Assembly (NCBI GenBank): GCA_027340875.1
Contig: DAIENX010000085.1
Span: forward strand, 1 to 38,815
DNA length: 38,815 bases
DNA from: Elusimicrobiota bacterium
GTDB taxonomy: Bacteria > Elusimicrobiota > Elusimicrobia > Elusimicrobiales > UBA9959
Direction of reading: 5' to 3'
Positions 1 to 38,815 of this stretch are shown one piece after another. The notes under the pieces are model-generated. The model was not told the DNA's origin, did not search any database, and was given only the letters and a program-made list of their open reading frames with translations. Both the position numbers and the translations under genes were made by a program. How positions within the stretch are numbered: position 1 is the stretch's first letter; the number at the start of each line of letters is the position of its first letter.

Positions 1-182
1 TGGGCCGCCGGATGGCGTGTTCCATCTTCGTCAAGAACGGCTGCACGCTGCACGGCCTCGGCCTGGGCGAAGGCTACGCCTCCATGTCCATCGGCACCCC
101 GACGGGAGACGGCATAACCAAGACCAGCCATTTCGTGCGCCCGCTGCAGTGCAGCGTGGTCGGAGATCTGAGAATAGCTTAA
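1..182 (+). CDS. C-terminal fragment of BMC-associated CoA-acylating aldehyde dehydrogenase (EutE/PduP-like); 5' truncated by window
   Basis: Frame from nt 3 reads GRRMACSIFVKNGCTLHGLGLGEGYASMSIGTPTGDGITKTSHFVRPLQC...IA*, stop TAA 180-182. Resembles the EutE/PduP C-terminal IFVKNG..GLG.GEG..TPTGEG motif; BMC context. Not in the ORF track. Confidence 0.85.
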   Translation, partial: GRRMACSIFVKNGCTLHGLGLGEGYASMSIGTPTGDGITKTSHFVRPLQCSVVGDLRIA

Positions 183-191
183 GGAGTTAAT

Positions 192-740
192 ATGCAGGCG
201 AACATAGCGGTCGGTCTGATCGAAACTTCCTCGATAGCCAAGGGCATCGAGTCGCTCGACGCGATGTGCAAGGCCGCCGGCGTGAAGCCGGAGGTGCACC
301 TGCCCATCTCCAAGGGAAAATACATCATAGTCCTCTCCGGTCCCGTAGGCGAGGTCGAGGCCGCCCTCTCGCGGGGTATCGAGATCGCCGGCGATACTGT
401 GCTGGCCAAGCATATCATACGCAACGTGCATTCTGGCGCGCTGGCCGCCCTCAACAAGAAGGTGAAGCCCGATAAGATAGAGGCCGTCGGCATAGTGGAG
501 ACCAAGGAAGCGCTGCCCGCGCTCTTCGCCGCGGACGCCGCGGCCAAGGCCGCCTTCGTGCACGTCGCCGAGGTCAACACCGGCAAGGGCATAGGCGGCA
601 AAGGCTACTTCACCGTAGTGGGCGAGCCGGGCGCGGTGCGTACCGCGGTCGCCGCCGGCGTGAAGGCCATCGGCGAGGACGCCGTGGTCAGCCGCATAGT
701 GATACCGAACGCCCACGAGCATCTGGGCGCGGCGATATAA
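192..740 (+). CDS. Tandem-domain BMC shell protein (BMC-T, PduT-like)
   Basis: Two BMC domains (AVGLIET...D.MCKAA; AVGIVET...AADAAAKAA...GIGGKGY...VIPNAH); RBS AAGGAG at 181-186. Confidence 0.9.
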   Translation: MQANIAVGLIETSSIAKGIESLDAMCKAAGVKPEVHLPISKGKYIIVLSGPVGEVEAALSRGIEIAGDTVLAKHIIRNVHSGALAALNKKVKPDKIEAVGIVETKEALPALFAADAAAKAAFVHVAEVNTGKGIGGKGYFTVVGEPGAVRTAVAAGVKAIGEDAVVSRIVIPNAHEHLGAAI

Positions 741-750
741 AGGGGAATTT

Positions 751-1197
751 ATGAGGATCGTCATAGGCGCGGACCACGCTGGCTTCGAGGCGAAGGAGAA
801 GCTGAAGAAGTTCCTCCAGGGCCTGGGGCATGAGGTGACGGATTTCGGCTGCTACTCCGTTGAGCCGGTGGATTTCCCGGACGTGGCGCTGCTGGTAGGC
901 GAGGCCGTGCGCAAGCGCGAGTTCGACAAGGGGGTGCTGGTGGACGGCTTCAACGGCGCGATGCCGCTGGCCGCCAACAAGATCCCCGGCATCCGCGCGG
1001 TAGGCGCGTACGACACTATCTCGGCCCGCTTCGCGGCCGCCCACGAGGACTGCAACGTGCTGTGCCTCGGAGGCAAGACGCACGGCGAGCTGGCGCTGCA
1101 GGAGATGCTGAAGGTCTGGCTCAACACCCCTTTCGAGGGCGGCAAGTACCAGAAGCGCCTGGACAAGATAACGGCTATAGAGCAGAGGTGCTGCTGA
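751..1197 (+). CDS. rpiB: RpiB/LacA-LacB family sugar-phosphate isomerase with atypical active site
   Basis: MRIVIGADHAGF, AANKIPGIRA, NVLCLG, FEGG motifs; the usual CGTG is DGFN here. Confidence 0.85.
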   Translation: MRIVIGADHAGFEAKEKLKKFLQGLGHEVTDFGCYSVEPVDFPDVALLVGEAVRKREFDKGVLVDGFNGAMPLAANKIPGIRAVGAYDTISARFAAAHEDCNVLCLGGKTHGELALQEMLKVWLNTPFEGGKYQKRLDKITAIEQRCC

Positions 1198-1204
1198 GGT
1201 ACCG

Positions 1205-1501
1205 ATGAAGCAGGCAAAGGTCATAGGAAGGGTATTCTGCTCCCGCCAGTGCTGCGGCATGGAGCAGAAGACGCTCCTGCTGATACAGCCTCTGGACTGG
1301 GAGACCGACAAGCCTTCCGGCGAGCCGCTCGTGGCAGGGGATACCGTGGGCTCCGGAGCCGGAGAAAAGGTCTTCTTCGTGGCCTCGCGCGAGGCTATCG
1401 TGGCCTTCGAGGGCTGGGAGGGGGAAACGGCCACCGGGACGCCGCTGCCGCCGGTGGACGCCGCGATAGTCGGGATCATAGACGGGAAAAATATCCGCTA
1501 A
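1205..1501 (+). CDS. BMC vertex protein (BMC-P, EutN/CcmL family)
   Basis: AKVIGRV...LVAGDTVGSGAGEKV...PVDAAIVGIID signature. Confidence 0.92.
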   Translation: MKQAKVIGRVFCSRQCCGMEQKTLLLIQPLDWETDKPSGEPLVAGDTVGSGAGEKVFFVASREAIVAFEGWEGETATGTPLPPVDAAIVGIIDGKNIR

Positions 1502-1504
1502 TTT

Positions 1505-1780
1505 ATGTTCGTAGCTAAAGTGATAGGGAACGTCTGGGCCACCCGCAAGCATCCGGGGCTGGTCGGCGCCACGCTGCTGCTGGTGAAGGCACTCGGGTCC
1601 GACGGCAAACCCGCCGGCGAGGCGCAGCTGGCGCTGGACGGCGGCCAGGGGGCCGGCCCGGGAGATACCGTGCTGGTGCTGGACGAGGGCGGCTCGGCCC
1701 GCAAGATACTCAAGAATTCCAAGGCGCCGGTGCGCACGGTGATCGCCGGCATAGTCGATAAGGTGCATTTAGGAGACTAG
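1505..1780 (+). CDS. BMC vertex protein (BMC-P, EutN/CcmL family), second paralog
   Basis: [15 protein letters not shown]...[16 protein letters not shown]...IAGIVD signature. Confidence 0.93.
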
Positions 1781-1782
1781 TC

Positions 1783-2763
1783 ATGAACGACGAGGACATA
1801 AAGAAGATAGCCGCGGAAGTGGCCAGGATCATGAAAGAGAAGGAGGGCGGCGCGCCGGCCAGGAAGATGCCGGGCGATTCCGTCTCCATCGGCACGGCCG
1901 GCAAGGTGTTCCAGCATCCGCTGGTGAACAAGCCCGGCGCCGAGGCGAAGAAGCAGTGTTCCGGCGGTGACTGCCGTCTTGAGGACAATACCTGCAGCTC
2001 CTCCTGCCAGAGCTGCAACCCGCTGAACAGCTACACGCCGCAGCAGATAAAGGCCAGCGCGGACCGGGTCAGCTTCTGCAACCCCAACGAGGCCAGCACC
2101 TCCATCGCCGGCATGATAGACCACACCCTGCTGAAGGCCAACGCCACGCAGGAGGAGATAGGCAAGCTCTGCGAGGAGGCGCGCAAGTACCGCTTCGCCT
2201 CGGTCTGCGTGAATCCCGGCTACGTGGCCCTGGCGTCCAGGCTTCTGCGCGGCTCCTGCGTCAAGGTCTGCACCGTGATAGGCTTCCCGCTCGGCTCCAC
2301 GACCCCCACCGTGAAGGCAATAGAGGCCCGCGACGCGATGGCCAACGGAGCGGACGAGATAGACATGGTCATAAACATCGGCGCGCTGAAGAGCGGCAAC
2401 GACCAGCTCGTGCTCGACGATATCAAGGCCGTCCGCGAAGCCACCCGCGGCAAGTGCCTGAAGGTCATCCTCGAGACCTCGTACCTGACCAACGACGAAA
2501 AGGTCCGCGCCTGCAGGATGTCGAAGCAGGCGCAGGCCGACTTCGTGAAAACTTCCACCGGCTTCGGCTCCGGCGGCGCGACCCCCGAGGACGTCGCTCT
2601 GATGAGGCAGACCGTCGGCCCGGAGATGGGCGTGAAGGCCTCCGGCGGCATCAAGAACGCAGAGGTGGCGGCCGCCATGGTGAAGGCCGGCGCTACCCGC
2701 CTGGGCACGAGCGCCAGCATAGCGATAGTTTCCGGCGGCGAAGCCGCCAAAGGGCAGTATTGA
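1783..2763 (+). CDS. deoC: Deoxyribose-phosphate aldolase with ~100-aa N-terminal extension (encapsulation-peptide-like helix plus Cys-rich linker)
   Basis: [51 protein letters not shown] all intact; N-terminus [18 protein letters not shown]. Confidence 0.95.
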
Positions 2764-2778
2764 ACTCTGACTGGAGGA

Positions 2779-2893
2779 CGGACGGGCAGTTGCCCCGAAC
2801 GCCCGTTGGGGAGGGGAGGCTCCAGCCGCTTCGGCTGGAGGGGAACCGCGCAACGGTTCCCTGCAGTCCGGGCGGGCGGGACAACTGCCCGGC
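2779..2893 (+). other. Structured intergenic element A (candidate cis-regulatory RNA or palindromic repeat)
   Basis: Outer stem 2783-2797/2877-2891 encloses hairpins 2820-2840 and 2841-2861; homologous to 27341-27475 on the minus strand. Confidence 0.6.
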
Positions 2894-2947
2894 CGGTTCC
2901 CCGCGGTGGGAATTCGCAGTGTAAGTGTTTCTCAAAGGAGAACTGAT

Positions 2948-3244
2948 ATGGCTGAACCTAAAGAAGCGCTGGGCATGATAGAGACCAAGGGTTTCATCGG
3001 CATGATCGAGGCGTCGGACGCCATGAGCAAGGCCGCCAAGGTGCGCCTGCTCGGCTACGAGAAGATCGGCTCCGGCTATATGACCACGCTGTGCGTGGGC
3101 GAGGTCGGCGCCGTGCGCGCCGCCGTAGAGGCGGGCGCGGCCGCCGCCCAGAAAGTGGGCGAGCTCGTGGGGATGCACGTGATACCGCGCCCCGCGGACG
3201 ACCTGGACAAGTACCTGGCCAGGATCTCGGTAAAAGTCGGCTGA
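2948..3244 (+). CDS. BMC hexamer shell protein (BMC-H, PduA/EutM-like)
   Basis: [10 protein letters not shown]...DAMSKAA...KIGSG...[13 protein letters not shown]...HVIPRP. Start set at ATG 2948, after RBS AAAGGAG (2934-2940). Confidence 0.95.
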
Positions 3245-3333
3245 ACTGCCCGGCGGCTTTCGGCCCGGCGGTCCTTAAGGTGTCGCACCTTTAGCCGTCC
3301 TGGCGTCCAGCTGCCCGGTAGCCAAGCCTTTTC

Positions 3334-3579
3334 ATGCTTACCAAGGGCGCGGTAGAGGATATCATCGTCGAGCATCTTTCCCGGAAGGCCGGGACGGGCC
3401 CGGCCGCCGCGCCCAGGAGAGTCCCCGGCCTGCGGAAAAAGGTCTTTCTTAGCGACTGGGAGGTGCGGCGCCTGTACAAGGCCGGCAGCCGCAGCCTCAG
3501 GGTACCGGCCGACGCTATCGTCAGCCCTCTGTCCATGGACTGGCTCGACTTCAACGGCGTAGAGATAATCCGTGAATGA
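3334..3579 (+). CDS. Small BMC accessory protein (encapsulation-peptide-like helix plus 'AIVSPL' domain)
   Basis: N-terminal amphipathic AVEDIIVEHLSR. C-terminal FLSDWEV...VPADAIVSPLSMDWL...GVEII resembles the small 'AIITPLA.D' domain I recall from BMC-locus proteins. Confidence 0.6.
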   Translation: MLTKGAVEDIIVEHLSRKAGTGPAAAPRRVPGLRKKVFLSDWEVRRLYKAGSRSLRVPADAIVSPLSMDWLDFNGVEIIRE

Positions 3580-3614
3580 CTTCTTTTTCCCAAAGTTCAT
3601 ACCAGGAGATACAA

Positions 3615-5078
3615 ATGCGTAAATTACACACCTTGCTTCTTATCCCGGCGCTGCTAGCCGCGCTCTGGGCGCCGCTGGCCGCCCAGGAAGAGCCGGACCC
3701 GCTCGAGGAGACGGTGGCCGCCGTGGAGAAGCAGGCCGCTTCCGAGACCCCGGCCGCGGAGATATCGGTGGAGCCGGCCGCGAAGCCGGCCGGGCCAGCG
3801 GACGAAAAGAAGGCCCAGCCGAAACCGCAGGCGCAGGAGGAGGACAAGAAGCCGGCGCCCGTGCTGCCGGTCTGGAACGTTACTTCCGCTCCCGCCGACT
3901 CGGAGTGGGCTTTTCTGCGTGACGCGGTCCAGGACGATTCAAAGGACGCCGCCGAACTGCTGCTGCCCCAGCTGGACGACTGGCTGGCTCGCAACCCGGT
4001 CCACGCCGCGGCGGCCGATGCCCAGCTGCTGAAGGCCAGGTTGCACGAGAGGCTGGGGGACCACGGGTTCGCTCTGGTCGCCCTCCTCAAGCACCTGCAG
4101 CTTTACCCCGGCTCCGCCTCCTCCGCGGAAGCGCGCAAGATGTTCGACGAGCTGCTGGCTTCCAAGGGCGACAAGAAGACAAGGCCGGTGATGGAGAAGG
4201 CGGCGGCCGCCCCGGAGACCGCCGCGCCTGATTTCAACCTGGCGTTCCTGCTGCGCAGGCTCTCCTCCGAGGCCGGGACGGAGTATTACGAGCCTCTGCT
4301 GGCCGAGTTCCGGGCCTTCTTCGACAGGTTCCCGTCCTACCCGGCCAACGACGAGATGCGGATGGCCCTGGCGGACCTTCACGCGCTCAACCGCGGTTAT
4401 CTGGCCGCCAGCCTGACCTACCGGAAGCTGGTGACCATGCACCCTTCCAGCCCGCTTATGGCCAGGGCGAAGCTCTCGCTGGCCGACGTGCTGGCCGACA
4501 AGCTCAAGGAATATGACAAGGCCATAGACGTCTACCTCGATATCACGGCCTCGTTCCCCGGCTCTGACCAGGCCTGGGCGGCCTATATGCGCCTGCCGGA
4601 GCTGGCCGAGAAGCGCAAGAAATACGACGTCGCGGTCGACGCGTACGAGAAGATCATCGCCCTTTACCCCGACAAGGAGGAGTCCTACAAGTCCTTCGTC
4701 TCGGAGGCCAAGCTGCTGCGGGACAGGATGGACAAATTCGCGGAGGCCATCGCCGTCCTCAACAGGCTGGCGGACAAATATAAGGATTCCCGCGGAGCGG
4801 CTGGCGTGGACGCCCTGCTGGAGGCCGCCGACATCTACAGGAAGGACATGAAGGACGCCGCCGGCGAGGTCTCGATGTACGACCGCCTCGCCGCCGACTT
4901 CCCCAAGGACCCCGAGGCTCCCAAGGCGCTCTACGCGGCCGGCGAGGTGTTCTACAAGGCCAAGGATTCCGAGAAGGCCAGGGCCTATTACCAGAAGATA
5001 CTGGAGCTCTACCCCGAGGACGGCATGTCCAGGAAGGCGGAGAAGCGGATAGCGGCGATAATGTCGGGGAAATACTGA
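3615..5078 (+). CDS. Secreted tetratricopeptide-repeat protein (BamD/CpoB-like repeats)
   Basis: RBS AGGAG then ATG 3615; signal peptide MRKLHTLLLIPALLAALWAPLAA; repeated 'A...Y..I...YP.S' TPR units. Confidence 0.85.
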   Translation: MRKLHTLLLIPALLAALWAPLAAQEEPDPLEETVAAVEKQAASETPAAEISVEPAAKPAGPADEKKAQPKPQAQEEDKKPAPVLPVWNVTSAPADSEWAFLRDAVQDDSKDAAELLLPQLDDWLARNPVHAAAADAQLLKARLHERLGDHGFALVALLKHLQLYPGSASSAEARKMFDELLASKGDKKTRPVMEKAAAAPETAAPDFNLAFLLRRLSSEAGTEYYEPLLAEFRAFFDRFPSYPANDEMRMALADLHALNRGYLAASLTYRKLVTMHPSSPLMARAKLSLADVLADKLKEYDKAIDVYLDITASFPGSDQAWAAYMRLPELAEKRKKYDVAVDAYEKIIALYPDKEESYKSFVSEAKLLRDRMDKFAEAIAVLNRLADKYKDSRGAAGVDALLEAADIYRKDMKDAAGEVSMYDRLAADFPKDPEAPKALYAAGEVFYKAKDSEKARAYYQKILELYPEDGMSRKAEKRIAAIMSGKY

Positions 5079-5079
5079 G

Positions 5080-6171
5080 ATGCCCTGCAAACTGGGAGTC
5101 ATCGAAGGTTTCTACGGCGAGCCCTGGAGCTGGGGGGCGAGGGCCGATTACGCCGCGTTCCTGAGGAAGCACGGCTTCTCTTTCTATATCTATGCCCCGA
5201 AGGGCGATCACTTCCTGCGCAGGAAGTGGCGCGAGCCGTTCCCGAAGGTGCATGAAGAAAAACTGGCGAAGGTCGCCGCGCAATGCCACTCCGCCGGCAT
5301 AGAGTTCGGCATAGGTCTCAGTCCCTTCGAGATATATCTCTCCCAGTTCGACCTGAACGCGAAGAAGAAGCTGCAGGAGCGGCTGGACGTCTTCAACAGG
5401 ATAGGTGCGGACAAGCTCTGCCTGCTGATGGACGACATGAAGGGGGACATCCCGGACCTGGCCGCCCGTCAGGCGGAGATAGTCAACTGGGCCGCTGCCC
5501 GTTCCAAGGCGCGGCAGCTGGTCTTCTGCCCCACGTATTATTCCGCGGACCCGGTGCTGGAGAAGCTGTTCGGCAAGATCCCGGACGGCTATCTGGAGAA
5601 GCTGGGCAAGGAACTGGACAAGAAGGTCAGCATATTCTGGACCGGCGACCAGGTATGCTCCGCCTCGTATTCCGCGGACGGGCTGAAGGCCCTTTCGGAG
5701 AGGCTGGGCCGCAAAGCCTTTCTATGGGACAACTACCCTGTCAACGACGGTCCTAAGATGTGCGGTTTCCTGCACCTGCGCGGCGTAACCGGCCGTCCTC
5801 CGGAAATGGGCGGCTGGCTGGAGGGGCACGCGGCCAATCCGATGAACCAGGCGGCCCTCTCGAAGATACCGCTGCTGACCCTACAGGGATCCTGCCAGAA
5901 GGACGCCGCGTACGATCCGGTGAAGGCCTTCAGGAAAGCCGCCCGCATGGTGACCTGCCACGAAATGGCGGAACTGCTGGAACGCGATCTGGAGGCTTTC
6001 TGCGACAGGGGATTGGACGCCCTTTCGGCGGACGAGAAGGCCGCGTTCAGGGACGACTACTCTCCGTTCCTCGAGGAACATGAGAACGACACCGCCCGCG
6101 CGGCCAGGGAGCTATTGGACTGGCTGGCCGGGAAGTATGCCGTCAGAAGGGAGATGATAGTGGCCCAGTAG
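5080..6171 (+). CDS. GH84 beta-N-acetylglucosaminidase (O-GlcNAcase/hyaluronidase family)
   Basis: GVIEGFYGEPWS, YIYAPK, catalytic MDD, CPTYY, FWTG, WDNYPVND, NPMNQ motifs. Confidence 0.92.
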   Translation: MPCKLGVIEGFYGEPWSWGARADYAAFLRKHGFSFYIYAPKGDHFLRRKWREPFPKVHEEKLAKVAAQCHSAGIEFGIGLSPFEIYLSQFDLNAKKKLQERLDVFNRIGADKLCLLMDDMKGDIPDLAARQAEIVNWAAARSKARQLVFCPTYYSADPVLEKLFGKIPDGYLEKLGKELDKKVSIFWTGDQVCSASYSADGLKALSERLGRKAFLWDNYPVNDGPKMCGFLHLRGVTGRPPEMGGWLEGHAANPMNQAALSKIPLLTLQGSCQKDAAYDPVKAFRKAARMVTCHEMAELLERDLEAFCDRGLDALSADEKAAFRDDYSPFLEEHENDTARAARELLDWLAGKYAVRREMIVAQ

Positions 6172-6186
6172 CGACAGCGGCGGATG

Positions 6187-6220
6187 AAAAAACGGCGGGC
6201 ATCTTGCCCGCCGTTTTTCT
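6187..6220. terminator. Bidirectional intrinsic terminator
   Basis: AAAAAACGGCGGGCA-TCT-TGCCCGCCGTTTTT between convergent genes. Confidence 0.85.
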
Positions 6221-6236
6221 TTGCCTCAGGAGGCGG

Positions 6237-6650
6237 TTATCGCCACTCTTCAAGCGTGCATTCGTACTTCTCGTTGGTGTTGGTGCAGGAGACCTTCTTT
6301 ACCGACTGGGAGAGGCTGGGGTCGTCCTCGGACGGGTAGATGCCGTGGTCGTAGAGGGCGTCTATTATCTTGCCGGCGGCGTCCTGGTGGACTATCAGCT
6401 TCTCGGTCCCGTTGACGTTGACGAACAGGGAGCAGGCCTCGTACATCTCCGAGACGCAGGAGAGCGAGCGCACCGAGATGGTGTCTGAGGCCCCGTTCAC
6501 GGTATGGATCTGGATATCCTCCAGCTTGCCCATCAGGTCCAGGGCCTTCCAGAGCTTGCGGGCGGGGTCGCCGTTGGACTGCATGCGCGCGGCGGCTGCC
6601 GCCGCCGCCAGGGCGGCTATCACGGTAACGGCCAAGAACAGTTTTTTCAT
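6237..6650 (-). CDS. Hypothetical secreted protein with 4 Cys
   Basis: Signal peptide MKKLFLAVTVIAALAAAAAA; RBS-like AAGGA upstream; ends at a terminator. Confidence 0.75.
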   Translation of the reverse strand: MKKLFLAVTVIAALAAAAAAARMQSNGDPARKLWKALDLMGKLEDIQIHTVNGASDTISVRSLSCVSEMYEACSLFVNVNGTEKLIVHQDAAGKIIDALYDHGIYPSEDDPSLSQSVKKVSCTNTNEKYECTLEEWR

Positions 6651-6677
6651 CGGTATCCTTCCTTATCGTCCGCGGAG

Positions 6678-7868
6678 TTAGATTATACCAAGTTCGCGAC
6701 CGACCTTGCGGAACTTCTCTACAGCGAACTTCAGGTCCTTCAGCTTGTGTCCGGCGGTGACTATCGTGCGCAGCCGCTCCTTGCCGCGGGGGACCGTCGG
6801 ATAGCCGATCGAGAGCGCGAACACCCCTTCCTCGAAGAGCATCTTCGAGAACTTCACGGCCTTCTCCGTGTCGCCTACCATTATCGGCGTGATAGGGGTG
6901 ACGGAGCTGCCTGTGTCGAAGCCGGCCTTCTTTAGCTCCTCCTTGAAGAAGGCGGTGTTGTCCCAGAGCTTCTTGAGGTACTTCGGCTCGTTCAGCAGGA
7001 TGTCCAGCACCGCGATGCAGGTGGCCGCCACCGACGGCGGCTGCGAGCTGGAGAACAGGAACGGCCTGGCCACCGAGCCGAGGTAGTCGCGCAGGCTCCT
7101 CGTTGTGGCGGCGTAGCCGCCCACGGCGGCGAAGGCCTTGGATAGCGTGCCGATCTGGATCTCCACCTTGCCGTCCAGGCCGAAGTGGCTGACCGTGCCG
7201 CGCCCCTCCTTGCCTATCACGCCGCTGGCGTGAGCGTCGTCCACCATGACGAAAGCGCCGTACTTGTGGGCGACGGCTACGACCTCGTCCAGGTTGGCGA
7301 TGTCCCCGTCCATCGAAAAGACGCCGTCGGTCACCACCAGCTTGCGGCGGGCCTTACGGGCTTCCGGCGACTCCAGGATCTCGGTCAGGTGCTTCATGTC
7401 CTTGTGTCGGTAGATCTTGCGGGGGGCCTTGGCCAGGCGCGCGCCGTCTATGATTGATGCGTGGTTGAGTTCGTCGGAGATCAGCAGGTCCTCCTCGGAG
7501 GACATCAGCGACTGGCAGACCGCCACGTTGGAGGTGAAGCCGGACTGGAAGAGTATCGAGGCCTCCGCGTGCTTGAAGGCCGCGAACTTCTCCTCGAGCT
7601 CGGTGTGCAGCGACATCGTGCCGATGATGGTGCGGACGGCCGCGGAGCCTACGCCGTACTTCTTTATCGCGTCGATGGCCGCCTTCTTCACTTTGGCGTT
7701 GTCCGCCAGGGCCAGGTAGTTGTTGGAGGTCAGGTTCACGACCTCCTTGCCGTCTATCACGGAGACCGGGGCCTGCGCGGACTGCAGCACGCGCGGCTGG
7801 ATGAGGCGGTTCTCCTTCCTGAGGGCGGCCACTTCCTCGTCCGCGAATTTCAGCGTGTCGAAGGTCAT
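6678..7868 (-). CDS. kbl: Glycine C-acetyltransferase (2-amino-3-ketobutyrate CoA ligase; BioF/Kbl family)
   Basis: SNNYLAL, SDELNHASIIDG, TDGVFSMDGD, DDAH, GTLSKA (PLP Lys), RLRT. Start ATG 7868 after AAGGAG; downstream of a tdh-like gene. Confidence 0.88.
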   Translation of the reverse strand: MTFDTLKFADEEVAALRKENRLIQPRVLQSAQAPVSVIDGKEVVNLTSNNYLALADNAKVKKAAIDAIKKYGVGSAAVRTIIGTMSLHTELEEKFAAFKHAEASILFQSGFTSNVAVCQSLMSSEEDLLISDELNHASIIDGARLAKAPRKIYRHKDMKHLTEILESPEARKARRKLVVTDGVFSMDGDIANLDEVVAVAHKYGAFVMVDDAHASGVIGKEGRGTVSHFGLDGKVEIQIGTLSKAFAAVGGYAATTRSLRDYLGSVARPFLFSSSQPPSVAATCIAVLDILLNEPKYLKKLWDNTAFFKEELKKAGFDTGSSVTPITPIMVGDTEKAVKFSKMLFEEGVFALSIGYPTVPRGKERLRTIVTAGHKLKDLKFAVEKFRKVGRELGII

Positions 7869-7885
7869 AGTTGTCTCCTTGGCGC

Positions 7886-8917
7886 TCACGGCGTCAGTAT
7901 TATCTTCCCGCACTTCTTCTCCTTCGAGTTCATCAGCTCGAAGGCTTTCGTGAAATCCTTGAACTGGAAACTGTGGGTCACGGCCGGCCTCGGGTCGACG
8001 GCCCCCGACTTCAGCAGGCTCTCCATTTTGTACCAGCTTCGGAAGATCTCCCTGCCGGCCACGCCCTCTATGCGAAGGCCTCTTCCCACGATGTCCCCGG
8101 CGTAGTCCAGGTTCAGGGTCTCGGCGGGCAGTCCGAAGGCCACCATCCTGCCGCCGGGCCTGAGCGCCTTGAGGGAAAGCCCGATGCTGCCGGCCGAGCC
8201 GCTCATCTCCATGACAGAATCGGCCCCGTCCGGACAGAGCTTGTGGATCTTCTGCAGGCAGCCCGCGGCCGACGGGTCCAGCGCGGCGGAGGCTCCCATC
8301 TTCATGGCCAGGGAGCGCCTGAAGGACGAAGGGTCGAGGACTATCACCCTTTTGGCCCCGGCTGCCCTGGCGATGCCGGCGGCGAAAAGGCCGTGAGGGG
8401 CGCAGCCGGATATCACCACGTTCCGGCCCACGAGGTCCTCCGAGAGCACGGCGTGAACGGCGCAGCCGAACGGCCCCATCAGCGAGCCGATATCCTTGAG
8501 TGAATCGTCCGTATGTTTCCAGGCGCAGCGCGCCGGCACGGCCGCGTACTCCGAGAAGCCTCCCTGCACGTCGCGCCCTATCACTTTCAGGTCCCTGCAG
8601 ATATGGCGCTGGTCGTTGCGGCACTGCGCGCAGACGCCGCAGAAGATGTGCGACTCCACGGAGACGAAATCCCCCTTGTCGAAGCCTTTGGCCTGCGGGC
8701 CGATCTCCACCACCTCGCCGCAGAACTCCCGTCCGAAGATGAAAGGCAGGCGGGGAGGGACGGCTTCGGCCCCGGAGGAGTTGTAGAGGGCGAGGTCGCC
8801 GGGGCTTATCGAGGCGGCGGTCACCCTGATCAGGATCTCGTCCCGGCCTATCTCCGGGACATCGGCGTCCCGGTAGCTGGCGCCGCGGGCTTTGGAGGTT
8901 TTCATTATCGCTTTCAT
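7886..8917 (-). CDS. tdh: L-threonine 3-dehydrogenase-like MDR protein with degenerate catalytic Zn site
   Basis: MKAIMK, VSVESHIFCGVCAQC...HIC (structural Zn), EMSG, GREIFRSW, CGKIIL; adjacent to kbl. Catalytic CGTD and GHE are replaced by SPGD and GRE. Confidence 0.75.
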   Translation of the reverse strand: MKAIMKTSKARGASYRDADVPEIGRDEILIRVTAASISPGDLALYNSSGAEAVPPRLPFIFGREFCGEVVEIGPQAKGFDKGDFVSVESHIFCGVCAQCRNDQRHICRDLKVIGRDVQGGFSEYAAVPARCAWKHTDDSLKDIGSLMGPFGCAVHAVLSEDLVGRNVVISGCAPHGLFAAGIARAAGAKRVIVLDPSSFRRSLAMKMGASAALDPSAAGCLQKIHKLCPDGADSVMEMSGSAGSIGLSLKALRPGGRMVAFGLPAETLNLDYAGDIVGRGLRIEGVAGREIFRSWYKMESLLKSGAVDPRPAVTHSFQFKDFTKAFELMNSKEKKCGKIILTP

Positions 8918-8964
8918 CTTTTGAGGGCTCCTTGCGGGGCGCTTTTACCCGATGCGCCGGATCG

Positions 8965-9221
8965 ACAGTCTGCTGAAAAAGCCCCTTTCGGAGTCTTTTG
9001 CGCGCTTTTGGCCGTTTGATGCGCCGCCGTTCGATGAGCATAGCTCTTGATACGGCACAAGCATAGCTTAGTAGCGCATGTACGGCACGGCCATAGCCCA
9101 GGCCTGCGGCTTCGTTGCTCGTCCCTTACAGGCTCTTGCCGAGCATGCGCGTTCCTCGCGCCTTGCCTCGGCTCAAAATCACATCAAAATCCACGCCGAG
9201 TAGGCTTTTTCAGAAGACTGT
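8965..9221. mobile_element. MITE-like element 1
   Basis: 19-bp terminal inverted repeats ACAGTCTGCTGAAAAAGCC / GGCTTTTTCAGAAGACTGT (1 mismatch); core shared with element 2; no target-site duplication seen. Confidence 0.65.
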
Positions 9222-9302
9222 TAAATAATATAAAAAAAATCATCGGGCGGTCATGACAAAAAGCATAATCAGTCCCGGATAAAAAATGCTAAATTATCTC
9301 TG

Positions 9303-9510
9303 GAGCCTGTTGCGCAAACCCCGATTCTGCTGCAATTTCGGCTTTTGGCCGTTTGATGCGCATAGCGCTTGTACGGCACGGCCATAGTCCAGGCCTGCGC
9401 CTTTGCGACGCTCTACTCACAGGCCACGACAGGCATGCTCGTTTCGCGTCACTGCGGCTCGGCTCCAAAATCCGCAATTTCGCGACGAAAGCGGTTTGCG
9501 CAGCAGGCTC
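9303..9510. mobile_element. MITE-like element 2 with 5-bp target-site duplication
   Basis: TIRs GAGCCTGTTGCGCAAACC / GGTTTGCGCAGCAGGCTC (1 mismatch), flanked by CTCTG at 9298-9302 and 9511-9515. Confidence 0.75.
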
Positions 9511-9523
9511 CTCTGCCGGAATT

Positions 9524-9919
9524 ATGGAACAGCTCGCTTTGACCCTCCCCGCCGAGGACACTCTGGTCCTCCTGCCGAAGAACCCCGGTACGTTCTTCGC
9601 CTTCTGGCGTTTCTCCTCCGGCAAGGAGGAAGCCTTCCTCTCCTCGGCCTTCGCCCCGGAAGTGGAACTGCGGGTCTTCCGCTCCGAGGATAAGTCCGTT
9701 TTCTTCCAGCACAGGGTTTTCTGGCGGGCCGGCCGCGCCTACCTGCCGGTGCCGGAGCGCGGCGGCGCCTGCGAGGCGGTCCTGTACGCGCTGCGCAACG
9801 GCGAGTGGGAGCGTCTGCTGGATTCCAACCAGGCCGCCGCCCCGGAATCGGCCGACAGATGCGACGACAGGGCCAGGGCCAGCATGGAGTTCATGAAGGG
9901 GGGCAGCCATGAGCTCTAG
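9524..9919 (+). CDS. DUF4912-like protein
   Basis: EDTLVLLPKNPGTFFAFW resembles the DUF4912 signature and lies directly upstream of a GH57 gene. The longer tracked ORF (from 9353) runs through MITE 2. Confidence 0.7.
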   Translation: MEQLALTLPAEDTLVLLPKNPGTFFAFWRFSSGKEEAFLSSAFAPEVELRVFRSEDKSVFFQHRVFWRAGRAYLPVPERGGACEAVLYALRNGEWERLLDSNQAAAPESADRCDDRARASMEFMKGGSHEL

Positions 9920-11516
9920 AGGCTCCCTGGTGCTGGTCCTGCACGCCCATCTGCCGTTCGTGAACCACCCGCAGGACTCCGCCTTCCTCGAGGAGAACTG
10001 GTTCTTCGAAGCGGTGGTGGAGACCTACGTGCCCCTGATCTCCTGTCTCGAGCGTCTCGCGGCCGAAGGAATAAGGCCCGGCGTCACCATCTCTGTCTCC
10101 CCGACGCTGGGCGCGATGCTCGAGAACGAGGCCCTGGAGAAGAAGCTGGCCCTTTACGTCGAGTCAAGGCTGGAGCTGATAGAGAAGGAGCTGGAGCGCC
10201 TGCAGGGCGATCCTGTTATGCAGAGGACCGCGTCCTATTACCGCGACCTTTACGAGTCAGCGGCGGAGATGCTCCACAAATACAGCGGCGACCTGATAAC
10301 GCCGCTGAAGGCCCTGCAGCACGCAGGACAGATCGAGATCATCACCACGTCCGCCACCCACGCCGTGCTGCCGCTGCTGGCCAGGCCGGAGGCGGTGCGC
10401 GCCCAGCTCTCGGTGGCGGCCGAGGACTATCTGGACAGGTTCAACCGCAAGGCGCCCGGCTTCTGGCTGCCGGAGTGTGCCTACGACCCGCGCCTCAGCT
10501 CCTACCTGAAGCTCTCCGGTTACAACTATACCTTTACCGAGACCCATGCCATCGCGGGGCGGGGGGACAGGAACCCTAACGGGGTGTACTCGCCCTACAG
10601 GACCACCAGCGGGCTGGGACTTTTCGCCAGGGACTCTGAAAGCTCCAGGGAGGTCTGGAGCTCCCAGTCCGGCTACCCGGGCGACCCGGCTTACAGGGAG
10701 TTCTACCGCGACCTGGGCTACGACGGGGACTACGAATACGTCCGCCCTTACCTGGGAGCCGACGGTAACAGGCGGCCTCTGGGACTGAAATACCACCGTA
10801 TAACTGGGTCAGGCTCCGACCTTTCCTCCAAGCTCCCTTACGACCCGGAAGCGGCCCTCGCGAGGGCCGCGGAGCACGCTTCCGATTTCCTCGCCCGCCG
10901 CCTCAGACAGGCGGACGAGGTGTATTCCTCCCGCGGGATACGGCCCCTCATAGTCAGCTGCTATGACGCCGAGCTGTTCGGCCACTGGTGGTTCGAGGGG
11001 CCGGCCTTCCTGGAGGCGGTCATCCGAAAGATACGGCAGGAGAGGCTGCCGCTCCAGTTCGTCACCCCTTCGGAGTACCTCAATTCGTGCCAGGAGCCCG
11101 AGGAGGTAACGCCGGCCATCTCTTCCTGGGGCGAGAAGGGATATTTCGACCCCTGGGTGAACGAATCCAACGATTACATCTATCCCGCCGTTTATGCCGC
11201 CACCGACAAGATGATAGAAACGGCCAACAGGTTCCGCAACCAGGACCTCAACAGCCTGGCGCAGCGGGCCCTGAACCAGGCCGGCCGGGAGACGCTGCTC
11301 TCGCAGTCCTCCGACTGGCCCTTCCTGCTTTATATCGGTTCTCACGCCGATTACGCCAGGGGCCGCGTCTCCGACCACGCTGCCAACGCGCTGAAGCTCC
11401 TCTCCGAAGTGGCCGAGAGGAACGTGGACGAGCGCTTGCTGTCGGAGCTGGAGAAGAAGAACAATATCTTCCCGAGGCTGGACTTCAGGGTGTTCGCTTC
11501 GGTATCCCGCTTCTAG
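9909..11516 (+). CDS. GH57 1,4-alpha-glucan branching enzyme (with DUF1957 domain)
   Basis: LHAHLPFV, ETYVP, SATHAVLP, GFWLPECAY (nucleophile), YDAELFGHWWFEG (acid/base), SSWG, QSSDWPF. Confidence 0.95.
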   Translation: MSSRGSLVLVLHAHLPFVNHPQDSAFLEENWFFEAVVETYVPLISCLERLAAEGIRPGVTISVSPTLGAMLENEALEKKLALYVESRLELIEKELERLQGDPVMQRTASYYRDLYESAAEMLHKYSGDLITPLKALQHAGQIEIITTSATHAVLPLLARPEAVRAQLSVAAEDYLDRFNRKAPGFWLPECAYDPRLSSYLKLSGYNYTFTETHAIAGRGDRNPNGVYSPYRTTSGLGLFARDSESSREVWSSQSGYPGDPAYREFYRDLGYDGDYEYVRPYLGADGNRRPLGLKYHRITGSGSDLSSKLPYDPEAALARAAEHASDFLARRLRQADEVYSSRGIRPLIVSCYDAELFGHWWFEGPAFLEAVIRKIRQERLPLQFVTPSEYLNSCQEPEEVTPAISSWGEKGYFDPWVNESNDYIYPAVYAATDKMIETANRFRNQDLNSLAQRALNQAGRETLLSQSSDWPFLLYIGSHADYARGRVSDHAANALKLLSEVAERNVDERLLSELEKKNNIFPRLDFRVFASVSRF

Positions 11517-11529
11517 CTCTCCGGGCATG

Positions 11530-11569
11530 AAAGAGGAGCGCCGGTCTTATGACCGGCGCTCCTCTTTTT
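11530..11569. terminator. Bidirectional intrinsic terminator
   Basis: AAAGAGGAGCGCCGGTC-TTAT-GACCGGCGCTCCTCTTTTT. Confidence 0.88.
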
Positions 11570-11577
11570 GTTTCTGC

Positions 11578-12285
11578 TCATTCGTGCAGGGCCGCCCGCA
11601 GCCCCATGTAGATATCGAAATAGTGCCAGGAGGGGGGGGCGTCCGCCGGCTGGTGATGGTCGGGGCGCAGTACAAGGTCTCCGGTGGCCAGCAGAATGCG
11701 CTTCACCTCCGGGTTCTGTTCGATCTTGGCCCGGGTAGCGCGGACGATGAGGTCGTAGTGCTCCCCTTTGTCAGGGACATAATAATCCATCCTTTTACCG
11801 TGGTACGTCACCCAGTTTATCCCCATCTTCTTCATGTTGGCCCAGGCCAGATCCCCCGCGGTCTTGGCCTCGAAGCCGGTCATGGCCGCCACCTGGGCCC
11901 TCGTGTGCTTCCACTCCAGCCCGGGAAAGAGAGCGCGGGGATCGTCCGGGCCCTCCGGGTACAGCATCATCTGCCAGAAGCCCTCCAGGCTGGCGTAGCG
12001 GGCGCCATCCAGCTCGAACGGGGTGGCCGCGAAGTTGGAGAGAAGCCCCAGCTCGTTGCGCTTGGAGAGGACCACCTCCCCCGGGCCGGCGGCCTGCGGG
12101 AGCACCTCCCATGACGCCGTCTTATCCTGCGGGACGGCCGTCCACCAGCCGGCCGGGTATTCTGGTCCGTGCATATTCTCCGCCTTCCTCTCCCGCGTGG
12201 CGCAGCCGCTCAGCAATGCGGCCGCCAGCAGCAGTTGTAGTCCCTGTGTCATGCCGGGCGGGATCCTCAACTCGAGAGTTTTCAT
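11578..12285 (-). CDS. NADAR (YbiA/DUF1768)-family protein with lipoprotein signal; start may be 12250
   Basis: LSNFAATPFELDGARYASLEGFWQ...AKIEQNPEVKRILLATGDLVL; lipobox LLSGC. Confidence 0.75.
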   Translation of the reverse strand: MKTLELRIPPGMTQGLQLLLAAALLSGCATRERKAENMHGPEYPAGWWTAVPQDKTASWEVLPQAAGPGEVVLSKRNELGLLSNFAATPFELDGARYASLEGFWQMMLYPEGPDDPRALFPGLEWKHTRAQVAAMTGFEAKTAGDLAWANMKKMGINWVTYHGKRMDYYVPDKGEHYDLIVRATRAKIEQNPEVKRILLATGDLVLRPDHHQPADAPPSWHYFDIYMGLRAALHE

Positions 12286-12458
12286 AGATGAGATTTTAAC
12301 ATAATAGGCGCCTGGGGCCCGCCGGCCGCGGCCTCAAGGTCCCAGGGAAAAAAGGGGCCAAAGACTTCGCGGTGCTGGGCCCATCGAACCTATCGGCCGC
12401 AGGGTCCAATTCCTAGAATATAAAAGGAAGTAAAGACCATTATCCGGAGAAGAACGTG

Positions 12459-13820
12459 ATGGAAATCAGGAAATTCGTATCAGCGCTTTTAGCCTCTCTC
12501 GCACTGTCCGCCGCGCCGACGCTTTCCAGCGCCGGCGCTTTTGCCGACCTCGGCGGCTACGGCTTCGCTGCCGCAACCGTGGAAATGCCCCGCGCGGTGG
12601 CCCCGGCCGGTTCCGAGAGGACCGTCTCCAGGACCACGCTGCGCCTGGCCGACTTTACCGGCGGCACTTTCGTGGACTTCATGACCGCCGGCAACGGCTT
12701 CAAGGCCGCGCTGGACCAGGACGCGCTGAGGAAGTTCTCCTTCACCGATATGGCCGGAGTAAAGGCCGCTGCCGCGGAGTTCGATCCGCTGGTCTATTCC
12801 AAGATAGTGAAAGCCGTAAAGGGCGGCGAAGAGGGCCTCGGGAAGCTGGCCGACTCCCTGGCCGGCGAGACCGCCACTTCCATTACTGCCCCGGCTCCTA
12901 TAGCCAAGAAGGTCCAGGACCTGGGCCTGGCCCCGGCTTCGAAGATAGGCCTTACCGCCGTGGTCGTCTCCCCGCTCTTCTCGCTGGCCTCCGGCGCGGG
13001 GGTGACGGTCGTGCTCGATAATAATAATTATTTCCTTAACATCGGATACAAGTCCGGCAGCGACCCGGCCCAACTCGAGAAGGACGTGAAGTCCGGCCGC
13101 AGCTTCGGCGCCAGCCCGGTGCACAAGCCTCTGGACGTCACCGACAAGTACTATCTGCAGGAGATGCACGACTACCTCTCCGCCGCCGGCAACCCAGCCC
13201 GCTTCTACTGGGCGATGATGAAGATCCTGACGAACTCGGACCCTTCCGGCCTGGCTTATAACTCGGTGCCGGCCCAGGGCGTGCTCTCCGACTTCACCGC
13301 CGTCTACGCCGCCGAGCTGGACCGCTACATAATGACCGGCTTCAGGAAGCACCCCTGGCAGAACGACCTCGCCGAGGCCACGCTGATCGCGGCCTACAGC
13401 TCCCCGGCCGCCCGCGTGGTGGTGAACGGGAAGTTCGTGGAAGGCAACCCGGTCAATTTCTTCGGAGTGGGGAAGAACGGCAGCGGCATAGGCATCTGCC
13501 GCAAGGACCGCCGCCAGCTGCAGCTCGCGATCGTCAACTTCGAGCGCGCCCAGCATCCTGAGCTGGTCTCGAAGGTCGAGGAGCTGATCGGCCGCCGCGG
13601 CGGCGACCTGATCCACAACCTGATGCTGTTCATCAACAAGCCTGACAAGCAGGCCCAGCTGCGCAACATCGCTGAGGAGCTGACCGACGCCGTTACCGCC
13701 CTGATGACGCAGGTGCATGCTGACGCTCCGGAGATAACGATGTTCATCAACCGCCGCGGCCTGCCGTTGCCGTTCGACGCGGACGCGGCCAACGACACGC
13801 AGGGCCACGACGCGCAGTAA
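12459..13820 (+). CDS. Hypothetical secreted protein (~453 aa)
   Basis: Signal peptide, GGAG RBS, strong GC3 codon bias, followed by a terminator; no family recognised. Confidence 0.8.
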   Translation: MEIRKFVSALLASLALSAAPTLSSAGAFADLGGYGFAAATVEMPRAVAPAGSERTVSRTTLRLADFTGGTFVDFMTAGNGFKAALDQDALRKFSFTDMAGVKAAAAEFDPLVYSKIVKAVKGGEEGLGKLADSLAGETATSITAPAPIAKKVQDLGLAPASKIGLTAVVVSPLFSLASGAGVTVVLDNNNYFLNIGYKSGSDPAQLEKDVKSGRSFGASPVHKPLDVTDKYYLQEMHDYLSAAGNPARFYWAMMKILTNSDPSGLAYNSVPAQGVLSDFTAVYAAELDRYIMTGFRKHPWQNDLAEATLIAAYSSPAARVVVNGKFVEGNPVNFFGVGKNGSGIGICRKDRRQLQLAIVNFERAQHPELVSKVEELIGRRGGDLIHNLMLFINKPDKQAQLRNIAEELTDAVTALMTQVHADAPEITMFINRRGLPLPFDADAANDTQGHDAQ

Positions 13821-13835
13821 GCGTTCCAACGCCTT

Positions 13836-13874
13836 AAAAAAGGGGAGACCGAAAGGCCTCCCCTTTTTCTTTTT
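13836..13874. terminator. Bidirectional intrinsic terminator
   Basis: AAAAAAGGGGAGACC-GAAA-GGCCTCCCCTTTTT. Confidence 0.8.
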
Positions 13875-13887
13875 GCGGTATCGGCTG

Positions 13888-14796
13888 CTAGCGGGCCTTT
13901 ACCAGCTTCCAGGCGGCCTTGAAGTCCTCCGGCAGCGGGGCTTCCAGACGGGTCTCCTTACCTGTGGCGGGATGGCTGAAGACGAGGCTGAAGGAGTGCA
14001 GCAGCATGCGCGGCGCGTCCGGGCCGCCGTAGAGCTTGTCCCCGATTATGGGGTGCCCGATATGCGCCAGATGTATCCTTATCTGGTTCGTGCGGCCTGT
14101 CATCGGGTGTATATGCAGCAGCGCGCAGTTCCTGCCCTTCTCCTTGACGGTGTATTCGGTGACGGCCTCCCGGCCGAACTCCCAGACCTTGATCTTCTTG
14201 AAGCCGCTGGCCCGGCCTATGGGAGCGTCGATCAATCCGGTCCTTTTCCGGGGGATGCCGGCTACCGCGCCGATATAGGTCTTCTCCATCAGCCTTTCCC
14301 GGAAGCCCGTCTTGAGGATGTCCTGTATCTCGGGGGTCTTGGCCAGCAACATAAGGCCGCTGGTGTCCCGGTCCAGGCGGTGCACCAGTCCCAGGCGCTC
14401 GAGGCCTCCGGCGGCCATCTTGGGCCTGGCCGAATAGATCATCGACACCAGGGTGGGCTCACCGAGCAGCGCGGCCTTCGGGTTGACCTCCCAGTTCGCG
14501 GAATTGGGATGGACCGCCACGCCGGCGGGCTTGCGCACGGCTATCAGGGAATCATCCTCGTAGAGGACCAGGTCCTCGAAACCGGCCTGCGCGCTGCCTG
14601 CCGCCGGCACGGTTATCTCGACGCTGTCCCCGTCGGCCAGCAGGAAGGACGGTTTCTTGGCGAGGCCGTTTACGGTGGCCATGCCGCTCTCTATGAGCTT
14701 GCGCGCGAAGGACCGGGAGTAGTTCTCTCCGGCCCCGGTCAGGAAGACGTCGAGGCGCGCCGGCACTCCGGAATATAGCAGCTTAATTTTTTTCAT
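13888..14796 (-). CDS. RluA-family (RluD-like) pseudouridine synthase
   Basis: N-terminal S4 domain, KPAG, LVHRLDRDTSG, TGRTNQIRIH, IIGDKLYG. Confidence 0.93.
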   Translation of the reverse strand: MKKIKLLYSGVPARLDVFLTGAGENYSRSFARKLIESGMATVNGLAKKPSFLLADGDSVEITVPAAGSAQAGFEDLVLYEDDSLIAVRKPAGVAVHPNSANWEVNPKAALLGEPTLVSMIYSARPKMAAGGLERLGLVHRLDRDTSGLMLLAKTPEIQDILKTGFRERLMEKTYIGAVAGIPRKRTGLIDAPIGRASGFKKIKVWEFGREAVTEYTVKEKGRNCALLHIHPMTGRTNQIRIHLAHIGHPIIGDKLYGGPDAPRMLLHSFSLVFSHPATGKETRLEAPLPEDFKAAWKLVKAR

Positions 14797-15580
14797 GTCC
14801 CCTCCGCAGATAGAACAGCAGCGCGACGGCCGCCGCCATGACCGACGCAGATATCAGCTGGGCCGGCGAGAGGCCGAGATGCGAGGCTCCCCTGTCGTCG
14901 CCGCGCAGGAACTCCAGCGAGAAGCGCAGCAGCGAGTAGAGCGCGGCGTAGAGCGCGACCACCGAACCGCGGCGCAGCTTGCCGGACAGGGTGCGCGACA
15001 GGGCCGTGTTAAGCAGCAGGAAGACGGCCAGGTTGCCTGCGGCCTCGTAAAGCTGCACCGGGTGCAGCGGCACGCCCAGCAGGTGGGGGGTGACCTCGGA
15101 GGCGGGGTCGGTGAAGGTCACGCTCAGCGCGCAGGCGGAGGGGCTGCCGTAGCAGCAGCCCGCCAGGAAGCAACCTACGCGCCCGAAGGCGTGGCCGAGC
15201 GCCAGCGCCGGGGCGAAGAGGTCCGCGGAGGCGGCGAAATCAAGGCCTCTGCGCCGGGCCAGCAGGTAGAAGGCGGCCGCGCCGGAGAGCAGGCCGCCAT
15301 AGAAGACGAAGCCGTACTGGAAGGTCCTGAGGACGTACGCCGCCCTCGCCGCGAAGGTCTGTCCGAACTCGCTCCAGTACGTGACGGCGTAGAAGAGCTT
15401 CGCGCCGAGCATCGCGCTGATCACGGTGTAGAAGACCAGGTCCGAGACGTCGTCCTTGCGGAGGCCGGCGGCCGCGGAGCGCCTGAAGATGTAGATGACG
15501 GCGGCCAGGTAGCCGCAGGCCACCATCAGCCCGTAGGCCGGGAGCTTGAAGGAGCCCAGTTGGAATATTACGGGGTGCAT
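14783..15580 (-). CDS. lgt: Prolipoprotein diacylglyceryl transferase
   Basis: YG, FYGG, GRVGCF, HPVQLYE, RFSLEFLR; multiple TM helices. Confidence 0.93.
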   Translation of the reverse strand: MHPVIFQLGSFKLPAYGLMVACGYLAAVIYIFRRSAAAGLRKDDVSDLVFYTVISAMLGAKLFYAVTYWSEFGQTFAARAAYVLRTFQYGFVFYGGLLSGAAAFYLLARRRGLDFAASADLFAPALALGHAFGRVGCFLAGCCYGSPSACALSVTFTDPASEVTPHLLGVPLHPVQLYEAAGNLAVFLLLNTALSRTLSGKLRRGSVVALYAALYSLLRFSLEFLRGDDRGASHLGLSPAQLISASVMAAAVALLFYLRRGHEKN

Positions 15581-15591
15581 AAGTCAGACTG

Positions 15592-16224
15592 TCAGACCAC
15601 CGCCTTCAGGAAATCTTCCCGGCGGCCGAGCCTTGCCAGCTTGAGGTAGAGGTTGTACTCCTTCTGTACGCCGAAGGTGGAGGTGTCGCCGTTGTATGAA
15701 TGGCCGGGATAGACGACAGCGGCGTCCGGCAGCGCCGCCAGCTTCACGAAGCTGTCGTAGAGCGCCTCCGGGCTGGAGCCCGGCAGGTCCACCCGTCCGC
15801 ATTCCCCTATGAAGAGGGTGTCTCCGGTGAACACGTAGCCGTCGGCCAGATAGCAGACCGAGCCGGGTGTGTGGCCCGGGGTATGCAGCACGGATATCTT
15901 CAGCGAACCGGCCTGGAGCTGCTCGCCGTCCGAGACCGTTTTCAGTCCGGCCGGTCGCGACTCGAGCATGAAATAATCGGCGTCGTTCAGGTAGACCGGA
16001 CATTTGTCCTCGGCGTCCTCGAACTCCGCGACGGCGTTGACGTGGTCCGGGTGCGCGTGCGTCAGCAGCACGGCCTGCAGCTTGAGCTTGGACTCCGCCA
16101 GGAAGGCCTTGAGCTTTTCCGGCTGCCAGGCGGGGTCTATGACCGCGGCGTGCAGCGTCTCCTCGTCCCAGAGCAGGTAGGAGAAATTGTCCATCGGGCC
16201 CAGCTTGAACTGGCGTACCTTCAT
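15592..16224 (-). CDS. MBL-fold metallo-hydrolase (glyoxalase II-like)
   Basis: THAHPDH, TPGHTPGS, FTGDTLF, YPGH. Confidence 0.9.
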   Translation of the reverse strand: MKVRQFKLGPMDNFSYLLWDEETLHAAVIDPAWQPEKLKAFLAESKLKLQAVLLTHAHPDHVNAVAEFEDAEDKCPVYLNDADYFMLESRPAGLKTVSDGEQLQAGSLKISVLHTPGHTPGSVCYLADGYVFTGDTLFIGECGRVDLPGSSPEALYDSFVKLAALPDAAVVYPGHSYNGDTSTFGVQKEYNLYLKLARLGRREDFLKAVV

Positions 16225-16511
16225 CTGTCGCTCTCTCTGGGCGGGGGGAACCGGTACTCCGTCTCCTCCGGCCTTATCATGCTGAGCTCCCGTCTGGCGG
16301 CCTGCTCTATGGCCGGTTTTTCCCCTACTTCCTTCAGTTGCCGTTCGAGGTCCTTGCGCTGTACCTCTAGCATCACTTTCTGGGCTTTAAGGGTCCTGTA
16401 CTCGCGGTAGTTCTTGACCAGCGAGCGAAAGCCGCGGTTGCCCAGCAGCAGCGCGGCCAGCAGGGTTATCAGCAGGTATTTCAGGTTTATCTTGAAGCGG
16501 ACCGGTTTCAT
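16221..16511 (-). CDS. ftsB: Septum formation initiator (FtsB/DivIC family)
   Basis: TM segment, coiled coil, IEQAARRELSMIRPEE; directly follows eno. Confidence 0.85.
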   Translation of the reverse strand: MKPVRFKINLKYLLITLLAALLLGNRGFRSLVKNYREYRTLKAQKVMLEVQRKDLERQLKEVGEKPAIEQAARRELSMIRPEETEYRFPPPRESDR

Positions 16512-16607
16512 ACTGTGGCCGCGCCAGCCGGGTCCCGTTAAGGGGACAGCCGGTTCCGGCGGGGTCCTGCGGAAATACGCCCCGCTCGGAGCGGGGCGCG
16601 GGCTTCT

Positions 16608-17891
16608 TTACTTGAACTTAAAGACGACGTCCTTGGCGTAGCGGGATTTCTTGCCCAGCTCCTCCTCTATGCGGATCAGCTGGTTGTACTTGCAGAGGCG
16701 CTCGGAGCGGCAGGGCGCTCCGGTCTTTATCGCTCCGGCGTTGGTGGCCACCGCGAGGTCGGCGATGAAGGCGTCCTCGGTCTCTCCTGAGCGGTGCGAG
16801 ATCACGGTAGCGTAGCCGGCCTTGTGGGCCATCTCGATGACGCGTATCGTCTCGGTCAGGGAGCCGATCTGGTTGAGCTTGATGAGGATCGCGTTGGCGA
16901 CCTCCTCCTCGATGCCTTTCTTGAGCCTCTCGGGGTTGGTGACGAACAGGTCGTCCCCGACCACTCGGGCCTTCTTGCAGAGATGCTTGCTGAGGTGGTC
17001 CCAGCCCTCCCAGTCGTCCTCGGCAAGCGGGTCCTCGTAGGAGACTATAGGGAAGTGCTTGCGCCACTCAGCGTACTTGGCGGTGAGGTCCTGGGCGGTC
17101 AGGTTGCTGCCTTCGAACACGTAACGGTCGTTCTGGAAGAACTCGCTGGCGGCGGAGTCCAGGGCTATCTGTACCTCTTTGAAGGTGTAGCCGGCCTCCT
17201 TGATGGAGTTGCAGATGGTCTCCAGCACGGACTCGTGCGTGAAGATCTTCGGGGCGAAGCCTCCCTCGTCGCCTACGGCCGTGGTGTAGCCGGCCTTCGC
17301 GAGCACCTTCTTCAGGGTGTGATAGATCTCGCAGCCCATGCGGATCGCGTCGGTGAACCTGGCGGCTCCGGTGGGGACTATCATGAACTCCTGGATATTG
17401 AGGCCGGAGTCCGCGTGCTTGCCGCCGTTGATGATGTTCATCATCGGTGCCGGCAGCACGAAATCCTTGTGCTTGAGGCCGTAGGCCTTGCGGATATAGG
17501 CGTACAGCGGCAGGCCGGCGGAGGCGGCGCCGGCGCGGGCCAGGGCCATCGAGACCGAGAGTATGGCGTTCGCGCCAAGCTTGGTCTTCATCTGCGTGCC
17601 GTCCAGGTCCAGTATCATCTCGTCTATCTTGACCTGGTCGGCCTTCAGGCCGGAGACCTCTGCGGCGATGAGTTTGTTGACGTTCTCCACGGCCTTGGTC
17701 ACGCCCTTGCCGAGGTAGCGCTTGCCGCCGTCGCGCATCTCCAGCGCCTCGTGCGTGCCGGTGGAGGCCCCGCTGGGGACCGCGGCGCGGCCGAAGGAGC
17801 CGTCCGACAGCAGCACGTCGGTCTCGACGGTGGGGAAGCCGCGGGAGTCCAGTATTTCCCGGGCGGTGATTTTCTTGATCTTAGCGTCCAT
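16608..17891 (-). CDS. eno: Enolase
   Basis: [46 protein letters not shown]. Start ATG 17891 after AAGGAG. Confidence 0.98.
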
Positions 17892-17917
17892 AGTGTTAGT
17901 CTCCTTGGGAAGTCCTG

Positions 17918-19420
17918 CTAAAACTTGCCGCTGACTATCTTGCGGCCGGCCTCGCAGAGGGCGGCTATCTTCTGCGGCGACTGCGCCTCGGCGTAGAGGC
18001 GCACCAGCGGGGTGGTCGTGCCGGCAGGGCGCAGTCCCAGCCAGCTGCCGTCCTTCATGATGAACTTGAAGCCGTCGGTCTGGTCTATGCGCCAGACCGA
18101 GGCGCCGGCGAGGCTGAGCGGCGGGTTGAGCTTCAGGCGTTCCACCAGGAAAGGCATGTGCATGTTCTTGTCCAGCTTCAGCGTGAGGCGGGTATTGCTG
18201 AAGCTGCCGCCGGTCCTCTTCAGCAGTTCGGCGAGGATCTTCTTGATCGGCTTGCGCTCGTAGGCCACCATCTCGGCCATCAGCATGCAGGCCAGGATGC
18301 CGTCCTTCTCCGGGACGTGGCCGAGGATGGAGAGCCCGCCGGATTCCTCGCCGCCTATCAGATACTGGCCGGAGCGCAGCAGGTTGCCGACGTGCTTGAA
18401 GCCGACCGCCGTCTCGCGCACCTCGAGCCCGTGCTGCCGGGCTATCGCGTCCACGAAGTGGGAGGTCATCACCGAGCGGGCCACCTTGCCCTTCAGCCCG
18501 CGGTTCTTCACCAGGTGCTCGAGCGCCAGGCCGAGTACCAGGTTGGGGGAGATCCAGGTGCCGTCGCAGTCTATCACGCCGAAGCGGTCCGCGTCGGCGT
18601 CGCAGGCCAGGCCCAGGCTCAGCTTGCCCTTCACCACGGCCTCGCGCAGCCCCTTCAGGTTGTCCTCGCCGGTGTTGGGCGCGCTGCCGCCGAAGAGCAC
18701 GTCGCGTTCCTCGCGCAGACCGGTGACCTTCGCCCCGGCCTTCTCCAGCATGGGGCGCAGGAAGCTGCGGGCCGCGCCGTGGGCCGAGTCGGCGGCGAGC
18801 TTGAGGCCCGCCTTCTTTATGGCCCCGAGGTCCAGCAGCGAGGAGAGCTGCTGGAAATAGCTGTCGTGGAAATCCTCCACCTTGATGATGCCGGCGTTGA
18901 CGCCCTGGTCGAACGGTATCAGCTTCTCCACTTCGGCTATGGTCAGGCCCTGCGCCCTGGCCTCGAGGTCGGCCGTGATCTCCGGCAGCTCGGGGCCGCC
19001 CCAGTAGGGCGTCCACTTGATGCCGCTGTAGTGGGAGAAATACTGGCTGGCGGTGATGGTCATGCCGCCGGCAGCGCTGTTGCGGAACACTTCCCATGCT
19101 ACTACCGGGGTGGGGGCCTCGGTCTTCGAATAGACGGCTGTTATGCCTTCGGCGGCTATGCACTCGGCCGCTATCTTGGCGAAATCCTCGGACATGTAGC
19201 GGGTATCGTAGCCCACAATGACCTTCGGCGTCTTCGGCGCGGGCTTGCCGGAGTTCTTTATGCTCATCAAGAACTCTTCGCCCTTGAAGCCGTACTCCTT
19301 GTTCTCCTTCACGTGCTCGGCCGCGGCGTGACTGACGCGCCTGAGAGCGGGAATGTTGAAATCTTCGCCGATAATGGCCCTCCAGCCTGAGGTGCCGAAC
19401 TTGATATTTGGGGTCGCCAT
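17918..19420 (-). CDS. Phosphoglucomutase/phosphomannomutase family protein
   Basis: FGTSGWR, GYDTR, PTP, DADADR, GFK, GGEESGG, EKDG; phosphoserine loop reads TASQYF instead of TASHNP. Confidence 0.88.
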
Positions 19421-19520
19421 AATACTTGCAATATAGCATAAGGCGCGAAAAAAAGCAAAAACGCCGTTCCAGGGGCTCCTAGGACCGTTCCGTACCTTTT
19501 TTTAGTAAAATATATAATTA

Positions 19521-19997
19521 ATGAGAATATTGCTGGCCATTTCCGTCCTGCTGCTGGTAGGCCCCACGCTGGCCGCCGATGGCGAAGGCCCCCTCGAACT
19601 CGCGGGCTTCGTTTCAGCCTGGACGCAGGACTGCTCCGGAGGCAGCTGCGGACTTCCCGCCCCGGGTGAGATCAACCATCCTGTTACGCTGAGCATAAAG
19701 CCTCCCTCCTCTGCCGGAGAGGCCGCCACGGCCCGGGCCTCGCTGGAGCTGGTGCTGCCTGACGGCAGCCGTTTGCCGGCGGATATCGCCCTGTACGCCG
19801 TCTGTCCGTACGGCGGCAAGGACGGCTGCGCCGGCAGATATTTCCAGGCCCAGGTAACGCTTGGAGGGCGAGCCGGGGCTTTCTGCGCTTCGTCGCTGAA
19901 CGCCCAGGATTTCCTGCCTTTCCCGGTTACCATGTGCGCCGGTTCCTCCCAGGAAGGCAAACGCTACGGCGTCACGCTGCACCGGCTGAAGATCTAG
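19521..19997 (+). CDS. Hypothetical secreted Cys-rich protein
   Basis: Signal peptide and six Cys; first gene of a + strand run. Confidence 0.65.
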   Translation: MRILLAISVLLLVGPTLAADGEGPLELAGFVSAWTQDCSGGSCGLPAPGEINHPVTLSIKPPSSAGEAATARASLELVLPDGSRLPADIALYAVCPYGGKDGCAGRYFQAQVTLGGRAGAFCASSLNAQDFLPFPVTMCAGSSQEGKRYGVTLHRLKI

Positions 19998-20000
19998 ACC

Positions 20001-20684
20001 ATGACCAAAGTAAGGACCGGAATTTTCTCGGCGCAGCACCTCACTTCGGAGCTTACCTCCTACCTGGCCTCTCTTTCGTCCGCCGACGAGGGCTACGCGT
20101 CCCATGTCGTCGAGGCCATGGATAAGGCCGGAGTGCGCGGCTCCGCCGTGTCCGCGGCGGAGGGCAAACTGCTCGAAGCGCTCGCCAGGCTTTCCCAGGC
20201 GCGCAAGGCCGTGGAGATAGGCTCGCTCTACGGTTATTCGGCCCACTGGCTGGCGCGCGGCCTGCAGGACGGCGCCAGGCTCTATACCCTGGAAAAGGAC
20301 CCGGCTTGCGTGAACGCTGCCAAGGAGGGGATGGAGGTCTCGGCCCTTTCCCGCAAGGTCACCGTGATAGAAGGCCCGGCGCTGGACAGCCTCAGGACGC
20401 TGGCCAAGCTGGGCCCGTTCGATCTCTGTTTCATCGACGGGGACATCCTCGAGTACCCGGCCTATCTGCGCTGGGCGGCCTCCAATCTGCGGCCCGGCGG
20501 CCTGGCGGCGGCCGGCGGCGTTCTGTTCAAGGGGAAGGTCTGTTACGAGGGGGACGACCCCGCTCTGAACGCCGGCGCCCGCGCGATGCGCGAGTTCTTC
20601 CACGTGCTTTACGACAGCGACAGGTTCGTCACCGCTTCCGTGATCCCGAACGGAGAAGGCTTCGCGCTGGGGATAAAGGGCTGA
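20001..20684 (+). CDS. O-methyltransferase (COMT/CCoAOMT/TrmR-like family)
   Basis: VEIGSLYGYS, GPFDLCFIDG, LRPGG motifs. Confidence 0.85.
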   Translation: MTKVRTGIFSAQHLTSELTSYLASLSSADEGYASHVVEAMDKAGVRGSAVSAAEGKLLEALARLSQARKAVEIGSLYGYSAHWLARGLQDGARLYTLEKDPACVNAAKEGMEVSALSRKVTVIEGPALDSLRTLAKLGPFDLCFIDGDILEYPAYLRWAASNLRPGGLAAAGGVLFKGKVCYEGDDPALNAGARAMREFFHVLYDSDRFVTASVIPNGEGFALGIKG

Positions 20685-21826
20685 TGAGAAAGCTGTTGCT
20701 GGCGGCCGCCCTGGCCGCCCTGGCGGCCTGTTCGGCCCACCCGGGGGAAAGGCCGCGCTTCGCCAAGAAAGGCCTGCCCGCTCCCGCTATATCCCTCCCG
20801 AAGCTGATGAACGCCCCGATCCGCCAGCTCGCCGGCTGGTCCGACCTCGCTAACGCCGTAGTGGTACTGGAGTTCTGGGCCACCTGGTGCGGCCCCTGCG
20901 AGGAGCGCATTCCGGAACTTAACGCGCTCGCCGAGCGCTTCCGCGGCAGGCCGGTGGTCTTCATCCATATCACCGACGAAAGCGAGGCCGATGTCAGGGC
21001 TTTCCTCGAAACTCACCGCATCGACGGTTGGATAGCGACGGAGGCGGACGCTTCCGTGTTCAAGGCTTTCAGGGTCTACGGCCGGCCTTATACGGTAGTG
21101 ATCGGCCGTGACGGGACCGTGGCCGGTTTCCCCGGCAAGGACCTGGACGCGGAGTTGATAATGTCCCTGCTGGCCGGCCACAGGGAAGGGGAGCCGGCGG
21201 CCCCCGCCGGGCCGGCGCTGGCCGAATTCTTCATCTCGCGCTCCTCGGGCGCTTACGGCTCGGCCAGTTACGGCCCGGCGTCTTTGGACGCCTCGGCCAT
21301 GTCCCTCGAATACGCTCTGGAATGGGTCTACGGCCGCGTGGACAGCTTCGATATCGGCCCTTCGGCCGCAGCCCTCATGTCGGCCTCTTACGACATCCAT
21401 ATGCGCCTGCCGCAGGAGAGGGCGTCCCTGAAGAGGAAGTTCTTCCTGGACGGTCTCGAGGCTTCGCTGGGGCTCCGGGCGGTACTGAGCGAACGGCAGG
21501 CCGAGGTGTTCGTCCTGAAAAAGGCCCCGGGCGGGCCGCTCAACCTGAAGGAACGCTCCGGCTACGGCGGCGTCAGCTTCAGCGGCGCGGTGATGAACGT
21601 AGACGGCGCCGGCTTCTCCCCGCTGGCGGCGAAGCTCCGCGAGGTGCTGAAGCGGCCGGTACTGGACGAGACCGGCGTATCAGGCAGCTACGCCTACAGC
21701 TTCGCGCTGGCCGCGTCGGATCCCGCCGAGCTGGACAGGCAGCTCAGGGCCGGGCTCGGACTCCGGCTCTCCAGGGCGGAAAGGAAGATCTTCGTGGTCG
21801 AGGTCTCTGCGGAGGGGAAGCAATGA
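20684..21826 (+). CDS. Lipoprotein: TlpA-like thioredoxin fused to a TIGR03435/DUF3738-like domain
   Basis: Lipobox LAAC; EFWATWCGPC; C-terminal RPVLDETG..GSY...LGLRL...ER..FVVE. ATG overlaps the upstream TGA. Confidence 0.8.
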   Translation: MRKLLLAAALAALAACSAHPGERPRFAKKGLPAPAISLPKLMNAPIRQLAGWSDLANAVVVLEFWATWCGPCEERIPELNALAERFRGRPVVFIHITDESEADVRAFLETHRIDGWIATEADASVFKAFRVYGRPYTVVIGRDGTVAGFPGKDLDAELIMSLLAGHREGEPAAPAGPALAEFFISRSSGAYGSASYGPASLDASAMSLEYALEWVYGRVDSFDIGPSAAALMSASYDIHMRLPQERASLKRKFFLDGLEASLGLRAVLSERQAEVFVLKKAPGGPLNLKERSGYGGVSFSGAVMNVDGAGFSPLAAKLREVLKRPVLDETGVSGSYAYSFALAASDPAELDRQLRAGLGLRLSRAERKIFVVEVSAEGKQ

Positions 21827-22248
21827 AGAGGTTCTCCTCCAAGCCGACCGTCTATCTGATAGACGGCTCCAATTTCTCGCTGCGCTTCTGGGAGCGCGCG
21901 GCCGGCGAGAAGTCCGACGAGCTGGAGCGCGCCTTCCTGGTCTGGCTCGGAGAGGTCTCACGCGCCGAAGTGCTGCGCCCCTCCTGCTTCAGGGTGGTCT
22001 TCGACGGACCCTGGCGCAAGCCGTTCGCCACGGGACCGGCCATCACCGTCTATTACACCGAATCCGAACCGGCCGACGAAATGCTGGTGGAGCGCGGGTA
22101 TTTCATGCGCAACGAGGGGATCCGCGCGGTGATAGTGACCTCGGACAACGGCCTGCGCGACCGCGCCGCCGCGGAAGGGATACAGACGATGAACTGCGAG
22201 ACCTTCCGCCGGCTGGCGGATTCCGAGCTGCGCAAGGAGGCCCGGTAA
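21823..22248 (+). CDS. NYN/PIN-fold (YacP-like) putative RNase
   Basis: YLIDGSN, VVFDG, ADE, IVTSD motifs; ATGA overlap with the previous gene. Confidence 0.82.
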   Translation: MKRFSSKPTVYLIDGSNFSLRFWERAAGEKSDELERAFLVWLGEVSRAEVLRPSCFRVVFDGPWRKPFATGPAITVYYTESEPADEMLVERGYFMRNEGIRAVIVTSDNGLRDRAAAEGIQTMNCETFRRLADSELRKEAR

Positions 22249-22282
22249 AATTTGTAGAATAGTCTGACGCGCAGTTTGCCGA

Positions 22283-22366
22283 GGGCTTGTGGCGGAACTG
22301 GTAGACGCGACGGACTTAAAATCCGTTGGCCGCAAGGCCGTGTGGGTTCGAGTCCCACCATGCCCA
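22283..22366 (+). tRNA. tRNA-Leu(UAA)
   Basis: GGGCTTG-TGGCGGAACTGGTAGACGC; anticodon arm ACGGA-CTTAAAA-TCCGT; long variable arm GGCC-GCAA-GGCC; T arm GTGGG-TTCGAGT-CCCAC; discriminator A; CCA not encoded. Confidence 0.96.
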
Positions 22367-22509
22367 CTGCTTGCGGTAAGCGGAGTTCGAGGGCGGGTTC
22401 GGGCCGGCTTCGCTTCCGTGCTGCGCGTTTTCGGAGGCCTCTTCGTCCCGCCATGCCCGCTCAAGACGGCCTGGACCGACTGATTTTTGGAAGATCTTCT
22501 GGAGGAAAC

Positions 22510-23136
22510 ATGGGATTTGCGCCTGAGGGAATAAAGCTTATAGCCGCCGGAATAGCCGCGGCGGCGGCCGGCGGTCTTCTTACCATCTGGGTCCGCTGGC
22601 TCGGCCTGCCCCTGCTGGTGCTCGGCTTCGTCTTCTCGGCCTTCTCGGCCTACTTTTTCCGCGACCCGGAGCGCGACAAGGTCTTCGCCCCCGGAGAGAT
22701 AGCCTGCCCCGCGGACGGCACGGTGATGAGCGTCGCCAACGAGGGGACAAAGGGCATCACGGTGGTCCGCATCTTCCTGTCGGTGCTGAACGTGCACGTG
22801 CAGCGCTCGCCGCTGGAGGGCAAGGTCGAGAAAACGCAGTACACTAAAGGCACCTTCGCCATCGCCTATAAGCCGGAGGCCGCGACCAACGAGCGCAACC
22901 TGATACGCATAACCGGCGACCATGGCAGGTTCGTGGAGGTGGAGCAGATAACCGGTTCCATAGCGCGCCGCATCGCCTGCTACGTCAAGGAAGGGCAGGA
23001 GGTCAAGCAGGGCGAGCGCGTCGGCATGATCTATTTCGGCTCGCAGGTGGCCGTTTACCTGCCGGATACGGCGCGCGTGCTGGTCAGGCCCGGGGACAAG
23101 GTGGCAGGCGCGGAGACCGTGCTGGGCCTCTGGTAA
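22510..23136 (+). CDS. psd: Phosphatidylserine decarboxylase proenzyme (short type)
   Basis: FFRDPER, PADG, IFLSVLNVH, NERN, ARRI, FGSQV self-cleavage motif; RBS GGAGG. Confidence 0.95.
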   Translation: MGFAPEGIKLIAAGIAAAAAGGLLTIWVRWLGLPLLVLGFVFSAFSAYFFRDPERDKVFAPGEIACPADGTVMSVANEGTKGITVVRIFLSVLNVHVQRSPLEGKVEKTQYTKGTFAIAYKPEAATNERNLIRITGDHGRFVEVEQITGSIARRIACYVKEGQEVKQGERVGMIYFGSQVAVYLPDTARVLVRPGDKVAGAETVLGLW

Positions 23137-23171
23137 GTCGTAAAGATTCTGGCGCAAATAAGAAGGGTAAA

Positions 23172-23975
23172 ATGGAAGAGAACCACGAGAAGAAGCGGAT
23201 AGACATGGTGAAGCTGAAGAAGACCGGCGCGATAGTGCTGCCTTCCATCTTCACGATAGCCAACATGGCCTTCGGTTTCTTTGCGATACTGCTGGCCTCC
23301 GACGGCCGGTTCGTACAGTCCTCCTGGTTCATCATGCTCTCCTACGTGATGGACATGCTCGACGGCCGCGTCGCGCGCCTGGTGCACGGCGAGAGCTCCT
23401 TCGGAGTCGAGATAGACTCGCTGTCCGACTGGATCTCCTTCGGTATAGCTCCCGCCTACATGATCTACAAGCTGGTCCTCAAGGACTACGGCGTCTGGGG
23501 CTACCCGGTGGCTTTCCTGTACGTGCTGTGCGGCGCGCTGCGACTGGCCCGCTACAACGTGAAGTCGCATTTCGGCGGAAGCTCCAAGGACTATTTCCAG
23601 GGCCTGCCGATACCCGGCGCGGCCGGCATCCTGGTCACTTTCGTGCTGGCCTACAGCATGCTCGAGGGAGAAGGCGGCACGCGCAGCATCAGGGTGGTCA
23701 TGGACCAGATGCCGTACGTCTACGCCGCCATCCCGTTCATCATGATAGCGCTCGCGCTGCTGATGGTCTCCACCGCGCCCTACGCGGCCTTCAAGGGCAA
23801 CATGATAAAGCCCACGTCGGTGAAGGGCATACTGCTGATAACGGCCATCCTGTCGATGATACTGGCCTATCCGCAGGACGCGCTGTTCCTGTTCTTCTCG
23901 CTCTACGCGCTCTCCGGAGTGATCGCCGGCATATACAAGGCTTTCAGGAACATCCTTCACCCGAAAGAGACCTGA
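23172..23975 (+). CDS. pssA: CDP-diacylglycerol--serine O-phosphatidyltransferase
   Basis: LPSIFT, DMLDGRVAR..SSFG.EIDSLSD..SFG, LRLARYN, FQGLP, LMVS; follows psd. Confidence 0.95.
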   Translation: MEENHEKKRIDMVKLKKTGAIVLPSIFTIANMAFGFFAILLASDGRFVQSSWFIMLSYVMDMLDGRVARLVHGESSFGVEIDSLSDWISFGIAPAYMIYKLVLKDYGVWGYPVAFLYVLCGALRLARYNVKSHFGGSSKDYFQGLPIPGAAGILVTFVLAYSMLEGEGGTRSIRVVMDQMPYVYAAIPFIMIALALLMVSTAPYAAFKGNMIKPTSVKGILLITAILSMILAYPQDALFLFFSLYALSGVIAGIYKAFRNILHPKET

Positions 23976-23996
23976 GCTCCGCCGTCGTGAAGGCGC

Positions 23997-24026
23997 GAAA
24001 AAGCCCGGGGCTTCCCGGGCTTTTTC
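23997..24026. terminator. Bidirectional intrinsic terminator
   Basis: GAAAAAGCCCGGG-GCTT-CCCGGGCTTTTTC between convergent pssA and metG. Confidence 0.85.
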
Positions 24027-24045
24027 CGTTTCTGCGCGGCCTGAC

Positions 24046-25551
24046 TCAGTTCGTGCTGACGTCCCCGGTGCGCCCGTCCTGCTTCCTCGGGAACAACGGC
24101 GGGAGCCTGTGCGGCGCAGTGCCGTCGGAGCTGCGGCCTACCCCAAGCTGCAGCTGCATCTTGCTGGCCGTGTCGGGCATGAACGGGTCCAGCCAGCCTG
24201 CCACCAGCCTGAGGCACCAGATCATCTCGTGGAGGAAAGCGGTGAGACCGGGCAGGTCGTTCCTGGCCATCTCCCACGGCTTCTTCTCGTCGACAAGCCT
24301 GTTGAGGTCGCCTATGCCGCGCCAGATCAGCTCCAGGGCCTCGTCGAAACGCAGGGCTTCCAGTGCCCGGTCTATCTCCCCGGTGGCCCCGGAGAGGGCG
24401 CGGAACGCCTCTGAGTCTCCCGGCTTCTCCGGCAGGCGGTGGTCCAGGTACTTGGCCGCCATGCTCATGATGCGGGAGAAGAGGTTCCCCAGGTCGTTGG
24501 CCAGGTCCGCGTTGTAGCGGCGCTTCAGGGCCTCCAGCGAGAAATCCCCGTCCTGGCCGAACGGGACTTCCCGCAGCAGGAAATAGCGCAGCGCGTCCAC
24601 GCCGTAGTCCCGTACCACGTCCTCGGCCTTAATGAAGTTGCCCCTGGACTTCGACATCTTCTCTCCGTTTATAGTCCACCAGCCGTGCGCGTAGACCTTG
24701 CGCGGCAGCTCCAGGCCCAGCGCCATCAGTATGGCCGGCCAGGTCACCGCGTGGAAGCGGAAGATCTCCTTGCCCACCAGGTGCACGTCGGCGGGCCAGA
24801 CCTGGCCGAAATCCGGAGCGACGTGTTCCGGGTTGTAGCCGGGGCCGCTGACGTAGTTCAGCAGCGCGTCGAACCAGACATAGACCGTGTGCCCGGGCGC
24901 GGAGCGCAGCGGGACGCCCCAGCGCACCTTCGTCCTGGAGACGGAGATGTCGCGCAGGCCGGACTTCACGAAGTTGACCATCTCCTGCGCGCGGTGGCGC
25001 GGCGAGAGGAAGTCGGGATGTCTCTCGTAATGCGCGAGCAAGGCCCCCTCGTACTTGGAGAGCCGGAAAAAGTAGGTTTCCTCGCTGACCTTCTCGGCGG
25101 GCCGGCCGTGCACGGGACAGCGGCCGGCCTTCAGCTCGCTCACGTCGTAGAAGTTCTCGCAGGAGGCGCAGTACATCCCCTCGTAGGAGCCCGGGTAGAT
25201 GTCGCCGGTCTTGAGCAGCTTCTCGAACACGGCCTGCACGGCCGTTTCGTGCGACAGGTCGGTGGTGCGGATGAAATGGTCGTACCTGACGTTAAGTTTT
25301 TTCCAGAGCGAGCGGAATTCCTTGGAGACGGAGTCGCACCAGGCCTTCGGCTCCATGCCCCGCTCCAGGGCCGTCCGCTCCATGTTGGCGCCGTGCTCGT
25401 CGGTGCCGGTCTGAAAATGCACCGGGATGTCCCGGGAGCGCAGGTGGCGGGCCAGCACGTCGGCGGCCAACGTGGTGTAGGCGTGGCCCAGATGAGGCTT
25501 GGCGCTGGCGCAGTAGAGGGGGGTGGTTATGTAAAACTTTTTAGTCTTCAA
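24046..25551 (-). CDS. metG: Methionine--tRNA ligase, single-knuckle MetRS1 type, no C-terminal appended domain (TTG start)
   Basis: HLGH, TGTDEHG, IRTT, CASCE...CPVH, YVWFDAL, KMSKS, LANDLGNL. Confidence 0.9.
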   Translation of the reverse strand: MKTKKFYITTPLYCASAKPHLGHAYTTLAADVLARHLRSRDIPVHFQTGTDEHGANMERTALERGMEPKAWCDSVSKEFRSLWKKLNVRYDHFIRTTDLSHETAVQAVFEKLLKTGDIYPGSYEGMYCASCENFYDVSELKAGRCPVHGRPAEKVSEETYFFRLSKYEGALLAHYERHPDFLSPRHRAQEMVNFVKSGLRDISVSRTKVRWGVPLRSAPGHTVYVWFDALLNYVSGPGYNPEHVAPDFGQVWPADVHLVGKEIFRFHAVTWPAILMALGLELPRKVYAHGWWTINGEKMSKSRGNFIKAEDVVRDYGVDALRYFLLREVPFGQDGDFSLEALKRRYNADLANDLGNLFSRIMSMAAKYLDHRLPEKPGDSEAFRALSGATGEIDRALEALRFDEALELIWRGIGDLNRLVDEKKPWEMARNDLPGLTAFLHEMIWCLRLVAGWLDPFMPDTASKMQLQLGVGRSSDGTAPHRLPPLFPRKQDGRTGDVSTN

Positions 25552-25557
25552 AACGGC

Positions 25558-26655
25558 TCACCCGCGCTTTAGGCCTCGCAACCTTATCAGGTCTTCCAGG
25601 GGGATGCCTGCCCGCTCGCTCTCCAAGAGGGCGGTTTCCAGAAGCAGGGAATATGAGACGTTCCGTTCGGACATGCGGCGCAGCTCCAGCGTGCGCCGCA
25701 GCAGCGCGGTCAGCCTGGCCTTCGCGGGTCCTTCGGAATCCCTCCAGGCCTGGCGGGCGCGGGAGAGCAGCAGGTCCAGCAGCGTCTTGACCTCTTCCCT
25801 GGCCTTGTGGCTGTCCCTCGGCAGGCCGGCCGCGAACTTGAACGCCCGGGCGGGATCGCCGGGGTGCAGGGTCGAGACGCGCTTGAGGAAGGAGGCCGCT
25901 TCGCCGGCCTTCTCCAGCGAGCCCGCGCCCAGGGCCGCCAGTGAATCGGCCTGGGAGGGCTCGGCCCCCTGCGCTCGCAGCAGGTCCCTCAGGACGGCCG
26001 CGGGAAGCGGGGAGAAGTCTAGCAGGCTCGAGCGGGAGAGGATGGTGGAGATCAGCGAGGTCTTGCGGTGGACCGTCATGATGACCACGGTGCCCGGGGG
26101 CGGCTCCTCCAGCGTCTTCAGCAGGGCGTTCTGGGCCTGGCCGCCCATTGCCTCGGCGTCCCTGACGATGAAGACCTTCCACGGCGAAAGCATGGCCTTC
26201 TGCTGCGCCCAGCGCGTCATTTCGCGCATGGTGTCTATCTTGAGGTTGGAGGTCTCTTTTTCCTCGAGCAGCGCCGCCTGGAAGCTGGTGTCTATCACGC
26301 GGATATCCGGGTGCGCGCCGCTGGCCGCCTGCAGGCAGGAGAGGCATTTCCCGCAGGAGTCGGACCGGTCCGCGTGAGTTTCCGGTTCCGGCTCCGGCCC
26401 GGGCTCCGGCTTGGGCGCCGCCGGCGCTGCCGCTGCGAACAGGTCGTCCGGGTCCGGCTGCGGCGGGGCTGGGGGCTTTTCCCTGTGCGCCACGTGAGAG
26501 CAGTTCAGCGCCTTGGCGAACTCGAGCGCGGCCAGGAACTTGCCTACGCCGGGGGGGCCGTGGAAGATCATGGCCGGCGGGACGCGGCCGGACTCGATCA
26601 GCGCGCGGAGGCGCGTTATCGTCCTGTCCTGGCCGAGTATTCCGGAGAATGACAT
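25558..26655 (-). CDS. holB: DNA polymerase III delta' subunit
   Basis: GPPGVGK, CGKCLSC...HPD, QNALLKTLEEPP, TILSR; tmk-holB synteny. Confidence 0.9.
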   Translation of the reverse strand: MSFSGILGQDRTITRLRALIESGRVPPAMIFHGPPGVGKFLAALEFAKALNCSHVAHREKPPAPPQPDPDDLFAAAAPAAPKPEPGPEPEPETHADRSDSCGKCLSCLQAASGAHPDIRVIDTSFQAALLEEKETSNLKIDTMREMTRWAQQKAMLSPWKVFIVRDAEAMGGQAQNALLKTLEEPPPGTVVIMTVHRKTSLISTILSRSSLLDFSPLPAAVLRDLLRAQGAEPSQADSLAALGAGSLEKAGEAASFLKRVSTLHPGDPARAFKFAAGLPRDSHKAREEVKTLLDLLLSRARQAWRDSEGPAKARLTALLRRTLELRRMSERNVSYSLLLETALLESERAGIPLEDLIRLRGLKRG

Positions 26656-26656
26656 C

Positions 26657-27292
26657 TTATTTTTTCCTGAGCGTCCTGGCGACGCGGGCGCGGATGTCGG
26701 CCTGTATCTCGTCGATGGACCTGCCGGCGTCGACGCGCGTGATGCCGGGCCTCTTCGCCAGCAGCTTGTAGGCGCGGTTGACCCGGCGGCGGAAGGCGTC
26801 GGAAGCGCTCTCTATCCTGTCGCGGCCGGGCCTGGTCTTCTCGCGTTGGGCGAACACCCTGTCGGGGATGTCGAAGACTATCGTGAGATCAGGCTTCAGG
26901 TCCAGCGTGGCTATCCGGTTGAGCGTATCGACCGTCTTCAGGTCCAGGCCGCGGCCGTAGCCCTGGTAGGCGGTGGTAGAAAGGGTGTAGCGGTCCGAGA
27001 TGATGACCTTGCCGGCTTTCAGCGCCGGCAGTATCTTCTCCAGCGTGTGCTTGATCCTCGACGTCTCGTAGAGGAAGAGCTCGGTCATCGGCTCTATATG
27101 GCTTTTCGGGTCCAGCAGTATCTTGCGTATCTGCTCGGAAAGGCGCGTGCCGCCCGGCTCGCGGGTAAGCAGCACTTCGCGTCCGTGCTCTTTCTCCAGC
27201 CAGGCTTTAAGCAGCCCGGCCTGGGTGGACTTGCCGGAGCGGTCCGGGCCCTCGAGTACTATGAAAACGCCTTTTTTCATGGGATTTACCAT
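26657..27292 (-). CDS. tmk: Thymidylate kinase (start 27292 or 27280)
   Basis: FIVLEGPDRSGKSTQ, TREPGGT, SDRY, AYQGYGRG, PDLT, DRIE. Confidence 0.95.
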   Translation of the reverse strand: MVNPMKKGVFIVLEGPDRSGKSTQAGLLKAWLEKEHGREVLLTREPGGTRLSEQIRKILLDPKSHIEPMTELFLYETSRIKHTLEKILPALKAGKVIISDRYTLSTTAYQGYGRGLDLKTVDTLNRIATLDLKPDLTIVFDIPDRVFAQREKTRPGRDRIESASDAFRRRVNRAYKLLAKRPGITRVDAGRSIDEIQADIRARVARTLRKK

Positions 27293-27340
27293 ATGATAGC
27301 AAAGCCCGGGGCGCGGGGGCTATAAGCGGGAATTGGCCCG

Positions 27341-27475
27341 GCGGTCGTCCGGGGGGATTGCCTCCGCACCCTGGAAGACGGAAACCCTTGCGTCGGTTTC
27401 CCCCCGTCTTTCGGAATTTATGACGGGGCCCCCCTTTCCGCAAAGGGTGCGTTCGTCAATCCTCCGTCCGACCGC
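27341..27475 (-). other. Structured intergenic element B, homolog of element A
   Basis: Nested stems 27341-27347/27469-27475, 27352-27360/27457-27465, 27365-27372/27444-27451 plus two internal hairpins; sequence blocks collinear with 2779-2893. Confidence 0.6.
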
Positions 27476-27574
27476 ATATAAATATCCTAAGATGGCTGTC
27501 CATCGGAATAAAAAGATGTTGAAACCGCGTAGGTGCGGGCTGTGCGGGGGGAGCGATTTTAGGGGGCAAAGTAC

Positions 27575-27726
27575 AGTTCGCCGGAATAGGTGGAGGGGTG
27601 ACGCCCGGGCCGGTTTTACGGGACGGCCGCGTAAGGTGAACGGCAGGCACGCATCTCGCCAGCCTAGCAGGGGATGGGTGGAGCGGCTGGACCGGAAAAC
27701 CGGCCCGGGCGGCAGGACCCCGAACT
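27575..27726. repeat. Long rod-like palindromic element
   Basis: Perfect 16-bp IR CGCCCGGGCCGGTTTT (27602-27617) / AAAACCGGCCCGGGCG (27696-27711), extended inward by CGGCCGC/GCGGCTG and outward by GGGGT/ACCCC and AGTTC/GAACT. Confidence 0.55.
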
Positions 27727-27785
27727 TGCATTCGGCGCAAAGCCGCGCCCGCTCATGAGCGATACCCGCCCAGACCACACCGGAG

Positions 27786-29465
27786 CTAGGCCGGATTGGC
27801 GGAGGCTTTGAGCTTCTCTATCTCGGCTTTGACCTGGTCGTCGGGGATCTTGCTGAAGAGCAGGGAATCGTCCGCGCCAAGAGCCACGTTATCCAGCGAG
27901 GGCGCGTAGGGCTTGAACTCCGGGGCGCCTTCGCAGGCCACTCCGGCCTTGGCCAGTATCTTCAGCGCCGTGTCCGGTATCACCGGGTACAGCAGTATCG
28001 CGCAGTTGACGATGGCGCGGGCCGCGACATTCAGCACGGTGGCGCAGCGGGCCGGGTCCGTCTTGCGCAGCTTCCACGGCGCGGTGTCGTTGACGTACTT
28101 GTTGGCCGCTATGGCCTGCGCCATCGCTCCGGAGAGCGCCTGGCGCACCTTGTAGGAATAATAGCAGCGTCCCACCTCGTCGAAGGCGGGCTGGAAGGAG
28201 TCGATCAGCGCCTTGTCCTCGGGGGCTAGCGCGCCCTGCGCGGGGATCTTCCCGTCGAAGTTCTTCTTCATGAACGAGAAGCAGCGGTTCACCAGGTTGC
28301 CCAGAGTGTCCGCCAGCTCGTTGTTGCGGGCGGCGAAGTCCTCCCACAGGAACTGGGAGTCGGAGGTCTCCGGCCCGTTGGAGGCTATCGCGTAGCGCAG
28401 CGCGTCCACCGAATACTTGGAGAAGAAGTCGTCCGTGTCTATGTACCAGCCCTCGGACTTGGAGAACTTGCGGTTCTCGAGGTTGTAGAACTCGTTGCCG
28501 GGCACGTTGTCCGGCAGGATATACGGCTTTTCCTGACCCATCAGCATGGCCGGCCAAATTATGGTGTGGAAGATGATGTTGTCCTTGCCGATGAAATGCA
28601 CCAGCTTCACGTCCTTGCCGAACCACCAGTCCTTCCACGCCTCCGGCTTGCCGTTGAGCTTGGCCCACTCCATCGTAGCGGAAATATAGCCGATCGGCGC
28701 GTCGAACCAGACGTATAGCACCTTGCCCTTGGCCTCCGGCAGCGGCACCGGCACGCCCCAGGTCAGCTCGCGCGTGATGGAGCGCTTCACGAGTCCTTCC
28801 TCGATGAGGGAAAGCGCCTTGTTGCGCACGTTGGGCTTCCAGTCGGTCTTGCTCTCCAGCCACTCCTTGAGGCGCGGCGCGAAGGCCGTCAGGTCCAGGA
28901 AGTACTGCGTCACCTCGCGTATCTCCGGCTTGGTGCCGCAGACCTTGCAGGACGGGCCTACCACCTTGGAAGGCTCCAGCCACTCGCCGCACTTGGTGCA
29001 CTCGTCGCCGCGCACGTCCGGCGCGCCGCATTTGGGGCAGGAACCCGTGACATAACGGTCCGCGAGGAACCTGTCGCACTTGGGGCAGAAGAACTGCTGC
29101 TCCGCCGCGGGCTTGATGTAGCCCTTCTTGTAGAGCTCGGTGAAGAACTCCTGCGACAACGGGTAATGCTCGGCTATCGTGGTGCGGGAGAAGTGGTCGA
29201 AGCGGATGTTCAGCCGGTCGAAGAAGGACTTGATGGTGCGGTGGTGGCCGTCCACGTACTCCTTGTACGGCATGCCGGCCTTCTCCGCGCCTATCGTTAT
29301 GGCGACGCCGTGCTCGTCGGTGCCGCAGATGTAGATGGCGTCCTCCCTCTTCTGGCGCAGGAACCTGTTGAAGATGTCCCCCGGCAGGTAGGCGCCGGCG
29401 ATGTGGCCGAAATGGATGGGCCCGTTCGCGTAGGGCAATGCGCTGGTGATGAGGTATCTGGACAT
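27786..29465 (-). CDS. metG: Methionine--tRNA ligase, double-knuckle MetRS2 type, no C-terminal appended domain
   Basis: TSALPYANGPIHFGH, CGTDEHG, four CxxC pairs, YVWFDAPIGY, GKDNIIFH, KFSKS. Confidence 0.95.
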   Translation of the reverse strand: MSRYLITSALPYANGPIHFGHIAGAYLPGDIFNRFLRQKREDAIYICGTDEHGVAITIGAEKAGMPYKEYVDGHHRTIKSFFDRLNIRFDHFSRTTIAEHYPLSQEFFTELYKKGYIKPAAEQQFFCPKCDRFLADRYVTGSCPKCGAPDVRGDECTKCGEWLEPSKVVGPSCKVCGTKPEIREVTQYFLDLTAFAPRLKEWLESKTDWKPNVRNKALSLIEEGLVKRSITRELTWGVPVPLPEAKGKVLYVWFDAPIGYISATMEWAKLNGKPEAWKDWWFGKDVKLVHFIGKDNIIFHTIIWPAMLMGQEKPYILPDNVPGNEFYNLENRKFSKSEGWYIDTDDFFSKYSVDALRYAIASNGPETSDSQFLWEDFAARNNELADTLGNLVNRCFSFMKKNFDGKIPAQGALAPEDKALIDSFQPAFDEVGRCYYSYKVRQALSGAMAQAIAANKYVNDTAPWKLRKTDPARCATVLNVAARAIVNCAILLYPVIPDTALKILAKAGVACEGAPEFKPYAPSLDNVALGADDSLLFSKIPDDQVKAEIEKLKASANPA

Positions 29466-29530
29466 TTTCCCGCCTTTGCTGCGTCTCTTATATGCAATTT
29501 TATCAAATATGGGGCGTCAGCGGGGCGGCC

Positions 29531-29562
29531 AAAAAAACGGCCCCGGTTCCCCGGGGCCGTTT
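29531..29562 (-). terminator. Intrinsic terminator downstream of nrdJ
   Basis: Minus strand AAACGGCCCCGG-GGAA-CCGGGGCCGTTTTTTT. Confidence 0.8.
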
Positions 29563-29581
29563 CGCCGGTCCTGCCGATCTC

Positions 29582-32101
29582 TCAGGAGCACTCCGAGTAG
29601 CCGCAGTCGTGGCAGGTCGGGCCCGAGCAGCCGGACTCGAAGCTGACGTTGGAGGAGTAGCACTTGGGGCAGTACTGGGTGTGGGAGGCGTCCCACAGCT
29701 CCAGCTTCTCCTGCCCGTTGATCTCCTGGTCCGAGGCTATCATGCCGGTGCGCTTCAGGTGGCTTCTGAGCGCGACGGCCAGGCCGTGCGCTATGGAGTT
29801 GATCCTGTTCTCTCCCAGGCCTACCGGCCTGTCGCCCTTCACCGAGTTCAGATGCTTGATGACCTTTATCGGGTCGCCGCCCTCCTCGAGGTACTTGGAG
29901 AGCAGTATGCCCATCAGAGAGGTCAGGCCGCTGATCTCGGTGCCGAGCGGCGGCATGTTGGTGAACACCTGGTAGGGGCCGTGCTCGTTGTAGTTGATGT
30001 GCACGTGCAGCGGGCCGTAGCCGGTCTTCAGCTGGAAGTATTCCGACGACACTCCGAAGGAGTGATAGGCGCCCTTCTTCTTCTTGGTCTTGGCCTGCGG
30101 CTGCTGCTGAGCCTCGGCGGGGCCTATGTTCAGGACCTGCTGCGCCTTGCAGCCGTCGCGGTAGACGGTCAGGCCCTTGCAGCCCAGCTTATGGGCCAGC
30201 AGGTAGCAGTTCTTCACGTCCTCCTCCTTGGCGGAGTTGGGCATGTTGATGGTCTTGGAGACCGCGTTGTCTATGTGCTTCTGGAAGGCCGCCTGGATGC
30301 GGATGTGGTTCTCCACCGTCACGTCGTGTGCGGTGGGGAACAGGTCCTGCACGTGTTTCGGTATCTCCGGGATGCCGCGCACGGCCTTGTGGTTGGCCTC
30401 TATCTTCTTCCAAAGGGTCTTCTCGTCCAGGCCGAAGTAGTTGCTCTCCTTGGCCAGCTGCTTGAACAGCGTATTGACCTCGTAGAAGGTGTCCTTGGAG
30501 TCTGCTTCCTTGCCGTTCTTGATCGCGTCCAGCGCCTTGGCGTTGTAGCGGGTGTAGGCTATAGCGAAGAAAGGCTCTATGCCGGAGCCCTGCAGGCCGG
30601 CCGCTATGGCGATGGTCCCGGTGGGGGCTATCGTGGTGCGGGAGGCGTTGCGGGGCCTGGCGGAGATGCCGCGGAAATGGCGGCTCTCGGTGTCGTAGAT
30701 GGAGCCCTTCCAGTTCTGGAATACGCCGCGCTCCTTGCCCAGCTCCTCCGAGGCCTCCAGCGCCTTGTCGTTGATGAACTTCATCACCTCTTCGGCCTTC
30801 TTGAGGCCTTCGGGGCTGTCGTAGGCCACGCCCAGCTTCACGGCCGTTTCGGCCCAGCCCATCACGCCAAGGCCTATCTTGCGGTTGCCCTTGGCGATCT
30901 TCTCTATCTCCGGGAGGGGGTAGTTGTTGATCTCGATGACGTTGTCCAGGAAGCGGACGGCCTTGTTGACAGTGTCGCCGAGGCGGGTCCAGTCGAGCTT
31001 CGCGTGCGTGACCTCGCCGGTGACGTAGTTGGCGAGGTTTATCGAGCCAAGGTTGCAGGACTCCCACGGCAGCAGCGGCTGCTCGCCGCAGGGGTTGGTG
31101 CTCTCTATCTGGCCCAGCGCCGGGGTCGGGTTGGAATTGGTCTCGTTGATGCGGTCGATGAAGACTATGCCGGGGTCGCCGGTGGCCCAGGCGGACTCGA
31201 CCATCGTGTTGAAGACCTCGCGGGCCTTCAGCGTCCCGGAGGCCTCCTTGGTGCGCGGGTTGACCAGGTCGTAATTGGCGTTGGTCTCCACGGCCTTCAT
31301 GAACTTGTCGTCGAGGGCTATCGAGATGTTGAAGTTCTCCAGCACGCCCTGCTGGGACTTTATCGTGATGAAGTCCTTGATCTCCGGGTGGTTGTACGGG
31401 ATGATGCCCATGTTCGCGCCGCGGCGCGTGCCGCCCTGCTTGACAACGTCGGTCAGCTTGTCGAAGAGCTTCATGAACGAGATCGCGCCGGAGGCCACGC
31501 CGTTGGTCTTCTTGACCACGTCGCCCTTCGGGCGCACGCGGCAGAACGAGAAGCCGGTGCCGCCGCCCGACTTCTGGATCAGGCTCTGCGCGGTCAGCGC
31601 CTTGGCTATGCCCTCCATCGAGTCCGGAACGGGCAGCACGTAGCAGGCCGAGAGCTGCTGCAGGTCGCGCCCGGCGTTCATCAGCGTGGGGGAATTGGGC
31701 AGGAAGTCGAAGCCGGCCATCAGGTTGTAGAAGTCCAGCTTCCAGCGGTCGGCCGCCTCGCGGGCCTCCGGCACGTCCTTGTAGGCCTTCTCGAGGTTGG
31801 CCACGAACTTCATGAAGTTGGCCTCGCGCTCCGAGGATTCGGCGAGACCCTCGTGGAAAAGAAGGGTGCGGGACTGGGTGCCGTCGGTGGCGGCCGGCAC
31901 CGTGCGGACGGCGACCCCCTCGAAGACGCCCCATTTCTCGGCGTCGGGATGGAAGATCAGCTCGGAAAGCGAAATGTTGTGGGCTACGCGCTCGAAAAGT
32001 TCCTCGGCGCTCTTGTCCTCGCGCAGGTACTTGTCCTTTATAACCTTAGCCTGGTTCTCGTTAACGTGTATCTCTTTCTTGCCCAGTGTCATCGTCTTCA
32101 T
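29582..32101 (-). CDS. nrdJ: Class II (adenosylcobalamin-dependent) ribonucleotide reductase
   Basis: PNSPTLMNAG, LSAC, QGGTRRGANMG, TNPCGEQ..ESCNLGS, TIAPTGT, AVSKTIN, TVYRDG; C-terminal CPKC...CHDCGYSEC; no ATP-cone recognised. Confidence 0.93.
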   Translation of the reverse strand: MKTMTLGKKEIHVNENQAKVIKDKYLREDKSAEELFERVAHNISLSELIFHPDAEKWGVFEGVAVRTVPAATDGTQSRTLLFHEGLAESSEREANFMKFVANLEKAYKDVPEAREAADRWKLDFYNLMAGFDFLPNSPTLMNAGRDLQQLSACYVLPVPDSMEGIAKALTAQSLIQKSGGGTGFSFCRVRPKGDVVKKTNGVASGAISFMKLFDKLTDVVKQGGTRRGANMGIIPYNHPEIKDFITIKSQQGVLENFNISIALDDKFMKAVETNANYDLVNPRTKEASGTLKAREVFNTMVESAWATGDPGIVFIDRINETNSNPTPALGQIESTNPCGEQPLLPWESCNLGSINLANYVTGEVTHAKLDWTRLGDTVNKAVRFLDNVIEINNYPLPEIEKIAKGNRKIGLGVMGWAETAVKLGVAYDSPEGLKKAEEVMKFINDKALEASEELGKERGVFQNWKGSIYDTESRHFRGISARPRNASRTTIAPTGTIAIAAGLQGSGIEPFFAIAYTRYNAKALDAIKNGKEADSKDTFYEVNTLFKQLAKESNYFGLDEKTLWKKIEANHKAVRGIPEIPKHVQDLFPTAHDVTVENHIRIQAAFQKHIDNAVSKTINMPNSAKEEDVKNCYLLAHKLGCKGLTVYRDGCKAQQVLNIGPAEAQQQPQAKTKKKKGAYHSFGVSSEYFQLKTGYGPLHVHINYNEHGPYQVFTNMPPLGTEISGLTSLMGILLSKYLEEGGDPIKVIKHLNSVKGDRPVGLGENRINSIAHGLAVALRSHLKRTGMIASDQEINGQEKLELWDASHTQYCPKCYSSNVSFESGCSGPTCHDCGYSECS

Positions 32102-32240
32102 GCGTTGTCCTCGGTTGGTATTTCCCAGGACTTCTCGGTAAATTCGGTCTGACTGCCGCCCGGCTCAGGCCACCCCCGGCGCTTACGAGCCGAACGCTTA
32201 CGTCCTTAACCCAACACCAAAAAGCTTATGGAATACTGCT

Positions 32241-32270
32241 AATGTAACAATAGCCAGGAACGGTTGTCAA
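32241..32270 (-). promoter_or_regulatory. Sigma70-type promoter for nrdJ
   Basis: Minus strand TTGACA-N18-TACATT with extended TG. Confidence 0.6.
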
Positions 32271-32315
32271 ATCTGCCGACGAAGGCCCTTTCGAACGGCC
32301 CGGCCGGGACAAAAT

Positions 32316-32324
32316 TGTTATAAT
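32316..32324 (+). promoter_or_regulatory. Extended -10 promoter for the sigma54-like/kinase/activator operon
   Basis: TGTTATAAT, 23 nt before ATG 32348. Confidence 0.6.
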
Positions 32325-32347
32325 TCCGGGGGGCGGCCGGGCTCATT

Positions 32348-33394
32348 ATGGAGAAGAAAAAAAAGACGTCGCTGGAGCTTTCCCCGGGACAGCTGCCGCG
32401 GCAGGACCTGCGGCTCTTCTCGGCGCTTTCCTCGACGGAGAGAGACCTGCTGCGACAGGAGGCCGAGCTGCTGGCGGACCCGCTGTTCGCCCGGCTCTCC
32501 GAAGCGGCCCCGGACGGCAGCGCGCCGGTCCTGCGCCGGCGGCTTCCGGGGGCCTCGTACGCGTTCGCCGCCGCCTGCGGGGACGACGCTCTGGCCGCGG
32601 CCGCGGGGCTGGCCGGGGCAGGGGAATGGCTGGCCGACAGGCCGGCCATGCTGGAGCTGGCCCGCCGCGTGGGGCGGGTCAATTTCGAGAAATATTTCCT
32701 GGGCGGGCTACCCGGTTCGTCTTCCGCGGCACGGGCCTGCGGGCTGACCGAGGCGGAGTTCTCTTCTCTGAAGGCTTTCACGGACGCTTTCATTCTGGCC
32801 CATGAGCGGGTGCGGCCGGAGGCCCTGCCGTCGCTCTATCTGCGCTGCTCCGCGGTGGTCGCCGCCGAGGGGGGGCGGCTTTCCGTCTCCTATACCCACC
32901 CGTTCTACGCCAGAGGCGCGTACTGCATAGACCGCAGAGCGCTGGCCAGGTTGTTGAAGTCCGGAGCTCTGGACCGTGCGGAAACGGCCCGGGCTTCGGC
33001 GCTGCTGTCCAAGGCCCAGCGCCTGTCCTGGCGGCGGGCCGGTCTTCACCGCGTCGTCACCGCTCTGCTCGAGGCGCAGGCCGGCTTCCTGCTCGGCAGG
33101 ACCGGGCTGCTCCCGCTTACTCAGCGGGAGATAGCGGCCAGGACCGGCCTGAACCCTTCCACGGTATGCAGGCTTATCTCCGCCCGTACCCTGATGACGC
33201 CCGAGGGGGAGGAGGTGCGCCTTACGGACCTGTTCCTTGCAAAAAGCGCCTATATAATTGATAAAATAAAAAGCATCTTAGGGGACGGCTCTGCAACTAT
33301 GACCGACAGCGAGATAGCCGGCGCGCTCAGGCGCAGCGGCATCCGCGTTCCCAGGCGCAGCGTTAATTTCTACAGGAAGAAGACCGGCGGATGA
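32348..33394 (+). CDS. Highly diverged, short sigma54 (RpoN)-like factor
   Basis: PLTQREIAARTGLNPSTVCRL (RpoN -12 HTH), TPEG..LTDLF, TDSEIA..L...GIRVPRRSVNFYRK (RpoN-box variant). N-terminal LSSTERDLLRQEAELLADPLF resembles region I. Confidence 0.8.
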   Translation: MEKKKKTSLELSPGQLPRQDLRLFSALSSTERDLLRQEAELLADPLFARLSEAAPDGSAPVLRRRLPGASYAFAAACGDDALAAAAGLAGAGEWLADRPAMLELARRVGRVNFEKYFLGGLPGSSSAARACGLTEAEFSSLKAFTDAFILAHERVRPEALPSLYLRCSAVVAAEGGRLSVSYTHPFYARGAYCIDRRALARLLKSGALDRAETARASALLSKAQRLSWRRAGLHRVVTALLEAQAGFLLGRTGLLPLTQREIAARTGLNPSTVCRLISARTLMTPEGEEVRLTDLFLAKSAYIIDKIKSILGDGSATMTDSEIAGALRRSGIRVPRRSVNFYRKKTGG

Positions 33395-34500
33395 GCGAAA
33401 CAAAAGAGAACCAGTTGCAGGCGCTGCAGCGCAGCCTTTTCGAGGCGGTATTCCTCAGGTCCCAGGACCCGATGCTCGTGCTCGATAGGTCGCTCAACGT
33501 GGCGCTGATCAACTCGGGCGCGATGAAGCTGCTGGGCTGGAGCGGCCAGCCGGTGGCCGGCAAGCCGGTCTCCGAACTGGTGCTGGAGAAGGACCTCCGG
33601 GAGTTCGAAGAGCTGACCGAGAAGGCGGTCAAGAGCGGTACGGTACGGAATTACCGGTTCTACATGCTGACCTCGTCGAAGAGCATCGTGCGCCTCTACC
33701 TGACCGTGCAGGCCCTGAAAAGCGAGCCGGGGGAGCTTACCGGCTTCTGTCTTTATCTGTCGCAGGTCTCTCCGGACGAATGGTCCGCGCTGAAGGACCC
33801 GCATGTTTTCCGCAACGCGGTGCGCAAGCTGAACCGGCTCACCTCGATGGGCCAGCTCACCTCTATGTTCGCGCATGACATCAAGAACCCGCTGCACGTT
33901 ATACTTTCCACTTCGGAGCTGCTCCGGGCGCAGGAGGGCCAGCCGGAGGCGGTGCGCAACGGCGCCGAGCTTATAGAGCGCAACGCCAGGCGCGCCTCCA
34001 AGATAGTGAAGACGCTGCTGGATTTCTCGCGCAGCGGGGCCTGCCGCCTCGAGCCGTATTCCGTAGAGACCGCCGCCGAGTCCGCGCTGGAGCTGATAGA
34101 CAGCGCCGCGAAGGCCTCCAAGGTCAAGCTGGAGAAGAAGTTCCGCAAGACCCCGAAGGTGTTCCTCGATCCTCATTACATGCACAGCGTCATCTACAAC
34201 GTGCTGAACAACGCGGTCCAGGCGCTCAGCGGCTCGGATAAGGGAGTGGCGGAAGTCTCCACCGGCTGGCTGGAGGACGACAAGGAAGTGTTTCTGAACG
34301 TCTCCGACAACGGGCCCGGCCTGGAACCGGGCATGCTGGAGAACCTCTTCCGCCCGTTCTTCACCACCAAGGAGACCGGCACCGGCCTCGGGCTTTACCT
34401 CGCCCGCCAGATAATGGACGAGCACGGCGGCCGCATCCTGGTCTCCTCCTCTCCCGACGGAGGAGCGCTGGTCAGCCTGCGCTTCAAGAAGACCGTCTAG
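33391..34500 (+). CDS. Cytoplasmic PAS-domain sensor histidine kinase
   Basis: PAS-like N-terminus without TM; AHDIKNPL (H box), NNAVQA, DNGPG, FTTK, GTGLGL. ATGA overlap with the rpoN-like gene. Confidence 0.93.
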   Translation: MSETKENQLQALQRSLFEAVFLRSQDPMLVLDRSLNVALINSGAMKLLGWSGQPVAGKPVSELVLEKDLREFEELTEKAVKSGTVRNYRFYMLTSSKSIVRLYLTVQALKSEPGELTGFCLYLSQVSPDEWSALKDPHVFRNAVRKLNRLTSMGQLTSMFAHDIKNPLHVILSTSELLRAQEGQPEAVRNGAELIERNARRASKIVKTLLDFSRSGACRLEPYSVETAAESALELIDSAAKASKVKLEKKFRKTPKVFLDPHYMHSVIYNVLNNAVQALSGSDKGVAEVSTGWLEDDKEVFLNVSDNGPGLEPGMLENLFRPFFTTKETGTGLGLYLARQIMDEHGGRILVSSSPDGGALVSLRFKKTV

Positions 34501-34510
34501 GCCCTTTCCG

Positions 34511-35878
34511 ATGGGAAACATACTTATCGCCGAGGACGACGCGGACACGCGTTACGTACTGAAGGCCGCGCTGGAGAGCGGCAGGCATAACTGCGCCGCC
34601 GCGGCTTCCGGGACCGAGGCGCTGTCTCTCGCCGAAACGCTGACTTTCGACGCGGTGGTGCTGGACCTGGTGCTGGGGGATTCCGACGGCCTGGTCATCC
34701 TGGAGAAGCTGAAGAGCGACGATCCCGGCCTGCCGGTTGTGATCCTCACCGGCCACGCCGACGTGCAGAGCGCCGTGAAGGCGATGAAGCTCGGCGCCCT
34801 CGACTACCTGATAAAACCGTTCGGCAACGAGGAGCTGCTGCTGATAATGGAGAAGGCGGTGAAGGAACGTCGCCTGAAGCGCGAGTTCGACGCGCTGCGC
34901 AGCCACGTGAAAAGAGCGTACGGCTCCGAGCCCGTGACCGGCTCGAGCCGGGAGATCAAGAACACCGCGGCCCTGGCGCGCCAGGTCGCTTCCACCGATC
35001 TTACCGTAATACTTTCCGGCCCGTCCGGCTCGGGCAAGGAGGTCTGGGCGCGCGAGATACACAGGCTGAGCTCGCGCGGGGACAGCCCTTTCGTCGCGCT
35101 CGACTGCGGCGCTTTGCCGGAGAACCTGGTGGAAAGCGAGCTGTTCGGTTATGAGCGCGGCGCCTTTACCGGGGCCGACCGGCGCAAGCCCGGCCTTTTC
35201 GAGGCCGCCTTCGGCGGGACCCTTTTCCTCGACGAGATCGCCAACCTCTCCCCCGGTACGCAGGCGAAGCTGCTCCGCGTGCTGGAAGAAAGGCGTATAC
35301 GCCATCTGGGGGGCAAAAAGGATATTCCCGTGGATACGCGGGTGATAGCGGCAGCGAACCGGGACCTTCCCTCCTGCATCAGGGAAGGCTCTTTCAGGGA
35401 AGACCTGTACCACCGGCTCAACCAGTTCACTTTGCGCGTGCCTTCGCTCGCCGAGCGCAAGGAAGACATCCCTACCCTGGCGGCCTATTTTTTGAGGGAG
35501 GCGGAAAAACTGGTCAATAAAAAAATAGAATCCATTTCCGATTCCGCCATGGAGGCGCTTTCCGCCTATTCCTGGCCGGGGAATGTCCGCGAGCTTAAGA
35601 ACGTCATCATCCGCGCCGCGCTGCTCAGTGACGGCAGGATACTTCCGGAGCATCTGGGTATGGGCGGCGCCGCGTCTTCCGTTCCGGCCGGGGGGGCGGC
35701 CATGCCGGCCAATTTCGATCTTAAGGAAAATCTCCGCCTGGCCCGCGCTTCAACGGAGCGCCGTCTTATTGCGGCCGCCCTGGCCGAAACAGGCGGGAAT
35801 AAGCTGCAGGCTGCCAAGCTCCTTTCCATAGACCGCAAAGCCCTGTACACTAAGCTTAAAGAATACTCGATAGAGTAG
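34511..35878 (+). CDS. NtrC-family sigma54-dependent response regulator
   Basis: Receiver (EDD, VLD, IKP), GPSGSGKE, ESELFG, GAFTGA, LFLDEI, FREDLYHRL, WPGNVREL, Fis-type HTH. Confidence 0.96.
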   Translation: MGNILIAEDDADTRYVLKAALESGRHNCAAAASGTEALSLAETLTFDAVVLDLVLGDSDGLVILEKLKSDDPGLPVVILTGHADVQSAVKAMKLGALDYLIKPFGNEELLLIMEKAVKERRLKREFDALRSHVKRAYGSEPVTGSSREIKNTAALARQVASTDLTVILSGPSGSGKEVWAREIHRLSSRGDSPFVALDCGALPENLVESELFGYERGAFTGADRRKPGLFEAAFGGTLFLDEIANLSPGTQAKLLRVLEERRIRHLGGKKDIPVDTRVIAAANRDLPSCIREGSFREDLYHRLNQFTLRVPSLAERKEDIPTLAAYFLREAEKLVNKKIESISDSAMEALSAYSWPGNVRELKNVIIRAALLSDGRILPEHLGMGGAASSVPAGGAAMPANFDLKENLRLARASTERRLIAAALAETGGNKLQAAKLLSIDRKALYTKLKEYSIE

Positions 35879-35879
35879 T

Positions 35880-35941
35880 TGTAGATTTTTTTCCACAATT
35901 ATTATGTAGAATATATTCTACAGTGTGGAATATGTTCTACA
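35880..35941. promoter_or_regulatory. Three TGT-N12-ACA palindromic boxes; candidate enhancer (UAS) for the bEBP
   Basis: TGTAGATTTTTTTCCACA (35880-35897), TGTAGAATATATTCTACA (35905-35922, perfect palindrome), TGTGGAATATGTTCTACA (35924-35941). Confidence 0.75.
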
Positions 35942-36130
35942 CACGCGTTTAACAAGAATTTTACTTTTCGGACTTATTTCCCTTATTGTATATCTCCTAT
36001 AATTTAGGCATGCTAAAAGCGCAAACGGCTATGAAGAAGCCCTGCCGCGATACAGCATCTGGTCAAACTTTCAGTGAAAATAGCGGGAGCTATCCGGGAA
36101 CGGTTTCGGATTCTCGCTGCCGCATAGCAT

Positions 36131-36148
36131 TTGGCAAGATCGTTGCTA
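36131..36148 (+). promoter_or_regulatory. Sigma54 -24/-12 promoter
   Basis: TTGGCAAGATCGTTGCTA: GG (36133-36134), N10, GC (36145-36146), fitting TGGCA-N-TTGCW. Confidence 0.8.
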
Positions 36149-36211
36149 TACTTAACGTTAGGGGATATTGTCTATAGAATTTTCCTGTTTCGGTATTTTT
36201 CCGGAGGCATT

Positions 36212-38815
36212 ATGAAAACGCTGAAAGCGATGCTTGGGATACTTACGGGTCTGCTCCTGCTGCCGGTCCTGGCGGCTGCTGCCCCGTCCTACATCAACTA
36301 CCAGGGGAGGCTCGTGGACGCCAGCGGCAACCCGCTGAGCGGATCGTACTCGATCACGTTCAATATCTACGGCGTCTCCAGCGGCGGCAGCGCGGTCTGG
36401 ACCGAGGTCCAGCCCAGCGTTTCCGTCGATAACGGCATCTTCAGCGCCAAGCTCGGCTCCGTGACCGCCCTGCCTCCCTCGGTGTTCGCCTCCGACACCA
36501 GGTACCTCGGCGTGACCATAGGCTCCGACGCGGAAATGTCCCCGCGCGTCCAGCTGCTCTCCGTCCCGTACGCCATCTATGCCGCCAGCGCCGCCAGCGT
36601 CGGCTCGGCCGGCCAGACCGTGGACATCTCCACCGGCGTCAACGTGACCGGCAATATCAACGCCTCCGGCAACGTCATCGCGGCCAAGTTCGTAGGCGAC
36701 GGCTCCGCCCTGACCGGCGTCAGCGTAGGCGGCAGCTCCATAATTCTCCCCATCGTTTCCACCCATATCGCCTCCGGCGGCGTTCTCAACGTGAATCTCG
36801 GTACCGGCATCGACGCCGCCAAGATCGGCGGCGGCACGGTAAGCAATACCGTCTTCGCCTACCTGGCCAATGTTACCAGCGACGTGCAGACCCAGATCAG
36901 CGGGAAGCTCTCGCCCACCGGCGACGGCTCCAATCTCACCGGTATAATCCATTCGAGCGCTACCGGCACCTACCCGCTGTCCATAACCGGCAACGCCGCA
37001 AATATAACCGGTAATTTGGCGGCCGGCCAGGTTGCAGCCGGACTACTGGGCCCCAATGTCATCGCTTCTTCGGTCTCTCCTACTGCGTTATATACATTTT
37101 CCACCTGTGCCGCTGGTGACGTGCTTAAGGCTTCCGGGGGAGTGTGGGCCTGCGGCACCGATAATACCGGCGCCGGTGGTACAGTGACAGGCAGCGGCAC
37201 TACCGGCCAGATCGCTTACTGGACCGCCGGCTCGTCGCTCGGCACCACGGATTATATCGGCGCTCGGATAATGCTGGGCCTTGTGCCAGGCACCAGTGTG
37301 CAGGCTTATAGCGCCAATCTGGCGACTTACTCCGGCATAGCGCCTTCGGCCAACATGCAGTCTTTTCTCGGCTCAGCGGATTACGCTACGATGCGCACCA
37401 ATCTGAGCCTGGTCCCCGGTACCAATGTATTGGCGCCTAATGGCGACGGTTCCGGCCTGAACGGTGTGATCACTTCTACCGCCGCTATTGTCGCAACGCT
37501 GGCTACCAAGTACGACAACTCTAATTTTGTGGCTGGTACCAACTATCTGGCCCCTAACGGCAACGGTTCGGGTCTGACGTCGTTGACCGCGGGTAACATA
37601 GCGGCCGGCAACTTAGGCGCCAACGTGATAGCCTCGTCGGTGGCGGTGGGGTCGGTGTACGACAACGCGATAGCGGGCATGTCGTCGTCGAAGCTTACCG
37701 GCGCGCTGCCGGCTATAGACGGTTCCGCGCTGACGGGTGTGACCGCCACCAACGTGACGGCTGCCGGCGTGCAGGCCGGTTCGCTGGGTGCCAGCGTAAT
37801 AGCTTCCTCAATAGCGGTGAACGGGGTGTACACGAACGCGATACAGGCGCTGGCGGTGACCGACGCCAAGATCAACGACGTGGCGGGCGGCAAGATAACC
37901 GGTGCCGGGAGCATAGTGGCGGACCGGATAGCGGCGGGCAGTCTGGGCGCCAACGTGATAGCGTCTTCGGTGGCGGTGAACGGCATATACACTAACGCTG
38001 TGCAGGACGCGGCGATAACGAACGCCAAACTGGCGGCCACCGGTTTGGACCTTAGCAAGTTCAGCGTTGGTACGCTGGCCGCCAATCTGGTGGCATCGGG
38101 TTCGCTGGGCGCCAACGTGATAGCGTCGTCCGTGGCGCTGAACGCGGTGCAGGACGGTTCGATCGTGGGCGTGAGCGGCAGCAAGGTGTCCGGCAACATC
38201 AGCGGCAACGCGGCCAACATAACGGGCAACCTGGCGGCGTCGCAGGTGGCGTCTGGTTCGCTGGGCGCGAGCGTGATGGCGTCATCCGTGGCCCTGCCCG
38301 GCTTCTACAGCGCGCCTGAAGTTCGCACCGCGCTGGGCCTGGCGATCGGCACGAACGTTCTGGCCCCCAACGGCAACGGTTCGGGTCTGACGTCGCTGAC
38401 CGCGGGTAACATATCGGCCGGCAATTTGGGCGCCAGCGTAATAGCCTCCTCAATAGCGGTGGACGGGGTGTACGCGAACGCGATACAGGCGCTGGCGGTG
38501 ACCGACGCCAAGATCAACGACGTGGCGGGCGGCAAGATAACCGGCGCCGGGAGCATAGTGGCGGACCGGATAGCGGCGGGCAGCCTGGGCGCCAGCGTGA
38601 TAGCGTCTTCGGTGGCGGTGGGGTCGGTATACGACAACGCGATAGCGGGCATGTCGTCTTCGAAGCTTACCGGCGCGCTGCCGGCTATAGACGGCTCCGC
38701 GCTGACGGGTGTGGTAGCCACCAACGTGACGGCAGCCGGCGTGCAGGCCGGTTCGCTGGGCGCCAGCGTAATAGCTTCCTCAATAGCGCTGAACGCAGTG
38801 CAGGACGGTTCGATC
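36212..38815 (+). CDS. Large secreted phage-tail-fibre-like repeat protein (putative adhesin), at least 868 aa, 3' truncated by window
   Basis: RBS GGAGG, ATG 36212; same frame at every point checked up to the window end (absent from ORF track). Signal peptide; INYQGRLVD...SPRVQLLSVPYA N-domain; CAAGDVLKASGGVWACGTD; LGLVPGTSVQAY; repeated GSLGAxVIASS. Confidence 0.88.
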   Translation, partial: MKTLKAMLGILTGLLLLPVLAAAAPSYINYQGRLVDASGNPLSGSYSITFNIYGVSSGGSAVWTEVQPSVSVDNGIFSAKLGSVTALPPSVFASDTRYLGVTIGSDAEMSPRVQLLSVPYAIYAASAASVGSAGQTVDISTGVNVTGNINASGNVIAAKFVGDGSALTGVSVGGSSIILPIVSTHIASGGVLNVNLGTGIDAAKIGGGTVSNTVFAYLANVTSDVQTQISGKLSPTGDGSNLTGIIHSSATGTYPLSITGNAANITGNLAAGQVAAGLLGPNVIASSVSPTALYTFSTCAAGDVLKASGGVWACGTDNTGAGGTVTGSGTTGQIAYWTAGSSLGTTDYIGARIMLGLVPGTSVQAYSANLATYSGIAPSANMQSFLGSADYATMRTNLSLVPGTNVLAPNGDGSGLNGVITSTAAIVATLATKYDNSNFVAGTNYLAPNGNGSGLTSLTAGNIAAGNLGANVIASSVAVGSVYDNAIAGMSSSKLTGALPAIDGSALTGVTATNVTAAGVQAGSLGASVIASSIAVNGVYTNAIQALAVTDAKINDVAGGKITGAGSIVADRIAAGSLGANVIASSVAVNGIYTNAVQDAAITNAKLAATGLDLSKFSVGTLAANLVASGSLGANVIASSVALNAVQDGSIVGVSGSKVSGNISGNAANITGNLAASQVASGSLGASVMASSVALPGFYSAPEVRTALGLAIGTNVLAPNGNGSGLTSLTAGNISAGNLGASVIASSIAVDGVYANAIQALAVTDAKINDVAGGKITGAGSIVADRIAAGSLGASVIASSVAVGSVYDNAIAGMSSSKLTGALPAIDGSALTGVVATNVTAAGVQAGSLGASVIASSIALNAVQDGSI
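37547..38815 (+). repeat. Near-identical intragenic modules joined at a GSLGA(N/S)VIASS node
   Basis: Approximate pairs: 37547-37620/38359-38432, 37641-37816/38612-38787, 37790-37978/38430-38620. Confidence 0.9.

Follow-up and report, generated by a model that had tools for sequence, protein, structure and literature searches.

A cassette of three genes at the end of the analyzed DNA of an Elusimicrobiota bacterium (hereafter the window, 38,815 nt) probably provides a dedicated switch for a single surface-fibre operon. It consists of a compact sigma-54-like factor, a sensor kinase and an activator of the bEBP class, followed by palindromic boxes, a -24/-12 promoter and a gene for a secreted fibre-like protein (Table 1). 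The initial annotation proposed a dedicated sigma-54 circuit controlling the fibre. On re-checking the window we found each of its elements in place, and the analysis reported here supports that reading.

Table 1. Features of the cassette and its putative target in the window
Feature	Position	Strand	Basis
Extended -10 (TG-n-TATAAT), predicted sigma-70 promoter of the cassette, TGTTATAAT	32316..32324	+	sequence
Compact sigma-54-like factor, type A, 348 aa	32348..33394	+	PF04552, fold matches, HHalign
PAS-HisKA-HATPase sensor kinase	33391..34500	+	domain search, conservation
REC-AAA+-HTH bEBP	34511..35878	+	domain search, motifs, conservation
Three 18-bp palindromic TGT-N12-ACA boxes, predicted upstream activator sequences	35880-35897, 35905-35922, 35924-35941	.	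relatives, genome scan, shuffles
IHF-like site, predicted DNA-bending site	35950..35962	+	loose pattern in relatives
Conserved TATAAT, possible second sigma-70-type promoter	35998..36003	+	relatives
-24/-12 promoter TGGCAAGATCGTTGCT, type A motif, predicted start ~36157-36158	36132..36147	+	relatives, genome scan
GGAGG ahead of fibre ATG 36212	36203		
Secreted fibre-like protein of 868 aa or more, cut off at the contig end	36212..38815	+	NF053851, repeats, relatives

The compact sigma matches PF04552 with 54.3 bits (cut-off 22.8) and has no match to the Pfam AID (PF00309) and CBD (PF04963) families. Its TIGR02395 score of 57 bits is below the equivalog threshold (curated cut-off 277.35). The AlphaFold model (pLDDT 93.3) includes a predicted region I hook (residues 16-43), a putative, remodelled core-binding part (~56-166), an extra-long helix (210-243), an HTH (259-277) and an RpoN box (335-343). 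The first 29 matches listed by Foldseek (ranks 1-30) are all sigma-54. In VIA alignments residues ~156-348 match sigma-54 with Z of 10.1 and 10.0 (rmsd 7.2 and 6.4, 185 and 179 aligned residues), the long helix and HTH being aligned with sigma-54 267-467, and the C-terminal RpoN domain matches 2o9l with Z 6.9 and rmsd 1.9 over 50 residues. HHalign to canonical sigma-54 gives 99.9% over residues 98-348. According to these models, the 348-aa protein has a sigma-54 fold in its C-terminal half, in agreement with the sigma54-like assignment of the annotation. Residues R336, R337 and R343 of the RpoN box are invariant in 24/24 sequences, and so is R229, which is aligned with R336 of E. coli sigma-54. 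Mutation of the E. coli residue bypasses the activator, according to excerpts of PMC7057263.

In the N-terminal half, the putative region I is modelled as helices 16-28 and 31-43 at high pLDDT, its profile alignment to sigma-54 1-46 is non-significant, and the VIA alignment with 5nsr covers residues 16-348 (Z 8.9, rmsd 9.2). HHalign places residues 98-150 on the second half of the core-binding domain with a 21-residue gap (deletion), and nothing in the compact sigma aligns with region II or the first half of that domain. The isolated middle part gives 27 HHalign columns only (53.9%). Folded alone (56-166), it reaches a pLDDT of 75, and a fold search with it yields no clear match, sigma-54 179-262 appearing at rank 43 with Z 3.9. 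When the sigma was modelled in complex with two polymerase parts of a same-genus genome, beta-prime 1-450 and the C-terminus of beta, the score was 0.00, which decides neither way. Binding of RNA polymerase is thus something that we infer, because the CBD is not seen by Pfam and the middle part has no clear structural match.

The kinase, whose ORF overlaps that of the sigma by 4 nt, is predicted to be cytoplasmic (no hydrophobic segment) with His162, and is 73-95% identical in 20/20 relatives. The bEBP is 80-95% identical in relatives and has all the features by which the NtrC type was judged: Asp52 in REC, AAA+ Walker A and B, GAFTGA, R-finger, sensor II and a Fis-type HTH. Among sigma-adjoining bEBPs, 43 of 60 carry GAFTGA and nine carry GAFTDA.

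We fetched 20 of the 28 known type A loci. The order sigma-kinase-bEBP is kept in all 20 and the fibre gene in 19, and TGTTATAAT is invariant in 20/20 aligned upstream regions. The full cassette also occurs in five loci from five other genera, at a sigma identity of just 31-42%. This linkage, together with the single-copy promoter motif described below, speaks against a global rpoN that is unlinked to the module. Of the 59 sigmas in the genus, 52 have a bEBP no more than 5 kb away; in other families a bEBP was found within ~6 kb in only 24 of 39 fetched loci, and a -24/-12 site follows the bEBP in 12 of these 24 cassettes.

The genome itself has two compact sigmas and two bEBPs, each sigma standing before a kinase and a bEBP. 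A third sigma match (C65:2-283) covers the N-terminus only and probably belongs to the copy on C86, whose start is missing. A second, canonical rpoN was not found in this assembly, which also has neither rpoB nor rpoC, so its absences are weak evidence. The hpf-hprK-rapZ-PTS-like cluster has an ABC-transporter-like gene pair upstream, and the sigma is not beside hpf. Across the phylum compact sigmas occur in 73 of 251 genomes and canonical rpoN in one (G206), whose named close relatives are labelled Omnitrophica; either transfer or misbinning may account for this single case. In the Atlas, similar clusters also carry the labels Chloroflexota and Armatimonadota. Here the initial annotation has to be corrected: the sigma is not an addition to a canonical rpoN, since the compact form is the usual sigma-54 of the phylum, with one to four paralogs, most of them adjoining a bEBP.

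Such phylum-wide replacement would also be expected if the compact proteins were simply the ordinary, fast-evolving RpoN of Elusimicrobiota, with interchangeable paralogs, specificity supplied by bEBP and boxes, and linkage serving only to co-ordinate expression and inheritance. We regard this as unlikely. It agrees with the 15 of 39 other-family loci that have no bEBP nearby and with the retention of TGGCA and TGC/TGT in all promoter motifs; the correlation of sigma and bEBP distances (rho 0.58) is expected from common descent as well. (The sigma tree was a quick version, its outgroup being 14 canonical proteins near one query.) However, in genomes carrying both of the two paralog types the sigmas are only ~25% identical and the AAA domains ~39%, and the paralogs differ at DNA-reading HTH and RpoN-box residues in a type-specific manner. 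The two types also have different -24/-12 motifs, each of which tracks its own sigma type, in other genera too. Finally, the paralogs of Rhodobacter are not interchangeable, according to the available part of PMC11999139.

The promoter motifs come from the very loci in which they were afterwards counted, and the genomes are related to one another, so the following counts are not independent tests. Motif A was found in 25/28 relatives with sigma A, one copy each, and in 0/8 without it; overall, 26 of 40 genomes have one copy per genome. Motif C was found in 26/28 genomes with another paralog and in 1/8 without. The second sigma of the genome studied here has four intergenic TGGCAG-N4-GCTGC sites on its own contig. 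Separate descent, and not mutual exclusion, may be the reason why the motifs differ. In type C there are as many as nine promoters and additional bEBPs elsewhere, and therefore the picture of one sigma with one target is not general. With somewhat less than even confidence we suggest a wider reading, namely that in Elusimicrobiota a minimal sigma-54 family, without region II and half of the core-binding domain, replaced the global sigma-54, its paralogs each keeping their own activator, enhancer and promoter dialect and forming naturally orthogonal circuits like ECF modules, of which the present one would serve a single operon for a MAT-like adhesive fibre.

In the 333-nt intergenic region between the activator and fibre genes, TGGCAAGATCGTTGCT stands 190-252 nt after the boxes. 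The pattern of boxes and promoter exceeds chance: among 5000 dinucleotide shuffles of the region, three boxes arose 0 times and the promoter pattern 3 times. At least one box is present at the corresponding place in 17/19 relatives, as is the -24/-12 motif (17/19). With matrices trained on relatives alone, the three boxes are the only sites above 14 bits in the genome, and the promoter scores 28.9 bits, the next genome site having 14.4. GG-N10-GC with predicted palindromic activator sites upstream, the pattern expected of a sigma-54 promoter, is present here. In one relative (G036), where 9 kb separate the fibre gene from the bEBP, the cis-elements accompany the fibre gene.

Two further elements of this region were overlooked in the initial annotation. 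One is the IHF-like site, which has one to two mismatches to the IHF consensus WATCAA-N4-TTR and whose loose pattern is found in 16 of 18 loci; the genome has one HU/IHF-family gene, not identified as IHF. The other is the TATAAT at 35998-36003, present in 18/18 loci with constant spacing to box 3 and with a poor -35 (TATTTC/CATTTC), while anything from 31 to 209 nt separates it from the -24/-12 site. This hexamer, lying between boxes and promoter, could be a sigma-70 promoter under the same activator and so mean a contribution of sigma-70. An ORF from the ATG behind it is conserved in neither length nor sequence, and relatives do not visibly retain the weak sigma-70-like pair seen at 36152-36180. 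We consider it very improbable that the fibre gene is transcribed mainly by sigma-70 from this TATAAT, with the bEBP as class I activator or repressor, and that the sigma-54-like protein has lost polymerase binding and does no more at the -24/-12 site than repress or form a roadblock: the fixed spacing to box 3, a core-binding domain whose first half is not recognisable, and the type C promoters, whose -12 element precedes a TATAAT-like hexamer by 17-18 nt (which would suit repression), are in its favour, but the GAFTGA-type loop, the R336 equivalent and the two N-terminal helices are kept, the sigma and bEBP genes were lost together in two genus genomes and four small-genome relatives searched for both, and in half of the other-family cassettes a -24/-12 site follows the bEBP.

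The fibre ORF runs for 868 codons from its ATG to the contig end. It has a signal-peptide-like start, a MAT_N-like domain (MAT stands for mosaic adhesive trimer) and Ala/Gly/Ser/Val-rich repeats, ASS[VI]A occurring eight times. A longer start at TTG 36131 was rejected, since GGAGG and the conserved N-terminus both favour ATG 36212. The NF053851 score is 48.9 bits here and 31.9-48 in six relatives and does not reach the cut-off of 60; about half of the model is covered, and E-values of 1e-7 to 1e-13 point to kinship. Six N-free, stop-terminated relatives (five of 742-1474 aa and one of 574 aa) differ in their C-termini, and no S74 domain turned up in six complete relatives.

If the cassette is a dedicated switch, we envisage the following course. 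A sigma-70 extended -10 promoter would drive the cassette, and the compact sigma with RNA polymerase would wait at the -24/-12 site as a closed complex. The PAS domain may sense a cytoplasmic signal, upon which the kinase would phosphorylate Asp52 of the activator. The activator would then oligomerise on the three boxes and loop to the polymerase, aided by the IHF-like site, and its GAFTGA loop would remodel region I, turning the fibre gene on; three conserved genes behind the fibre are probably switched on too. We are less sure that the compact paralogs are each selective for a particular activator and promoter, which would make several private circuits instead of one global rpoN.

The compact family can be viewed as a natural deletion experiment on sigma-54 that would tell which parts of the CBD and region II activator-dependent initiation can spare. 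Surveys that require all three Pfam domains, such as PMC12316311, would overlook it and score the phylum as having no rpoN. With natural paralog sets that have different motifs, the evolution of sigma-54 specificity can be tested directly; the sets could also be a source of parts for orthogonal transcription, so far engineered by R456 mutation (PMC12096077, as far as its accessible text goes). Tight regulation of a MAT-like fibre hints that free-living Elusimicrobia may attach to cells or surfaces in response to a signal. As to novelty, for which the system was a candidate in the initial annotation, dedicated sigma-54 paralogs as such are already known from Rhodobacter RpoN1-4, and it is the compact, cassette-packaged family that may be new. 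Outside subscription journals we found no description among publications on sigma54, rpoN, sigma factors or bEBPs of Elusimicrobia and Elusimicrobiota, and none of this family among those on atypical sigma-54 without a core-binding domain; the main text of an Elusimicrobia genome survey preprint contains neither "sigma" nor "rpoN".

We compared the cassette with four known systems. As canonical references we took the E. coli and Klebsiella sigma-54 (477 aa), Aquifex aeolicus sigma-N (PDB 5ui5) and TIGR02395. Canonical RpoN shares the extra-long helix, HTH, RpoN box RR..YR, R336 equivalent, -24/-12 promoter, GAFTGA activator and palindromes. The protein studied here is compact (348 aa; the family median is 359, against 467 in the canonical sample), with SRRSVNxYR instead of ARRTVAKYR in the RpoN box and NPSTVCR instead of HESTVSR in the HTH.

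MAT fibres of Bdellovibrio bacteriovorus resemble the putative target in the signal peptide, the conserved beta-rich N-terminal domain and the variable length and C-terminus (excerpts of PMC10769870). The fibre studied here differs in the family score below the cut-off and in that no S74 was found in its complete relatives, and its trimerisation and surface display are putative.

In Xanthomonas the RpoN2 gene adjoins fleQ. The RpoN2 flagellar system likewise reserves an additional sigma-54 for a surface structure, as far as the consulted part of the literature describes it; there, however, a canonical-type protein exists alongside RpoN1, whereas here the predicted target is one fibre operon.

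RpoN1-4 of Cereibacter (Rhodobacter) sphaeroides are full-length RpoN proteins. They resemble the compact sigmas in having several paralogs per cell, each with a particular activator (NifA, FleQ, AprX), and promoter differences add to their specificity (PMC11999139 and PMC3162934, in the sections available). The difference reported there between RpoN1 and RpoN2 promoters is only at -11, whereas the motifs of the compact paralogs differ at several positions. The compact proteins, at ~25% identity, are packaged with kinase, activator and target, and the pairing of paralog and activator is seen here as co-occurrence.

The initial annotation proposed a diverged sigma-54 packaged with its own kinase, enhancer-binding protein (bEBP), enhancer boxes, -24/-12 promoter and fibre-like target. 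All of these parts were found in place (see table), and the cassette as described, here called type A, is real. Shuffling the intergenic region 5000 times never produced the three boxes (0/5000) and produced the promoter pattern three times.

Features of the type A cassette and its surroundings in the window
Feature	Position	Strand	Remarks
Ribonucleotide reductase gene	29582-32101		
TTGACA-18-TG-TACATT	32241-32270	minus	Likely divergent sigma-70 promoter of the ribonucleotide reductase gene
Compact sigma-54-like ORF	32348-33394		348 aa; sole Pfam match is the sigma-54 DNA-binding domain (54.3 bits)
PAS histidine kinase	after the sigma ORF		Without a hydrophobic segment
NtrC-type activator (bEBP)	after the kinase		Every AAA+ motif present, including GAFTGA
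Three TGT-N12-ACA boxes	first begins 1 nt past the activator stop		
-24/-12 motif	36132-36147		
Secreted repeat protein (fibre-like)	from 36212		Runs off the contig

A type A orthologue occurs in 28 of the 36 same-genus genomes (54-84% identity). We fetched 20 of these 28 loci, and the proposed packaging recurs in all 20, with sigma, kinase and bEBP in this order and a divergently oriented ribonucleotide reductase gene on the upstream side. The fibre gene is present in 19, the remaining contig stopping within the bEBP. Boxes and promoter lie immediately behind the bEBP in 17 of the 19 relatives; in the other two, insertions displaced the promoter together with the fibre gene. Outside the genus but within the family, six of the 20 loci compared are also type A cassettes; five of them, each from a different genus, have the fibre gene together with boxes and a TGGCAA...TTGC promoter, and the sixth region stops at the bEBP. 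In five loci (L044, L050, L052-L054) the class II ribonucleotide reductase match is broken near residue 338-357 by about 1.1-1.2 kb, the pattern expected of an intein or intron; the window's copy is uninterrupted.

The genome-wide scans suggested by the initial annotation were run on the window's own genome with matrices trained without this genome and its nearest relative. The window promoter scores 28.9 bits, versus 14.4 for the next-best site, and only the window's three boxes were recovered. Counted post hoc and among kin, the promoter pattern occurs once in each of 26 of 40 genomes, with one control match, and in 25 of 28 relatives with the type A sigma against 0 of 8 without it. The single-copy promoter motif and the confinement of the boxes to this site point to a single target of the cassette.

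The sigma-54 fold suspected from the sequence was borne out for the C-terminal half of the protein. The AlphaFold model (150 sequences) has a pLDDT of 93.3, and Foldseek ranks 1-30 are all sigma-54, yet the overall TM is low (about 0.35). VIA superposes residues ~156-348 on the sigma-54 long helix, HTH and RpoN domain (Z 10). In a profile comparison with 67 canonical proteins, residues 98-348 scored 99.9% (HHalign); this alignment lacks 21 residues of the second half of the core-binding domain, and nothing aligned to region II or the first half of that domain. When modelled in isolation, the middle part had no clear structural match. Two N-terminal helices resemble region I, with no significant sequence alignment to it, and the protein scores below the canonical sigma-54 equivalog cut-off. 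R229 is invariant and aligns with E. coli R336, described as an activator-bypass position (PMC7057263). Given the matches in the DNA-reading half and the cassette partners, the compact protein is predicted to work like sigma-54. Its named homologues come from Elusimicrobia. In two collected homologues, P0068 (914 aa) and P0073 (839 aa), a compact sigma-54 is fused to about 500-570 C-terminal residues without a Pfam match.

We consider it probable that a two-component switch opens a compact-sigma closed complex at about 36158 through the activator on the boxes. The kinase would phosphorylate the activator, which would then bind the three boxes, loop across an IHF-like site and open the complex. 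The soluble PAS domain suggests a cytoplasmic signal. Against this reading stands a TATAAT with a poor -35, conserved at a constant spacing from box 3 in all loci compared (18 of 18); it may give a second, sigma-70 start.

The predicted target of this sigma-54 switch has an N-terminus resembling the Bdellovibrio MAT domain (E 6e-13, yet below the family cut-off). Six complete relatives have 574-1474 aa, differing C-termini and no S74 domain. Where contigs extend, three genes come behind the fibre gene; their products are a protein ending in a T9SS-CTD/FlgD-like region, a PorV-like LysM protein and a long, probably coiled-coil protein with a weak SMC-like match. The fibre is likely an adhesin on the cell surface that has its own display route. 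Three further genes of the genome encode its N-terminal domain (C44:26470, C76:34178 and C111:38319), none preceded by a -24/-12 site; close to the C76 copy are homologues of the CTD-like and PorV-like genes. PorV-like matches occur on seven contigs.

A second, canonical rpoN, also sought on the suggestion of the initial annotation, was not found in this genome: no AID or CBD domain and no rpoN ahead of hpf were detected. A second sigma does exist, and it too is compact, so that the genome has two compact sigmas and two bEBPs. The assembly is 92% complete and without rpoB and rpoC; therefore the argument on absence is carried by the relatives. The second sigma (type B, contig C86) is followed by a kinase, a bEBP and proteins rich in CxxCH motifs, which we read as multiheme cytochromes; in C86:1-21000 and in locus L057, the cluster also includes TPR and NHL-repeat-like genes. 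The 46-kb C86 contig has four intergenic TGGCAG-N4-GCTGC sites, one also reading on the opposite strand, and the rest of the genome has just one further match to this motif, which was defined from the same sites. For the looser TGGCA-N6-YTGC, 7 of 26 matches fall on C86 (1.6% of the genome). The compared type B region proteins are 100% identical in the same-genus genome G023, versus 84% for the type A sigma, which suggests recent transfer of this respiratory island.

In a third paralog of relatives (type C), the sigma gene is divergent from its bEBP and preceded by TGGCAYWAWWATTGYTC-like sites in 14 of 14 loci; the palindrome differs (TTTTCA-NN-TGAAAA). There are 1-9 type C sites per genome, many ahead of small proteins with signal-peptide-like starts. 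In a quick tree, types A and C are each set apart by a branch with 100% support. Sequence identity between the two types is about 25% for the sigmas and 39% for the AAA domains, and the HTH and RpoN-box residues differ as well. In L060-L075, the type C loci, a TATAAT-like hexamer upstream of the sigma gene is mostly found 17-18 nt behind the -12 element (TTGYTC); this overlap of the sigma-54 site with the gene's own predicted sigma-70 promoter suggests autoregulation. Right behind the bEBP, all 14 loci examined have a conserved ~55-aa ORF (LLHDLRSKCSSLKSAAELY motif) whose product looks like an isolated histidine-kinase dimerisation helix pair.

Within the genus, a bEBP lies no more than 5 kb from 52 of the 59 sigmas, and 52 of 65 bEBPs have a sigma; 25 of 36 genomes carry as many sigmas as bEBPs. 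A phylum profile search matched 74 of 251 genomes; in one the match is a canonical rpoN, and that genome is the only one of the 74 in which a CBD was found. Two large families gave 1/70 and 0/84 matching genomes; small genome size in the first suggests that these are the host-associated lineages. Thirty-nine high-scoring other-family loci were selected from about 115 rows; in 24 of them a bEBP lies within about 6 kb, directly followed in 12 cases by a -24/-12 site. Their targets, read by eye from translations, vary (ketosynthase-like, response-regulator-like, large secreted proteins). By eye, a FabF-like ketosynthase follows the cassette and site in L133, L137, L138, L146 and L151, and a FlgF/G-like gene follows the site in L150. 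At E < 1e-30 the compact sigma is matched by 330 clusters (50% identity), and the Atlas points to possible members in other phyla.

Our search of the openly accessible literature gave no description of a compact cassette-packaged sigma-54 family. Specialised RpoN paralogs with cognate activators are described for Cereibacter sphaeroides (PMC11999139 and PMC3162934), and Xanthomonas RpoN2 is a further system for comparison. The novel aspects of the present family are its compact architecture, its replacement of canonical rpoN across the phylum, its physical packaging with activator and target, and promoter differences at multiple positions.
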